Shown here in pieces: positions 1 through 64,000 of a DNA stretch of 64,000 nt (positions are counted from its first letter, which is position 1; every line of letters begins with the position of its first letter). The notes beneath the pieces were generated by a model, which did not search any database, was not told the origin of the DNA, and was given only the letters and a program-made list of their open reading frames with translations. Source of the DNA: Cenarchaeum sp. (GTDB lineage Archaea; Thermoproteota; Nitrososphaeria; Nitrososphaerales; Nitrosopumilaceae). A program made the translations under genes and the position numbers. The DNA lies in NCBI GenBank assembly GCA_965242695.1, contig CBDESU010000002.1, forward strand, positions 832,001 through 896,000, written 5' to 3'.

Positions 1-2
1 TC

Positions 3-1178
3 ATACAGTCGCTCACGGGCGAGTGGACGAGCGTGCACAGCCAGGAGCTAAAGCGGGGCATTACCATCCGCGTCGGGTACTCGGATGCGGCCTTCTACAA
101 GTGCCCGTCGTGCGAGCCGCCCGGCGGCTACTCTGCCGACCCAAAGTGCCCCGGCTGCGGCGGCGAGTCCGAGCTGTCCCGCGTCGTGAGCTTTGTCGAC
201 AGCCCCGGCCACGAGAGCCTCATGGCCAACATGCTCTCCGGCGCGGCCCTCATGGACGGGGCCCTGCTCGTCGTCGGGGCAAACCACAAGGTGCCGCAGA
301 TGCAGACCGAGGAGCACCTGCTTGCGCTGCAGATACTCGGCATAAGGCAGATCGTCGTCGTCCAGAACAAGGTCGACCTGCTCTCGTACGAGCGCGCCCT
401 GGAGAGCTACGACCAGATCGCAAAGTTCCTAGAGGGCGCCGGCGACGGCATGGCAAAGTCCCCCGTGGTGCCGGTCTCGGCGCAGGCGGGCCTGAACACG
501 GACGCGCTCGTGAGGGCAATAGAGGAGTCGATCCCGACGCCCGAGCGGGACAACGCGTCCGACCCCGTAATGCACGTCCTCCGCTCGTTCGACGTAAACC
601 GGCCGAGCACCCCCATACAGGACATCAGGGGCGGCGTCGTCGGCGGATCGCTAGTGCAGGGCTCGTTCAAGGCCGGCGACGAGGTCGAGATACGCCCGGG
701 CATACTCAACGAGCGCCGCAAGGAGTACGAGCCGGTCTCGACCGAGATCGTCTCGCTCGGGACGGGCGCCGGGATAGTCGACGAGGTGCATCCCGGCGGG
801 CTCGTCGCGATAGGGACAAAGCTGGACCCGGCAATGTCCGGCGGCGATGCGTTCATCGGGTCGGTCGTCGGCCGCCCCGGGACGCTGCCCGAGAACTCGG
901 ACCGCGCAAGGCTGCAGGTAAGCCTGTTCGACTCTGCCGTCGGCGCGTCCGGCGCCGAGGCGGCAAGGGTGACGCCGCTCGCCGAGGGCGAGGCGCTGCG
1001 CCTCAGCGTCGGGACGTCGCCGGCGCTCTGCTCGGTCGCGTCCGTAAAGGAGGGCGGCTCGCTGGCCGACGTCAGGTTCCGCCGGCCCATGTGCCTGTTC
1101 GAGGGCGGCAGCGTGGCCATCAGCCGCAGGATATCCGACAGGTGGCGGCTCATCGGGGCTGGCACGGTCCTTGGCTGA
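3..1178 (+). CDS. eif2g: Translation initiation factor aIF2 gamma subunit (5'-truncated by window edge)
   Basis: ELKRGITI, DSPGHESLM and QNKVD GTPase motifs, CxxC zinc ribbon, C-terminal RWRLIG; frame is open back to position 3. Confidence 0.97.
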   Translation: MQSLTGEWTSVHSQELKRGITIRVGYSDAAFYKCPSCEPPGGYSADPKCPGCGGESELSRVVSFVDSPGHESLMANMLSGAALMDGALLVVGANHKVPQMQTEEHLLALQILGIRQIVVVQNKVDLLSYERALESYDQIAKFLEGAGDGMAKSPVVPVSAQAGLNTDALVRAIEESIPTPERDNASDPVMHVLRSFDVNRPSTPIQDIRGGVVGGSLVQGSFKAGDEVEIRPGILNERRKEYEPVSTEIVSLGTGAGIVDEVHPGGLVAIGTKLDPAMSGGDAFIGSVVGRPGTLPENSDRARLQVSLFDSAVGASGAEAARVTPLAEGEALRLSVGTSPALCSVASVKEGGSLADVRFRRPMCLFEGGSVAISRRISDRWRLIGAGTVLG

Positions 1179-1587
1179 CGTCCTCTGCGACACGAGCTTT
1201 GTAATGCACGTGGCCACGGCGCGCATCCGCAACGAGGGCTCGCTCGACACCGAGATCGGCGAGCTGCGGTACGTGGTTCCGCCCGCCGTAATGGCCGAGC
1301 TAGGCCGCCTGCGCAGGGAGGGCGAGCCGGCAAGGGCGGCCGCGGCGGCCGCGGCGCTCGGCTTTGTAGAGAGGAGGGCCGTCGTGGCCGATCCCGCGTC
1401 GGGCGATGCGGCCGCGGCTACCTCCGCGGCATCGGCAGAGACGGCCGACGAGGCGATAGTCGGGTACGTGCGGGACGGGGCCGCATCCATCGTGGCGACG
1501 ATGGACGCGGGGCTCAAGCGGGCCGTCAAGGGCGCCGGCGGGTCCGTCCTGTCCGTGGCGGCGGACCGTATCGTGCTGGAGCCGTAG
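1171..1587 (+). CDS. PIN-domain protein (Fcf1/Utp24-like)
   Basis: LCDTSF, VMAEL, ADEAI and ATMD acidic PIN motifs; usual position directly after aIF2-gamma. Confidence 0.85.
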   Translation: MADVLCDTSFVMHVATARIRNEGSLDTEIGELRYVVPPAVMAELGRLRREGEPARAAAAAAALGFVERRAVVADPASGDAAAATSAASAETADEAIVGYVRDGAASIVATMDAGLKRAVKGAGGSVLSVAADRIVLEP

Positions 1588-1605
1588 CCCGCGGCCGCCG
1601 CTGCC

Positions 1606-2049
1606 CTAGTACCCCTTTTCCTGCCGCTCTATGTTGATGCGGTTCTTGCGCTTGTACTCGTCGAGGACGTCGGCCGGCGACAGCCCGAGCTCGATCGAGG
1701 CCTGGACGACAAAGTGCCATATGTCGATGAGCTCCTCCCTTGCGCTCGCCTCGTCGAACTCTGTCCGCCGCTTCCACCACTTCCAGTTCGTCGTAGCCTG
1801 CAGCTCGGCCGCCTCTTGTATTATCGCGGTGCACAGAGCCGACACCCGCTCCTGCCTCTCGCGGGGGTACCTCGTGTCGTCGACGTACGCCGAAAAGCCC
1901 CTCTGCAGGCCGAATATGGTCTCTAGCGTGTCTGCGCCGGCTGCGGCCGCGCGCTGCCCGGCGTCCCGCTGCGCCGCTGGAGCCTGAGCCGGCGCCTGGT
2001 CCTGCCGCGCGGCGGCCTTTTCCATCTGGGCCTCGGCTACGGCAGACAC
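1606..2049 (-). CDS. Dimeric all-alpha dUTPase family protein
   Basis: QEAAEL...NWKWWK...REELIDIWHF...YKRKNRIN.ERQ..GY motifs; start is GTG 2049 or ATG 2025. Confidence 0.85.
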   Translation of the reverse strand: MSAVAEAQMEKAAARQDQAPAQAPAAQRDAGQRAAAAGADTLETIFGLQRGFSAYVDDTRYPRERQERVSALCTAIIQEAAELQATTNWKWWKRRTEFDEASAREELIDIWHFVVQASIELGLSPADVLDEYKRKNRINIERQEKGY

Positions 2050-2288
2050 GGGCGCGCCGCGCGCCGGCCCGGAAATAAGAGTTTGGCAGGCGTGCAAGGC
2101 GGGCGGGGGCAGGGACGGGCCGCGAGCCGTCATGCCGGACGTGATCCGCCGGGCCCGGCTGGGGTGGCCGCGACCGCAAGCGCCACGGCGACGGGGGCCG
2201 CGGCAAGCGCCGCCGCCATGCGCCGCCCTCCTGGCCGCCCCGCCTTTCGCATGCTGCCTGCCATCAATCCACCGCGGAACAGCGGCGA

Positions 2289-3206
2289 CTAAAGCCTTGT
2301 CATCTCGCGGTATTTCTTGACCCGCTCGCGTATGGCCGCATCCGTGAGCCGCTCGAGCCCGCGCGTGCTTCGCCCCTCGACCGCGAACGACCCCATTGCG
2401 TTGCCGTACGCTGCCGCCCGCCTGACGGCCGCCGGCGATACCCGCCCGCCCCCGCTGGCGAGCCGCCCGATCAGCCCGCCGGCGAACGAGTCGCCTGCGC
2501 CGGTCGGGTCGACGGGCCTCTCGAGCGGGTACCCCGCTGCCGGAAACACCTCGTCGCCGTGGAACAAAAGCGAGCCGTGCTCGCCCTTTTTGATTACAAC
2601 GTACGAGACGCCCCACTGCCGCATCATCTTGCGCGCGCACCTGACCAGGCCGTCCTCCCGGGCGAGCAGCCTGGCCTCCTCGTCGTTGAGGACCATCGCG
2701 TCGACCGACCTTGCGAGCCTTGCCAAGTCGTCCCGCCGGTTCTCTATCCAGTATCGTATCGTATCGCACATCGAAAATCTGACCCTGCCAAACTCGGAGA
2801 GGGCCTCGCGGGCGTGCGCCGGATCGCCGGTCGCCAGGTACACGCACCCCGCATCCCTGAATGCATCGGGGACGGGGGGGCGCGGGCCGGCTGCCACGTT
2901 GAGCTCGACCCTCAGGTCCTCCCTCGAGCCGAGGGCGCGGCCGTACCTGCACTCGTACCGGAACGTCGGCCCCTCCCTCACGTCGAGGCCGCGCAGGTCC
3001 ATGCGCGAGGCGAGCATGCGGCGGTGCCTCCGCGCAAGGTCGCTGCCGGCGACGGCGACGAGCCCCGTCCTGGCAAAAAAAGACGCCGAGATTCCGGCGT
3101 ACGTGGCGGCGCCGCCGAGCACGCCGGCGGCCGACCACGACGGCGTCCGTATGGTGTCGAGCACCACGGTGCCGGAGACCGCAAGCTGCACGCCCACGGC
3201 CCTCAC
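2289..3206 (-). CDS. PfkB/ribokinase-family carbohydrate kinase
   Basis: GGAATY, LNDEEA, KKGEHG and DPTGAGDSFAGG motifs. Confidence 0.93.
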   Translation of the reverse strand: MRAVGVQLAVSGTVVLDTIRTPSWSAAGVLGGAATYAGISASFFARTGLVAVAGSDLARRHRRMLASRMDLRGLDVREGPTFRYECRYGRALGSREDLRVELNVAAGPRPPVPDAFRDAGCVYLATGDPAHAREALSEFGRVRFSMCDTIRYWIENRRDDLARLARSVDAMVLNDEEARLLAREDGLVRCARKMMRQWGVSYVVIKKGEHGSLLFHGDEVFPAAGYPLERPVDPTGAGDSFAGGLIGRLASGGGRVSPAAVRRAAAYGNAMGSFAVEGRSTRGLERLTDAAIRERVKKYREMTRL

Positions 3207-3673
3207 GTCCTGTCGATGAACGCCCTTGCCTGGTCCTCGGTCGGGTGGTACACGAACGGCACGTCGATCGTAGTGAACAGCGCCTCGTACGTCGTGACCC
3301 CGACGATCCTCACCTCGGGCACGCTCCCGGCCTCGGCGTACTCTTCGCTGCCCGGCTCGGCCGTGAACGTGCCGTGCACGACGGCGCTGTCCATGGCCGG
3401 CAGGACGAACGCCTCTATCCGGCCGTCCCCGATCATGTCCTCGCCTGCCCTGACGGTAAACTCGGTCTCGCCGGCCGACAGGTACAGCAGGGACGGGTTC
3501 TCGAACTCTAGCTCTAGGCCGTACGACGAGCCGCGCGCCGTCTCTTCGAGCAGCTCGCTGCCGGTGACGGCCACGCCTATCTGCGAGGCCGACGCGTACT
3601 GCGAGTACCCAAAGATGCCCGCGGCCGCAACGACGCCGACTACGATGGCAATGTTCCTTCTGGTCGCTTCCAT
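3203..3673 (-). CDS. Membrane-anchored hypothetical protein (LEA-2-like)
   Basis: N-terminal TM helix, then LEFENPS...L beta-rich domain; ATG at 3673. Confidence 0.65.
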   Translation of the reverse strand: MEATRRNIAIVVGVVAAAGIFGYSQYASASQIGVAVTGSELLEETARGSSYGLELEFENPSLLYLSAGETEFTVRAGEDMIGDGRIEAFVLPAMDSAVVHGTFTAEPGSEEYAEAGSVPEVRIVGVTTYEALFTTIDVPFVYHPTEDQARAFIDRT

Positions 3674-3920
3674 GCCCCCTGTGGGCGGGCGGGGTATTGC
3701 CGGCGGGGGTCTAAAGGATCCGACACGGGGTCTACTTTTCTTGAGCTGGGGCCGCCGGCGCGCCCGTGCGAGACCGGGAGGCGGCGCCCGAAGGCGCCTC
3801 CGGCTGTCCCCGTGTGGAGGGATGCGGGCGCATGGGGGGGGGGCTGTGGGCCGTGTACTGCGCACCCTTCCCCGTCGGGGCCGTGCCTGCGCCTGCCGTA
3901 GCCCGCGCGCCGCCCCTGCC

Positions 3921-3937
3921 GGGGGGGGGGGGGGGGG
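3921..3937. repeat. G17 homopolymer (a G10 run also at 3834-3843)
   Basis: Read directly from the sequence; intergenic, ~90 bp upstream of the large secreted-protein gene. Confidence 0.85.
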
Positions 3938-4029
3938 CGGCGGCGGAGGTGTGCGGCGAGTCGCACTTCAGATGTAGCGGGCTGTGTCATGCCAAGGAAC
4001 TTTTTATGCGCGGGCCGGGCAACCGAGCT

Positions 4030-7000
4030 ATGGGCGGAACGGCGGCTACCGCTGCATGCTTGGCGGCAGTAGCGGCCGCCATTGCGGTGATCGCTCCCGC
4101 TGCGGCGGCCGATTCCGGCGCGCCGACCCCCCTCAAGCAGGCGGAGGCTGGGGTCGAGCCGGGCGACATACTGTGCAATGCGGGCAGGATCCTCGTGGTC
4201 TCACCCGGAGGAGCGCCGGCATGCGTGTTTGCCGGGTCGCTCGGCGCGCTAGCGGACCGCGGCTGGCTGGAGGCTCCCGTGGAGAGTGGCGGCCAGGGCT
4301 CGGGGGCGCGCCCGGATGCGCCTAGCGTGGCCTCTGCTATTCCGAGCGCCCAGGAGCCTCGCGAGGCCGGGCAGGGCCGCATTGCCGACTCGGTAGCTCG
4401 CCCTGTCACTCACCACAACACCCTGACAGTCTCAAAGTACCCCGTGGTCGGCGAGGTCGCCGAGATGACGTTCACCGTGACTGCGATCCATGACCCGATT
4501 GAGTTTGTCACACATCCTACCTACGCAAAGCTTGTGGTGGGAACCATCCCGTCCCAATCGCACCGCGTCTTTGACGTGATTTCGAACATTGGCACCGGCG
4601 ACCCCAGCGTTTTCAGGCCCTACGACTACAACAACGTGACGACGATGGCGCAACCAGGCGAGACCTATACTGTAAAAGCAAAGTTTGAGATATTGGAGGA
4701 AGGCGTTATAGGTGTTGGTGCCCGCGGACTTCATGGCGATGTTGTAGCAATATACATAGCGGCATCGAAAAACAAGTCCATGCCCCTGGTCGAGTACGAT
4801 GCGACGGGACAGACATACATAGACCATACACGGGTTACGGGACAGGAGGATGCCCTGCATGTTGAACACGACATGGGACTATCGGTTCCAGATTACACGC
4901 TTAGCAGAGCCACGCTGCTGGGAGAGCGCCATTCAATGTACTTGTCGTTTGCCGAGGGGTACATCGAGCTCAACTACACAGAAGACCAGATAGTAGACGA
5001 GCTGTTCTACTGGGGCTACCTTCGCAGCGACATACGCGAGTTCTTTGTGCACATCATGAACTACACCGAGGAGCAGGCAGACAAGGTTCGCATGGGCGAC
5101 GACCTGCTTGCCGCGGCGTACAGGTGGGGCAACGGCGACACAGACGAGATCGTCGACGACATGCTCACGCGTAGGAACTATACCGCAGCCGAGGTGCGCG
5201 ACTTTTTCAGGGAACACATGTACTACACGGACGACGAGGTCGTCGCGGCGATCCTCAACGCGACGACGACGGCGCGCACGCAGGCAGGGACAGCCGGCCA
5301 ACAGCAGCAACCGCGGACGGGCCTGTTCAGCGTGTCTGGAAAAGTGTACGCGCAGGGGTACTTTTCCACGCCAACCATGCCCATACACGGGATCAGGGTG
5401 TGCGCATACGATCATGACGCGTCCACAATGCAGGCAAGCGTATAGTCCCGAGCATAAGTTTCTGACACTTTTACGTGCATCGATTAGGCGTCGATGCGGC
5501 AAAAAAAGCGTCGAGAACACGTGCTCGTGACTATACTGCGCACGTCTGGGTCGGGAGAGGCCTGCACGTTCACTGCCCAATCAGGCGCATACGTCATCCG
5601 CGGGATCCGAAACGACGATCCCAACGATGCGACAAGCGTCGATCTCTTGATACGTGTTTTGTCAGAGGGAAACAGGCTGACCATAGCGGGGACATCTGCC
5701 ATGCCGTACAGCCACGACGAACCCGTGATCAACAATTTCGCCGGACTTAGCCTTGACAGGGATATTACACTGTCGTGGCCCACCGAGGGGGCGGGGAGGA
5801 TCATAGACGCGATAAGCGATGGCCGACAGTTTTTTGACGGCTACGGGATAGACGCGGCACCCCTGACTGTAAAGTGGCAACACGATGACGGCACCAGCGC
5901 CTTTGTCGGCAGGGAGCATGATTCGGCGTCGTACGTAATATCCGGAAACATCATCTGGCTCAACGGCAATGGAATAATGGCAGAAGACCACTCACACGAA
6001 AGATTGACGATACTACACGAGTTCGGGCACCATGTGATGGATATTGCGGGAGTGTTTCCGACCAGCTGGATCTGTCCCTCCCCGCACTACCTTCACAACC
6101 AGAGCAGTGCAAGCTGTGCGTGGACGGAGGGGTGGGCCGGTTTCGTCCCCCATATGGTGGACAACAGCGCCAGGCTGAGATGGACAAATGTAGCGTACGT
6201 AGATCTGGAGCAAGACAGGACCGAAAACAGCGGGGGCGGGGTGCGGACGAGCTTTGCCAGGACGGGGCCGTCTGGCGACGAGGGGCACCTTGTAGAGGGG
6301 CAGGTCGCCGCCGCCCTGTGGGACATAAAGGACTCTCTCGTTGATACAGAGTTCGACCGGGCCGGCCCCCACCCGCGGAGCAGGACGCTCGACGACCTGG
6401 CCATGGGCGACGACGAGATCATCGGCACGGTCAAGGCGGCGACATACGCCAGCTTTGAGGATGTTTACACGGCCTGGGAGTTGGGCAGGGCGCCGGCTCA
6501 CTCGGCGCGCAACATAATGGAGTTGCACGCGATGGGGTTCGTCGACGACGCGCGGCCGCTGGCCGACGGGTTCAGCGGGCTTGACAGGTGGGCCGGATCG
6601 GGAAACCAGAACTGGCGATCTGGGGCTCCCCTCGAGGGCGGGCAGCCGCCAGACCACCCGGCCGGCAACACCGTCGCATTGGCACGTCACTGCGCTTCCG
6701 AGTGCGTCCTGACGCTCAGGGACGGCATCGACCTGTCGGGGTACGATGCGGCAGGGCTGTCGTTCTGGCGGTTCCTTGACAACTACGTCCGCAGCGGCGA
6801 CTACCTGAGGGTCGACGTCTCGCCCGACGGCGGCTCAAGCTGGAGCACCGTGTACACGTGGGGGCGTGGATCGGGGAACGACGACAGGTGGCACCGCGAG
6901 ACGCTCTCGCTTGCACCCTACCTGAACAGCACCGACTTCAAGGTAAGGCTGGCGGCAAGGCTCTCCTATGCCACCTCGGATGCGGCCGTCGACGACGTCG

Positions 7001-9150
7001 TGATCAACGGCACGGCGCGCGCTAGGGCCGGCGGCACGGTCGCCGTGCTGTCTAGCGGGTTTGCAGACTCGCTCGAGGGGTGGGCGTACCGGCAGATCCC
7101 CGACATGAACGGCAACCGCATCTACTGCGGCGGCCGAAACAACACGGCATACTCGCTATCGCACTCGCAGGAGCACGGCGGGTCGGCCTACGTGAACCAT
7201 GTCCGTACCTGCTGGTTCGGCAACGCCGGCGCGATCAAGACGTTCGACGTGCCCGCGTCCCTGAACGGGACAGACCTCAACGTGACCGCCCGGTTCCAGA
7301 GCTTCACAGGGCTTAGGTACTCGACGGGCGGCCAGACAAACAACCTGCACGTGCTGGTCAGCGACTCGGCCGGCAACGTGCTGGCCAGCGGAGCCCTCTT
7401 CCAGGGCCTCCGCGACACCGTGGTGCGGGACACGGGCCTGCGCACTGCCACGCTCACCGTGCCATCGTTCGACTCGGGGCGGTGTCCGTGCACGGTGTCC
7501 GTGCACCTGCACGACCACTGGCTAACCAACTGGAGCCAGCGGTTCTACCTTGACGACCTAAGGATAGAGGGGCAGGTGCCCAGCACGTGCGGGGTCAGGC
7601 TGGCAAAGAGCATCATGGACGTGGGGTCGATGTCCCGGTACACGGGCATAAGCGGGTTCGACACCCAGACCGTGCACAACGACGGAAACCTGCCAATCTC
7701 GTCGCTTTCGGTCGCATACTCGAGGATTACGGGCTACGACTCGCGGGGCAGTCCCACATCGTTCACCCTCCCGCCATCGGGCGCGCAGCTGCGGTCCGCC
7801 GCGGCGGGGCTTGCATCATGGACGCCAGCGTCAAGCCTGGTGCAGTTCGGCGCGATCCCCGTGGGCGGCTCGCTCGACATACAGTACAGGTTCAACCTTG
7901 GCAGCGCGACCGTGATTCCGGCCGCCGTGACCCAGCTCCACCAGACGGCGACGTACAATGCAGTGTGCAGCGCTGCCGCCGCGCCTAGCGGCGCCGCGGG
8001 CGGGGCGGCGCCGGTCCACGCCGACGCCCACACCTCTGCGTCGCGGGCCCTGATCCTGCCCGTCAACTCGACGTCCCAGCCGCGGGACGGGCCGCAGGGC
8101 CCCGCGCCACCCGTTCCGTTCCCGCCGGCGCACCCGCTGCCACTTTCGACTCCGGCCGCGGCGGGGCCCGGCATCCGGGATCTGCTGGCCGGCGCGCCGC
8201 CGGCGGTGCACAGCACCCTAAAGGTGCACGAGCTGCTCGAAATGCATGCGTCGAACGGCACCAGGATCATCGTAACCGAAAAGTACGCGTACGACGCGGA
8301 CGTGGTCGTCGACTGGGACGACCATCCCGGGGCCGACCGCTACAAGGTGGTAGTGCACAGGGCGGGATCGCCGCAGAACCGCACCGCCGATGCGAACGTG
8401 ACCGAGTCGCGCTACCGGCTGACGGGCCTAGAGCCGTCGACCGAGTACGTCGTGCGCATCGGCGTCAGGGGAGACGACTCGACGCAGAGCGCGGTCCGGG
8501 CAGTCACCCTCCCGCGCGGCTCTGCGACCCTCCCGCCGGGCCTGCACCTGGAGGCGTCGCTGCGCGCCGCCTCGGACGCGATAGACCTGCGGTGGGGCGA
8601 CACGAACGGGGTCGGAGGGCTGGCCGGCGACGGCAGGTACCGCCTCGAGATGTCGATCGACGGCGGGCCGTTCGAGCCGTCCGGCGCGCGCCGGGACCAG
8701 GCCACAGGAGCGGAGCAGACGATCCGGCCCGAGTGGCTCGGCTCGACGCTCGCGTACAGGGTGTCCGAGCGGGTAGGCCCGCAGCAGCTGTTCTCGGGCA
8801 ACGCGACTGTGCAAATCCCGGACACCCTCCTGGCCCCGTCGAACTTGGCTGCCAGCCCCTCGGCTGGCGGCGGAGCCTCCCTGTCCTTGGGATGGGACCA
8901 CGCCCCGCTGTTCCGGCACTACGTGGTCGAGATGCAGGGAGCAGACGGCTCGTGGGAGCGCATCGGCCGCACGCAGGACAACTCGCTCGAGTACGAGCCC
9001 CCGCGGGGCGGCGGGAGTGCCGAGTACGTGTTTCGCGTCTATGCGCAGCTCGGCGCGGCCGCCTCGCCGCCGTCCGACGCGGCGGCTACCCGCATCGGCC
9101 CGCCTGCGCCGCCCGGCGGGGGCGTGACGGGGGCCGCGTCGGCCCCCTAG
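4030..9150 (+). pseudogene. Large secreted zincin-type metalloprotease/FN3 protein (~1,675 aa) interrupted by a MITE
   Basis: Signal peptide, thaumarchaeal PLKQ...C...PACV...RGW motif, TILHEFGHH (HEXXH) with WTEGWA, FN3 repeats (YRLTGLEPSTEY). ORFs 4030-5445 and 5494-9150 are in the same frame and join as QASV|LRTSG when 5443-5535 is removed. Confidence 0.85.
5443..5533. mobile_element. 91-bp MITE with TA target-site duplication
   Basis: Inverted ends TAGTCCCGAGCA / TGCTCGTGACTA (11/12), flanked by TA at 5441-5442 and 5534-5535; interior is AT-richer than the flanks. Confidence 0.85.
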
Positions 9151-9280
9151 GACGACCCGGCGGATCGAGCCGCCGCGGCGCCTCCTGCCCCCCGCGCCGC
9201 CCCCTTGTCAACACTTTTTGATCCCCCAGTGCGGAAAGCTTGACCCTGCAGGTAAAACCTGGCGGCCGGTAGGGGCGGGC

Positions 9281-10045
9281 ATGGCCAAGATCCGGCTGCG
9301 AATGGGACCGTGCGAGGTCGAAATAGAGTCTGGGGATTTTTACGTCGACAACGATACGGCATCCGCTGCCATCGACCGCATAGCAAGGTCGATGCAGAGA
9401 GTAGCGGCCCCGCGCGCCCAGGTCCTGGCTGCCCCCGAAGAGGCCGCCGCCACCGCCACCGCCACCGCAGCTGCAGGCACCGCCGACGCAGGCAGCAGCG
9501 GCTACAACGGCAACGGCGGCGGCTACAGCGGGCGGGCAGCCGGGCGTGCAGGCGGATCTAGGCCGCTGCCAACCCCCGCGGCCGCGGCATCCACAGCCGC
9601 GGCCGCACCTCCTATTGCAGAGGCGCCGCCGATCCGCCGCGCAGCAAAAGCGGGGCAGGCCGCGCCTCTCCCGCAGCGCCGGCAGGAGTGCCCCGACCTG
9701 TCGTCCGTCCTCGACTGCCTTGACGAGGCCGAGGTCTTCGAGCCAGAGTTTGACGAGCCGCGCCGCGTGCCCCCCTCCGAGGTCGCATCCCGGCTCAGGG
9801 TGCTGGCGTCCGGCGGGTTCTTTGTGGAGCCGCGGACGGTGACGGAGGCGGTCGAAGGGATGGCCGAGCGGGGATGGCTCGCGGGGCCCCTCGACGTGTC
9901 AAAGGCGCTCGCGCGCATGTCCATGGGCAGAGAGATGCGGCGCGAGACGCGCGGGTACAAGACGTACTATTGCGGGGCGCAGGCGGCGGGGCCCGCTTCC
10001 CCTCCTCCCCTTGCCGGGCCCGCGCCCGTCCCCGTTCCCTCGTAG
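9281..10045 (+). CDS. Hypothetical protein with C-terminal wHTH-like region and Ala/Gly-rich linker
   Basis: MAKIRLRMG..EVEIES.DFYVDN N-terminus and FF.EPRTV.E C-terminus resemble a conserved thaumarchaeal protein. Confidence 0.7.
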   Translation: MAKIRLRMGPCEVEIESGDFYVDNDTASAAIDRIARSMQRVAAPRAQVLAAPEEAAATATATAAAGTADAGSSGYNGNGGGYSGRAAGRAGGSRPLPTPAAAASTAAAAPPIAEAPPIRRAAKAGQAAPLPQRRQECPDLSSVLDCLDEAEVFEPEFDEPRRVPPSEVASRLRVLASGGFFVEPRTVTEAVEGMAERGWLAGPLDVSKALARMSMGREMRRETRGYKTYYCGAQAAGPASPPPLAGPAPVPVPS

Positions 10046-10248
10046 CCGCACGTATCGCACGCGTCGAACGCGACGCCCTCTAGGTGGTCAAAGTGGGCCC
10101 CGCACGCGCCGCACGTGTGGTGCATGTCGTAGTACCCGTCTGCATCGACGTTCCCCACGCGCGTCGACAAAAGGTCGGCGCTCTTGCAGCGGATGCAGCG
10201 GCAGCCGCATGTCGCCCTCGCCGCCTTTGGCGCATCCCCGTCCCGCAC
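9967..10248 (-). CDS. Small Cys/His-rich (zinc-ribbon) protein
   Basis: CIRC...STRVGNVDADGYYDMHHTCGAC..HFDHL...CDTC; start uncertain (GTG 10248). Confidence 0.65.
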   Translation of the reverse strand: MRDGDAPKAARATCGCRCIRCKSADLLSTRVGNVDADGYYDMHHTCGACGAHFDHLEGVAFDACDTCGYEGTGTGAGPARGGGEAGPAACAPQ

Positions 10249-10366
10249 GGCCGGCGCACTTTTTACTCCCAATATAGCGGCACCCGCATGTCGCCCTCGC
10301 CGCCTTTGGCGCATCCCCGTCCCGCACGGCCGGCGCACTTTTTACTCCCAATATAGCGGCACCCGC
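10205..10366. repeat. Perfect 79-bp tandem duplication (x2) in a divergent promoter region
   Basis: CCGCATGTCGCCC...TTTTTACTCCCAATATAGCGGCAC starts at 10205 and 10284. Confidence 0.95.
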
Positions 10367-10368
10367 CG

Positions 10369-10584
10369 ATGGAGTCGGGAGGCGGCGAAAGCGGCGGCAG
10401 CCGGGACGGGGACGGCGCCGCCGGCCCGCCGCCGGCCCCGCGCGAGATACCCGAGGAGATCGACGACCACTACCGCATGTTCGGCAAGGAGCCGTGGGAG
10501 GTCGACTACAAGGAAAAGTGCGCGCTGTGCGATGCGTGGATAGACGAGTACGGGCTGTGCGCGTGCGACTCGGGCGGGGAATAG
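10369..10584 (+). CDS. Small CxxC...CxC hypothetical protein
   Basis: DDHYRMFGKEPWEVDY..KCALCD.WIDEYGLCAC; non-shadow composition. Confidence 0.75.
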   Translation: MESGGGESGGSRDGDGAAGPPPAPREIPEEIDDHYRMFGKEPWEVDYKEKCALCDAWIDEYGLCACDSGGE

Positions 10585-10597
10585 CGAGAACAGCCGC

Positions 10598-11731
10598 CTA
10601 TCGGGGGCTCCGCCGCCGCCGCGCCCATGCCAGGTACGCCGCCGCGCCGCCGCCAGCAGCTGCGATTCCCGCCGCAACGGCCAATATCACAGGGTCTGCG
10701 GCAGCCTCCTCCTGCCCGGGGGATGCGCCGCCGGACTCGTCCCCGTCCGCCGCAGTCTCCTGCCTTGATTCCCCTCCGTCCTTTTCGTCCCCTGCGCCGG
10801 GCCCCGCCCCGGCCCCCGCCGCCGCGCTGCCGAAGATGCGGACCGTCCCGTCCTCGGCCGGCCTGGCGCTCACGCCGATCATTCCGCCGCCGGCATCGAA
10901 CGTCGTCACCGGCGCACTCTCTCCGCCGATCTCGGCCCGGTACGGCGGGCCGAGCAGCCCAGGCGGGACGACGAGCGTGACCCACCTGCCGCCCGCATCG
11001 GAGACGCCGCCGGCCTCGTATGCTATGGACCCCGAGGCGGGATCGAACGCAAGGGGCCCCACCTCGGCGGCCGTCCACACGCCGACGTCGATCCGCTCCT
11101 TTTCCCCGCCGCCGCCGCCCATCTCGAACGTCTGCACGCCCCTCGGCTCGTCGACAGTAAACTCTAGCTCCATCTGGCAGCCGTGGCAGGTAAAGGCCCT
11201 GGCGCCCGTAAAGTGCACCGCCTGCCCGTTGACGAACGCCACGTCGACCCCGTCGGGGAGGGTGAACGAGGTGGTGGCCCTGTACAGGAACGACCAAGAG
11301 TAGGTGCTCGGCTCGGACAGCCGCATGGCCCCCTCGAGGCCGTACCTGACGAGCAGGCTGCCGCTGCCGGCCGGCACGACCGCATGCGAGCCGTCGCCCG
11401 AGACCTCGATGCCGCCTATTTCGCCGCCGTCCCCGCCGGCGCCGACCGCCCTGACGTCGACGAGCCTTGCCCCCTGGCTCCCGAGCAGCGGCACCCTCCT
11501 GGCCTCGCCTCCCCCGGCCACCTCGTGCTCCACGCTGACCGTCCCGTTCCCGAGTATTGCGACGGATGCAGACGGAACCCTGGCCTCGGGCAGCGGGGCC
11601 CTGACGGCGGCGGATGCCCCTGCCTCTTCCTGCCCGCTCGCTTCCGCGGCTCCCCCCGCGGCGGCAAGCACCGCCGCCGCCGCAGCCAGCATGCAAAACG
11701 CCGCGCCGCCGCGCCGCCCGTTCGCCGTCAT
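10598..11731 (-). CDS. Secreted protein with C-terminal membrane anchor
   Basis: Signal peptide, beta-rich body, C-terminal TM followed by RRRR; overlaps the cyclophilin stop. Confidence 0.75.
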   Translation of the reverse strand: MTANGRRGGAAFCMLAAAAAVLAAAGGAAEASGQEEAGASAAVRAPLPEARVPSASVAILGNGTVSVEHEVAGGGEARRVPLLGSQGARLVDVRAVGAGGDGGEIGGIEVSGDGSHAVVPAGSGSLLVRYGLEGAMRLSEPSTYSWSFLYRATTSFTLPDGVDVAFVNGQAVHFTGARAFTCHGCQMELEFTVDEPRGVQTFEMGGGGGEKERIDVGVWTAAEVGPLAFDPASGSIAYEAGGVSDAGGRWVTLVVPPGLLGPPYRAEIGGESAPVTTFDAGGGMIGVSARPAEDGTVRIFGSAAAGAGAGPGAGDEKDGGESRQETAADGDESGGASPGQEEAAADPVILAVAAGIAAAGGGAAAYLAWARRRRSPR

Positions 11732-12207
11732 TGCGAGATCGTAACCTTGAGCATGCGCGCCTCGGAGAGCGGGCAGTCGTTCGCGTCCCTCTCGAGCGCG
11801 ACTATCTTGTCGGCCACGTCCATTCCCTCGACGACCTCGCCGAACGCGGTGTACTGCCTGTCGAGGAACAGGCTGTCCGTGGTGACAATGAAGAACTGCG
11901 AGCCCGCGCTGTCCGGATCCGACGCCCTTGCCATCGAGACGGCGCCTCGCTTGTGCGGCCTAGGGTTGAACTCGGCCCTTATCGTGTAGCCTGGCCCCCC
12001 GCTGCCCCACTTCGACTTGTCGCCGCCCTTTGAGTTGGGATCGCCGCCCTGTATCATAAAGCCCGGAATGACCCTGTGGAAGAGGGTCCCGTCGTAGAAC
12101 CCCGACCCCGCGAGCTTTTCAAAGTTGCGCACCGTCTCGGGCGCCGCCTCTGGATCCAGCCTGAAGCGTATCGTGCCGTGGTTTGTCTCGATTACGGCCG
12201 TGGACAC
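11728..12207 (-). CDS. ppiA: Cyclophilin-type peptidyl-prolyl isomerase
   Basis: FYDGTLFHRVIPGFMIQGGD, SMAR and SAGSQFFI motifs. Confidence 0.96.
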   Translation of the reverse strand: MSTAVIETNHGTIRFRLDPEAAPETVRNFEKLAGSGFYDGTLFHRVIPGFMIQGGDPNSKGGDKSKWGSGGPGYTIRAEFNPRPHKRGAVSMARASDPDSAGSQFFIVTTDSLFLDRQYTAFGEVVEGMDVADKIVALERDANDCPLSEARMLKVTISQ

Positions 12208-12269
12208 GCCGGCGCGCCCCCGCCGCCCCTTATAGCCCTTGCGCGGCCGCCCTCAGCCGGGAAAGTCCC

Positions 12270-12379
12270 GGCCCCGCCCCCGCCCCCGAAACCCGCCCGG
12301 ACCGCCCCCCGCGCCGGGGCGGCGCGGGCGGATTGGCGCCTAGGCCCCGCCCCCGCCCCCGAAACCCGCCCGGACCGCC
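12270..12379. repeat. Two 37-bp direct repeats (period 73)
   Basis: GGCCCCGCCCCCGCCCCCGAAACCCGCCCGGACCGCC at 12270 and 12343. Confidence 0.85.
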
Positions 12380-12507
12380 TCCCCGCCGGGAAAGACCCAG
12401 GCCCCGGCAGGCCCCAAACGGCCCTTCCGGCGGCCCTTTTTCCCGCCCCGAGGCCCCCTTTTGCGCCCCGCGAATTAGTTATATACAACGCAAATCGGAA
12501 AACCGGC

Positions 12508-12831
12508 GTGAGCTTCAAAGCGACAAAATCTACGGGCAGTGTAGACATCCAGACGCCGCCGCTGGAAGCGGGGGCCTTGACGGCCCCCGACGCGGCCGGG
12601 GATGCGCCCGAGCTGCGCAAGACAAGCCTGGTCAAGACGGCCATCAACACGTACCTCGAAGAGGGCATGACCGACAAGAACGCGCTGTACACAAAGGTCG
12701 TCAGCGAGCTAGGCGTCCCGCGCCCGTCCGTGAGGCGGATTGCCCGGGACATGCGGCTGCGCGACGAGCTTTTGGACAAGGTGAACGTGCTCCGGCCGGC
12801 CGTAGAGGCGCGAGCCGGCGCGCAGGCCTAG
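12508..12831 (+). CDS. Small hypothetical HTH-like protein
   Basis: GTG downstream of TTATATA box; LYTKVVSELGVPRPSVRRIA helix-turn-helix-like segment. Confidence 0.6.
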   Translation: MSFKATKSTGSVDIQTPPLEAGALTAPDAAGDAPELRKTSLVKTAINTYLEEGMTDKNALYTKVVSELGVPRPSVRRIARDMRLRDELLDKVNVLRPAVEARAGAQA

Positions 12832-12883
12832 GCGGAGGCCCCTTTCTCTATTTTTTGGACATGCCCCGCGGGGATGCCGCCCG

Positions 12884-13582
12884 CTATTTCCAAGCCCTGT
12901 CGTCGCCGGTGTACCCGCACATGCCCATCCTCGGCGAGTTGACCACGGGCAGGAACGTCCCCTCGTCCACCTCGCCCTGGCCCTCGTCGTGCTCGTGCTT
13001 TTCGGCGCACTTTTTGCACAAGAGGCACTCCTTGTCCATCCACATGCACGACGTGCACACCTCGGCGGCCTTTCCCTTTGCGCCGCATATCCCGCAGTCG
13101 TGCGGGACGTCGTTGTTCCTGGCCACCACCTCTACGTCGTCCTCGCCGAGCCCCTCGCCGGGGCACGGGCAGACCATCTTGACGGTCAGGGAGGTCGGGG
13201 TGCCAAAGTCGTACTCGTAGCCGAGCGGCCCCTCACTGGACAGGACACTTATCGCATTGGCGTCCATCGACTTTGACTCGAGGTCACCCGAGTATCCTCC
13301 GCCGGGCTCTGCCGAGTCGTACGACGCGGTCTTTGACGTGAACGCGCTCAGGTGCTGGCAGCACTCGACCCACGTGTCCCTGATGAGGGTGTCCAGGTCG
13401 TCGAGGCTCGCCTTGCTGCCGACCCTGACGTACATCCAGTAGACTACGGACCCGCTGTTTGTGACCCTGACAAGGCCGGCGTCCCCGCCGCCCCTGCCCT
13501 CGAGGTGCCCCAGCACGTGGGCTCGCATCTTTTTTGCCGGCACGGCCTCCTTGCAGATCGCGCACGTGCCGTCCACGGCCAT
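12884..13582 (-). CDS. pRiA4b ORF-3-like protein with zinc-binding motifs
   Basis: L.DLD.LIR..W.ECC.HLSAF, YEYDFG, several CxxC, PVVNSPRMGMCGY. Confidence 0.75.
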   Translation of the reverse strand: MAVDGTCAICKEAVPAKKMRAHVLGHLEGRGGGDAGLVRVTNSGSVVYWMYVRVGSKASLDDLDTLIRDTWVECCQHLSAFTSKTASYDSAEPGGGYSGDLESKSMDANAISVLSSEGPLGYEYDFGTPTSLTVKMVCPCPGEGLGEDDVEVVARNNDVPHDCGICGAKGKAAEVCTSCMWMDKECLLCKKCAEKHEHDEGQGEVDEGTFLPVVNSPRMGMCGYTGDDRAWK

Positions 13583-13701
13583 GCGCCGTCCCGGCCGCGC
13601 CGGGATATAACCTGTCCGTATGGGAGGGAGAGCCGCGGCCGGGCGCGGCGAGCCGCGGCCGGCCGTCCGGGCGGCGCCGGCGGCGGCGCAGGGGCGCCCC
13701 G

Positions 13702-13791
13702 CCGCCCCGCGCCCCGCGACCCGGCAGCCTGCCCGCCGCTCCGCACGGCCGCCCGCCCCGCGCCCCGCGACCCGGCAGCCTGCCCGCCGCT
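13702..13791. repeat. Two 39-bp direct repeats (period 51)
   Basis: CCGCCCCGCGCCCCGCGACCCGGCAGCCTGCCCGCCGCT at 13702 and 13753. Confidence 0.85.
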
Positions 13792-13824
13792 ACCGTTATA
13801 ACGGCCGGCCGGCGGGGGCGCCGC

Positions 13825-14313
13825 GTGGGATACCTCTACAACCACCTCGCGACGGTCGTCTGCGGGGCGTTCGCCGCCGCCCTGTCGATCACGTGGGCCC
13901 TGATGGTCCCAGAGTACCCGCTGCTCAACTTTGTCTTCATAATGGCCGTGCCGATTGCGTGGTTTCTTGTCGCCATGTGCTGGCTGGCCCAGAAGAGCAC
14001 AGACTATGCCCACTCTGCCCACGGTGAAAAAAAAAGCTTGACTAGCGCCGCCGCGCAGGCCTCCTCTTCCGGCGGCCAGGTAGTCGCTACCGTCGAGGGG
14101 GGCGCCGGCGGCAGCGGCGGCCCCGAGGCGGAGCTGGCCGCGGCCAAGGAGAAGCTCTCGCGCGAGCTTGACGCGGTAAAGGACGACGCAAGGCTAAAGG
14201 ACACCGAGATTGCCCGCCTCAAGGGAGAGATAACCGACCTGCAGACGCTCGTGCAGATCGAGTCGCTAAGGGCCGAGCTTGCCAACCTAAAGGCGCTTGC
14301 GGCGAAGCGGTAG
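13825..14313 (+). CDS. Two-TM membrane protein with C-terminal coiled coil
   Basis: GTG after TTATAA box; two hydrophobic helices, then heptad-rich tail. Confidence 0.75.
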   Translation: MGYLYNHLATVVCGAFAAALSITWALMVPEYPLLNFVFIMAVPIAWFLVAMCWLAQKSTDYAHSAHGEKKSLTSAAAQASSSGGQVVATVEGGAGGSGGPEAELAAAKEKLSRELDAVKDDARLKDTEIARLKGEITDLQTLVQIESLRAELANLKALAAKR

Positions 14314-14320
14314 CGTGCCC

Positions 14321-14455
14321 TTAATGGATCGCGCAGTGCGGGCATGCGCGGTGCCCGTCCGCACCCCTGTGCATCTCCTTGCAACCGGGGCAGCTGATGG
14401 CGCCGCCGTAGTGGCACCTGCACGGGCACGTCTCGCCGTCCCTCCCGCCGGGCAT
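14321..14455 (-). CDS. 44-aa Cys/His-rich small protein (not in ORF track)
   Basis: MPGGRDGETCPCRCHYGGAISCPGCKEMHRGADGHRACPHCAIH*; TATTTA box ~25 nt upstream. Confidence 0.6.
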   Translation of the reverse strand: MPGGRDGETCPCRCHYGGAISCPGCKEMHRGADGHRACPHCAIH

Positions 14456-14534
14456 CGCGGAACCGCCCGTACGGCCCCCTAAATACCGCGCCGCCCGGGC
14501 GAATGCGCCTGCGTTCCGGGATATCCTGCAGGGG

Positions 14535-15065
14535 CTAGCCGCGCAGCTTGGATGCCAGGTCTAGCGTGCCGTCGACGAGTTCCCTGAGCCTTGCGCGCGC
14601 ATCCTCGTCGGCGACGGCGCCGCCCGAGATCATATTGGCCGTCATGTACACGGCCTTTGGGTTCGGGTGTATCCCATAGTACACCATCATCTTTGAGAGC
14701 ATCACCTGCACGTCCGAAAAGCTCTGCTCGCTCGACGCCATCAGGGCGATGCCGGCGACCTTGCCCGAGTTTGCCTTGTAGTCGAGGAACTCGAAGAGGT
14801 TCTTGAGGGCCGAGCTGTACGACCAGTTGTACACGGGCGAGCCGATCAGCCACACGTCGGCCTCGCCGAGGTCCCTGATCGCCTGGCGCGTGGCCTCGCC
14901 GATCTCCCCGGGCGCCTGGCCTGCAAACCTGTCGATCGTCCCGTCGGCCAGGTTCAGGTACACGGTGTCGGGGTTTTTCGCCCTTGCGTGCTCGTACGCC
15001 TCGCGCATCATGTACTGCGTGTTGGCGCCCTTTCTGGGGCTCGCGGACACGACGACGACCTTCAC
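14535..15065 (-). CDS. NAD(P)H-dependent FMN reductase
   Basis: SASPRKGANT and GSPVYNWSYSSALKNLFE flavodoxin-like motifs. Confidence 0.9.
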   Translation of the reverse strand: MKVVVVSASPRKGANTQYMMREAYEHARAKNPDTVYLNLADGTIDRFAGQAPGEIGEATRQAIRDLGEADVWLIGSPVYNWSYSSALKNLFEFLDYKANSGKVAGIALMASSEQSFSDVQVMLSKMMVYYGIHPNPKAVYMTANMISGGAVADEDARARLRELVDGTLDLASKLRG

Positions 15066-15120
15066 GGCGCGCCGCGCGGCGGCCGCTATTTAAAGCCGCC
15101 CCGCGGCCTTTCGAGTTGGG

Positions 15121-15213
15121 CGGGCTCGGAGGGCTTCGATCCCTCGACCTGTAACTTAGGAGGCTACCGCGCTATCCATACTTCGCGCCTTTGCGGCTCT
15201 GCGCTACGAACCC
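15121..15213 (-). tRNA. tRNA-Arg(CCT) with 18-nt D-loop intron (15181-15198)
   Basis: Acceptor GGGTTCG/CGAGCCC, D stem GCGC/GCGC, anticodon arm GTAGC-CTCCTAA-GTTAC, T arm GAGGG-ATCGAAG-CCCTC; removing AGCCGCAAAGGCGCGAAG gives a 75-nt cloverleaf. Confidence 0.9.
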
Positions 15214-15243
15214 GGCGCCCCGCCGCGGACGGACAATTTAAGC

Positions 15244-15975
15244 CTAGTCGGCGCCGCCGCGCCGCCCCTGCGGCGCCCCGCCCGCATCGGCCATCGACTC
15301 CCAGTCGGACTCCCCCCTGCGCCCCCACCTGTCCGAGTGGACGACCTGCCCGAGTCCGAGCCGCGGTAGCCACCCGGCCTCCTCGAGGCCGGGCCTTGGG
15401 GCAAATTTCTCGACGTGCCCCAGGCACAGGTACGCGACGGGCAGCACGCCTGCCGGTATGCCGAGCGCGCCGCGGACCGCATCGTTGGACAGTATGCTGA
15501 CCCACCCGACGCCGACGCCCTCGGCCCGGGCAGCCAGCCACAGGTTCTGCACTGCGCAGCACACGCTGTACACGCCCGTCTGGGGCATCGGACCGCGCCC
15601 GATGACGAACGGCCCGAACCGCGCCTCGTCGTACGTCACGCACACGTTGACCGGCGCATCGAGTATGCCCTCTAGCTTTAGCGACAGGTACAGGGCGCGC
15701 CGGTCGGGGTCGCCCTCCAGGTCGGCCGCCGCGGCCATCCTCTCCTCGTCGAACGACGCCTTGATCCTCTCGCGCGCCTCGCGGTCCCTGACTACGACAA
15801 AGTCCCACGGCTGCGAGAAGCCGACGGACGGGGCGTGGTGCGCCGCGTTGAGTATGCGCGCAAGCGTCGCGTCGCCCACGGGCCTGCCCGTGAACCCCGA
15901 CCTCACGTCGCGGCGGGCAAAGACGGCCTTGTACAGCCCCGCCCTTTCGTCGTCGGTGAGCTCGTTGCCGCCCAT
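15244..15975 (-). CDS. bluB: 5,6-dimethylbenzimidazole synthase
   Basis: RRDVR, AAHHAPSVGFSQPWDF, LKLEGI, QNLWLAARAEGVGVGWVS. Confidence 0.95.
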   Translation of the reverse strand: MGGNELTDDERAGLYKAVFARRDVRSGFTGRPVGDATLARILNAAHHAPSVGFSQPWDFVVVRDREARERIKASFDEERMAAAADLEGDPDRRALYLSLKLEGILDAPVNVCVTYDEARFGPFVIGRGPMPQTGVYSVCCAVQNLWLAARAEGVGVGWVSILSNDAVRGALGIPAGVLPVAYLCLGHVEKFAPRPGLEEAGWLPRLGLGQVVHSDRWGRRGESDWESMADAGGAPQGRRGGAD

Positions 15976-16091
15976 GCCCTAGGCGCGGGGGCGCGGCCTT
16001 TTCTGCCTTTCGGCCTGCCCGCGCCCGCGCCCGCGCCGGGGTCGCCCGCCCGCCCGCAAGGTTAATAACGCCCGCCCGCCGAGGCGCCGCA

Positions 16092-16168
16092 GGGCCGGTA
16101 GTCTAGTTGGTCAGGACGTTGCCTTGACATGGCAAAGACCGTGAGTTCGAATCTCATCCGGCCCACCA
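16092..16168 (+). tRNA. tRNA-Val(GAC) with encoded CCA
   Basis: Acceptor GGGCCGG/CCGGCCC, anticodon arm TTGCC-TTGACAT-GGCAA, T loop TTCGAAT, 3' ACCA. Confidence 0.95.
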
Positions 16169-16261
16169 CCACACTACCATCGCGCGCGCTGCCGCCAGCG
16201 CCGCATGCCGCCGCGCATCTGGCCGTCTCTTCGATGATCGACCGGGGCGCCCCGCCCGCGG

Positions 16262-16774
16262 TCATTCGCAGATCTCGTAGGGCGGGCGCGGCAGGGGGCA
16301 CTCGACTATAGACCAGGACGTCTCGACCATGATCGTCCCGGTCGCGTCGTACTCTACGCCGCCCTGCCCGGACACGATGGCATCGTACAGGCCGCCGTCG
16401 ACCGTATCCCTTGCCAGCACGAACGTGTTCTTGAGGGGTATTTCGACGCCGGCGTAGAACGCCGCGCGGCCGGGCATCGAGACGTCCTCGGTCGAGTACA
16501 CGCCGGCCCCGATCGGCTCGCCGTTGGCGTAGAGGTCGTACTTTATGACCGGGACGGTGAACGTCTTGTCCGACGGGTTGGCCACGAGGAACGACACCTC
16601 TAGCTTTGCCGTGTCGGATATGGTGTCGACGTCGACGACCCTGACGCCGTCCAGGTCGACCTCGACCTTTTCAAGCTCGGGGTTGTCGAGGCTCGCATAG
16701 TAGACGAACCCGCCCATCATGGCGAGCAGCGCGGCGATGGCGGCGAACACGGTCGCCCGGCTCTGCAGGTTCAC
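16262..16774 (-). CDS. LEA-2/WHy-domain membrane-anchored protein
   Basis: N-terminal TM, then F.V.NPS...I.YDLYANG.PIG. Confidence 0.8.
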   Translation of the reverse strand: MNLQSRATVFAAIAALLAMMGGFVYYASLDNPELEKVEVDLDGVRVVDVDTISDTAKLEVSFLVANPSDKTFTVPVIKYDLYANGEPIGAGVYSTEDVSMPGRAAFYAGVEIPLKNTFVLARDTVDGGLYDAIVSGQGGVEYDATGTIMVETSWSIVECPLPRPPYEICE

Positions 16775-16865
16775 GCGCCGGCGCGCCGCCGGGGCCGATA
16801 AAAAGCGTTGGGCGCGCCCCTGCGCCCGCGAACAGATAATATCGAACCGCCGCCCCACCGGGCGC

Positions 16866-17375
16866 GTGGGCATCGAGCAGGCCGTCATCACATGGGTGCA
16901 CCTCGTCTCGGCGGCCATCTGGGTCGGAGGCGGCCTGTTCCTGGGCGTCGTCCTCGCGCCCGTTCTGAGGCGCACGTCGATGCCGCTGCACGAGCGGATA
17001 GGCCTCATGGTCCGCGTCGGGAGGCGCTTCAACCGCATCGCCGTCCCGTCCCTGGTCGTGCTGATCGGGACGGGCCTGTACAGCGCGCACGGCATCCTGG
17101 GGCGCCCCGACCTGCTGCTCGAGAGCAGCTACGGGACGTTCCTTGTCATCAAGATGGCCCTTGTCGCCGCCGTCATTGCCGCCTTTGTCGTGCACGTGCG
17201 GGTGGTCGGGGGAGGCGTCGACGAGAGGATCGCGTCGGGCGAGATGACCGACGGCGAGGTGCGCCGCCTGCGCCGCCGCATAATCATACTAGGCGAGGTC
17301 GTCACGGTCCTGTCCGTGGCCATACTGTTCATGGCTGCCCTGCTAGACTCTGGCTTTAGCCCGACCCGTCTATGA
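16866..17375 (+). CDS. CopD-family membrane protein
   Basis: W.HLVSAAIWVGG, LIGTGLY and YG.FL.IK motifs; four TM helices. Confidence 0.85.
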   Translation: MGIEQAVITWVHLVSAAIWVGGGLFLGVVLAPVLRRTSMPLHERIGLMVRVGRRFNRIAVPSLVVLIGTGLYSAHGILGRPDLLLESSYGTFLVIKMALVAAVIAAFVVHVRVVGGGVDERIASGEMTDGEVRRLRRRIIILGEVVTVLSVAILFMAALLDSGFSPTRL

Positions 17376-18462
17376 TGACCTCGTAGGCGCCGCCCCCCGT
17401 GCGGCCCGCGCCGTACCTGCAGCCGGTCATGTCGGCGGCGACGCGCAGGTTCGTCTCCAGGTGGCCGGTGATCACTGGGGCCACGAGCCTGGACCTGCCG
17501 CGGGCCAGGGCCGCCGGCACGACGAGCATGTCGGCCAGGTTGGCGTCGGCGCCGATGCCTGGGGCCGAAAAGCGCTCTGCCATGCCGTCTGCGTCAAAGC
17601 CGCCCTTCCTGTACAGCGAGTCGGCGCCGACGACCGACCCCGCGTCGGCCGCGAACGCGACCGCCGCGGCCCCGCCCCTTCTCCTGCTCCGATGCCGGCC
17701 GGGCCGCGGCCCTGCCTGGCCCTCCCCCTCCTGCAGTTCCTCCTCTTCTTCTACCTCCCTCTCCCATCCGGGTTCCACGGGGCAGCCGGCCTCCTCGAGC
17801 CTGCCGGCGACCCTGCCTAGCGATTCGCGCACGCGACCTGCCGGCAGGCCCGCGTGAGAGCAGTGCAGCGTAGCGCGCATCGAATGGCGTCCTGGCAGCG
17901 ATGCCGCCCGCGGCCGCCCGCCCTCGCACGCCTCGATCGCAGCGCGGACGATGCCGCCGCCCTCTGGATAGTACCCGCGCCTCTCGACTTCCATCGAAAA
18001 CTTGATGCCCATTCGCGAGAGCGCCTCGCGCAGCGCAAGCGACGTGTAGCCGGCCGTCGGGCTCCACGCCACGTCCGTCCCGCCGGTCAGCACGGCCTCG
18101 AGCGGGCGGCCGCGCAGCGAGGCTGCGACCGCAAGGGCCGACAGGATCAGCGTCGTGCTGCCGGCGGTGCCCACGTCGCACCGGATCCTGTTGCCTGCAT
18201 GTTTGCCGCCCTCCCCCGCCCCGCCTGGCTCGAACCGCATCTCGGTCGAGCCCACCCGAACGCCGCTCGTCCGGGCCCCGCACACGGCGGCCAGGGCAGA
18301 GGCGGCCGCGACATGCTGCGCCCTCATGCCCGGGTTGGGGCGGCCGGCCCTGATCCTGTCGATCCTCACGGGCCTGCCCGTAACGCACGACACGGTCAGC
18401 GCCGTGCGGAGTATCTGCCCGCCCCCCTCGCCGGCCGAGCCGTCGATTGCGGCCTCCTCCAT
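17356..18462 (-). CDS. rtcA: RNA 3'-terminal phosphate cyclase
   Basis: IDGS.GEGGGQILR, RPNPG..AQH, GGTDV.WSP, RRGYYPEGGG, HLETN. Confidence 0.93.
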   Translation of the reverse strand: MEEAAIDGSAGEGGGQILRTALTVSCVTGRPVRIDRIRAGRPNPGMRAQHVAAASALAAVCGARTSGVRVGSTEMRFEPGGAGEGGKHAGNRIRCDVGTAGSTTLILSALAVAASLRGRPLEAVLTGGTDVAWSPTAGYTSLALREALSRMGIKFSMEVERRGYYPEGGGIVRAAIEACEGGRPRAASLPGRHSMRATLHCSHAGLPAGRVRESLGRVAGRLEEAGCPVEPGWEREVEEEEELQEGEGQAGPRPGRHRSRRRGGAAAVAFAADAGSVVGADSLYRKGGFDADGMAERFSAPGIGADANLADMLVVPAALARGRSRLVAPVITGHLETNLRVAADMTGCRYGAGRTGGGAYEVIIDGSG

Positions 18463-18525
18463 GCCTCCCCCGCCTCCCGCGCGCCGTTATGATGGTTTTT
18501 AGCCGGATGCCGCCCGTTCGGCGCG

Positions 18526-19041
18526 ATGGACGACGGGGTCCTTGTCGGCCGCTTCCAGCCGCTCCACCTCGGGCACCTCGAGGCGTTCGCGTTCGCCCTG
18601 TCCAAGGCGCGCATGCTCTGGCTCGGCATAGGCAGCTCGAACCGCCCGCCCGACGCGGACAACCCGTTCACGGCGGCCGAGCGCGAGCGGATGGTCTCGC
18701 TGTCGCTGCCGCCGGCCCTGGCCGGGCGCATCCGCACGTACCGCATACCCGACTTTGGGGACCACCGCCTGTGGGCCGAGCACATCGACCGGACCGTCCC
18801 GCCGTACGGCCTCATATTCACCAACGACGGGGCCACGGCCGCCGCGTACGGCCCGAGGACGGCAAGGGCCGTGCCGGTCCCGCACGTGCGGCGCGGGTCG
18901 CTGTCGGGGACCAACGTGCGCCGCCTCGTAAGGGAGGGCGGCGAGCGGGCGTGCGCAGGCCTGGTCCCCGCCGGCACCCTGTCCGTCCTAGAGTCGGTCG
19001 GGGCGGCGGCCCGCCTCCGCTCGCTCGCCGTAGGGTTATAA
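18526..19041 (+). CDS. nadM: Nicotinamide-mononucleotide adenylyltransferase
   Basis: GRFQPLHLGH, IGSS, NPFT..ER, SGTNVR. Confidence 0.93.
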   Translation: MDDGVLVGRFQPLHLGHLEAFAFALSKARMLWLGIGSSNRPPDADNPFTAAERERMVSLSLPPALAGRIRTYRIPDFGDHRLWAEHIDRTVPPYGLIFTNDGATAAAYGPRTARAVPVPHVRRGSLSGTNVRRLVREGGERACAGLVPAGTLSVLESVGAAARLRSLAVGL

Positions 19042-19071
19042 GTGCGGGCGGCGCCGACCGGATCGACCGGA

Positions 19072-20217
19072 ATGGAGTACCTCTCGATGCTGCCCGGCCC
19101 GACGAACGTGCCAAACCGCGTCATGCGGGCCATGCTCGCCCCCATAATCAACCACCGCAGCGACGACTTTGTAGAGCTGTACACCGATGTCGTCTCAAAG
19201 ACGCAGCGGGTCTTCGAGACGTCCGGCGATATCGTCGCCCTGTCGGCGTCCGGCACGGGGGCCGTCGAGGCCGGCGTCGTCAACATGGTCAAAAAGGGCG
19301 ACAAGGTCATCGTGCCGGTCAACGGCGAGTTCAGCGGCCGCCTGGCCACGCTCATCGAGTGGCAGGGCGCAAACGTGGTGAGGCTGGAGACGCCGCCCGG
19401 CACGAACGCGACGCTGGACCAGGTGCGCGAGGCGTTCGACAACAACCCCGACGTGCGGGCGTTCTACGTCGTCCACAACGAGACGTCGACCGGGACGATG
19501 GTGAGCTACCTGGACAGGATATCCGACCTCGTGTCGCGCAACGACGCGTTCTACGTCGTCGACTCGGTCTCGCTGCTCGGCGGCGCGCCGCTGCGCGTCG
19601 ACAAGTGGGGCATCGACGTGTGCATGACCGGCGCGCAAAAGGCGATCGCCGCCCCGCCGGGCATATCGCCCATATCGGTCAGCCCGAGGGCCAAGCGGCA
19701 CATGATCGAAAACCCGCCGAACACGATGTACCTAAACCTGGCGCGCTACTTCAAGTACTACGAGGAGTCGAGGCACACGCCGTTCACGCCGTCCCTCCCG
19801 CTCATGTACGCCTACCGCGAGGCCCTCGACATCCTGCTCGAGGAGGGGCTGGAGAACGCGTTCCGCCGGCACAGGGCGTGCTCGGACGCCCTGTACACCG
19901 GCCTGAGCGCCATCGGGCTGACGCCGTTTGCAAAGGAGGAGGACAGGTCGATCTCGATAGTCGCGCTCAACTACCTCGAGGGGCTCGACGACAAGACGTT
20001 TCGGGGCACGCTTGCGGACCGGTTCAAGGTGCTCGTGGCCGGCGGGTTCGGCAGCCTCAAGGGCAGGGTGTTCCGGGTCGGCTGCATGGGCGAGGTCGGC
20101 GAGTACCACGTAATGAGGACGATATCGTCGATTGCATCGACGCTCGCCATGATGGGGTTCGAGGCCGACGCGCGCGCCGGCCTCGGCGCCGCGGCGGAGC
20201 GGCTCGGGAGCGCCTGA
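19072..20217 (+). CDS. Class V PLP aminotransferase (alanine-glyoxylate/serine-pyruvate type)
   Basis: MLPGPT, HNETSTG, VDSVS, GAQKAIAAPPG, TPFTP. Confidence 0.93.
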   Translation: MEYLSMLPGPTNVPNRVMRAMLAPIINHRSDDFVELYTDVVSKTQRVFETSGDIVALSASGTGAVEAGVVNMVKKGDKVIVPVNGEFSGRLATLIEWQGANVVRLETPPGTNATLDQVREAFDNNPDVRAFYVVHNETSTGTMVSYLDRISDLVSRNDAFYVVDSVSLLGGAPLRVDKWGIDVCMTGAQKAIAAPPGISPISVSPRAKRHMIENPPNTMYLNLARYFKYYEESRHTPFTPSLPLMYAYREALDILLEEGLENAFRRHRACSDALYTGLSAIGLTPFAKEEDRSISIVALNYLEGLDDKTFRGTLADRFKVLVAGGFGSLKGRVFRVGCMGEVGEYHVMRTISSIASTLAMMGFEADARAGLGAAAERLGSA

Positions 20218-20277
20218 TCCCCTCCCCCCGCCCCAGGCCCGCCTATCTTAAAATAGCCGCCCGCGGCGGCCGCGCCG

Positions 20278-21804
<1,527 letters not shown>

Positions 21805-22239
21805 TTCGATCTTTGTCCAAGATCGGCTGGGTGTGGACGGCCCGGCTGTTGTACGCTCCTTGGCCGCCTGCACAGCGCGGCCAGCCCCGTCTTGGCGGCG
21901 GCCGGCGGCCGGCATACCCGCCTTCCTGCCATGAGCCGCCCAAGGCCGCCCGACTATGACCCTGTGGCATGGCCGTCCCTCTTCCTGCGTGCGTACGTGC
22001 TGGCGGGGCTTGTCGAGTCGTACACTGTGGCTACGGCAGGGGCGGGCCTGGATTTTGCCGCCGAGAGGGGAGTACAGAACCTTGGCCGCTGGCCGGCGCG
22101 GCGCCGCCGGCAGCCGGCGCGGCTCTGTCGGCGCGCTGCGCGCCCGCGCGCGCCCCGCCTTCGCGGCCTGCCGCGATTATCGCACAGGATATCCGATTTT
22201 AGCCGACCCCGCGGGTCAAGTACCACTCCGGCCACAGGG

Positions 22240-22603
22240 TGGCAAGAGGCACGAACCGGTCTCGCACAAGGAGCTGGACGATGCCATAGAAGCGATACGG
22301 CACATGCCGCGCCTACGCATATTTGCGGTCAAGGCGGAGCTGGTGGAGCAGGAAAAGGAGCACAGGGACATCAGGCAGGAGGCACTCGTGGCGATATTCG
22401 GGGCCGACCAGCGCATTCTCCTGATATGGACGGGGTGGCTCAAGGAAGAGGGCATCGAGGGCCTCAGGATGCGCGGCGGCCAGGGGCGCAAGCCGTCCGT
22501 GCCCTGCGAGGGCACGGAAAAGGCGATCAAGAATAGGCGGCGGGCGGGACGCCTGGCGCCGCGCGAAAAAAAGACGCTCGCGGCCGGGGCCCGAATGAGC
22601 TAG
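22240..22603 (+). pseudogene. IS630-type transposase N-terminal HTH remnant
   Basis: W....EEGIEGLR.RGGQGRKP resembles KGVNGLYDKGGQGRP of the intact IS630 at 45343-46575; no DDE domain; start uncertain. Confidence 0.6.
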
Positions 22604-23781
22604 ACCACGCCCGTGCTCTTTGCAAGCTCGAGGGCCTTTCCCTTTGTCATTGCCGCCTCGCTCAGGATCGTGTACCTCTCGGGCCGCAGCGACTGCGCCA
22701 CGGCCATTGCCTCGGCCAGGCTCCCGCCGGACAGCCCGATCTGGCGCGCCGTCGTCGGCGCGCCGCACATGCCAAGGGCCCGCCGGACGCCCCTCCAGTC
22801 CTGCCCCTGCAGCTTTGCCATCATTATGGCGCCGATGCCGCACTTTTCGCCGTGCAGGCCGGCGCGCGGCTCGATCCGGTCCAGCGCGTGCGATATCAGG
22901 TGCTCGGCGCCCGAGCACGGCCTGCTGCTGCCCGCTATGCACGAGGCGACGCCGGCGCTGATGAGCGCCTCTACGATGATCCTCGCGTCGGGCCCGTCGC
23001 GCGCGAACGACTCGGCGCTCTCCATTACGATGCGGGCGCTCATCAGGGCCAGGCTGGCGGCGTACCTGCCGTAGTACTCGCCCGTCCGGTCGCGGCCGAT
23101 CTCCCAGTCGCGCACCGCGATGATGTTGGCGATCAGGTCGCCGCAGCCGCTCGCAAGGAGCCTTGCCGGCGCGCCCTCGATGACGTCGATGTCGACGTAT
23201 ATGCCGAGCGGCGCCGATGCTACGACCGAGTGCGGCCGCCCGCCGCCCCTGACCGAGACGAACGGGCTCGCTATGCCGTCGTGCGAGGCGGCCGTCGGGA
23301 CGCTCACGAACGGCATGCCAAGCCCGAACGCGGCCATCTTTGCGGCGTCGACCGACCTGCCTCCCCCGACCCCGACGACGAGCGAGCCGCCGGCGTCCGC
23401 TATGCTCCTCCGCAGGCGCGCAATCGACCTGGCGCTGCCGCTGCCCGTCCGGTGCCACGCGCTCGCAATGCCGGCCTCGCCGAGCGACTCGCCGATGCGG
23501 CCGCCGACCTCCTTTTTCACGCGGGGCCCGCACACGACCGAGACGGAGGGCCGCTGCCGTCGCGCCCCCCTCCCCCCCCTGCCGCCTCCGCCGATCAGAG
23601 ACCCTAGGAAGGGCCCCAGGCCGCCGAGGTTGCCGCGCCCGACCGCTATGAGGCGAGGGAGCTCCATCATGTGCGACGGCTCGGCGGCGCCAGGCGCGGC
23701 GCCAGGCGCGGCGCCAGGGGTGCCCTTCGCGCCCCGCGCCCCCCTCTTCGCGCCCCTGCCGGCCCCCTTGACGCCTGCCAC
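22600..23781 (-). CDS. egsA: sn-glycerol-1-phosphate dehydrogenase
   Basis: GVGGGRSVD.AK, PTAASHDGIASP, SRPCSGAEHLISHALD, LHGEKCG; start uncertain. Confidence 0.95.
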   Translation of the reverse strand: MAGVKGAGRGAKRGARGAKGTPGAAPGAAPGAAEPSHMMELPRLIAVGRGNLGGLGPFLGSLIGGGGRGGRGARRQRPSVSVVCGPRVKKEVGGRIGESLGEAGIASAWHRTGSGSARSIARLRRSIADAGGSLVVGVGGGRSVDAAKMAAFGLGMPFVSVPTAASHDGIASPFVSVRGGGRPHSVVASAPLGIYVDIDVIEGAPARLLASGCGDLIANIIAVRDWEIGRDRTGEYYGRYAASLALMSARIVMESAESFARDGPDARIIVEALISAGVASCIAGSSRPCSGAEHLISHALDRIEPRAGLHGEKCGIGAIMMAKLQGQDWRGVRRALGMCGAPTTARQIGLSGGSLAEAMAVAQSLRPERYTILSEAAMTKGKALELAKSTGVV

Positions 23782-23847
23782 GCCGCGAGGGGCCGGACAA
23801 GTTATTTAAAAGGGTGGCCGCTCGGCGGCCCATCTAGGTGGCAGTTT

Positions 23848-24483
23848 TTGGCCGGGACAAGGGTAGAGGAGAAGATACTGCACGGGACGACCACGGTCGG
23901 CATCAAGGCGGCCGACGGGGTCGTGCTGTGCGCCGACATGAGGGCGAGCGCCGGCTACTTTATCGCCAACAACAACACGATGAAGATCCAGCAGGTCGAC
24001 GACCACGCGGGCCTCACGCTCGCCGGCGGCGTGGCCGACGCGCAGAACATCGTCGACATCCTGCGGTACCACGCCGGCCTGCACCGCATACAGAGGCGCC
24101 GCTCGATCCCCGTCAGGTCGCTCGCGCGCCTCACGTCGCTCATATTCCACCAGAACAGGGGCTACCCGTTCATAGCCGACATACTCATGGCCGGCTACGA
24201 CGGGGACGGCCCCGCACTGTTCAACATCGACATGTTCGGCTCGGTCGAGGAAAAGTCGTACGTCACGACGGGCAGCGGCTCGCCCGTCGCGTACGGGGCC
24301 CTCGAGGAGGGCTACTCGGACGGCCTCGGCATCGACGATGCAAAGGCGCTCGCCATGCGCGCCGTCAAGGCCGCGATCCTAAGGAACAGCGGCACGGGCG
24401 ACGGCATAAACACGGCCATAATAGACTCGGGCGGGTTCCGCCTGCTCGTCGGCGAGCGAAAAAAGGCCGTCATCCCCCTGTAG
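23848..24483 (+). CDS. psmB: Proteasome beta subunit
   Basis: Propeptide junction LHG|TTTVG, ADMRAS, AGGVADAQ, TGSGSP; probable TTG start. Confidence 0.95.
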   Translation: MAGTRVEEKILHGTTTVGIKAADGVVLCADMRASAGYFIANNNTMKIQQVDDHAGLTLAGGVADAQNIVDILRYHAGLHRIQRRRSIPVRSLARLTSLIFHQNRGYPFIADILMAGYDGDGPALFNIDMFGSVEEKSYVTTGSGSPVAYGALEEGYSDGLGIDDAKALAMRAVKAAILRNSGTGDGINTAIIDSGGFRLLVGERKKAVIPL

Positions 24484-24490
24484 TGATCAG

Positions 24491-26482
24491 ATGCAGCGCA
24501 GACACCAGCAGCAGCGGCCAAGGCAGCGGCAGCAGCAGCACCAGCAGAACCGAGGGCGGCCGCGCCGGGAGCCAAAGTCCAACCAGAGCATAATGGCCGT
24601 CATACTCAGGAACATATCAAAGGAGGCGGCCGTCACGAAGATCGAGTACGAGGGGCCGCGCATCGCGCTGTACACCAGCGCGCCGCGCCACCTCCTCGAG
24701 AACGGCGACCTCGTCGCCGCCCTCGTCAACACGATCAAGAAGAGGATTGTCGTGCGCACCGACCCGTCGGCGCGCAAGCCCGAGGACGAGGCGCGCAAGA
24801 TACTCGCCGAGATGGCGCCGGCCGACGCCGGCGTGCAGAACACCGTATTCGACGAGGCCACGGGCGAGGTCTCGGTCGAGGCCAAGAGGCCGTGGCTGCT
24901 TCAGCGAAACTCGTCGGGGTTTGGGCACGCAGAGGCGGCCGAGCGGACCGGATGGATACCGCGGATACGCAAGGCCCCGACTAGCCAGTCGAGCACGATG
25001 CAGGCGATAAACTACGCGCTGCGAATATCGGCGGCCGAGCGGGCAAAGCAGCTGCGGCAGATCGGCGACGACATATTCCGGCCCCGCCTCGGGGGGCGCT
25101 CCGAGGTCTCGCTCACGACGCTCGGCGGGTTCGGGCAGGTCGGCCGCTCGTGCATGCTGCTCTCTACGCAGGAGAGCAAGGTGCTCATCGACTGCGGCGT
25201 CAACCCGGGCGCGTCCGGACCGTCCGAGACGTACCCCCGCCTGGACTGGGCCGGAATCACGCTCGACGAGCTGGACGCCGTCGTCATCGGGCACGCGCAC
25301 CTGGACCACACGGGGTTTCTGCCCGTCCTGTGCAAGTACGGGTACAGGGGGCCCGTGTACTGCACCGAGCCGACCCTGCCGATGATGAACCTCATACAGC
25401 TCGACGCCATAAAGGTCGTCACGGCGCAGGGCAGGGCCCCCGTGTACGCCGAGCGCGACGTCCGGCAGATCATGAGGCAGGCGATCACGCTCCCGTACGG
25501 GACAGTCACGGACATCTCGCCGGACATCAAGCTGGTGTTCGCCAACGCCGGCCACATACTCGGGTCGGCCCTGTGCCACTTCCACATCGGCAGCGGCGAC
25601 CACAACTTCGTCTACTCAGGCGACATAAAGTTCGGCAAGAGCATACTCTTCGAGGCGGCGGCGAGCAACTTTCCTCGCGCCGAGACGCTGCTCATCGAGA
25701 GCACGTACGGGGCAAAGGAGGACATACAGCCGTCCCGGCAGGAGGTCGAGTCGGCGTTCACGCGGGCCGTCAACGGGACGCTCAGGGGCGGCGGCAAGGT
25801 CCTCATACCGATACCGGCAGTCGGCAGGGCGCAGGAGATCATGATGGTCATAGACCACTACATGAAGTCCGGCGCGATGGTAGAGGCGCCCGTGTTCACC
25901 GAGGGGATGATCTCCGAGGCGTCGGCCATACACGAGGCGCACCCCGAGTACCTCGCAAGGTCGCTGCGCCAAAAGATACTAGAGACCGACGACAACCCGT
26001 TCGACTCGGAGTACTTTACAAACGTAGAGAGGTCCGACGGCAGGGAAGAGGCGCTGCGCGAGGGCTCGCCGTGCATCATACTCGCCACGTCGGGAATGCT
26101 CGAGGGGGGCCCCGTCCTGGAGTACTTTAGGAACATCGCCCCCGACGACAACAACAAGATGCTGTTCGTCTCGTACCAGGTGAACGGCACGCTCGGCCGG
26201 CGCGTACTCGACGGCGCCCGGCAGGTGTCCATGCTCGGGAGGGACGGCAAGGTCGAGGTCGTCACGATAAACTGCGGGATCGAAAAGCTCGACGGGTTCA
26301 GCGGCCACAGCGACTACAACCAGCTGCTAGAGTTCGTCAGGAGGCTGCGGCCAAAGCTTCGGCGCGTCCTCGTAAACCACGGCGAGAGGCGCAAGAGCGA
26401 GAACCTCGCCGGCGCCATACGGCGCATGTACAAGCTGCCGGCGCAGTACCCACAGGTGCAGGAGTCGGTGCGGCTGTTCTGA
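24491..26482 (+). CDS. KH-domain beta-CASP ribonuclease aCPSF1 (FttA)
   Basis: KH domains, LGGFGQVGRSC, HAHLDH, AGHILGSA, GFSGHSD, NHGE; adjacent to psmB. Confidence 0.96.
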   Translation: MQRRHQQQRPRQRQQQHQQNRGRPRREPKSNQSIMAVILRNISKEAAVTKIEYEGPRIALYTSAPRHLLENGDLVAALVNTIKKRIVVRTDPSARKPEDEARKILAEMAPADAGVQNTVFDEATGEVSVEAKRPWLLQRNSSGFGHAEAAERTGWIPRIRKAPTSQSSTMQAINYALRISAAERAKQLRQIGDDIFRPRLGGRSEVSLTTLGGFGQVGRSCMLLSTQESKVLIDCGVNPGASGPSETYPRLDWAGITLDELDAVVIGHAHLDHTGFLPVLCKYGYRGPVYCTEPTLPMMNLIQLDAIKVVTAQGRAPVYAERDVRQIMRQAITLPYGTVTDISPDIKLVFANAGHILGSALCHFHIGSGDHNFVYSGDIKFGKSILFEAAASNFPRAETLLIESTYGAKEDIQPSRQEVESAFTRAVNGTLRGGGKVLIPIPAVGRAQEIMMVIDHYMKSGAMVEAPVFTEGMISEASAIHEAHPEYLARSLRQKILETDDNPFDSEYFTNVERSDGREEALREGSPCIILATSGMLEGGPVLEYFRNIAPDDNNKMLFVSYQVNGTLGRRVLDGARQVSMLGRDGKVEVVTINCGIEKLDGFSGHSDYNQLLEFVRRLRPKLRRVLVNHGERRKSENLAGAIRRMYKLPAQYPQVQESVRLF

Positions 26483-26503
26483 GAGGGCCGCGAGCAGGAC
26501 GAG

Positions 26504-26782
26504 CTACTTCAGCCCGTACTCGGGCTTCCAGATCTTTACGCTGGAGGGCGAGACGATGATGCGCTCCTCGCCGAGGCGCGCAATGTCGGCGTCGTGGGTC
26601 TTGGCGAGCTCGTACAGGTCCTCGACGACCTTGCGCAGCGCGTCGACGTCCTTCTGGGCTAGCGGCGTGACCCTGAGGATCAGCAGCATGCCGCGCTTTA
26701 TGTCCTCCTTGATGGCGTGGACGTCGCTCGGGTCGCGCACGGTCATGGCCTTGAGGTACGTGACGGTCTCGTGCTTTTGCAT
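26504..26782 (-). CDS. sepF: Archaeal SepF-family protein
   Basis: I.E.I.RG.LLIL...PL...D...L and DIARLGEERIIVSP..VKI motifs. Confidence 0.85.
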   Translation of the reverse strand: MQKHETVTYLKAMTVRDPSDVHAIKEDIKRGMLLILRVTPLAQKDVDALRKVVEDLYELAKTHDADIARLGEERIIVSPSSVKIWKPEYGLK

Positions 26783-26843
26783 GCGCCCCGTGTGCGATCG
26801 GGTTACTCTAAAACCATTCTATTTGAGCGGCCGGATTCCACGC

Positions 26844-27953
26844 CTAGGCGAGCCTGTAGAGGCCGAATGCCTCGTCATCGGCCGCCGCGGCGACGACCTC
26901 TGTTTCCACTGTAAGCGACTCGCCGTCCCCCCCGGCCCCGTCGCGCACCGCCACGGCGCAGTCCTGGCCTGCCGGCGCGTCCGAGTACCTGACGGTCACG
27001 GCGGCGGCGAGCTCGACGTGCCTGGATGCGGGGCCGGTCCCAGAGTCCTCGGCGGCCCCGCGCACGCGCAGCATCGAGGTGGGGCCCATGTGGCCCTTCG
27101 CCTCGAGCAGGGTGTCGCCGGGCAGGGCGAGCGACCGTATCACCGCGTTCTCGTCGCGGTTGCGGCCGACGACGAGCTTTGTCGAGTCGTCGAGCCTAAA
27201 GTGCCGCCCGACCTTTAGCAGGTCGATGTCGTTGATGGTCGGATCCTCGACGTGCGCGAACAGGTCCTTTGCGCGCCTCCCGAACGCGGGGTCGGTCAGC
27301 AGGCACCCGCCGCCGGCGTTTGGGGGATCTACAATGCCGTACTCGGACGCCATCGCAAGCTGCTTTCTGCGGCTGCGGCCGCGTATAGTGCCGAGGTCCT
27401 CGCGGCGTATCAGCCCGTCCCGCTCGGGGCCCGTCTTTGGGAGCAGGGCCGCCGAGAGGGGGCGGACGATCTTGCCGTCCAGGCCCGACTCGCGCTCGAT
27501 CGTGCGCAACGCCGGCCCGTGCTGGCTCATCGGGCGCTGCCCGAGCACCTCGCCGGATATGATGAACTCGGCGCCGATCTCGTCCATGCGCTTCTTTGCC
27601 GCCTCGAACATCATCGCGCGGCAGTCGATGCACGGGTTCATGCCGGCCCCGAAGCCGTGCTTTGGGCTCTTTAGCATCTCGATGTACTCGTCGCCCAGGT
27701 AGACGGTCTTGAGGTCGACTCCGAGCTCTTCGGCGCGGCCGCGTATCTCAAAGCCGCACCCCCTCCCGCAGTCAAAGTCGCAGAACGGGGTCTTGATGGC
27801 GACGGCCGAGACGTCGAACCCCTGCCTCTGCATCATGCGGACGGCGAGCTGGCTGTCCAGGCCGCCGGAGAGGAGCGCGACGACCTTTTTCTTGCCCGGC
27901 TCGCCGGCGCCGTCTCCTGCGCTCGCCGCGCCAGCTTCCGCCCCGCCGTCCAT
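26844..27953 (-). CDS. ThiI/MnmA-like PP-loop tRNA-modifying protein
   Basis: LLSGGLDS, NPCIDCR, SGEVLGQRPMSQ, GGGCLLTD, GRHFR. Confidence 0.85.
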   Translation of the reverse strand: MDGGAEAGAASAGDGAGEPGKKKVVALLSGGLDSQLAVRMMQRQGFDVSAVAIKTPFCDFDCGRGCGFEIRGRAEELGVDLKTVYLGDEYIEMLKSPKHGFGAGMNPCIDCRAMMFEAAKKRMDEIGAEFIISGEVLGQRPMSQHGPALRTIERESGLDGKIVRPLSAALLPKTGPERDGLIRREDLGTIRGRSRRKQLAMASEYGIVDPPNAGGGCLLTDPAFGRRAKDLFAHVEDPTINDIDLLKVGRHFRLDDSTKLVVGRNRDENAVIRSLALPGDTLLEAKGHMGPTSMLRVRGAAEDSGTGPASRHVELAAAVTVRYSDAPAGQDCAVAVRDGAGGDGESLTVETEVVAAAADDEAFGLYRLA

Positions 27954-28046
27954 GGGGGCGCCGCGGCAGTGCGATATACAAACCCTACGGGCGCGGCGCG
28001 CAGCGCCCCTCCGCGTCCTCTCCCCGCAGCCGGCTGGGGCGGCGCC

Positions 28047-28253
28047 CTAGAGCAGCCTGGCCTCGCCCCAGTGATGCCCGCAGTCGTGGCAGGTCTGGGC
28101 GGGGTTTTCGGGGCCAACGCAGCAGCCGCCAAGAACCATGCGCCCCTCTTCAAGCTCCTTCTCCAGCTCCTTGTCCATCAAGACGTACCCGTAGATGATC
28201 GAGGCGACGTTCCTGCCCTTGCAGCGTGGGCACGTCTTGCGCAGCCTGGCCAT
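28047..28253 (-). CDS. Small double-CxxC protein
   Basis: CPRC...IIYGY...LGGCC...CHDCG..W; alternative start 28274. Confidence 0.7.
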   Translation of the reverse strand: MARLRKTCPRCKGRNVASIIYGYVLMDKELEKELEEGRMVLGGCCVGPENPAQTCHDCGHHWGEARLL

Positions 28254-28432
28254 GCGCATGCGCGCGAGCCGCAATATTTAAGGATGTTCTATATAGAATC
28301 GCGTTCTTGGCATCTAGATCTAGGCACGCGGGCGGCGGCCGCTGCACTCAATCCGCATTTGGGCCCGCAGCTGGCTTGGAACGTGTCCGCGCCGTGGGCG
28401 GACATATTAAGACCCTGTCGCGCGGCGGATGC

Positions 28433-29311
28433 GTGGATATACCCCGCGCCGCAATCTGCGCGGCGGCCATGGCGGCGGCAATATCGTCAGTCTCGGCCTA
28501 TGGCGAGGCCCATGCCCAGGCCGAGCTGGTGCCGCCGTGGGTCAAGCAGGTGTTTGCATACTATGTAGACGGCCAGATAGCCGAGTCCGAGCTGCTAGAC
28601 ACCGTTGGCTACCTCATAGAGAAGGGCGTCATCAAAGTCGACTGCGCGTGTGATGCGGGCCAGGTCGCCATGTCGATCACCGGCATAGAGGAGAGAAAGG
28701 CGACAATCAAGACATGGCTGGCCGTCCTTGACAGCGGCGCCGCAAACATGGAGGACTACGCCACGATAGCCGAAGACGACAGCGAGTATATCGAGGAGGT
28801 AGTCGACGAGAACGCCGAGATGCTCAAGGAGATCGAAAGGGCGGCCGCCTACGCGGCGGAGTCTGCGAAGGCGGCGGAAGCGGCGGCCGAGCTCGGACTC
28901 CCCGCCGAGGCGGCGGAAGAGGCCGAGTGGGTCGAGTACTATGCGGAGTATGCCGAGCTCGGCTCCGCCGTGTTCATCGACTTTGCCTACACGCTGGATA
29001 GCGACATAGAAAGGATGGCGTGGCAGATCGGCATTCAGAAGGCATCCCTTGGGCGCATGGCAGAGAACCTGGAGATTCTCAGGCCGCACGAGGCCGCCTA
29101 CGGGGTCGAATTCATAGAGGATTTCGAGGCGCAGATCAAGCGCATAGACGATGCCGTCGAGCGCATAGAGATCGGCATCAAGCGCATGGAGGTGAGCGCT
29201 GAGCGGGCCGCGGAGCAGGCCGAGCGGGCGGAGCAGGCCGAGCGCGCCGTCGCGCTGGCAACCGAGCGCGCCGAGCGCGCCGTCGCGCTGGCCATAGCGG
29301 AGTACGGGTAG
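28433..29311 (+). CDS. Secreted acidic coiled-coil protein with thaumarchaeal PxWxK surface domain
   Basis: Signal peptide, VPPWVKQ...GQI.ESELL..VGYLIEKGVI, E/A-rich helices, repeated AERA tail. Confidence 0.75.
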   Translation: MDIPRAAICAAAMAAAISSVSAYGEAHAQAELVPPWVKQVFAYYVDGQIAESELLDTVGYLIEKGVIKVDCACDAGQVAMSITGIEERKATIKTWLAVLDSGAANMEDYATIAEDDSEYIEEVVDENAEMLKEIERAAAYAAESAKAAEAAAELGLPAEAAEEAEWVEYYAEYAELGSAVFIDFAYTLDSDIERMAWQIGIQKASLGRMAENLEILRPHEAAYGVEFIEDFEAQIKRIDDAVERIEIGIKRMEVSAERAAEQAERAEQAERAVALATERAERAVALAIAEYG

Positions 29312-29415
29312 TGATGCCGGCCATGATCCGCAACAGCTTTCGCGCGGGCGCTGCCTGGGCGGTGGGCTTGAGATTCTGCGTAGTGATGCCGGCCATGATC
29401 CGCAACAGCTTTCGC
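29308..29415. repeat. Two 36-bp direct repeats separated by 36 bp
   Basis: GTAGTGATGCCGGCCATGATCCGCAACAGCTTTCGC at 29308 and 29380. Confidence 0.9.
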
Positions 29416-29588
29416 AGGGGGAGCTGCAAATGCGTGTCCGGCGAACCTGGGTCGTCACCGAGCGGGCGGCCAACGCGGCACGCGGGAGGGGTGGCTCCTT
29501 GAGGCGGGGCGGCGGCGGCGCCTCCGCGGAGGCCCGAACGGATGCTCCGCCTGCAGCGAGCCGCACTCCGAGGGCGGCAGGGGTGCAA

Positions 29589-30686
29589 ATGGCCGCCCGC
29601 CGCGACATTCTGGCCAAGCGCGCTAGGGCCCTGGGCTTTGACATGGTGGTCACTACCGAGCCGGAAAACCTGTTCTATTTGACGGGGTTCTGGGGCGAGG
29701 CGTACGGCGTCATGGACGCGCGAGGCCGCGGGGGCCGCGGCGGGGGCCGTCGCGCGACGATCATCGCGCCCGCGCTGGAGGCCGGCAGGGCCGCATCCGA
29801 GGCCGCCGGCGCCGATATAGTCCCGGCGGACCGCGGCTCCGAGCTGGTAAAGTCGCTGGCCGGGATGGTAAAGGGGACAAGGGCGTGCGCCGACTGCCAG
29901 AGCTATCCGCTGATGATGTCGCTCAAGAAGGCCGCCCCGACCCTGCGCCACTCGTCCGAGCCGTTCACCCGTTCTCGCACGGTCAAGGACGCCGGCGAGA
30001 TATCGACCATCAGAAAGGCCTCGAGGATAATCGACGGCATGTTCGAGCTGTGCGCATCCGAGATCAAGGCGGGCATGAGGGAGACCGAGCTCCAGGCCGT
30101 CCTGATGGCGCACGCGACCGAGCGCAGCATGTTCGACACGGGGTACCGCTCGACGCTGAACCCGCTGATCGTCGCCGGCGGCCCCAACGGGGCCCTGCCG
30201 CACGCGCAGGTCACGGGGCGCCGGTTCGCCGACGGAGACCTAATCGTCGTGGATCTGACGCTGCGCCACAGGGGATACGTTACGGACGCGACGCGAACGT
30301 TCGGGCTTGGCCGCGTGCCGCAGCGCGCAAGGGACGCGTACGAGGCCGTAAGGGCGTCGCAGGAGATGGGCCTGCGGGTAGCCAGGGAGGGCGCGACGTG
30401 CGCCAACGTCGATGCGGCGTGCAGGGACAGCCTCCGCGGGGACGGCTGGGCCGAGTACTTTGTCCACTCGACGGGGCACGGCGTCGGGCTCGACGTGCAC
30501 GAGGCGCCGGCCGTGTCGGCAGGCTCCAAGGCCGTGCTGGAAAAAAACATGGTCGTCACCGTCGAGCCGGGCGTGTACGTGCCCGGCAGGTTCGGCGTGC
30601 GCATCGAGGATACCGTCGCGGTGCGCGGCGGGGGAACGGCGCCGGCCGTGCTGCACCGCTTTGGAAAGGACCTGATCGTGCTCTAG
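29589..30686 (+). CDS. pepQ: Xaa-Pro aminopeptidase (M24)
   Basis: NLFYLTGF, ALPH, D...GYVTDATRT, HSTGHGVGLDVHE, EPGVY, GVRIED. Confidence 0.93.
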   Translation: MAARRDILAKRARALGFDMVVTTEPENLFYLTGFWGEAYGVMDARGRGGRGGGRRATIIAPALEAGRAASEAAGADIVPADRGSELVKSLAGMVKGTRACADCQSYPLMMSLKKAAPTLRHSSEPFTRSRTVKDAGEISTIRKASRIIDGMFELCASEIKAGMRETELQAVLMAHATERSMFDTGYRSTLNPLIVAGGPNGALPHAQVTGRRFADGDLIVVDLTLRHRGYVTDATRTFGLGRVPQRARDAYEAVRASQEMGLRVAREGATCANVDAACRDSLRGDGWAEYFVHSTGHGVGLDVHEAPAVSAGSKAVLEKNMVVTVEPGVYVPGRFGVRIEDTVAVRGGGTAPAVLHRFGKDLIVL

Positions 30687-30738
30687 GGCCCCGAACGGCG
30701 GCGCTGGCAAAGACTGGCGGCCGCGGGGGCATCCAAGG

Positions 30739-31473
30739 ATGCCACTAATATGGGCCAGCCCTGCGCGCGGCGGCATGGGGCGGCAGCCAAGGCTCGCCGA
30801 CGGGTCGTTCCTGCCCGGGCTGACGCTCGGCGGGATCAAGAGGATGCGCGATGCGGAGGGGAGCAAGAGGAATGCCATGAAGATGCAGGTCGCATACCTC
30901 TACAAGTCCGGCAGGACGGTCAGGGAGGCCGCCGATGCCGCCGGCACAGGGTACGTGAACGCCTGGCGCTGGATAGGAGAGATGTACGAGAGGGGGCCCG
31001 ATGCGCTGTCGCACCGCAGGCCCCCGGGCGCGGCCAGGTGGCTTACGCGCGACGAGTACATCCAGATGGCCATAGACGTGTACAGGGGGCCGCGCGCCTG
31101 CGGGTACGAGACCGACGCATGGTCGTACGCCCTCATCCACAAGCATGTCTGCAAAAAGTACAGGGTCGATATTGGCTACAGTACCCTCGTCCACAACCTG
31201 CACGAGCTGCGCATCGTGATCAAGCCGACGCAGGCTGCCCGTCACGGCAGGGCGCCCGCGGGGAAGCGCGCCGGACTTCGGAGGGAGGCTGGAGGAGCGA
31301 TCCTCGTGTGCACGGGTAGCGGCGGCGGACGCCCGCCCGCGGGCGGGGCCGGGGCCAAAAGAAGGGGGGCGCCCGACCCCGAGATTCGCAGCAGGCTTCC
31401 GCGCCGGCTTGCCAGCTCGGGCCTTCCCGCCGAGTACCTGGCGGACCCCCCGGAGATCCTGCTGAAGCGGTGA
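30739..31473 (+). CDS. IS630-derived HTH/wHTH protein lacking a DDE domain
   Basis: TVREAADAAG....AWRW..E..ERG, then P.ACGY....WS...IHKH..KKY.V winged-helix segment. Confidence 0.65.
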   Translation: MPLIWASPARGGMGRQPRLADGSFLPGLTLGGIKRMRDAEGSKRNAMKMQVAYLYKSGRTVREAADAAGTGYVNAWRWIGEMYERGPDALSHRRPPGAARWLTRDEYIQMAIDVYRGPRACGYETDAWSYALIHKHVCKKYRVDIGYSTLVHNLHELRIVIKPTQAARHGRAPAGKRAGLRREAGGAILVCTGSGGGRPPAGGAGAKRRGAPDPEIRSRLPRRLASSGLPAEYLADPPEILLKR

Positions 31474-31554
31474 CTGGGGCGCACCGGGATCTGCCGCGGC
31501 GCGGCCGCATCGCTAGGCGGGGGCGTCGCAGCAGCTCGCCTCTGCATCCCCCTG

Positions 31555-32061
31555 CTACCTCTCTAGTGCGGCCAGCAGGGTGTACAGGTGGCCCCTAGAG
31601 TAATCCACGCCCGTCCTCTTCTTGATTTCCTTGCCGAATTCCTCGGCCGACAGCCTCTTTGCGCCCTTGGCATTCCCGGCGCCCGGCGCCTGCGCATTGC
31701 GCGCAAGGAGCGCATCCCTTGCCTCTGCAAGCACTTCTGCGCCGACCCTTGCCTCCCGCCCGCGGTTTCCCTCGCTGCTCCGGAGCGCATCGACGCCGCC
31801 ACTTTCGTAGGCGGCGCACCACTCGTAGAGGGTCTTTTTGGTGACGTGAAACAGCCACGCAATCCTCCTCATTCCGAGCCGCTCGTACTTGGGCAGCGTT
31901 CGGTCTGCCCTGACAACGCTCACGGCCCGCACCTTGACATCGAACATGTCGCCGCGCTCGTCCAGGGCGCCCTGGAGCTTGGCCCCGGGCCTGTACGTCT
32001 TGATCAGCGCGTCGATGACGGCCGCGTGCGCGGGGCCGCCGTCCTTGACGGGCGAGGCCAA
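31555..32061 (-). CDS. IS630-derived HTH protein lacking a DDE domain
   Basis: IAWLF.VTKKTLYEW...YESGG.DALR...GR, then I.KRTGVDYSRGHLY.LL. Confidence 0.65.
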   Translation of the reverse strand: MASPVKDGGPAHAAVIDALIKTYRPGAKLQGALDERGDMFDVKVRAVSVVRADRTLPKYERLGMRRIAWLFHVTKKTLYEWCAAYESGGVDALRSSEGNRGREARVGAEVLAEARDALLARNAQAPGAGNAKGAKRLSAEEFGKEIKKRTGVDYSRGHLYTLLAALER

Positions 32062-32277
32062 CGCCCCCTAGTCAAACCCTGCCGGTATAACCCTTGCGGC
32101 GGACAAAGGCCGGCGCGGGGTCGGGGCAATCCGGCTTGCGTTTTCCTCCTGTAGGCGCGCCCCTTCCCGCCGCCCGCCCTCCGCCGGGAACCGGCGGGGG
32201 CGGGGCGCCGGACGCCGGGGATCGGCCCAAGAGGCCGGCGGCATACGTTGATAGGCGCCCCCCGCTCCCCCAAGCCG

Positions 32278-32949
32278 ATGGACAGGGAAGAGTACGACCG
32301 GCAGGAGGACGAGGAGCCGTTTGATGCGGTGCGCAGGATGGCGGTTCCGCCCCCCGCCGGCGCCGAACTGGACCGCCTGATCCTGGAGACCAAGGTGCAG
32401 GCGCTGGCGCGCGTTGCAAAGGAATACGCAAGCAATCTTGGCGGCGGTCATGGCGAGTTCCTGAGAGCCGTAAAGTGCGACGTTCCGGATATGCCGTCTC
32501 GTACTGCAAGCATCGGTATGGCGGCAGCGTAAGCTCGCTCCTGAAGTGGCACTCTGCCTGGCCCTCCACGTTGCGGAGCGGGGGGAGTGGCTCGGCAGGG
32601 CCATACAGCTCATGCTCGAGAGCGCCGACAGCGCCGGCGACGAGCGCAGGGCGTCGTCGTACCTCGTGATTGCGCACAACCTGAACCGGTGGCACGGCTG
32701 CCGGATGGACGATGCGGTAGCCGGCTCCGCCATGTGGCTTGCAAGAGGGCGCAAGGACAGCCGGTTTGCCCACATCTATGCACGCGTTGCAGCATGCGCC
32801 GAAAAAAACCCCAAGACGAGGGACGAGCTGCGGGATGCGATGATCCGCCGCGCGGCCCGCTCCGATCTCCCTGACGCGCGGCGTTTTCTCGAGGCGGCAA
32901 TTCAGGCGGCCGCGGACAGGGGACCTGCCAGGCTTGCATACATGTACAC
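32278..32949 (+). pseudogene. Probable N-terminal part of a DUF4209/HEPN-like gene, frameshifted and cut by IS110
   Basis: Two helical ORF fragments (32278-32532, 32546-32953) that end exactly at the IS110 left end. Confidence 0.45.
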
Positions 32950-32977
32950 ATGAAAAACCCCGGGGCGGGGGCGGGGC

Positions 32978-33095
32978 TGTGGACCGACCCCTTCAACCGC
33001 GTGGGCATTGTTCCCTTTTGCATGAATGGGGCGAATCGAGCTGCTGTGTAGCTGGGCATTGTTCCCTGATAGGTGCTTGCAGCCTCCGGTCCAAC
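32978..33095 (+). ncRNA. Candidate IS110 bridge/seek RNA
   Basis: Outer stem GGACCG/CGGTCC encloses two stem-internal-loop-hairpin arms, each capped by GGGCATTGTTCCC; loop strands match the target site and the circle junction. Confidence 0.6.
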
Positions 33096-33137
33096 ACCGC
33101 CCACCAGGGCATCATCCGCAAGGAGGTGAATTGAAGG

Positions 33138-34241
33138 ATGGTATATATTGGAATCGACATATCAAAGCGTAAGTGTGACGTGTGTACAGTCGACGCAAAG
33201 GGCAAGGTGCTCGAGAGGGGCCAGTACTCCAACACGCCGGAAGGCGCCAAGAAGTTCGCGGCCTCGCTCAAGCGCAAGTATGGACGTCGGCGCCCCGTCG
33301 CCGCGTGCGAGACGACCGCCAACATGTGGCAGGTCTCGTACGCCGCGTTCGAGGATGCTGGCATCGACATAAAGCTTGCCGACACGTACAAGATGGTGCT
33401 CATATCGCGGACCGCGAAGAAGACCGACAAGGTCGACGCCGAAAAGATAGCGCAGGTGCTGCGCATGGGGATGCTCCCCGAGTGCCACGTGCCCGATGCG
33501 GGCACAAGGGCACAGCGCCAGCTCATCCGGCGAAGGGTTTCGCTGGGCCAGGACAGGACACGCGCGACCAACCGGCTGCGCGCGCTCCTCGACATGCACG
33601 GCAGAACGGTCGACGCCTCGCGCCTGTACCTGAAGAAGGCCATGGCGCAGCTGAGCGGCATGATACTCGGCAACGGCGAGGACAGCGTGGACACGGCCGT
33701 GCTGCGGTCGCATGTGAAGCAGATCGCCTCGCTCAACGACGGCATCGAGGATGTGGAGCGAAGGATCGACGTAGAGGCGGCGGCCGACGAGGACGCCGAG
33801 CTGCTCATGAGCATCACTGGATTCGACGCATACTCTGCCATAGCTCTATCGGCGGAGATCGACGACATTTCCCGCTTCGAGACTCCCAAGCAGTTCATCT
33901 CGTGGGCCGGCCTGTGCCCGATAGTTCGGCAGTCCGGCGACGAGGTGCACCACGGCGGGGTCAAGAAGATCGGCAGGAACCGCACCGTAAACTGGCTCCT
34001 CACCGAGGCGGCCAACACCGCGGTGCAGCACGATCCCCGCATGAAGGACGTGTACAAGAAAGCGAGGGCGAGGCATGCCGACAAGCATGCCCCCGCCATA
34101 GTCGTCGTCGCCAACAAGATGGCGACTATCGCGTTCTATGTGCTAGTGAGCCGCAAGCCGTACACGCACAGCAACACGCCGAGGTACGATCGCAAGCTCA
34201 AGAGGTTGCGCAGTCGAGCCAAGAAGAACGACGATGCGTAG
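33138..34241 (+). CDS. IS110-family DEDD transposase/recombinase
   Basis: YIGIDISK, ACETT, KKTDKVDA, GLCP..RQSG (catalytic Ser), A.K motif; AGGAGGTG RBS. Confidence 0.96.
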   Translation: MVYIGIDISKRKCDVCTVDAKGKVLERGQYSNTPEGAKKFAASLKRKYGRRRPVAACETTANMWQVSYAAFEDAGIDIKLADTYKMVLISRTAKKTDKVDAEKIAQVLRMGMLPECHVPDAGTRAQRQLIRRRVSLGQDRTRATNRLRALLDMHGRTVDASRLYLKKAMAQLSGMILGNGEDSVDTAVLRSHVKQIASLNDGIEDVERRIDVEAAADEDAELLMSITGFDAYSAIALSAEIDDISRFETPKQFISWAGLCPIVRQSGDEVHHGGVKKIGRNRTVNWLLTEAANTAVQHDPRMKDVYKKARARHADKHAPAIVVVANKMATIAFYVLVSRKPYTHSNTPRYDRKLKRLRSRAKKNDDA

Positions 34242-34427
34242 TGGAGGAGGATGTTTGCCGCCGCCGCTAACGCGGCGGCGTGACCCTCCGCGAAGCCGTT
34301 GGAAGCGCAGGGTGGGGGAGCCTGCGTACGCGGGCGCGCTAGACATATAGCAACCCACGCCTGCGGCGCGGCTGGACCGGATGTCTTCTCCCAACTTCGC
34401 CCCGCCCCCGCCCCGGTTTTTTCATAG

Positions 34428-35315
34428 GTGCGGCTGTGCGAGCGGCGCGCCGACGGCGAGCGGCGCGCGCCGCAGAGGGCGCACGGCTACAACGAGGCGC
34501 TGCGCCACGCCGACGGGCGCGGGGACCGCGAGAGGCTGGCCGGCAAGGTGGTAGAGGCCGCGCGGCTGGCCGAGTTTGCCGATTACGCGGATGCCTGCGA
34601 GGAGCCTGCGCTGGAAATACCGGGCCAAACCGGCCCCGAGCGGGCCAGGGGCCTTGCCGCCGCGCTGTCCTGCATTGTGCTGCCCGCTCGGATGATCCGG
34701 CGGGACGGCGGCGGGGATGCCGCCGGCGCCGGCGGCCGCGCCGAAGTGGCCGGGCGCTGGGCCCATTCTCTGGCCGCGTACGTCTCCGCAGTCGCGCGCG
34801 CCTGCGAGGACGGCGGGCGGATCTCGGCGGACGACCACGTGAGCTGCATAATGTCCTCCGGGCTTGGCATCGGCCGTGCAGAGGAGGCCCTGATCAGGGC
34901 GGGGATTGAGAGGCACTACGACGGGGACTATGCGTCTTCGATCCACATACTGATGCCGCAGGTAGAGTCGACGCTCAGGGCAGTGCTCGGGCAAAAGGGC
35001 GCCGATGCTGCCGGCGGGGACGGGCCGCCTGCTCGGACTGGCGCGCTACGCTCCATGATCGAGGGGGGCGAGGGCATCCTGGGGGGCGACCTTGCCGCGT
35101 TTCTCCATGTGTGGCTTGCGGGTGCGGACTCTGCCAACCTGCGCGACAGGGTCTGCCACTGCCTGTACGGGGACGGCGGGGAGGCAGGGGAGGAATGCGC
35201 GCTGCCGCGCGAACTCAACCACGGCAACTCCCTGGCCCTGATACTTGCCATCGAGCTGCTCTCTGGCGCATGCTCGAAAGACCGTCCCGCCCGACGGGGG
35301 CCGGCGACGCGGTGA
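34428..35315 (+). pseudogene. DUF4209 (HEPN-like) C-terminal fragment
   Basis: GDYASSIHILMPQVESTLR and NLRDRVCH (Rx4H) motifs; begins at the IS110 right end. Confidence 0.65.
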
Positions 35316-35354
35316 GCCGGCGCCCTCGGAGCGCCTGACAAGCGGCGCCCTGCC

Positions 35355-35756
35355 TCAGTCCCTGTCCCGCTTGAGGGTCCTCTTGGCGGCCTTTGAGAAC
35401 TCGGCCAGGATGTCGTCGAGCTCCTTTAGCGACTCGATGGTGCACCCGTCGGCGCGGTCGGCCAGTATCTTCATGTCGATCTCGACCGATCTTATGTGCT
35501 CCGACAGCACGTTCCTTACGTCGTCGGGCCTCCTCAGGTATTTTGCCGCCGGCAGGTACGTCGTGTCGAACCTGTGGCTTATGACGCGTATGTGGCCGTC
35601 CTTTGAGAGGCTGCGTATGGCGCCGGTGACGGCGGCCTTGGTGGGCCGCTTGCCCTGCACGGTGATCTTGCCAAAGGGGTCGCGCCTCGAGCCGCCCTTT
35701 TTCACGCCGCCCTCGCTCTTGATCAGCGCGAACACGGCCTTTTCGAGATCGTTCAA
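35355..35756 (-). CDS. Hypothetical protein (possible wHTH plus helical tail)
   Basis: Lys-rich, non-shadow composition; probable TTG start. Confidence 0.5.
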   Translation of the reverse strand: MNDLEKAVFALIKSEGGVKKGGSRRDPFGKITVQGKRPTKAAVTGAIRSLSKDGHIRVISHRFDTTYLPAAKYLRRPDDVRNVLSEHIRSVEIDMKILADRADGCTIESLKELDDILAEFSKAAKRTLKRDRD

Positions 35757-35849
35757 CGCGGGCCGGACGCCGCCGACCCCTATGAACCGTTGCGCCGCCC
35801 CGGCCGCGGCGCGGCGGTCTCCGATGCAAGCACGGCGGGCAGGTCTTAT

Positions 35850-36755
35850 ATGCCAAGAAGGGGCCACGCCGGTAATGACAGCGAGTGGCGTCAGAATGCC
35901 CTCGCGGCTTTTTTGCAGGCCATGAACCTCGCGGCATTTGCCCTCGCGGCGACCCTCCCCGCGCTGGTCCTGATCCCGCTCAACTTCGACTCCATCCACG
36001 GGTACTATGCGTACAGCATACCGGTTGCGGGCGCCACCGTAGACATATACAGCATCGTCTACGATACGGTGGACGACGACGGGTACTACATAGAACCGCA
36101 GTACCATTTCAACCGCACGCGTGTGACCGAGCACGTGGGAACCATCATGGGCCTCCCCTTTATGATCGCAAGCGTAGAGCCCGTGGGCAACGGGACGATC
36201 AGGGTGGATTTTGCAGACAAGAACTACACGATATACAGCCACGACGGATCAACGTACAGGGTGGCGCCCCCGTTCTCGCACAGCGAGGTGATCGGGGTCA
36301 ACCAGACCTTTGTCGCGCTGTGCTCAAACTACAGGTCTGAACGGTACAACGACCACAGCTCGACGGGGCTCGTGATCTACCAGTACAGGGGGATCGAAAC
36401 GCACACGATCACAGAGGTGGAGCAGTTCGTGCCCGCCACGGAATACGGCAAGGACGGCGCGACAACCATGCGGCTACGTGGTGACAGCGCGCACGCAGTA
36501 CGCACCATAGAGCTGTCGTCGCCCAAGGAAGTGCAGGTATACAAGTTTTTGTCAATGTCTTCGTACACGGACGGCAAGATGCGATGCGACTATCCGCAGG
36601 TGATCGAGCACACGGTCGACTCGATGCGTGTTGACACTGCCAACCTCAGGGCCGCCCTGCAGGAATGGACAGAGAAGAGATCCGCCTATTTTGGGTGGAA
36701 GGATCCTGCTAGATCCAAGGCCTTTTACGATGTGCTGTACGAGTGGTTCAGGTAA
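35850..36755 (+). CDS. Membrane-anchored hypothetical protein
   Basis: One N-terminal TM, Tyr/Thr-rich beta region, lower GC than flanks. Confidence 0.7.
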   Translation: MPRRGHAGNDSEWRQNALAAFLQAMNLAAFALAATLPALVLIPLNFDSIHGYYAYSIPVAGATVDIYSIVYDTVDDDGYYIEPQYHFNRTRVTEHVGTIMGLPFMIASVEPVGNGTIRVDFADKNYTIYSHDGSTYRVAPPFSHSEVIGVNQTFVALCSNYRSERYNDHSSTGLVIYQYRGIETHTITEVEQFVPATEYGKDGATTMRLRGDSAHAVRTIELSSPKEVQVYKFLSMSSYTDGKMRCDYPQVIEHTVDSMRVDTANLRAALQEWTEKRSAYFGWKDPARSKAFYDVLYEWFR

Positions 36756-37626
36756 CGGATGCCGGCGCCCGCGGCGCGGCCGCCCCGCCGCGGCCGCGAG
36801 GTGCAACGGCAGCCAGCGCGAGCACCTCCCACGGAAACGTGATGCGCCCGCTCCTTGCCGTGTAGGGGGCGGTGTTGGACCTGACATCGTCCCAGAACTT
36901 TTTGCGGTCCGCCCTCGGCAGGGCCATCAGCCTCTTGCGCTGCGCGGCCGCGACGTACCTGAGGTGGCCCCTCTTGTAGTCCTCGAACGTGCCGGGGCTG
37001 TGGCGGAACAGCATCGTCTCCTCCCGAACGACCTCGAATCCGGCCCGCTCGGCCTCGGCCCGCAGGGCCCCCATTGTGCCGAACCTGCCCAGGTCGGGCG
37101 CCCCGGGCGGGTCGAACCCGGGAATGCGGCGGCGCGCCGCCTCTAGTATGCTCGTGAAGAACGGCGCGTTGTCGCCGTGTACCGCCACCGCGAGCGTGCC
37201 GCCCTCCCTGAGCATGCGGCGGGCGCTGCGCAGGGCCGCAACCGAGTCGGGAAAGTAGAACAGCGCGTACTGGCATATGGCCGCATCGAATGTACGGGCG
37301 AACCGGACCGTCTCGGCGTCGGCAAGGCAAAAGTGGGCGTTCGGCAGGCCTGCGAAACGGCGCGCGATGCGCAAAGCAGACGCCGACATGTCGAACCCGA
37401 CGACGCTGCCTGTCCGCCCGGCCGCCCTGGCGGCCCTCCGGGTTACGGCGCCGGTCCCGCAGGCCATGTCTAGTACATGGTCGCCCCTCTTGATCCCAGC
37501 CATTTTGACGAGGCGGGCGGTCGCCGCGAACGGGCCCGCGCCCACTCCTGCCCACCTCTTGTGGTAGCGGGGGGCCACCTCGTCCCATGCGGCGGCCGTG
37601 CGCAGCTTGTAGTCCGTGCCGCTCAT
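36748..37626 (-). CDS. UbiE-like SAM-dependent methyltransferase
   Basis: VLDMACGTG, VGFDMS, ADAE, FD, L..GG. Confidence 0.9.
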   Translation of the reverse strand: MSGTDYKLRTAAAWDEVAPRYHKRWAGVGAGPFAATARLVKMAGIKRGDHVLDMACGTGAVTRRAARAAGRTGSVVGFDMSASALRIARRFAGLPNAHFCLADAETVRFARTFDAAICQYALFYFPDSVAALRSARRMLREGGTLAVAVHGDNAPFFTSILEAARRRIPGFDPPGAPDLGRFGTMGALRAEAERAGFEVVREETMLFRHSPGTFEDYKRGHLRYVAAAQRKRLMALPRADRKKFWDDVRSNTAPYTARSGRITFPWEVLALAAVAPRGRGGAAAPRAPASVT

Positions 37627-37673
37627 TGCCTTTGTTACGGCCGCCAAGCGCGGAGCGGCTCCTCCCGCGTGCT

Positions 37674-39089
37674 TTATCCGTGCCGCCCCTTCGCGCTCCC
37701 TTTCCAGCGCCGTTCCCCGCCCGCCTCTTCTAGGCGCGCCTCGATCTCGGCGCGTATGGCCGCCGCAATCTCGGCCTTGGGCACCCATCCCGTCCGCCTT
37801 GGCCTCCTTCCGGCAGCCAGGATCGCCACGCTGCTGCGGCCCGGGTCCCTCGCATGCCTCTTCGTTCCGACCAGGTTGGCGACCATCATGTCGGCGCCAG
37901 CCTTTCGCATCCTGGCAAGCGCCCTCCGCTCCAGCTCTTCCTGCGCGACGCCGGCCTCGGCCTTGAACCCGACGAGGAGCGCGCCGGGCTGAGCTGCCCT
38001 GACGGAGTCGATGATCTTCGGGGCCCTGACGAGGCGTATCGTCAGGCTTTTCGCCGAGCTCTTGATCTTTGAGGCTCGAGGCGACCGGACGGTATAGTCC
38101 GCCGCCGCCGCGGCCATTACCACTATGTCGAATTTCTTTTTGCGCATCTCTCTGCGGACGGCCGCGTCCATCTCTAGCACGGTCGTAACGGGGATTATCC
38201 TTGCGCCGGCAGGCGGCCGCTCCCTTCCGGGGCCGTACACTACGGTGACGTCGCAGCCGGCGGACACGAGCTCGCGCGCGAGCAGCATTCCGGTCGTGCC
38301 GGTGCTTGCGCTCGTGATCGACCGGACGGGGTCGAGCGGCTCGGACGTCGGGCCTGCCGTCAAGAGGGCGCGCCTGCCGCGCAGCGCACCGGATCCGCCG
38401 AGCCGCCCGGCGACAGCGCGCAGCATCTCCTCGGGCTCGGCCGCCCGAGCCTTGCCCTCCTCGAACGCGGGCGCGACGAACTCGACCCCCCTTTTTTCCA
38501 GGAACGCGACGTTTCGGCCTACGGCCGCGTTGCGGTACATCGACTCGTGCATGGCGGGCCCCACCACGATGGGGATGCCGGCGCCGAGCCCGACGGTCAG
38601 TACGGTGGGGACGGGCGCATCGTCGATGCCGTTTGCGAGCTTGCCGATTGTATTGGCCGTGGCGGGGTACGCGACTATCATGTCCGACCCGCCGCGGTCG
38701 GCAAGGCGTATGTGCTCGAGCTCGCCCGTGAGTTTTGTGACGGCGGCCCTGCCGGTGGCCCACCTAAAGTAGTCGGGCCGCACCAGCCTCGTGGCCGCCG
38801 CGCTTGCCACGCATGTGACGTCGGCGCCGTGCCGCATGAGCAGCCTTGCAAGCTCGATGGCCTTGTACGCAGCCACGCTGCCCGCAACGCACAGGACGAT
38901 TTTCCTGCCGGACAGCTCGGTCCCGCGCGACTCCACAATGTCGAGGGACGGGTGGGGATCCTTGCCGCCCCCGCCCGCGCCGCCGCCTGCCCCCGCCCGC
39001 GCCGCCCTCTTTTTTCCGCTCGGGGCGGGGCGCCGGCTAGTCCCGCGGGCCGACCCGCCGCCGTGCCCCCCGGCCTTTGCCACCGCCAT
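37674..39089 (-). CDS. coaBC: Bifunctional phosphopantothenoylcysteine decarboxylase/synthetase
   Basis: GSVAAYK, PATANTIGK.ANGI.D, PAMHESM, TAGPT.E.LDPVR, VGFKAE. Confidence 0.95.
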   Translation of the reverse strand: MAVAKAGGHGGGSARGTSRRPAPSGKKRAARAGAGGGAGGGGKDPHPSLDIVESRGTELSGRKIVLCVAGSVAAYKAIELARLLMRHGADVTCVASAAATRLVRPDYFRWATGRAAVTKLTGELEHIRLADRGGSDMIVAYPATANTIGKLANGIDDAPVPTVLTVGLGAGIPIVVGPAMHESMYRNAAVGRNVAFLEKRGVEFVAPAFEEGKARAAEPEEMLRAVAGRLGGSGALRGRRALLTAGPTSEPLDPVRSITSASTGTTGMLLARELVSAGCDVTVVYGPGRERPPAGARIIPVTTVLEMDAAVRREMRKKKFDIVVMAAAAADYTVRSPRASKIKSSAKSLTIRLVRAPKIIDSVRAAQPGALLVGFKAEAGVAQEELERRALARMRKAGADMMVANLVGTKRHARDPGRSSVAILAAGRRPRRTGWVPKAEIAAAIRAEIEARLEEAGGERRWKGSAKGRHG

Positions 39090-39098
39090 CCCTCCAGC

Positions 39099-39974
39099 CT
39101 ATTCCCGCGCGAGGGCCGCCCCGCCCCCCTTTGCGGCCACCAGCCTCCCCGCCTCGCCCCCGTCCATACCGAACGAGTGCCCCTCGGCCGGAAACGACCC
39201 GCCCTTTACCTCGGCCGCGTAGGCCGCGACGGCGCCAGAGACGGACGGCGCCAGGTCGGCGTACCTCTTTGCAAACCTCGGGCTGATCCTGTCGTAGATG
39301 CCGAGCAGGTCGTGGACGACGAGGACCTGCCCGTCGCATCCGGCGCCCGAGCCTATCCCTATCGTCGGCACGCCGACCGCGTCCGTGACCGCGCCGGCCG
39401 CCTCGCGGGCGACCATCTCTAGTACGATGGAGAACGCGCCGGCCTCTTCCAGGCTGCGCGCGTCGTCCGCCAGGGATCCGGCCGCCTCGGCCGTGCGCCC
39501 CTGCACCCGGTACCCCCCTGACAGCGAGCTCGTCTGCGGCTGCAGGCCGATGTGGCCCATTGCGGGGATGCCGGCATTTACAATGGCGCGCAGCACGGGG
39601 GCCATGGCCCGCCCGCCCTCGATCTTTACGGCGTCGGCGCCGGCCCTGACGAGCCTGCCGGCGTTGCGGACGGCCGTCTCGGGCCCCGGCTGGTACGACA
39701 TGAACGGCATGTCGGCTACGACAAGGGCGCTCCTCCTTGCGCGCGCCACCGCCGACGTGAACATGCACATCTGTCCCACCGTAATGCCGGTCGTGCCGTC
39801 CTGGCCGAGGACGACCATGGCCGCGCTGTCGCCGACTAGCAGGACGTCGATGCCCTTTTCTCCGTCCTTCTTTTCCGCATCGCACAGCGACGCGAGGGCG
39901 TAGTCGTATGCGGTGACGGCGGCGATCCTCTCCGTACCCTTCATGGCCCGGATGTCGCCGGCGGTCTTGTGCAC
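39099..39974 (-). CDS. panB: Ketopantoate hydroxymethyltransferase
   Basis: TAYDY, LLVGDS, ADMPFMSY, VKIEGG, GHIGL.PQ, DGQVLV.HD. Confidence 0.96.
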   Translation of the reverse strand: MHKTAGDIRAMKGTERIAAVTAYDYALASLCDAEKKDGEKGIDVLLVGDSAAMVVLGQDGTTGITVGQMCMFTSAVARARRSALVVADMPFMSYQPGPETAVRNAGRLVRAGADAVKIEGGRAMAPVLRAIVNAGIPAMGHIGLQPQTSSLSGGYRVQGRTAEAAGSLADDARSLEEAGAFSIVLEMVAREAAGAVTDAVGVPTIGIGSGAGCDGQVLVVHDLLGIYDRISPRFAKRYADLAPSVSGAVAAYAAEVKGGSFPAEGHSFGMDGGEAGRLVAAKGGGAALARE

Positions 39975-40810
39975 TACGGCCGCACCCCCGCATCCCTTTC
40001 GGGCCCGCCCTTGTACTCGCCCCCGAGCACGTCGCGCATGCGCCGCATGCTGCCGGCCAGGCACCGCGCGCCGTCAAACTCGGCGAGCGTCCTGCCGAGG
40101 GCGGCCGCCGGCAGGCGCGACATCCGCCTGCACTCGGCGGCGAGCAGGGGGGCGGCCCTTGTCAGGTTGTCGACTATGGCGATGTCGGCCGCCCGCGCCG
40201 TACGCGAGAGCGGGTTGAGGTCGACGGCTATGACGGTCTTGCCGGCGGCCCGGAGCGCCTCGGTCCTGTCGCCGTCCTCTAGGGCGACCAGGACCGTATC
40301 GGCGCGCCAGATGCCGTCCCTGTCGACGATCCGCCGCGCCGAGTCCAGGCCGTGCAGGCGGACCGCAGCACCGGGGTCGGTCCCGAGCACGCGCGCGGCC
40401 CCCGCGCGCTCGAGCTCGGCTGCCACCCGCGCCCTGCGCTCGAACGCGCCGTAGAACAGGTTGACCTCTAGGGCGGCGCCTGCCGCCCCTGCAAGCTCGA
40501 CGGCCGCGCCGGCGCACAGGGCCGCCGCGTTGCCGTTGACGGACACGACGGGCCTCTTGGCGAGGAGCAGGGCCGCGGCGGCGGCGCTCGACGCCTCGCG
40601 GGCCCACGGCCCCGTCTCCTCGCCGATCAGATAGTCGAACGCCTCGCCCCTGCCGTGGGCCATCAGCCCCTCCTCGGCGACGACGCCGCCGGCGAGCCCG
40701 GCCACGAGCCTCTCGCGGATTACAAGCGACTCGTACCTCGGGTGCGTGCGCGGAATGCGGGCCGCCGGCGGGGCCATCTCGGCGGATGCGCCGCGCGCCT
40801 CGGCGGCCAT
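39974..40810 (-). CDS. Archaeal phosphopantothenate synthetase (4-phosphopantoate--beta-alanine ligase)
   Basis: HPRYESL..RE, AHGRGEAFDYLIGE, SVNGN, LEDGDR, DLNPLSRT. Confidence 0.95.
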   Translation of the reverse strand: MAAEARGASAEMAPPAARIPRTHPRYESLVIRERLVAGLAGGVVAEEGLMAHGRGEAFDYLIGEETGPWAREASSAAAAALLLAKRPVVSVNGNAAALCAGAAVELAGAAGAALEVNLFYGAFERRARVAAELERAGAARVLGTDPGAAVRLHGLDSARRIVDRDGIWRADTVLVALEDGDRTEALRAAGKTVIAVDLNPLSRTARAADIAIVDNLTRAAPLLAAECRRMSRLPAAALGRTLAEFDGARCLAGSMRRMRDVLGGEYKGGPERDAGVRP

Positions 40811-40811
40811 G

Positions 40812-41750
40812 TCACTCCTCGACCCTGGCCGGCCCGCCTATCCTGGACCCGATTACGATTCCGCCGTACCTGGAAAGTATCCGCGCCGCCTCTTTTTCCT
40901 CCCTCGACCCAGCCGCGGCCAGCGCAAATACGGTCTCGCCGAACAGCGCAACGCCGCACCGCACGCGCGCGGCCCTCAGGCCGGCCGCGGCCCCGGCCAT
41001 CCTGCGCGTGACGACGCCGATGTGCCGCGCAAACTCCATCGACATGTCCTGGAACATCTCCAGGTCGCCGCCCGGGCCGGCGAGCCTCTCGACCATCGTG
41101 CCGCCGAGCCCGTTGATCCGCGGCAGGCGCTCCGCAATGAACCGCCTTGTCGACACGGGCGAAAAGCATCCGATGACGGCCGCCGTGCCGGCGCAGTCCG
41201 GGTCGCCGCCGGCCCGGGCCACCCTGCCGATGCCCGGCGCGCCGGCCCCGACCCTCACCTCGAACCCGCCGTGGTACGCGGCGAGCACGTCGCCGAGCCC
41301 CGTCCTGCACGAGACCTCGGCCCTGTGGGCTATCCGGCCGGCCTCCTCCCTTGGCAGGCCGCAGCCGAGCGCCTCGTTGAGCGCGAGCGCAAGCGACAGG
41401 GCCGCCGCGCTGCTGCACCCGAGGCCGTACCCGACGGGAACGCCGATCTCGTGGCGAATGTCCGCCGAGATGCCCTCGCCCCCGCACGCGGCCCGCTCAA
41501 ACTCTGCCACGACGGCCCTCGACACGTCGGTGTTGCCGGGCGCGTGGCCCGCGGTCGACACGGCCAGGCGGCCGTTCCGCCCCCTGCCGAGCCGCGCGCC
41601 GGACACGCGCGTCCGAACCCCGTGCACGATGCTGAACCCGGCGCCGAGCGAGCCCGTACGGTCGATCTCCTGCCCGCCTCCGGCCTCGGCCTTGAAGAAG
41701 CCGGTCACATGGGCGGGGCAGAACGCAGCGCCGGCCCCCCGTTGCGCCAT
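40812..41750 (-). CDS. Pantoate kinase (GHMP family)
   Basis: F.PAHVTGFF, GSLGAG, PVGYGLG.S, AH.AEV...TGLGDV. Confidence 0.92.
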   Translation of the reverse strand: MAQRGAGAAFCPAHVTGFFKAEAGGGQEIDRTGSLGAGFSIVHGVRTRVSGARLGRGRNGRLAVSTAGHAPGNTDVSRAVVAEFERAACGGEGISADIRHEIGVPVGYGLGCSSAAALSLALALNEALGCGLPREEAGRIAHRAEVSCRTGLGDVLAAYHGGFEVRVGAGAPGIGRVARAGGDPDCAGTAAVIGCFSPVSTRRFIAERLPRINGLGGTMVERLAGPGGDLEMFQDMSMEFARHIGVVTRRMAGAAAGLRAARVRCGVALFGETVFALAAAGSREEKEAARILSRYGGIVIGSRIGGPARVEE

Positions 41751-41811
41751 CGCCCGTTTAAACGGGCGGTAAGATATAAGAATACGGATTAAACAGCTTA
41801 TACCGGTATAA

Positions 41812-42798
41812 ATGGCCAGGTACGTGCGGCGCCTGCAGCGCATCGGCAGCAGCACCATGGTGTCGCTGCCAAAGGCGTGGGTCGATGCGAACGGGCTTGC
41901 CAAGAACGACGAGGTCGAGGTGCAGACGGCGCGCAGCTCGGTGACGGTGGTGCCCGGCGCGGGCAGGCGGCCTGCGAGGGAGATCGACATAACGTACCCG
42001 CTGCCGCCGGACGAGAACGTGGCGGCCGACCTGACCGGCGCGTACCTGCTCGGGTACGACACGATACGCATCAGGGGCGAGGGGCCGATCCCGGCGGGCG
42101 AGCGCGAAAAGATCCGCGCGTCCCTGCGCAGGCTCGCCGGCATGGAGATCGTGGAGGAGGACTCGGCAGAGGTCGCCGTCCAGTTCATGCTCGATGCGGC
42201 CGCGGTGAACCCGCAAAAGATACTCCGGCAGATGGGGCGCATAGTGCAGGGCATGTACGCGGACACGCTCGCCGGGATGGCCGCCGGGGCAAAGCGCAGG
42301 TCTGACCTGCGCGCGATGGCCGACCGCGACGACGAGGTCGACCGGCAGTACTTTCTGCTCGTGAGGCTCATACGCAGCGCCGTGGCGGGGGGGAGGCCGG
42401 TCGGCGCGTTCGACCTAGAGGTGATAGACATACTCGACTACAGGGTGGCCGCAAACCTGCTGGAGGGGGCGGGCGACGCCGTGGTGGAGCTTGCGGCGGC
42501 GGTCCACGCGTCGGCGATCCCGCCGCCGGGGCTCAGGGAGCTGCACTCGGCCGCCTCGGGTCTCGAGGATGCGGGGCGGGGGGCCGTCGAGGCGTTCGTC
42601 GCAAACGACCGCCAGCGCGCCGTCGAGGCGATAGTGCGGCACAGGGAGTTTGCCGAAGGCGTGCGCGGGATAAAGGAGAGCCTGGAGGGCGGATCGGCCG
42701 ACGTGCCGGCCGGATACCTGGATATCGTGTTTGCGCTCGAGCGCGCGGGCCGGGCCTGGGCCGACATTGCCGACCTCGTAAAGCCGGTGTACTCGTAG
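41812..42798 (+). CDS. phoU: AbrB-PhoU phosphate uptake regulator
   Basis: RRLQ.IG.STMVSLPK.W, YLLGYD, DDEVDRQYFL..R. Confidence 0.9.
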   Translation: MARYVRRLQRIGSSTMVSLPKAWVDANGLAKNDEVEVQTARSSVTVVPGAGRRPAREIDITYPLPPDENVAADLTGAYLLGYDTIRIRGEGPIPAGEREKIRASLRRLAGMEIVEEDSAEVAVQFMLDAAAVNPQKILRQMGRIVQGMYADTLAGMAAGAKRRSDLRAMADRDDEVDRQYFLLVRLIRSAVAGGRPVGAFDLEVIDILDYRVAANLLEGAGDAVVELAAAVHASAIPPPGLRELHSAASGLEDAGRGAVEAFVANDRQRAVEAIVRHREFAEGVRGIKESLEGGSADVPAGYLDIVFALERAGRAWADIADLVKPVYS

Positions 42799-43174
42799 CG
42801 GCGGCCGCTGGCGCCGCGGACGCCCCGACATCTGGGCGGCGCTGGCTGGAGTAGGATGCGCAGGCGGTTGGGCCGCGGTTTGAATCCAGACGTTTCGGCA
42901 AGCGCGCGGGCAGGCGCATGGCGCGCGGCGCTTGCGCCCGCAGCAGCTGCTCCTTCTGCCCGCCGGCAATTGCCCTCTGGGTTTTCTAGGGATAATGCAG
43001 CGGGACGTGCCATACTGCCGTTTCAGTTCGCGGTTGACGGCGCCCCTGCCGTCTTGCCGGGCGAGGCCTGGCGCACCGCCTGCAGACTGCCTGTCCCTTC
43101 CAGCACCGTCGGTTCTCGCACTAGGACGCCGTCCACGCTTCCCGCAGGATGCTGCCGTCGTGCGCAGACATGGG

Positions 43175-43419
43175 GTCGCCGGCCCCTCCAATGTCCGCCC
43201 TCGGTGTCTCTCGGCCCTCTCGACCGACTCGACCTTCGTGTACGAGTCGCCGGCCCCTCCAATGTCCGCCCTCGGTGTCTCTCGGCCCTCTCGACCGACT
43301 CGACCTTCGTGTACGAGTCGCCGGCCCCTCCAATGTCCGCCCTCGGTGTCTCTCGGCCCTCTCGACCGACTCGACCTTCGTGTACGAGTCGCCGGCCCCT
43401 CCAATGTCCGCCCTCGGTG
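43175..43419. repeat. Perfect 71-bp tandem repeat, ~3.4 copies
   Basis: Units start at 43175, 43246, 43317 and 43388; no spacers. Confidence 0.95.
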
Positions 43420-43487
43420 ACTCCTAGACCGGCCAAGGTCGGATGGACCAAGGCACGATGAGCTGTGTTGACTGTGAGGATATTTTT

Positions 43488-43562
43488 ACGCCTAGTTGAC
43501 CAACTAAAATACCGCAAAGACAGGGCTGGACTGCGCTATACAGATTGGCCAAGGCGTATATA
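43488..43562 (+). promoter_or_regulatory. Upstream motif shared by both GHKL genes (copy 1)
   Basis: CGCCTAGTTGACC...CTATACAGATTGGCCAAGGCGTATA, similar to 48532-48603. Confidence 0.6.
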
Positions 43563-45304
43563 CCGGCACGAGGCCAGCCCCGCCCATGCCACGGCTCGCA
43601 TCCGCCCATGCGCCCGGCCGGCCGGCCGCGCCGGCCAAGGCCGGCGGGAAGATTGACATAACGCCGGACAAGTCGCTGATTCGGAAACTGGGGTCCACAG
43701 GGTACCGTACATACGAGGCCCTGTCCGAGCTCATCGACAACTCGATCGATGCCCGTATGCAGGGGCCGATCAACATCCGCATCACGCTAGACTACGCCGG
43801 TCAGTCCATTGCAGTCTCCGACGACGGTGTTGGAATGGGGCTCGGCGAGCTTAGGGACGCAATGACCATAGCCAAGGAGACCGACTATCCGCGCGGCAAG
43901 AAGCTCGGAATGTTTGGCCTGGGCATGAAGACGGCATGCTCGTTTCTGGGCAAGACGTTTGCAATAACCACGTCAAAGCCCGACGCCGATCTAGAGTATG
44001 CAATAGAGTACGACGAGGGCGCATGGGAGAAGAGGGCCTCGGCCGGCTGGAAGAACTTTCCATACTCGACACAGGCGAAGATCGACAAGCGCGCCCATGG
44101 GACAAGCATCGAGATTTCAAAACTCAAGGTCCCGCTCTACCAAGAGCAGACCACCATCTTTAAAAAACGCTTCGGGGAACGATACGCAGAGTACATGCGT
44201 GACAAGCAGGCGGCCATCACAATCAACAGCGTCAGCTGCGCGCCCGTGTCCCCCGTGCTTGAGAAGGGCAGCGCCAAGCACTTCAAGGTGAAGACGTCCG
44301 CGGGCATGTTGCCTGCGCAAATCGGACTGCTGCTCCGCCGATCAGTGGTGGGCAGCTACGGCATAGACCTCTACTACAAGGGCAGGCTGATCAAGGCGCA
44401 CACCAGGTTTGGGATCAGGGATCATCCGGAGGTGGCCAAGGTTGTCGGCAGGATATCGCTCGATCACGTACCTGTAAACTTTTACAAGACAGGCTACATC
44501 ACGGAGTCACGCGAATACAAGGAGGCAGAGGACGCGTTCAGGAGCCATCCCGCAGTAAGGGGCATGATCAAGGGGCAAAGGAGCGGCGCGCCGCGGGCGC
44601 CGGCCGACTCGCAGGCCACATACGACTACATTCTGGGCCGCACGGCCGAGCCCCCGCGCATAGATCCCAGGCTTGGTCGCGACGCGTCGAAAAGGCTCCT
44701 CGACTCCCTGAAGCCGCTCGATTTTGCGACGAGCGGGCTAAGCGTGAGGGTCGGGTATGACGGTGCGGGCGGCGACCTGTACACGGCGACCTTGAAGGGC
44801 AAGCGCCTAGAAGTGACCATAAACACGCGCAGCCCCCTCTTTGCCACGGTCAAGAACCCCCTCTATCTTGTGGCGATGGCCGTGACAGAGGCCAAGGCAA
44901 TGGCGGCCGGCGGAGCCGGCATGATGTCCTTTTTCAAGGAGAGAAACAGGGCCATGTCGTCGCTCATAGGCGGCTGGTCACGCGGCGCCGCTGCCGGCGC
45001 CGGGCGCCCCGCCGCCCCGCCCGATGCGAAAGAGTACCGCCTTGCGTCCGACTTGGAAGACCTGTACTCTTTCCTTAACATGCACTACCCCTTCAAGTTC
45101 ACGTTCAGCGGCCTGTCTACCCTGCTAGACTATACCCACAACGCGCTCGGGTACCCCTTCTACTCACTCTACACGGAAAAGTCCCAGGGGGGATACCTAC
45201 TCGATGCGATTTTCAAGTGCGGGGGCGACTATGCGCCGCTCCTTGATCCCGTCGGCGACGATCTCAAGATGTTCTTCAACCTGGCAAGCTCCAAGCCCAT
45301 AGTA

Positions 45305-46757
45305 TTGTTCACGTCATAAAGATTTGACTTATTTTACCCAAACTATTTGACGCGGTCAGGGTCTGCAAACAGTGGGATGTATTTTTTGGGCGACTTCGGT
45401 ACCGGTTGATCGCCGTATTTGCGGATTATATAATTCAACGCTCCTTCTTTACCATGTCGATTTTTTCTTCGCTTTATGTTTCGCCTGTATGCATACGGAC
45501 TTCTCAATAGATATTTCCAAAGGTTGAGGCGAGGGTTTAACATAGTGTTAAGGTATCTTAGTGTCTTCCGCCTCTTTTTTGTAATACTTGAAAAATATTC
45601 ATCATAGAACTCGGCAAGCTTGGTTTGGCGCCAATTTGCCTCCTGTAGACTCAAGTATGACGACCCCGGTGGAAGATAAAATATGATTATCATGTTTTCC
45701 ATCTTGTCAATGAAATCCTTTAGTTTCTTGGACTTGTGCCATCCTGCGTTGTCAGAGATCACCACGATTGGGCCGAATTCTTCGACCGCTTTTTTCAAAA
45801 GCTTGATGACACCATCAGTGTTGGCTGCGTCGTACATAACGTTGCAATGCCGAGCAACGCCATTTTTGTCGGGCTCGGTGGTCAGTCCCAGTGCGACACA
45901 CTTGGAACCCTCTCCAATGTAGGGCACCTTGACGGCCTCGCCCGGGGGCGACCAGTAGATCAGCTTGCCGTTCGCGTCTTGGTATACTATCATCTCGTCC
46001 TCGATCACCACTAGATAACCCTCTTTTTTGAGCGCCAAAATCTGGGGTAGGACCACTTTGCGCCAGTAGTAGACCTCGTGCGGTTCGGGCGATCCAACGT
46101 GTGCCTTCTCTGCCTTCTTTCCGGTCAGGCCTTCCTCGTGCAGTATGCGCAGGGCCTGCCTTTTGGACATTCTTAACTTGCACAGTTTGTACATTTCAGT
46201 GATAAGCTTGCGGGGGGTAATACGACCGCCGTTTTTCTTGATATTTTTGATCGCCTTTTTGACCAGTTTGCGATCATAAACGTGCGGTCGTCCCTGCCCG
46301 CCCTTATCGTACAGCCCGTTGACCCCCTTCAAGGTGAATCTTTTCATGTAATTTCTGACCGAACCTGTGGATACGCTTAGCTCTTCCGCGGTCATTTTGC
46401 AGGCCTTTGTTTTTTTCATTTTTGATTTTTTGATCTTTACGCGAACAGAATTAACAACTAGCATTCTTTTTAGAGCCCTTGGATCTTTCTCCACCTTGAT
46501 TGCTCTTTGGAGATTTCCTAACCTCATTGCCCGCCGACGCTCAGCGGGGTCTATTATATCTAGGCCTGCGTCCAAATGCCTAGAATGAAAAATTGAGTAT
46601 CAGCTTTTTAGTATAAATGATTAAAATCTATGGAATCAATTGATATCAAATCAAGTCCTGGGTGGAGTGTATGCAACCACATCGTCTGCAATCGATCGTT
46701 AATGGTTGATGGTTGGCTTGCTTCACAATTAGTGTCAAAACTTTATGTCCTAAACAA
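45305..46757 (-). mobile_element. IS630-family insertion sequence
   Basis: Imperfect inverted ends TTGTTCACGTCATAAAGATTTGAC / GTCAAAACTTTATGTCCTAAACAA; TA duplication at 45303-45304 and 46758-46759; much lower GC. Confidence 0.93.
45343..46575 (-). CDS. IS630 DDE transposase
   Basis: N-terminal HTH, IEDE, SDNAGWH, YLPPGS..L..QE.NW. Confidence 0.92.
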   Translation of the reverse strand: MDAGLDIIDPAERRRAMRLGNLQRAIKVEKDPRALKRMLVVNSVRVKIKKSKMKKTKACKMTAEELSVSTGSVRNYMKRFTLKGVNGLYDKGGQGRPHVYDRKLVKKAIKNIKKNGGRITPRKLITEMYKLCKLRMSKRQALRILHEEGLTGKKAEKAHVGSPEPHEVYYWRKVVLPQILALKKEGYLVVIEDEMIVYQDANGKLIYWSPPGEAVKVPYIGEGSKCVALGLTTEPDKNGVARHCNVMYDAANTDGVIKLLKKAVEEFGPIVVISDNAGWHKSKKLKDFIDKMENMIIIFYLPPGSSYLSLQEANWRQTKLAEFYDEYFSSITKKRRKTLRYLNTMLNPRLNLWKYLLRSPYAYRRNIKRRKNRHGKEGALNYIIRKYGDQPVPKSPKKYIPLFADPDRVK

Positions 46758-47004
46758 TAGTAGTGCGGGAATTCCCGCCAAGCGAGATAGCGGCGCCGCT
46801 GGCCCCGCCCGCACGGGCGTGGATGGACCTGTTCCGAGAGGCATCGCGCTACCGCATGCCCCTTGCCACCGAGGACCTGTCGTCCACGCTGGAGGGGCTG
46901 CGGGACAGGCGCCTGCTGGCCAAGGGCGATCTTCTGCCCGTCCTGAAGCGCCGCGGCAAGCAGGACATGGCAATGTCTATTATCGAGCAGGTGTTTGCGG
47001 CGCA

Positions 47005-48084
47005 ATGAAGCGCGTCTACGGCGGCATTCTAAACGCCGCATTCTTGCAGGGTGCGGCTTCGAGGGCGGGGCTCAGGGACGCATCGCTGCTTGAAGATTTT
47101 GTGATGGACTTTGAGCTGCACAGCATCATCGGCGGCAAGCTTGCCGTATGCCTGCGCGGCGGCATGGCCACCCCCTTCTACATCGATCGGGGGGCGGTGC
47201 GCCTCAGCAAGGACATCGATCTGTTCGTATTCGAGGAGTTGGAGGTTACTAGGGCGAAAGTGCGCGAGCTGGCAGCCGAACAGGCCGCTAGCGGCGTGGT
47301 GATCGAAGAGCAGGCGGCCAGCCCCAAGCTTGCCCACCTGCCGCTGCTACAGTACCGCATAAGGTACGACTCTGTCTCCGGCACCACCCGCGACATAAAG
47401 GCCGACCTTTTCTGCAGCCCCGAGCTGAAGGACATCCCCGTCACGACCCGCAAAAGCGGAGCCGATTTGAGGCACTTTGCGACAAGACACGAGGTGGTTC
47501 TGCTTGACCACCACGCACTGATTGCCGACAAGCTTACCTCTCTGTCAGAAAAGACGGTGGGGTACAGCGCTGCTAGGAGGAGGGAGTTCCACAAGCAGGT
47601 GTACGATATCGCCTCGCTCTTGCGGGCCCTGTCCCGCATTGATCCTCGAAAATTGATCGAAGCGTACAACCTTCTTGCGACCAGAAAGGGCGCGCCTTCG
47701 CCCGAAACGCCCGCGGGGCAATTTTCCCCCGCTGCAATAGTTGAGGATGTTGTGGAGACTATACTCCGGCTGTCCGACCTTGACAACGGTCGTCCTCTGC
47801 AGGGCTTTGCCAAGGGCTACGCCGAATTTCAGATGTACTATCTCGGTGACACGCCGCGTCACCCCTCGACGCAGTACACAGATGCGCTGCTGATAGCGTT
47901 GTTTGCAAAGCGACTGCTGGGAATGCTTAAGAACGAGCTCAGTCCAGAGTCAATGCAGGACCGCCACGACCAGACAGTTCGCATCATATTATCGCTGAAG
48001 GAACCGCATCTGGAAAAGGCGACCGCCAAGATTGTCAAGGACGCTATCAAAGCCAACGATCCGCTGCCCAATCGGTATGCCTGA
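47005..48084 (+). CDS. AbiEii/AbiGii-family nucleotidyltransferase toxin (359 aa)
   Basis: LRGGMA...RLSKDIDL, LIADKL, KQVYDI; ATG overlaps the TGA of the upstream gene (ATGA, 47005-47008). Confidence 0.85.
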   Translation: MKRVYGGILNAAFLQGAASRAGLRDASLLEDFVMDFELHSIIGGKLAVCLRGGMATPFYIDRGAVRLSKDIDLFVFEELEVTRAKVRELAAEQAASGVVIEEQAASPKLAHLPLLQYRIRYDSVSGTTRDIKADLFCSPELKDIPVTTRKSGADLRHFATRHEVVLLDHHALIADKLTSLSEKTVGYSAARRREFHKQVYDIASLLRALSRIDPRKLIEAYNLLATRKGAPSPETPAGQFSPAAIVEDVVETILRLSDLDNGRPLQGFAKGYAEFQMYYLGDTPRHPSTQYTDALLIALFAKRLLGMLKNELSPESMQDRHDQTVRIILSLKEPHLEKATAKIVKDAIKANDPLPNRYA

Positions 48085-48531
48085 ATGCATCCCTCCGTTG
48101 CCTACCTGACCCACTTGATTAGAACCGAATGACAATATGGCCACAACACGAGCGCCTGCTTTTGCCGCGCACTGCCACATGTCGCCGCGCACTGCCGCCT
48201 GTCGGGGTCTTGCATTGGCGACGTGGACACGCAGCACAGCCGGCGCATTCCGAAACCAACGCCGCAGAACGAGCCAGTAAACGGGACATTTGTTGGACGG
48301 TATGGCAGTGCATGATCGCAGAGTTGCCCGATCGACGACGGGCGGATCAGGCGTGCCATTCTCGAGGCCCCGTGCCATCCGTCCTGCAACTCCCTGCCTG
48401 CGCAGATGCGCGACGGTTCGCGTCCTTGAGCATGCAGCCGGGCGCCTCGACGTCATAGCCGAGCGGTTGCCTGTCCTGCGAGGACTGCAACACGGCAGTC
48501 TGCATGCCACGCGTCCCGACACGGCATCATG

Positions 48532-48603
48532 CGCCTAGTTGACCGACCATGATGCTGCAAAAAATGGACAAAAATGCACTATACAGATTGTCCAAACTGT
48601 ATA
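48532..48603 (+). promoter_or_regulatory. Upstream motif shared by both GHKL genes (copy 2), with inverted repeat
   Basis: CGCCTAGTTGACC...TATACAG-N10-CTGTATA (48580-48603). Confidence 0.6.
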
Positions 48604-48791
48604 GGGCCGTTCACTGTACCGCCGTGCAGGACAGGCCTAGCACGACTGCGAGCGGCCCCTCCCGGCGGAGTCGTCGCTAGGCCTTGGCCGGGCCGTTGCT
48701 ATAGTGTTTTGTCAACTTGTAAATGCAAAATTTCCTTAAAATTGCACCAATGGTTGATAAACCATATATGCTAGAGCTGGCGCGCCCGGCC

Positions 48792-50825
48792 ATGGGCGGC
48801 AAAGAGAGGGCCGCCCCTGCGCGCACCGCCAGCAGGCGCCCCGCCAAGCCGCCGCCAGGGCCTGCGGTTTCGCAGAAAGCGGGCCGGCCGGCCGCCAGCG
48901 GGCGCCTTGACATTACACCGGACAAGTCGCTGATCAGAAAGCTCGGCTCGACCGGCTACCGCACCTACGATGCGATATCCGAGCTGGTCGACAACTCGAT
49001 TGATGCGCGGGGTGGGCGCAAAGTCGTCGTCAGAGTGTCTATCGACTACGCTGGCGGCTCAATAGGCGTCGAGGACGACGGATTGGGCATGGGCCTTGCC
49101 GAGCTAAAGGATGCCATGACGGTGGCCAAGGAGTCGGCGCACCCGCGAGGCAGGCGCCTCGGCATGTTTGGACTCGGCATGAAGACGGCCTGCTCGTTTC
49201 TGGGACGCTCGTTCTCGGTCGCCACATCAAAGGCCGGCTCCGGCACCGAGTACATCGTCGAGTACGACGAAGACGACTGGGAGGGAAACGAGTCGGTCGG
49301 ATGGCGGAGCTTTCCGTATACGGCGCGCAAAAAATCGGATCCGGCCGCCCACGGCACGCGCGTGCTCATAGGCAAGGTGCGCGTTCCGGTCTACGCAGAG
49401 CAGACCACCGTCTTCAAGAAGCGGCTGGGGGAAAGATACGCCGGGTACGTGCAGCAGGGGCAGGCCGAAATCCGCATCAACAGTGTCGTGTGCGAGCCGG
49501 TGTCGCACAAGCTGGCAGACGGCAGCGTCCGCGAGTTTGAGATCAAGACGTCGGCCGGGCCGATGCCGGCATGGATCGGCATGCTCGAGCGCAGATCGGT
49601 GGTGGGGAGCTACGGAATAGACCTGTACTACAGGAACCGCCTGATCAAGCTGCACTCAAAGTTCGGCATCAGGCGCCACCCCGACATGGCGCGGATCGTC
49701 GGCCGGATCTCGCTCGACCACGTTCCCATAAACTTCCACAAGACGGACTTTATCGTAGAGTCGGCCGAGTATGCCGAGGCCGAGAGGGCGTTCAGGGAGC
49801 ATCCCGCAGTGAAGGAGGCGGCGAAGGCGCAAAGGCAGGGCAGCGGCGTCGAGGATGCCGCTCCCGCCGCCGGGGTGTACGACTACCTGCTTGGCAGGAC
49901 GGACGACCCTGCCCCAATCGCACTGCGGATGGGGCGGGCCGCATCGCAACGGCTGCTCGGCGCCCTGCGCCCCGCTAGGTTCAGGGTGGGCGGCAGGACG
50001 GTGCGCATCGACTATGCGGACTCGGGCGGGGCCCCGTATGCAGTAGAGATGCGCGGCTCCGCAGTCAGGGTCACCGTCAACAGGAAAAGCCGGTTGTTCT
50101 CGGCGGTGGCCAACCCCTTGTACCTTGTCGCCCTTGCCGTGGCGGAGGCCAGGGCGCTGTGCACCGCCGAGGGGGACATGGGAGACTTTCTAGGCGAGAG
50201 GTCGCGAATCTGGACCTGCTCCATGGAGGGATGGATTCCCGCGAAGCAAGAGGCAGTAGCAGGGAGCCGGCGGCAGCGGCGCAGGGCCGCGCTCGACGGG
50301 TACCGCCTTTCCCGCCGACTCGAAGGCCTCGGGTCGTTCCTGGAGAGGCGGTACGAGTTTGTCTTCGAGTTCAGCGGCCTCAGCACCCTAGAAGCGTACA
50401 CGCACAACGTGCTTGGCACCCCAATCTATTCTCTGTACACCGAAAAGGGCCAGGCCAAGTATCTGCGCGACTTGGTGATGGAGCACGACAACGCCATTGT
50501 CCCCGTTGTTGGGCCGAACGGTGACGGTATGGGGACGCTGCTTGATGCGAACCGCGGCCGACCGTTTGTGGCCATACGAGAATACGCCAAGGGGAGCCTC
50601 CGGCGCGGCCTGGCCGCGCCGGCAAAGGCGTGGATGGACCTGCTCAGGGAGGTGCGCTACCACCACATGCCGATGCTGGATGAGGATCTTGCCGCGATCC
50701 TGCTGCGGCTCAGGGAGCGAGGACTAGCGAGTATATCCGAGCTGGAGGCCGTGGCCAGAAGGCGCGGCAAGATCTCCGACCTGCGCGAGTTCGCCGACGA
50801 TGTGTTCGGCCGGGAGCTGGGCTAG
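48792..50825 (+). CDS. MORC-like GHKL ATPase with AbiEi-like C-terminus (paralog 2, intact)
   Basis: ELVDNSIDA, DDGLGM, GMFGLGMK, HGT, GIDLYY.NRLI; C-terminal FSGLSTL..YTHN and APAKAWMDL. Confidence 0.88.
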   Translation: MGGKERAAPARTASRRPAKPPPGPAVSQKAGRPAASGRLDITPDKSLIRKLGSTGYRTYDAISELVDNSIDARGGRKVVVRVSIDYAGGSIGVEDDGLGMGLAELKDAMTVAKESAHPRGRRLGMFGLGMKTACSFLGRSFSVATSKAGSGTEYIVEYDEDDWEGNESVGWRSFPYTARKKSDPAAHGTRVLIGKVRVPVYAEQTTVFKKRLGERYAGYVQQGQAEIRINSVVCEPVSHKLADGSVREFEIKTSAGPMPAWIGMLERRSVVGSYGIDLYYRNRLIKLHSKFGIRRHPDMARIVGRISLDHVPINFHKTDFIVESAEYAEAERAFREHPAVKEAAKAQRQGSGVEDAAPAAGVYDYLLGRTDDPAPIALRMGRAASQRLLGALRPARFRVGGRTVRIDYADSGGAPYAVEMRGSAVRVTVNRKSRLFSAVANPLYLVALAVAEARALCTAEGDMGDFLGERSRIWTCSMEGWIPAKQEAVAGSRRQRRRAALDGYRLSRRLEGLGSFLERRYEFVFEFSGLSTLEAYTHNVLGTPIYSLYTEKGQAKYLRDLVMEHDNAIVPVVGPNGDGMGTLLDANRGRPFVAIREYAKGSLRRGLAAPAKAWMDLLREVRYHHMPMLDEDLAAILLRLRERGLASISELEAVARRRGKISDLREFADDVFGRELG

Positions 50826-51340
50826 CCGCGCGGCCGGCCGCCCCTTGCCGCGTACGTCAGCACGGAGCAGATCGTCTTGGAGTCTTTGATCCGGCCCGTC
50901 CTTATCATCGACATCAACCTGTCTAGGCCCATCCGCACGACCGTGATCTTCTCGTCGTCGTCGGGGTTGCTCGGCGCCGGCCTCAGCCCCGTGGCGACGT
51001 AGCAGTGTATGATCTCGGTGTTGTACCCGATCGACGGGTAGAACGAGAGCAGGCGGGACATTCTCGAGGCCCTGTACCCCGTCTCCTCCTGCAGCTCCCT
51101 GATCGCGCACTCGCGCGGCTTCTCGCCCCTCTCGAGCGTGCCGGCGGGCACCTCGAGCGCCTCGCCGTGCGGGTACCTGTCCTGCCTGACGAGGACGACC
51201 CTGCCGTCCCCGTCGAACGGCAGCACGGCCGCCGCGCCCGGGTGCTCGACTATCTCGCGCGTGGCCGCGCGGCCGCCGACCCTGATGTTGTGGACGCTCA
51301 GGCCGACGATCCTGCCCCTGTAGATTCTCTTTGATGCCGT
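50822..51340 (-). CDS. NUDIX hydrolase (ADP-ribose pyrophosphatase type)
   Basis: REIVEHPGA, EVPAGTLERGE.P.ECAIRELQEETG, IKDSKT; no canonical start at the expected place (ACG at 51340). Confidence 0.88.
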   Translation of the reverse strand, partial: TASKRIYRGRIVGLSVHNIRVGGRAATREIVEHPGAAAVLPFDGDGRVVLVRQDRYPHGEALEVPAGTLERGEKPRECAIRELQEETGYRASRMSRLLSFYPSIGYNTEIIHCYVATGLRPAPSNPDDDEKITVVRMGLDRLMSMIRTGRIKDSKTICSVLTYAARGGRPRG

Positions 51341-51366
51341 GCCGCGCCGGCCGCCGGCGCGTATAA

Positions 51367-52422
51367 CTAGGTTGCCGCCCTGCCGCGCCTCTTTTTGGCG
51401 GCCCCCCGCCCCCCGCCCTCCCGGCTCTCCCGCCCCCCGCCCTCCTCGGCCGCCCTCATCTCGCGCACGCTGTCTATAATCGATGCGCGCCCTCCAGGGC
51501 CCTCCTGGGTCAGGACTACGCGGATTGCATCGTACATCGAAACCCCCTCCAGCTCGCACGCCGCCTTGACCCTGGCCATCGTGAGGTCCCTCTCCCTCCC
51601 CTTCTCGCTGCGCGCCTTGCTGCGGCCCGTCGGCATCCTGACCCTGCCGAGCCCCTTTGGCGGCCGCCCGTCCCTCCAGCCCGCCCGGCTCAGCTCGGCC
51701 TGCCTGTCGGCCCTCAGGTGCCGCCGCGCATCGCCGAGCATGTAGCGCGGGTCGTGTTCGATCGCCTTTTCCCAGCTCTCGTGGGACTCGTCCTCCCTGC
51801 CCAGCCTGGAGAGCGCCACCGCCCTCTGGCAGTGCGCGAACGCGTACTCTGGGTTGAGGCGCAGCGCCGCATCAAGGCACCGCAGCGCCTCTTCCGGGCG
51901 CCCCGCATTGAGGTGGGCCGTTCCCATGTTCGCATGCCCCCTAAAGTTGGCCGGGTCGATCCTCACGGCCTCGCCGAACTCGGCGATCGCCGCCTCGTAG
52001 TCGCGCAGGCGGGCGTATATGTTGCCCATTGCGTGGTGGGGCCATCCCTCCTTGGGTCCGGACTCGATGGCCCGACCGCACCACACGCGCGCCTCTTCGA
52101 CGCGGTTTAGCGCGAGCAGCGACTCGGCCTTCTTGAGGAGCGCCGTCGTATGGTGGGGGTCAGCCTCGATGGCCCTGTCGTAGTGCGACATGGCCTCTTC
52201 CGTCCTCCCCAGCCCCAGCAGCGCATGCCCCATGGACACGTAGAGCTCGACATGGTCGCCCCCGAGCTCCATCGCCTCGCCAAGGCACTCGACCGCCTCC
52301 TCGTAGCGACCGAGCTCGTACATGTCCAGTCCGATGTCCATGGCCTCCGGCCACGTGCCGCCCCCCGCCCCTGGCGCCCGCGCCCTCTCGCGGCCTTCAG
52401 GCCGCCTGCCGCTCCGGGCCAT
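51367..52422 (-). CDS. TPR protein (paralog 3 of tandem array)
   Basis: About six TPR motifs plus shared C-terminal RYMLGDARRH...ACELEG domain. Confidence 0.85.
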   Translation of the reverse strand: MARSGRRPEGRERARAPGAGGGTWPEAMDIGLDMYELGRYEEAVECLGEAMELGGDHVELYVSMGHALLGLGRTEEAMSHYDRAIEADPHHTTALLKKAESLLALNRVEEARVWCGRAIESGPKEGWPHHAMGNIYARLRDYEAAIAEFGEAVRIDPANFRGHANMGTAHLNAGRPEEALRCLDAALRLNPEYAFAHCQRAVALSRLGREDESHESWEKAIEHDPRYMLGDARRHLRADRQAELSRAGWRDGRPPKGLGRVRMPTGRSKARSEKGRERDLTMARVKAACELEGVSMYDAIRVVLTQEGPGGRASIIDSVREMRAAEEGGGRESREGGGRGAAKKRRGRAAT

Positions 52423-52430
52423 GCCTCCGC

Positions 52431-53483
52431 CTACCCTCCAGCCCCCGCCTGCTTGCGCCTGCGCGCAGGCTCCCGCCGCTCCCGCCGCCCCTTCCCGCCC
52501 GCCCGCCTGTCTTCCGCCTTCATCCTCCGCACCCTTTCGGCGACGGGAACCGCCCCCGCCGGATCCCCGTCTCCCGACGCGATTGCGCGGAGCGCATCGC
52601 CGAGCGAAATGCCCTCCAGCTCGCACGCCGCCCTGAGCCTGGCCAGCATGAGATCTGTCTTCCTCCCCTCCTTGCCGCGCGCCTTTGCCCGGCCCCCTGG
52701 CATCCTGACCTCGCCGAGCCCCTTTGGCGGCTGCCCGCCCCTCCACCCGGCCCGGCTAAGCTCGGCCAGCCTGTCGGGCCTCATGTGCCGCCGCGCATCG
52801 CCGAGCATGTAGCGCGGGTCGCACTCGACGGCCCTCTCCCAGCTCTTCCGGGCCTCGCCCGTCCTGCCGAGCCTGCCGAGCGTCTCGGACTTTTGGCAGT
52901 GCGCGAACGCGTACTTTGGATTTAGGCGCAGCGCCTCGTCAAGGCACAGCAGCGCCTCTTCCGGGCGCCCCGCTGCAGTCAGCGACGATGCCATGTTGGC
53001 GTGCCCCCGAAAGTTGGCCGGATCGATCCTCACCGACTCGGAGAACTCGGCAATGGACGCCTCTATGTCCATGAAGTGGGCGTGGATCATGCCCATTGTA
53101 TGGTGCGACGGGGCATCGCCCGGGTCGGACTCGATGGCCCGACCGCACCACACGCGCGCCTCTTCGACGCGGTTTAGCGCGAGCAGCGACTCGGCCTTCT
53201 TGAGGAGCGCCATCGTATGGCGCGGGTCCGCCTCGATGGCCCTGTCAAAGTGCGCCATGGCCTCTTTTATCCTGCCCGCATTCTGCAGCGACTGCCCCAT
53301 GAACGCGTGGGGGTTGGCGTGGCCCTCGCCGCCGAGCGCCAGCGCCTTTTCAAAGCACTCGGCAGCCTCCTCGCCGCGCCCCTGCTCGTTCAGGCTGTAC
53401 CCGCGCTCCATGGCCTCTTCCCACGCGCCGTCTCCCCCGCGCCCCCTCCCGCGGCCCTCTCGACGACTGCTGCTCCGGGCCAC
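52431..53483 (-). CDS. TPR protein (paralog 2 of tandem array)
   Basis: Same architecture; long near-identical DNA blocks shared with neighbours. Confidence 0.85.
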   Translation of the reverse strand: MARSSSRREGRGRGRGGDGAWEEAMERGYSLNEQGRGEEAAECFEKALALGGEGHANPHAFMGQSLQNAGRIKEAMAHFDRAIEADPRHTMALLKKAESLLALNRVEEARVWCGRAIESDPGDAPSHHTMGMIHAHFMDIEASIAEFSESVRIDPANFRGHANMASSLTAAGRPEEALLCLDEALRLNPKYAFAHCQKSETLGRLGRTGEARKSWERAVECDPRYMLGDARRHMRPDRLAELSRAGWRGGQPPKGLGEVRMPGGRAKARGKEGRKTDLMLARLRAACELEGISLGDALRAIASGDGDPAGAVPVAERVRRMKAEDRRAGGKGRRERREPARRRKQAGAGG

Positions 53484-53501
53484 GCCTTGTCCCTCCGCCC
53501 C

Positions 53502-54647
53502 TCACGCGGGCGCCCTGCCCCGCCCGCGGCCGGCGCCCTTTCGCCGCCCCGTGCCGCCCCGAAGCAGCTGATCGAGGCGCCCTGCGAGGTCTTCCCCGCG
53601 GCCGGCGCCCTTTCGCCGCCCCGTGTCGCCCCCGCCCTTCCCCGCCGCCCTCCCGGCCCCCGCCTTCCGCGCCCTTTTGGCTGTGGTGGTGGTGGTGACC
53701 CGCCTTGCCTCCACCGTCCTCTCCGACATGATCGCGTCGAATGCATCGGCCGGCGAAATCCCCTCCATCTCGCACGCCGCCATGAACCTGGCCAGCGCAA
53801 GGTCGCTCTCCCTGCCCTTTTCGCTGCGCGCCTTCATCCGCCCGCTCGGCATCCTGATCCTGCCGATCCCCCTTGGCGGCCGCCCGTCCCTCCAGCCCGC
53901 CCGGTTCAGTTCGGCCTGCCTGTCCGCCCTCAAGTGCCTCCCCGCATCGCCGAGCATGTAGCGAGGGTCGTGCTCGACCGCCTTTTCCAGGCTCTTCTGG
54001 GCCTCGCTCTCCCTGCCCAGCATGCCGAGCGCCATGGCCCTCTGGTAGTGCGCGAACGCGTACTCGGGATTGACGCGCAGCGCGGCGTCGAGGCACTCGA
54101 GCGCCTCTTCCGGGCGCCTCGCATTGAGGTGGGACGCTCCAATGTTCGCGCACCCCCTAAAGTTGGTCGGGTCGATCCTCACGGACTCGCCAAACTCTGC
54201 AATCGCCGCCTCAAAGTCGAGCAGGCGGGAGTATATGTTGCCCATTACGTGGTGGGGCGCGGCATCGTCGGGGTCGGACTCGACGGCCCGCCCGCACCAT
54301 ACGCGCGCCTCCTCGACGCGGTTTAGCGCTAGCAGCGCCTCGGCCTTCTTGAAGAGCGCCATCGTATGGCGGGGATCCGCCTCGATGGCCCTGCCAAAGT
54401 GCGCCATGGCCTCTTTCACCCTGCCCATGTCCTGCAGCACGTGCCCCATGAACGCGTGGGGGTCGGCGTGGCCCTCGCCCCCGAGCGCTATCGCCTCGCC
54501 AAAGCACTCGGCCGCCTTCTCGTAGCGCCCGCGCCTCTTCAGGCTGTACCCGCGCTCCATGGCCTCTTCCCACGCGCCGCCGCGCGCCCCGCCGGCCTTT
54601 TCCCGCCGCCGCCTGCTCTTCTCGCCCATGCCGCCGCCGCCGCCCAC
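53502..54647 (-). CDS. TPR protein (paralog 1 of tandem array)
   Basis: Same architecture; start is GTG 54647 or ATG 54629. Confidence 0.85.
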   Translation of the reverse strand: MGGGGGMGEKSRRRREKAGGARGGAWEEAMERGYSLKRRGRYEKAAECFGEAIALGGEGHADPHAFMGHVLQDMGRVKEAMAHFGRAIEADPRHTMALFKKAEALLALNRVEEARVWCGRAVESDPDDAAPHHVMGNIYSRLLDFEAAIAEFGESVRIDPTNFRGCANIGASHLNARRPEEALECLDAALRVNPEYAFAHYQRAMALGMLGRESEAQKSLEKAVEHDPRYMLGDAGRHLRADRQAELNRAGWRDGRPPRGIGRIRMPSGRMKARSEKGRESDLALARFMAACEMEGISPADAFDAIMSERTVEARRVTTTTTAKRARKAGAGRAAGKGGGDTGRRKGAGRGEDLAGRLDQLLRGGTGRRKGAGRGRGRAPA

Positions 54648-54659
54648 CGCCAGCGCGGC

Positions 54660-55583
54660 CTATTTGTGTCTGCGGGCTGTTCGCCGCCCCACTCCCGCCG
54701 CAGTACCGCCCCGGCCGCCCCCTCCGACTATCCTGCGTATCCACTCGTCGGGGAACGTGATCCGCTTGGGTATGAACAGGTCGGTCGACCCGACTCCCCG
54801 GGTCTCCCTCACGGCAGCGGTCAGGTTGTCGAGCTCGAATATGTCCCTGCTGTACATGAACAGGACGATGTGGTTCCTTGCAACGAACGGCGTCTGCAGG
54901 TAGCTCTTGCCGAACCGCCTGTTGAGCCTGCCTAGCATCCGCCCGGCCTCCCCGTCGGTCCACGCGAGGACCACGTGCGGTATGTATCCGTCGATCCTCG
55001 TCGGGTCGTACACGGCAGAGAACCGCACGGCGCCGTTCCCCTGCAGCTTCTTGATCGACCTTGCGACCGTCCTCGTCGACAGGCCGAGGTCGCCGGCTAT
55101 CTCGGCCGCGCCCCTCCTCGGATCCTCGACGAGCCGGCCCACGACGGCCAGGTCGGTGCCGGCCACGCCTCCTCCCTCCCCGCCCCCTGCCCCGCCTGCC
55201 TCGAACATGCTCAGCACCCTCACGTCGCGCATCAGGCCGCGCGCCAGCTCGATCCCCCGCTCCACCTCGTCCCTGGCCACTATCCCGCATACGGTGACGC
55301 CGCCGACGCACGGCACGATCAAGAACGGCTCGCCGACGAGCCGCACCTGCCCGGCTATCTCGTCGTAGTCCCTGCCCGTCACTACGACGTAGAACACGCC
55401 GCGGCCGAGCACGGGCGGCTCGACCTGCAGCGAGAACCGCTCAATGGCGCCGGACGCGATCATCTTTGCGACGCGGGCCCCGACGGCCCCGCCGGACACG
55501 CCGAGGGCCCTGCCCGTCTGGCGGTTCGACTCGCGGCAGTTGTTGAGGAGGCGCCCGAGAATGCGCATGTCTAGGCTGTCCAA
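54660..55583 (-). CDS. Tandem Lrp/AsnC-family transcriptional regulator
   Basis: Two HTH modules (LD.RIL..L..NCR.S...G and IAGDLGLSTRTVARSI.KL). Confidence 0.88.
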   Translation of the reverse strand: MDSLDMRILGRLLNNCRESNRQTGRALGVSGGAVGARVAKMIASGAIERFSLQVEPPVLGRGVFYVVVTGRDYDEIAGQVRLVGEPFLIVPCVGGVTVCGIVARDEVERGIELARGLMRDVRVLSMFEAGGAGGGEGGGVAGTDLAVVGRLVEDPRRGAAEIAGDLGLSTRTVARSIKKLQGNGAVRFSAVYDPTRIDGYIPHVVLAWTDGEAGRMLGRLNRRFGKSYLQTPFVARNHIVLFMYSRDIFELDNLTAAVRETRGVGSTDLFIPKRITFPDEWIRRIVGGGGRGGTAAGVGRRTARRHK

Positions 55584-55761
55584 TGTGCCGTCCTTTGCCC
55601 CCCGTCAGGCCCCGCCCCGTACTCCCTGCTTATAAGAATGACCTGTATGCGGCCTGGCAGGCCGTCCTGCGTCCTGTACGCGCCCCCGCCAGGCGCCAAA
55701 TGTCCATTCTGGCCAGTATACTTGGGCAATCCCTTATATATCGGACGCGCCGCGCGCCCGC

Positions 55762-56949
55762 GTGGACTACCGGCTCAACCTCGCCAAGAGGATGCTCTTC
55801 AACAAGAGGGGCAGCCTGACGGCGGCCGTCCTGGCCGTGACTGTCGGCATACTCGTCATACACGTAAACTTTGTCATATTCCAGGGGCTGTTCGACGCAA
55901 TCGTGCGCGACCTGACCGACTACCAGTTCGGCGACATACAGATTACAGACGAGAACGACTACATCGACAGGTCCGACACGGCCCTGATCAGCTGGCTCGA
56001 GCGCATCCCGTATGTCGAGGCGGCCGCGCCGCGACTGACGTCGTCGGCCGAGATCAACGCGACCCGGTTCGGGCAGCGCCACGAGGAGTCGCGCGTGCCG
56101 GTCGTCGGCGTGGACCCGTTCCGCGACGTGCGCGCCTCGACCATACACGAGACCGTCTCGGACGGGCAGTACGTGTTCTCGCGAAACTCGCTCGTCGTCG
56201 GCAGCAGCATCGCGCGCGACCTCGGAGGGGTGGAGGTCGGTGACAACCTCCGCCTGATGATCGTCGACAGGTGGGGGCAGGAGCAGCTCCGGCGGTTCGC
56301 CGTGACCGGGATAGTCTCGTCGCCGGGCGGGCAGGGGTTCGACTACAGCGTCGTCATGCACATAGAGACGCTGCGCGACATGATGAGCAGGCCCGGCGAC
56401 ACGGGCAGCATAATGGTAAAGATGCGCGACCCGGACAGGTCGGCCGAGGTGCGCGACTACTTTGTCTCGGCGTTCCCCAACGACGACTTTGAGGCGCAGA
56501 CTATAGAGGAGGCGGCCGAGCAGCAGCTCGCCGGGTTCCGCTCTGGCATTGCGATGATCAACATGATCGGCTACTTTGGGATGATGTCGTCGGCGTTTGC
56601 GATCGTCACGATCCAGATGATGCTAGTCAACGGCAAGACGCGCGAGATCGGCATAATGAGGGCGATAGGCGCGCGGCGCCGCGACATACTCGTCATATTC
56701 GTCATGCAGGGGATGATAATCGGGGCGGTCGGGGCCGGGACGGGCACCGCCGTCGGGCTCGCCTACACCTTCTACGCCAAGGAGACGAAGATGTCGTTCT
56801 CGGGCAGCATACCGCTCGAGGTGTCGTACGACTGGGGCAAGATATCGCAGACGGCGCTCATGTCGTTCGGGCTCGCCGTCGCCGCCTCGCTGTACCCGTC
56901 GTACAAGGCGACGCGGATGATGCCCGTGGAGGCGATGCGCAATGCCTAG
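55762..56949 (+). CDS. MacB/LolE-type ABC permease
   Basis: N-terminal TM, extracellular domain, KTREIGIMRAIGA, YPS.KA. Confidence 0.93.
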   Translation: MDYRLNLAKRMLFNKRGSLTAAVLAVTVGILVIHVNFVIFQGLFDAIVRDLTDYQFGDIQITDENDYIDRSDTALISWLERIPYVEAAAPRLTSSAEINATRFGQRHEESRVPVVGVDPFRDVRASTIHETVSDGQYVFSRNSLVVGSSIARDLGGVEVGDNLRLMIVDRWGQEQLRRFAVTGIVSSPGGQGFDYSVVMHIETLRDMMSRPGDTGSIMVKMRDPDRSAEVRDYFVSAFPNDDFEAQTIEEAAEQQLAGFRSGIAMINMIGYFGMMSSAFAIVTIQMMLVNGKTREIGIMRAIGARRRDILVIFVMQGMIIGAVGAGTGTAVGLAYTFYAKETKMSFSGSIPLEVSYDWGKISQTALMSFGLAVAASLYPSYKATRMMPVEAMRNA

Positions 56950-57748
56950 ATCAAGCGGGAGCCCCGCCCTGAGCATACGGGGGCTCGGCAAGGTGTACGG
57001 GGAGGGGGCGGCCCGCACGCGCGCCCTGCGCGACGTCTCGCTAGAGGTGGCGAGGGGCGAGTTCGTACTGATCGTGGGCAGCTCGGGGTCGGGCAAGTCG
57101 ACGCTGCTCAACATGATAGGCCTGCTCGACAGGCCGACGACGGGCACGATACTGCTAGACGGGACGGACGCGACGGGCCTGCCCGACGGCGACGTCTCGT
57201 CGCTGCGCAACCGCAAGCTCGGGTTCATATTCCAGTTCTCAAACCTGCTCGCAGACCTGACCGTGCTAGAGAACGTGATGCTCCCCGGCCAGATCGCCGG
57301 CGCCGAGCGCGCCGACAAAGAGTACGCCGAGAGGCTGCTGCGCGCCGTCGGGCTGTCCGGGCAGATGCACAAGCGGGCCAACAAGATATCCGGCGGGCAG
57401 GCGCAGCGGGCGGCCATTGCGCGCGGGCTCGTCAACAGGCCGGCCGTCGTGCTCGCCGACGAGCCGACCGGAAACCTCGACTCGGTGACGGCGGCGACGA
57501 TCGTGCAGCTTATGAAGTCGCTTGCGGCAAATCTCGGGCTTACGTTCATCATCGTAACGCACGACCGGCACCAGTTCGGCGACGTCGACCGCGTCGTCAC
57601 GATAAAGGACGGCCGGGCGTTCGAGGGCGAGCAGGACGGGCACGGCGAGCACGGCGAGCACGGCGAGCAGGATGCCGCGGCCGCGGCGCCGCCCGAGCCT
57701 GTTGCGGCAGCCGACGCGGGCGAAAGAGGGGAGGCGGTGCAGGCTTGA
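56942..57748 (+). CDS. LolD-type ABC ATPase
   Basis: GSSGSGKST, ISGGQAQR, LADEPTGNLD, VTHD. Confidence 0.95.
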   Translation: MPRSSGSPALSIRGLGKVYGEGAARTRALRDVSLEVARGEFVLIVGSSGSGKSTLLNMIGLLDRPTTGTILLDGTDATGLPDGDVSSLRNRKLGFIFQFSNLLADLTVLENVMLPGQIAGAERADKEYAERLLRAVGLSGQMHKRANKISGGQAQRAAIARGLVNRPAVVLADEPTGNLDSVTAATIVQLMKSLAANLGLTFIIVTHDRHQFGDVDRVVTIKDGRAFEGEQDGHGEHGEHGEQDAAAAAPPEPVAAADAGERGEAVQA

Positions 57749-59535
57749 CCGCCCCGTCCCGCAGTTCTGCCCCCGCACTGCTTGCCGTTGCCGCCGCCGC
57801 GGCTGCAGTGGCAGTGGCAGCCGCATCCGCCGCCCCCGCGGCGCACGCGCAGGTCGGCACCGCCGACTCGCCGTTCGAGCGCGAGTACGGCGACGTAAAG
57901 TTCCTCGACGCCTACTTTGGGACCGTCGACGAAAAGCTAGAGGTCTCGGCCGGCGACCTCAACGTGCCGCTCACGGTCGTCTTTGCAAACGTCGGCACGC
58001 AGGACATTACGGGGATACGCGGGCAGCTGTCCGTCCCGCTAGACTTTTCGTCGGCGGCGGGGTCGGGCACGCTCGTCGTGGCCGACAGCGACGCAAACTC
58101 GCTCGCGGGCAGCAACTTTGCACTGACGTTCTTTGTCGACGTGGGGCCCGCCGCCGGCGCCGGCACGTACCCCGCGTCGGCCCGCGTCGACTATTCCCGG
58201 GTGCGCGAGTCGGGCGAGCGCTCGGTCGCGTTCGAGTTTACGTTCCGCGTCACGGGCGACAGCGTAATCAACATGAGGGCGCCGGACCCGTTCGTCGACT
58301 CGCTCCGGACGGACCGCGTCACGGTCGAGATCACCAACGACGGGACGGCGCCGGCGTCCGGCGTCGAGATCGAGCTGCTCAACGACGGCGCGGCCGGATC
58401 AGGCGCGGCCGGAATGGCGGCGCAGGCGGCCCCCGACGACGTCCTCTTCCAGGGCAGCTACTGGGACATCGGCAACCTGGGGCCGGGCGAGTCCAAGCAC
58501 ATCGAGTTCGGCGTGTACGCGCCGGCCTCGCTGCGCGGCGAGACGTTCAGCGCGCCGATGCGCGTGACGTACCTCAACTCGCACGGCGATGCGGCGGCGA
58601 TCTCGCGCGACGTCGACTTTTACGTGCGCGAGGTCATCGACGCGACCGGCGACAGCGTAATCAACGTGAAGGCGCCGGATCCGTTCGTCGACTCGCTGCG
58701 CACAAACTCGGTGGTCGTCGAGATCGCCAACGACGGGACCGAACCCGCATCGGCCGTCGATATCGAGCTGCTCAACGCGCCGGGCGCGGCGGCCGCGTCC
58801 GGCCCGGGGTCGGCGACGAACGTAGAGAATGTCGTCATACAGCGGACGAACTGGGACATTGGTGACCTGGGGCCGGGCGAGACGAGCACGATTGGCTTTG
58901 ACGTGTACGTGCCGGCCTCGCTGCGCGGCGAGACGTTCCGCGCCCCCCTGCAGCTTACCTACATGAACTCGCACGGCGACAGGGCCGAGGTCGTGAGGGT
59001 CGTCGACTTCTTCGTGAAGGGGCTCATCGACGCGTCCGTGTACAACGTCGGGACGATCGAGCTGTCCGGCCGGCAGACCGTAATAGGCGAGATCATCAAC
59101 GAGGGCAACGAGGACGCCCTGTTCGGGTTCGTCACGGTCTCGCCGCGCGCCGGCTCGAACATCGCGGAGACGACGCAGTTCATCGACGAGATCGAGACCG
59201 ACTCGCCGGTGCCGTTCAACGTGCCGGTCGAGTTCGACGGCGAGCCGCGGTACGGCGAGCACGACATTACGGTGACGGTCCGCTACAAGGACTCGCTGAG
59301 GGAAGAGCACTTTGTCGTGCACGACGCGACCGTGACGATAGAGGCGCCCGAGCCCGAGCCCGGGGGGCCCCTCGACTCGGAGGGCGGCCCGCCGACCGAG
59401 GCGATTCTGATCTCCGTTGTGGCGGCCGCGGCCGTTGCCGCGGCCCTGCTGGTTAGGAGGCGGCGCAGGCGCCGGCTGGAGAAGAGGCGCGCGGCCGAGG
59501 CAGAGGCCGACGCCGGCGACATCGGCGGGCTTTGA
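57745..59535 (+). CDS. COG1361-like S-layer/Ig-domain protein with internal duplication
   Basis: Signal peptide, repeated GDSVIN..APDPFVDSLRT...WDIG.LGPGE...ASLRGETF module, C-terminal TM plus RRRR. Confidence 0.85.
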   Translation: MTAPSRSSAPALLAVAAAAAAVAVAAASAAPAAHAQVGTADSPFEREYGDVKFLDAYFGTVDEKLEVSAGDLNVPLTVVFANVGTQDITGIRGQLSVPLDFSSAAGSGTLVVADSDANSLAGSNFALTFFVDVGPAAGAGTYPASARVDYSRVRESGERSVAFEFTFRVTGDSVINMRAPDPFVDSLRTDRVTVEITNDGTAPASGVEIELLNDGAAGSGAAGMAAQAAPDDVLFQGSYWDIGNLGPGESKHIEFGVYAPASLRGETFSAPMRVTYLNSHGDAAAISRDVDFYVREVIDATGDSVINVKAPDPFVDSLRTNSVVVEIANDGTEPASAVDIELLNAPGAAAASGPGSATNVENVVIQRTNWDIGDLGPGETSTIGFDVYVPASLRGETFRAPLQLTYMNSHGDRAEVVRVVDFFVKGLIDASVYNVGTIELSGRQTVIGEIINEGNEDALFGFVTVSPRAGSNIAETTQFIDEIETDSPVPFNVPVEFDGEPRYGEHDITVTVRYKDSLREEHFVVHDATVTIEAPEPEPGGPLDSEGGPPTEAILISVVAAAAVAAALLVRRRRRRRLEKRRAAEAEADAGDIGGL

Positions 59536-59556
59536 TCTGGCGCGCCGGCGGCCGCC

Positions 59557-60057
59557 TCACGCCATCATCTCTCCGAGCCGCGCGCGTATCTCGCCGATCG
59601 TCCGGTCGTCTAGCCCGTCGCCAAAGGCGTCGACCGCCGCGACGAACCCGCACGTCTGATCGACTAGCCGTTCGCCGGCCCCCTCTCCCAGGTCGTACTC
59701 TCCCCCGCAGTTCTGCGCAGACATCCCGATCTCCTTGGATGCCGCGAGGTCGTCGGCCAGGGCCCCTAGGGAGGCATCGCCAAAGGCCTTTCTGAATGCG
59801 GCTACCGTGCAGTCGTGAATCTCGCACCTTACGCCGACCTGCATGAACAGCGCGTACACGGCGTGGTACTTTGCATAGTAGCTGGCCGAGGCGGCCCATG
59901 TTCCTACGCCGGACCCGGCAAGCGCCTGCAAGGCGGCGATCGACTCGCGAGACTTTTTCCTGTGAGCCTGCCTGAGGCGCTCCGACGCATCGACAAGGCG
60001 GATCCCCCTGCGCTGCCTGGCGCACCACTCTATGTACGATTGATCACCCTTCAGCAT
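59557..60057 (-). CDS. HEPN-domain protein
   Basis: W...ASYYAKYHAV.AL...G.....H; overlaps the upstream MNT gene. Confidence 0.8.
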   Translation of the reverse strand: MLKGDQSYIEWCARQRRGIRLVDASERLRQAHRKKSRESIAALQALAGSGVGTWAASASYYAKYHAVYALFMQVGVRCEIHDCTVAAFRKAFGDASLGALADDLAASKEIGMSAQNCGGEYDLGEGAGERLVDQTCGFVAAVDAFGDGLDDRTIGEIRARLGEMMA

Positions 60058-60655
60058 ACTTTTTCCACGCTGCCCGGCACAGCCCGTCGGCCCCCTTTAG
60101 CGTTATGTGGTTTGCCAGTATCTCGCCGGCCAGCGGGCTGTCGCGGCGCAGCATCTCGGCAAAGCGCGCCTCGGTCTCGTGCTTTACGTCGAACCTTACG
60201 CCCGTTGTCAGCGAGAGGCGCCGCACGACGCCGGCGTCGGGCCTCTTTCGCCCCAGTACGAGCAGGTCCATGTCGCTCTGCTCGTCGTGCTCTTCCCTCG
60301 CATAGCTGCCGAACAGGACGATGGCCCCGTCCGCGTGCGCATCGAGGTCCTCGAGGGCCCTCTTTGCAAGGTAGTTGCGGCCCATGTACGCGGCGGCCGC
60401 GTGGTACTCGGCCATGGCCAGGTAGTTTCGGGCCACCGGGTTGCGCAGGTTCAGCGAGTACACGAGGTTGCGGCCTGCCCTGGCCACCCTGAGGATGCCG
60501 ATCCCCTCGAGCCGTCCCAGCTGGAGGCGGGCGGCCGTCATGTCGGCTCCGATCCTCCTGCCGGCCTCCCTTACGTGGAGCTGCAGGCGGTAGTCGAGGG
60601 CGTACAGGCGCAGCAGGCGCAGGGTGGTGTGCGTCAGGCGGTATTTGTCCATCAT
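60044..60655 (-). CDS. wHTH-fused minimal nucleotidyltransferase (MNT)
   Basis: HVRE..R HTH, VLFGSYAR....SDMDLLV. Confidence 0.88.
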   Translation of the reverse strand: MMDKYRLTHTTLRLLRLYALDYRLQLHVREAGRRIGADMTAARLQLGRLEGIGILRVARAGRNLVYSLNLRNPVARNYLAMAEYHAAAAYMGRNYLAKRALEDLDAHADGAIVLFGSYAREEHDEQSDMDLLVLGRKRPDAGVVRRLSLTTGVRFDVKHETEARFAEMLRRDSPLAGEILANHITLKGADGLCRAAWKKYAEG

Positions 60656-60729
60656 ATGATGGCCAAATCCGTCAGTAATATAGGTATGGGCGCCCGCCTG
60701 CGGCCTGCTGCGGCAGCTGGCGGCGCCCC

Positions 60730-61560
60730 TTGCCGAGTCCCGGCCGGGGCGCGGGGCAGGTTCGCCTCCGCACCGGCGGATTGCATATAGGGGGCGCGTT
60801 CCTTTCCGCCCTTGTGCAGGCGGCGCAGGGGCAGGGGGAGGCGGGACGGGCCGCGTGGCGGAGCGGCGAAGGCGCCGGCGCTGCCGGGGACGGCAGGGCC
60901 GAGTTCAGGGAGATGTTTATCTCGCTCGTCGATCCGGCCGGCCTGCTCGACATGGAGAAGTGTAGCAGGACGGCCGGCCTCATGGCGGATTCGGCGTCCC
61001 GGTCCGGCTACCGCGCCGGCGCCAGGATGGCGTCCCTCTTAATCGACATCTTTGCGGACATGGCCGATATAGTCAACAGGCCCGTCGAAGACGGCGCACT
61101 GGGTTGCACCCAGAACGGGTTTCGCCACATGATCGGCGTGCTGTACGACACGGCTAGGGCGTACAGGGCAGGCGGGGATGCCGAGCCGGTGGGCGAGCTG
61201 AAGGAGGCAAGGGCGGCCATCGCAAAGCTCAGGATCAAGGCCGACGCGCGCCGCGAGTACGTGAGGGCCGCCGGCCCGCCCGGCGCCGGCCTCTCGGGGC
61301 TCGACAGGTGCTACATGGGCAGGCTCTGCCGGGACGTCGTAAGAAAGGCCCAGGAGGAGGTGCGCGAGCAGGAAAAGGCATGGGGACACGATCCCATATT
61401 CCCACCAGAGCCAAAGCCGATCGAGTCTCCGGACGACGGCCTCAACCTGTCGGGGCTCCAAACGATGCAGCTGATGGAAGGCAACATCCCGGACGGGTAC
61501 GAGCTGGTCAAGGTCGAAGAGCTAGACGAACTGCGGAGGCGCGCCGGCTGTGCATCCTGA
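60730..61560 (+). CDS. Hypothetical helical protein, copy A (start uncertain)
   Basis: ORF preserved in a 936-bp-period duplication. Confidence 0.55.
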   Translation: MPSPGRGAGQVRLRTGGLHIGGAFLSALVQAAQGQGEAGRAAWRSGEGAGAAGDGRAEFREMFISLVDPAGLLDMEKCSRTAGLMADSASRSGYRAGARMASLLIDIFADMADIVNRPVEDGALGCTQNGFRHMIGVLYDTARAYRAGGDAEPVGELKEARAAIAKLRIKADARREYVRAAGPPGAGLSGLDRCYMGRLCRDVVRKAQEEVREQEKAWGHDPIFPPEPKPIESPDDGLNLSGLQTMQLMEGNIPDGYELVKVEELDELRRRAGCAS

Positions 61561-62716
61561 CGGTGGCGCGGCCGCGGGGCTGCCTGCGCATGGCGACATG
61601 CACCGCAGGGGCAAGGCTCGTGCACGCGATGCGGCATGGGGGGCGAAGGCGCGCGCGGGCGCGCTATGGCGCACGCAAGCCGCAAGCCGCCCGTGAGCGC
61701 AAGCCGGATTGTTTATAGGGTGCGATTTTCCCTCCTTGCTGTGCAGGTGACACAAGAGCAGGAGGCCGGCCAGGCCGTGCGGCGGAGCGGACAGGGCAGC
61801 GGAGCTGCCACGGCTACTGTGGTTGACGGCAGGGCCGAGTTCAGGGAGATGTTTATCTCGCTCGTCGATCCGGCCGGCCTGCTCGACATGGACAGGTGCG
61901 GCAGGACGGCCGGCCTCATGGCGGATTCGGCGTCCCGGTCCGGCCACCGGGCGGGCGCCAGGATGGCGTCCCTCCTAGCCGGCATCTTTGCGGACATGGC
62001 CTACATCTCCGACAGGCCGGTCGAGGACGGTGCGCTGGGCCATACCCAAATCGGGTTTCGTCACATGATCGGCGTGCTGTACGACACAGCCGAGGCGTAC
62101 AGGGCCGGCGGGGATGCCGAGCCGGTGGGCGAGCTGAAGGAGGCAAGGGCGGCCATCGCAAAGCTCAGGCTCGAGGCCGATGCGTACCGCGAGTACGTGA
62201 GGGCCGCCGGCCCGCCCGGCGCCGGCCTCTCGGGGCTCGACAGGTGCTACATGGGCAGGCTCTGCCGGGACGTCGTAAGAAAGGCCCAGGAGGAGGTGCG
62301 CGAGCAGGAAAAGGCATGGGGGCACGATCCCATATTCCCGCCGGAGCCAAAGCCGATCGAGTCTCCGGACGACGGCCTCAACCTGTCGGGGCTCCAAACG
62401 ATGCAGCTGATGGAAGGCAACATCCCGGACGGGTACGAGCTGGTCAAGGTCGAAGAGCTAGACGAACTGCGGAGGCGGGCAGGCTGTGCATCCTGACGGT
62501 GGCGCGGCCGCGGGGCTGCCCGCGCCTGGCGACATGCGACACAGGGGAGGTCAAGGCGCACGAGCAGGCAAAGGCATGGGGGCACGATCCCATATTCCCG
62601 CCGGAGCCAAAGCCGATCGAGTCTCCGGACGACGGCCTCAACCTGTCGGGGCTCCAAACGATGCAGCTGATGGAAGGCAACATCCCGGACGGGTACGAGC
62701 TGGTCAAGGTTGAAGA
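60889..62716. repeat. Duplicated ~710-bp block (60889-61601, 61825-62537) plus third partial copy (~62561-62716)
   Basis: Near-identical sequence seen directly. Confidence 0.93.
61636..62496 (+). CDS. Hypothetical helical protein, copy B (start uncertain)
   Basis: C-terminal half identical to copy A. Confidence 0.55.
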   Translation: MGGEGARGRAMAHASRKPPVSASRIVYRVRFSLLAVQVTQEQEAGQAVRRSGQGSGAATATVVDGRAEFREMFISLVDPAGLLDMDRCGRTAGLMADSASRSGHRAGARMASLLAGIFADMAYISDRPVEDGALGHTQIGFRHMIGVLYDTAEAYRAGGDAEPVGELKEARAAIAKLRLEADAYREYVRAAGPPGAGLSGLDRCYMGRLCRDVVRKAQEEVREQEKAWGHDPIFPPEPKPIESPDDGLNLSGLQTMQLMEGNIPDGYELVKVEELDELRRRAGCAS

Positions 62717-63324
62717 TGTTGAAAAATAACGGTAAAAGGCCCTCCGTCTATCCCGAGAGCAGTGTGGTATTTGCGGCGCTCGTACCTACCGATGCCCACC
62801 ACCGGGATGTGGTCAAGATGATAGACGAGATACAGCGGAGAGGATTCCGCATAATTGTCTCGCCGCTGACCCTCATGGAGACGTTCGCATCGATCCGAAG
62901 AAAGTCCGCAACATCGAACATGTGCAGGCTGGGGAGCGAAGATGAGAGGGCGGGCGTGGAAGCTCACGTGCAGAACACCGTCAAGGATGCGCGTGGACGT
63001 TTGAGCAGGTTGGTCAAACAAGGCATCATAGAAATCGTAGAACCGGAGAATTGGTCGCCCGACCTCTTACTGCTGTACGCCAAGTTGCTCGAGCATGCGG
63101 GATATGTCCTGCCTGTGGACAAGGGCCGCCCCTTTAGGCACCGCGCGGTCGGGTCGTACGACTGGCTGCACTTCGCGCTGGCAAAGTACCTGGGTGCGGT
63201 CGCGATCCTCACGACCGACGTGGCGTTTGCCGACATTGCGGGCAACGACGACGAGTTCGGGCACATCCTGATACAGCTGGCGTCCGAGCCGCTCGTCGGC
63301 CCGCTTGCCGCCGGCGCCGCGTGA
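62716..63324 (+). CDS. PIN-domain (VapC-like) protein
   Basis: VYPESSV, D.HH, SPLTLMET, YDWLH.ALA, ILTTD..F. Confidence 0.8.
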   Translation: MLKNNGKRPSVYPESSVVFAALVPTDAHHRDVVKMIDEIQRRGFRIIVSPLTLMETFASIRRKSATSNMCRLGSEDERAGVEAHVQNTVKDARGRLSRLVKQGIIEIVEPENWSPDLLLLYAKLLEHAGYVLPVDKGRPFRHRAVGSYDWLHFALAKYLGAVAILTTDVAFADIAGNDDEFGHILIQLASEPLVGPLAAGAA

Positions 63325-63554
63325 GCCGGTGCGCAGCAGGGCGGGAATTGCATGCGCGGAGCCGGCGCCTACGAGCAGGCGGCACCGGCAGCGAGGCGCC
63401 CGGCGCAGGCCCCGCCAAGGCTTGGCCGTGCGCAGGCGCGCGCCTGCATGCCCCAGGGGCGGCGGCTGCAGGCGGCCGCCGGGTCGCGCCGGCCGCAGAC
63501 TGCGCAGGCGGGGGCGCGTCAAACGGATATACCGCGCCGCGCCGCGCGGGCGGC

Positions 63555-63935
63555 GTGTCCGGCGGCGAGATCAGGGTGCCCAAGGAGGCCCGCGAGTTCG
63601 TGCCCGTGTGGGCAGAGCCGACGATGCTCGGGGATCCGCGCGGCGCCGCCCGCCAGTACAGGCACGGCAACCTCCACATCCGAGAGTACGCCGACCACTA
63701 CACGGTCCACACCGACAGGGCGGATCCGCGGCGCGACCCCGTCGGGCACCTGATCCGCGATGCGCCCGAGGTCCTTGCGGGCCTGGCCGCCGGCGCGGCC
63801 GCCGGCGCGCTTGCGTACCTCAAGTCGCGCGCCTCCGGGCGCAGCCGGCGCTCGTCCGCCGCGGCCGGCGCGGCCGCGGCCCTCTCCGCCGGCGGCCTTG
63901 CCTACGAGGGCGCAAAGAGGCTCAAGGAGCGCTGA
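63555..63935 (+). CDS. Small hypothetical protein resembling a conserved archaeal family
   Basis: LGDP.GA.RQYR.GNLHIREY...Y.VH.DR.DPR.DP.GHL..DAPE, then two hydrophobic helices. Confidence 0.75.
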   Translation: MSGGEIRVPKEAREFVPVWAEPTMLGDPRGAARQYRHGNLHIREYADHYTVHTDRADPRRDPVGHLIRDAPEVLAGLAAGAAAGALAYLKSRASGRSRRSSAAAGAAAALSAGGLAYEGAKRLKER

Positions 63936-64000
63936 TCCGGCGCGGCCGTGTTGAAGCGAGGTGAGGGGCCGCCGCCTGGGCGCAAAGAGGCTCAAGGAGC

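Follow-up and report, generated by a model that had tools for sequence, protein, structure and literature searches.

Bridge or seek RNAs are a recently found means of aiming DNA recombination by way of two programmable loops and, to our knowledge, the described cases are almost all bacterial. In IS621, according to the passages cited from Durrant et al. (2024, PMC11208160) and Hiraizumi et al. (2024, PMC11208158), the left non-coding end, ahead of the recombinase gene, encodes an RNA that displays two internal loops, target then donor, each of which reads both strands around a common 2-base core (CT), the insertion occurring without target duplication. In the sections cited from the same sources, the inverted repeats of the IS110 group measure only 2–3 bp. 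The IS1111-type elements ISEc11, ISPa11 and ISKpn4, as described in the cited sections of Siddiquee et al. (2024, PMC11187229), also insert site-specifically without duplication; they possess subterminal inverted repeats and a transposase with a GL-P----SG motif, and the top-strand match of their seekRNAs lies 5' of the bottom-strand match, an order opposite to that of the IS110 type. With few exceptions, the IS1111 members covered by these sections have their RNA downstream of the transposase gene. Among the rare IS1111 relatives mentioned as exceptions by the same source, ISMtsp17 has its non-coding region upstream and ISHvo10/ISAcp5 have two long ones.

The element addressed here, E1, was found in a window of 64,000 nucleotides (the whole stretch of DNA that was analysed) from the genome of an archaeon, Cenarchaeum sp., of which it is the sole full copy. 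The reading that is favoured, with a probability of roughly 0.85, is that E1 is an IS1111-like element of the IS110 family, inserted in a TG within a protein-coding gene, and that it carries a bridge RNA on the + strand whose arm 1 recognizes the target and whose arm 2 recognizes the donor.

The element, its ends and the interrupted gene

The archaeal element E1 is an insertion sequence of the IS110 family. Its body extends from 32945 to 34428 on the + strand (1484 bp, or 1486 bp with one copy of the core) and includes a transposase gene (33138–34241, + strand) that encodes 367 amino acids. The protein has the domain make-up of the family, i.e. an N-terminal RuvC-like DEDD domain and a C-terminal Transposase_20 domain (Pfam PF01548, E 4.8e-27, and PF02371, E 1.9e-23), and its match to the NCBIfam model NF033542, 'IS110 family RNA-guided transposase', reaches 236.8 bits for a cut-off of 140. 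Pfam and NF033542 thus support the assignment to the IS110 family, in an archaeon, that had been made in an initial annotation from the letters alone. Among proteins of the PDB, the relatives are those of ISCro4 (E 2.5e-16) and IS621 (E 1.1e-11), and the GL-P----SG motif can be read in the translation as GLCPIVRQSG. A protein scan of GTDB species genomes retrieved only relatives with 22–32% identity, mostly bacterial, which were of no use for defining the ends.

Both non-coding ends of E1 are long (193 and 187 bases). The left one carries a subterminal inverted repeat (32950–32977, + strand) that starts 5 bases inside the left end, whereas the right one (34242–34428, + strand) holds the right inverted repeat (34399–34425), 3 bases inside the right end, and a terminal AGG; these distances use the ends given by the empty-site contig described below. 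The inverted ends noticed in the initial annotation are real, since the arms 32954–32977 and 34399–34422 are complementary at 92% over 24 nt.

The gene interrupted by E1 can be recognized on both sides of the element. Its upstream half (32546–32944, + strand) aligns to residues 108–236 (E 1e-33), and its downstream half (34431–35312, + strand) to residues 237–530 (E 9e-40), of a 554-aa open frame from a genome of the same genus, so that the half-genes meet at residues 236/237 without any gap. A Pfam search with both halves gave no match. The empty site itself was found in one assembled metagenome contig, 94–98% identical to the flanks of E1: this 2793-nt contig of run X8 covers 32803–32942 and then 34429–34600, skipping 1486 bases with the TG shared (joint with ends TG..GG, shorter side of 140 letters, 2 letters fitting on either side). 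As the join of 32942 to 34429 restores colinearity with the homologous gene, the core, i.e. the crossover dinucleotide, is TG rather than AT, with its left copy at 32943–32944 and its right copy at 34429–34430 (both + strand), and the ends of the element are 32945 and 34428. A search for the orthologous empty site with the right flank in 20 related genomes gave none, only short low-complexity matches.

A covarying RNA structure in the 5' non-coding end

A module of the bridge/seek type is located at 32973–33098 on the + strand, which is the extent of the match of a covariance model (R1, 111.1 bits, E 1.9e-30). It is closed by an outer stem, helix 1, whose 5' strand (32980–32986, + strand) pairs with 33087–33093 and in which 8/8 pairs are compensated. 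This stem encloses two arms on the + strand: arm 1 (32988–33031) includes a CCCC/GGGG stem, two loop strands, a and b, and an apical hairpin (33003–33015), while arm 2 (33038–33086) includes a GAGCTGC/GCAGC.TC stem, the loop strands c and d and an apical hairpin (33054–33066). Within an element, the apical hairpins of the two arms are near-identical.

The structure of E1 taken alone is indistinguishable from chance and is established by comparison across homologues. Indeed, the single-copy minimum-energy folds of 32950–33137 and 32978–33096 (z 0.31 and -0.47 against shuffles) differ from the structure drawn in the initial annotation; the folding of 32950–33137 that it had proposed as a check is therefore no better than shuffles, but the covariance model that it had also proposed finds the module, and the five helices of the drawn structure are recovered across homologues. 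RNAalifold, applied to an alignment (A2) of 21 homologous archaeal elements, hand-chosen copies of standard length, gave these five helices with compensatory changes in 19 of the 27 pairs. Paired cells amount to 96.6%, versus 83.8% in shuffles, 0/500 shuffles reach the observed value on each of the five measures, and no slid control exceeds 8 compensated pairs. The consensus of the 21 elements contains 21 G:U cells versus 4 A:C cells on the + strand, which assigns the RNA to the strand of the transposase gene. The model built from the 21 elements detects the module in archaeal elements outside the alignment at 25–106 bits; on the loci of 32 bacterial relatives, it gave one marginal match only (13.5 bits, E 0.18). 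This covariation argues for the proposal, made in the initial annotation, that the 5' non-coding end encodes a bispecific RNA of the bridge/seek type whose two internal loops are closed by a common stem.

The right non-coding end, folded as a single sequence, gave a z of -2.07, yet RNAalifold found no consensus structure for it across 16 elements. In the Rfam search of 32700–34700, no family was matched, the best matches being at chance level and far below the gathering scores. As regards the loop strands, TG is invariant in strands b and d of the 21 elements; opposite TG, strand a carries CA, CG or TA, which implies wobble pairs in some cases, and strand c usually covers only the G.

The two loops and the alternative readings

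The loops were compared with the DNA around each copy in 27 insertions with both flanks, drawn from a starting set of 51 loci (L041–L090 and L100). Four loci cut by contig ends (L051, L053, L058, L060), five without anchor motifs (L063, L067, L069, L070, L079), seven lacking the main clade's left-end motif (L062, L064, L065, L066, L068, L081, L082), five with no recognizable right end within 480 bases (L049, L055, L086, L087, L088) and three duplicates of the same places were set aside. The 27 insertions include 21 distinct guide pairs for the target loop, and in the permutation tests each distinct guide set (21 and 19) was represented by the insertion listed first.

On the 5' side of arm 1, strand a (32992–33002, + strand) complements the core and right flank as read on the top strand, and on its 3' side, strand b (33016–33026, + strand) has the same sense as the left flank followed by TG and AA. 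Strand b matches its own left flank at 102/147 positions, i.e. 4.86 of 7, against 1.78 in 408 non-cognate pairs, and strand a its own right flank at 100/168 positions, i.e. 4.76 of 8, against 1.99. The cognate value was reached by 0/20,000 permutations for either strand, figures that overstate independence because the elements are related. The quality of the match varies: all 8 tested flank positions match strand a in L078, whereas the fit, in register, is only 0/8 in L050 and 2/8 in L044. E1 itself displays 5/8 for strand a against 34431–34438 and only 3/7 for strand b, the weakest value of the 27; a 4-base slip in its left flank, which would improve the match of strand b, was rejected because the reading frame supported by the homologue would break. 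In other metagenome contexts of E1, the left flanks read ...GCA-TG (2 contigs) and the right flanks TG-CGG... (2 contigs), as expected from strands b and a; in context X6 the right junction is not readable simply as TG-CGG. Within one genome, strands a and b of the various copies change in step with the flanks; for example, L071 and L072 differ together in strand b and in the left flank. The covariation of arm 1 with the flanks of each copy points to arm 1 as the probable target-binding loop.

Arm 2 matches the element instead. Its strand c (5' side, 33045–33053, + strand) complements the top strand at the left end of the element, the first six bases of which, TACACA (32945–32950, + strand), are the reverse complement of strand c (6/7 in E1). 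Its strand d (3' side, 33067–33078, + strand) includes ATAGGTG, that is, the sense of the last 5 bases of the element followed by the TG core, and matches the right end and core at 7/7 in 25/27 insertions. The right end matches strand d in each variant (GGTG, GATG and ATGGATG), without exception among intact copies. Across the family, the left end reads (A/T)A(C/T)(A/G)CA and varies together with strand c, which tracks the variants ATACA, ATGCA and ACGCA (5.16 of 7 against 4.52 for non-cognate pairs). By eye, this extends to L065, from a distant clade: AAGGCA follows its left flank and TG, and its strand c reads AGCCTTACT, with AAGGC in the reverse complement. Strand c lacks a match to the left end in the lineages of L047 (3/7) and, by eye, of L049/L086–L088. 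The match of arm 2 to TACACA and to ATAGG plus TG indicates that it is probably the donor-binding loop, which would read the element's own ends.

These results bear on the reading given in the initial annotation, which took AT for the core and 32950–34425 for the element, with arm 2 reading the target GTACAC-AT-AGGTGC, restored by excision keeping one AT, and arm 1 reading an AT-type circle junction. The letters on which it was built are all present in E1 (GCTGC at 33040–33044, GCAGC at 33079–33083, TGTGTA at 33045–33050, ATAGGTGC at 33069–33076, TTTTGCATGAA at 33016–33026, GGGCATTGTTCCC twice, and GGACCG/CGGTCC), as are the matches between them (TGTGTA with TACACA, ATAGGTGC with ATAGGTGC, and TTTTGCATGAA at 10/11 with the junction). 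However, removal of the element with one AT kept does not restore the target: the contig of the empty site joins 32942 to 34429 and not 32949 to 34424, which moves the left end outwards by 5 bases and the right end by 3. An AT core would also leave behind 4 additional codons, TAG among them, at a point where the homologue has no gap. TACACA and ATAGG, taken as flanks of the target, both lie inside the element; indeed, in many genomes the inverted repeats of the elements are bordered by TGAA(C/T)(A/G)C and ATAG(G/A)TG, and a search of 5 genomes for unoccupied sites TGAAYRC-AT-AGRTG gave 0 exact sites and, with one mismatch, 25 versus 32 for a backwards control, that is, no excess. That other copies lie at sites unrelated to TACACATAGGTGC, which had been named in advance as evidence against the AT reading, is what was observed insofar as those letters travel with the element. 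The 10/11 match to the junction holds for E1 but drops to 3–7/11 in the other 26 insertions (mean of the 27, 5.3). The loops do covary with DNA at the junctions, as had been expected, but the one that follows the insertion site is arm 1 (32988–33031), claimed as donor arm, while arm 2 (33038–33086), claimed as target arm, follows the element ends; the roles are thus swapped, and the target loop precedes the donor loop, as in IS621, instead of the donor arm coming first. The AT reading is contradicted by these results and is the least probable of those considered. Two other candidates, one taking the 12 bases that precede the inner AT for a captured flank and the other having strand a read the outer left flank or the right end, gave poor matches by eye and were replaced by the TG-core model. 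The case also shows that a loop-to-flank match in a single copy can point to the wrong loop; the letters adjoining the inverted repeats belong here to the element.

Three further explanations assign other roles to the structure. The RNA could be a short seekRNA, reduced to arm 1 and involved in target choice only, the ends being recognized by the transposase through the long subterminal inverted repeats and arm 2 serving as a scaffold for protein binding that resembles the ends by inheritance and not by function. According to the cited sections of Siddiquee et al. (2024, PMC11187229), the short form of seekRNA predominates, and the exceptions to the match of strand c would fit such a role, as would the high conservation of the ends and of strands c and d, which leaves few independent covariation events (non-cognate strand d already scores 6.23 of 7). 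It nevertheless remains unlikely, as strand d follows all the right-end variants, strand c follows those of the left end up to the distant clade, and 0/20,000 permutations are as high for strand c or d. Still less probable is a cis-acting 5' leader acting on translation or stability of the transposase mRNA, without any guide role: the module does lie directly upstream of a strong ribosome-binding site and start codon, but a leader would not lead to covariation of the loops with the flanking DNA of the copies or with the element ends. A comparably low probability is given to helices that would form in DNA, for example as hairpins in transposase-bound single-stranded ends, since stems made purely of Watson-Crick pairs would form in DNA as well, whereas the + strand asymmetry of G:U over A:C cells would not be expected, and the solved relatives in the family use RNA, according to the cited section of Hiraizumi et al. 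(PMC11208158).

Relation to known systems and significance

In the favoured reading, that of a bridge RNA with a target and a donor loop, the 5' non-coding end would encode, on the same strand as the transposase, a bridge (seek) RNA of ~115 nt. Its outer stem would enclose the two arms, each running from a stem through an internal loop to an apical hairpin. In arm 1, strand b, which has the sense of the left flank and TG, would pair with the bottom strand, and strand a would pair with the top-strand TG and right flank. In arm 2, strand d (ATAGG-TG) and strand c (TGTGTA, complementary to TACACA) would together read the joined ends of the excised circle, the predicted junction of which is the right end ...CATAGG, then TG, then the left end TACACATG... 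Recombination at TG would lead to insertion without target duplication, and excision would restore the target. RNA production, binding by the transposase and circle formation would be expected by analogy with the published IS621 and IS1111 systems, as far as the sources cited describe them.

On the basis of the same sources, E1 shares with IS621 an RNA upstream of the gene in the left non-coding end, two loops in the order target then donor, the reading of both strands around a 2-base core, insertion without duplication and a related transposase. However, the sides of the loops are swapped, the 5' side in E1 being complementary to the top-strand core and right flank and the 3' side having the sense of the left flank and core; in terms of the DNA, the orientation of the gene cassette between the ends is inverted. 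Furthermore, the core is TG instead of CT, the subterminal inverted repeats are long (24–28 bp), the two apical hairpins of an element are near-identical, and no Rfam family is matched. With swapped guide sides and inverted repeats of 24 nt in E1, instead of absent or very short ones, the element differs from the IS621-like IS110 group.

With the IS1111 elements, as presented in the cited sections of PMC11187229, E1 shares subterminal inverted repeats, the order of the guides (strand a before b, c before d), the motif of the transposase and site-specific insertion without duplication. It differs from them by an RNA upstream of the transposase gene, the right end being without consensus structure, by its two long non-coding ends and by its archaeal host. 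Its donor strands lie in a simple internal loop, unlike the multi-loop that Durrant et al. (PMC11208160), in the section cited, mention for many IS1111 members. The guide polarity, reversed relative to IS621, had been listed in the initial annotation as part of an unusual combination; the sides are indeed swapped, but this is not new, as it had already been reported for IS1111-type seekRNAs (PMC11187229, section cited). In its guide order and its subterminal inverted repeats, E1 is IS1111-like, as already published, the unusual feature being the RNA upstream of the gene. Compared by their described layout alone, ISMtsp17 and ISHvo10/ISAcp5 resemble E1 in having a long non-coding region that is not solely downstream (PMC11187229, section cited).

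In the literature searched, these three elements are named only by Siddiquee et al. (2024) and its preprint. The literature search retrieved no description of the RNA of this archaeal clade, although the supplementary tables of Durrant et al., of Siddiquee et al. and of the preprint 10.64898/2026.10.21.760802 may list such elements; the latter, in the part cited, mines bridge RNAs at scale by intergenic clustering and may include this clade.

The clade is a well-supported archaeal family, whose ends, core, and target and donor loops are defined from natural copies and an empty site. ISHvo10 also comes from an archaeon, judging by its name. The clade mixes features that are used in the literature to distinguish the IS110 group from the IS1111 group, and is therefore useful for testing the links among RNA layout, guide polarity and subterminal repeats. 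More tentatively, it is possible, though rather doubtful, that it represents a third layout of bridge-RNA transposons, combining the IS1111 guide order, long subterminal repeats and a compact 5' RNA (~115 nt) with two IS621-like loops and twin apical hairpins. The clade is also a candidate compact recombinase system and, if the third layout is true, it would be a small, natively archaeal programmable one.

Ends and core of E1

The IS110-family element of the window (E1) encodes a transposase of 367 aa (33138-34241), identified by Pfam (PF01548 and PF02371) and by the NCBIfam model 'IS110 family RNA-guided transposase' (236.8 bits, cut-off 140); the closest solved structures are ISCro4 and IS621. 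Proteins ~53% identical carry the source labels Thaumarchaeota/Nitrososphaer... archaea, and the genome of the window (G000, with contigs C1 and C2) harbours rRNA matching the archaeal small-subunit model, which bacterial controls match too.

The initial annotation had assigned to E1 an AT core and ends at 32950 and 34425. Two independent results, an empty-site contig and the colinearity of the flanking half-genes, confirm a TG core instead. The contig (2793 nt, metagenome run X8) matches 32803-32942 and resumes at 34429-34600, skipping 1486 bases; the skip ends TG..GG, and two letters fit either side. On a single open frame of 554 aa from a genome of the same genus, the half-genes (32546-32944 and 34431-35312) align without gap to residues 108-236 and 237-530, whereas an AT join would add four codons, including TAG, to this alignment. 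The body of E1 therefore extends from 32945 to 34428. Its inverted ends (24 nt, 92% complementary), already recognized in the initial annotation, are real and sit 5 and 3 bases inside these limits.

The motifs TGAA(C/T)(A/G)C, left of the inner AT, and ATAG(G/A)TG, right of the other AT, are common to elements of many genomes. If these letters belonged to the target, unoccupied sites of this kind would be expected; five genomes contain no exact one, and their 25 sites with one mismatch do not exceed the backwards control (32). Strand b of the RNA described below terminates in an invariant TGAA and strand d contains an invariant TG, so that, judging from sequence, all four loop strands would fall into place around a TG core.

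The gene that E1 interrupts is one of a family of ~550-730-aa open frames; this family has no Pfam match and was detected in 4/201 sampled genomes of the taxonomic family, and a paralogue lies at G000:C2:447213-447770.

An RNA module shared by homologous elements

All sequence strings on which the initial annotation based a bridge RNA upstream of the transposase gene are present in the window at the positions given there. The fold that it drew is not recovered from E1 alone, whose minimum-energy folds differ from it and do not exceed shuffles in stability, but emerges across homologues. Transposase relatives occur in 62/401 sampled genomes of the class (including one unpublished genome, used for this count only), and the upstream regions of homologous elements have the same RNA module. 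Without guidance, RNAalifold retrieves from 21 such elements an outer stem of 8 bp and two arms, each with its own stem and apical hairpin, with compensatory changes in 19 of the 27 pairs (at most 8 compensated pairs in slid controls). Paired cells reach 96.6% versus 83.8% in shuffles, and none of 500 shuffles scores as high on all five measures. These comparisons settle that the structure goes beyond chance once homologous elements are considered. The alignment holds 21 G:U cells versus 4 A:C cells, an excess that assigns the RNA to the strand of the transposase gene.

R1, a covariance model derived from the 21 rows, detects the module in archaeal elements outside the alignment, at four places in the genome of the window and in 6/151 sampled genomes of the phylum; across the loci of 32 bacterial relatives, it gives a single marginal match (13.5 bits, E 0.18).

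The apical hairpins of E1 (33003-33015 and 33054-33066) are identical to each other, and in most relatives the two are near-identical within an element and different between elements, which suggests two equivalent protein-binding modules that would be kept alike. At the right non-coding end (34338-34381 in the window), comparison with related loci reveals a box GCG(T/A)TAGCTATAAA, present in 11/16 aligned elements ~95 bases from the right end, that resembles an archaeal TATA box oriented towards this end and might promote transcription through a circle junction. It is followed by a copy of the 5' half of the outer stem (GGACCG in E1, 34372-77), complementary to 33085-33101.

Correspondence of the arms with flanks and element ends

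The initial annotation regarded arm 1 (32988-33031) as the donor arm and arm 2 (33038-33086) as the target arm; these roles are swapped. After removal of unsuitable loci, 27 insertions with both flanks were compared with their guides. Strand b (33016-33026) agrees on average at 4.86/7 positions with the heptamer preceding the left TG (1.78 with flanks from other genomes), and the reverse complement of strand a (32992-33002) agrees at 4.76/8 with the octamer following the right TG (1.99 with flanks from other genomes); none of 20,000 permutations reaches either sum. Among copies inside one genome, both strands vary in step with their flanks. At its own site, E1 fits moderately only (3/7 for strand b, 5/8 for strand a). 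In other insertion contexts of E1 on metagenome contigs, GCA precedes TG in two contigs, as strand b predicts, and CGG follows TG in two contigs, as strand a predicts; a third context shows no simple fit.

Strand d (33067-33078; ATAGG-TG) corresponds to the last five element bases plus the core, with 7/7 matches in 25/27 insertions, and tracks three variants of the right end. Strand c (33045-33053) is reverse-complementary to the very start of the element and tracks several variants, as well as, by eye, the left end in the distant clade represented by locus L065; it is mismatched in two lineages, L047 and, by eye, L049/L086-88. On these matches, arm 2 is predicted to read the element itself. 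The 10/11 match to a predicted circle junction noticed earlier in arm 1 exists, but in E1 only. Overall, the RNA structure first proposed was right, while the core, the ends and the roles of the two arms were wrong.

Other loci display particular insertion contexts. L090 (G227:C1:1052399-1055048) is flanked by two microsatellites: the units of the left one, (CTG)n(TTG)n, match strand b of L090 (7/7), and those of the right one, (GTGTGGTT)n, match its strand a (6/8). In L043 (G148:C1), a 15-base sequence immediately preceding the left TG, CCTAATAGTCTGTTG, is present twice in tandem; a previous insertion or excision at this position may have left it behind. L053 (G305:C122) records the insertion of one element into another, since in its bases 1-50 the interior of a homologous transposase gene borders the right end of a different family member.

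Related elements, mechanism and comparison with known systems

E1 is the sole full copy in its genome, which also carries a deletion derivative of ~174 bp (L002, G000:C1:1013284-1013457, minus strand, 30.8 bits with the covariance model) that is bordered by TG on both sides and retains the left end, arm 1 and half of arm 2, fused to the last ~65 bases of the right end. A related element, E2, whose transposase is 41% identical, has one full copy (G000:C1:708225-709700) and one that breaks off within the transposase gene (C1:1346140-1347254), both on the minus strand and with their own RNA version (110.9 and 104.6 bits). Both E2 left flanks have CATGCT directly before TG and match E2 strand b at 7/7 and 6/7. 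Near a fourth IS110-family gene (28% identical; G000:C1:683252-684208, minus strand), R1 has no match, and the RNA of this gene, if any, would be of another type. At G000:C2:296828-296856, a lone 29-base sequence perfectly matches the E1 right end, TG and one flank base; it has no element upstream and may be a remnant.

By analogy with published systems, the RNA would bind transposase subunits via its two near-identical hairpin arms, arm 1 pairing with both target strands around TG and arm 2 with the joined ends of the excised circle around TG. Strand exchange at TG would insert the element without duplication, and the reverse reaction would restore the target; the empty-site contig indicates that such restoration is possible in nature. 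From the same analogy, we infer RNA expression, transposase binding and circle formation in E1.

Among published systems, E1 resembles IS621 (PMC11208160) by the order of its loops, target first and donor second, and by an RNA upstream of the transposase gene, and the IS1111 family (PMC11187229) by the strand order within each loop, long subterminal repeats and the GL-P----SG motif. The latter source already reports reversed strand order for the IS1111 family and mentions uncommon relatives whose non-coding region lies upstream or is present on both sides. A search of article texts found no description of the clade of E1. The bridge-type RNA of E1, an IS1111-like element of an archaeon, is real and, since E1 combines IS621-like and IS1111-like traits, its archaeal clade is not a new kind but one that mixes hallmarks of the IS110 and IS1111 groups.
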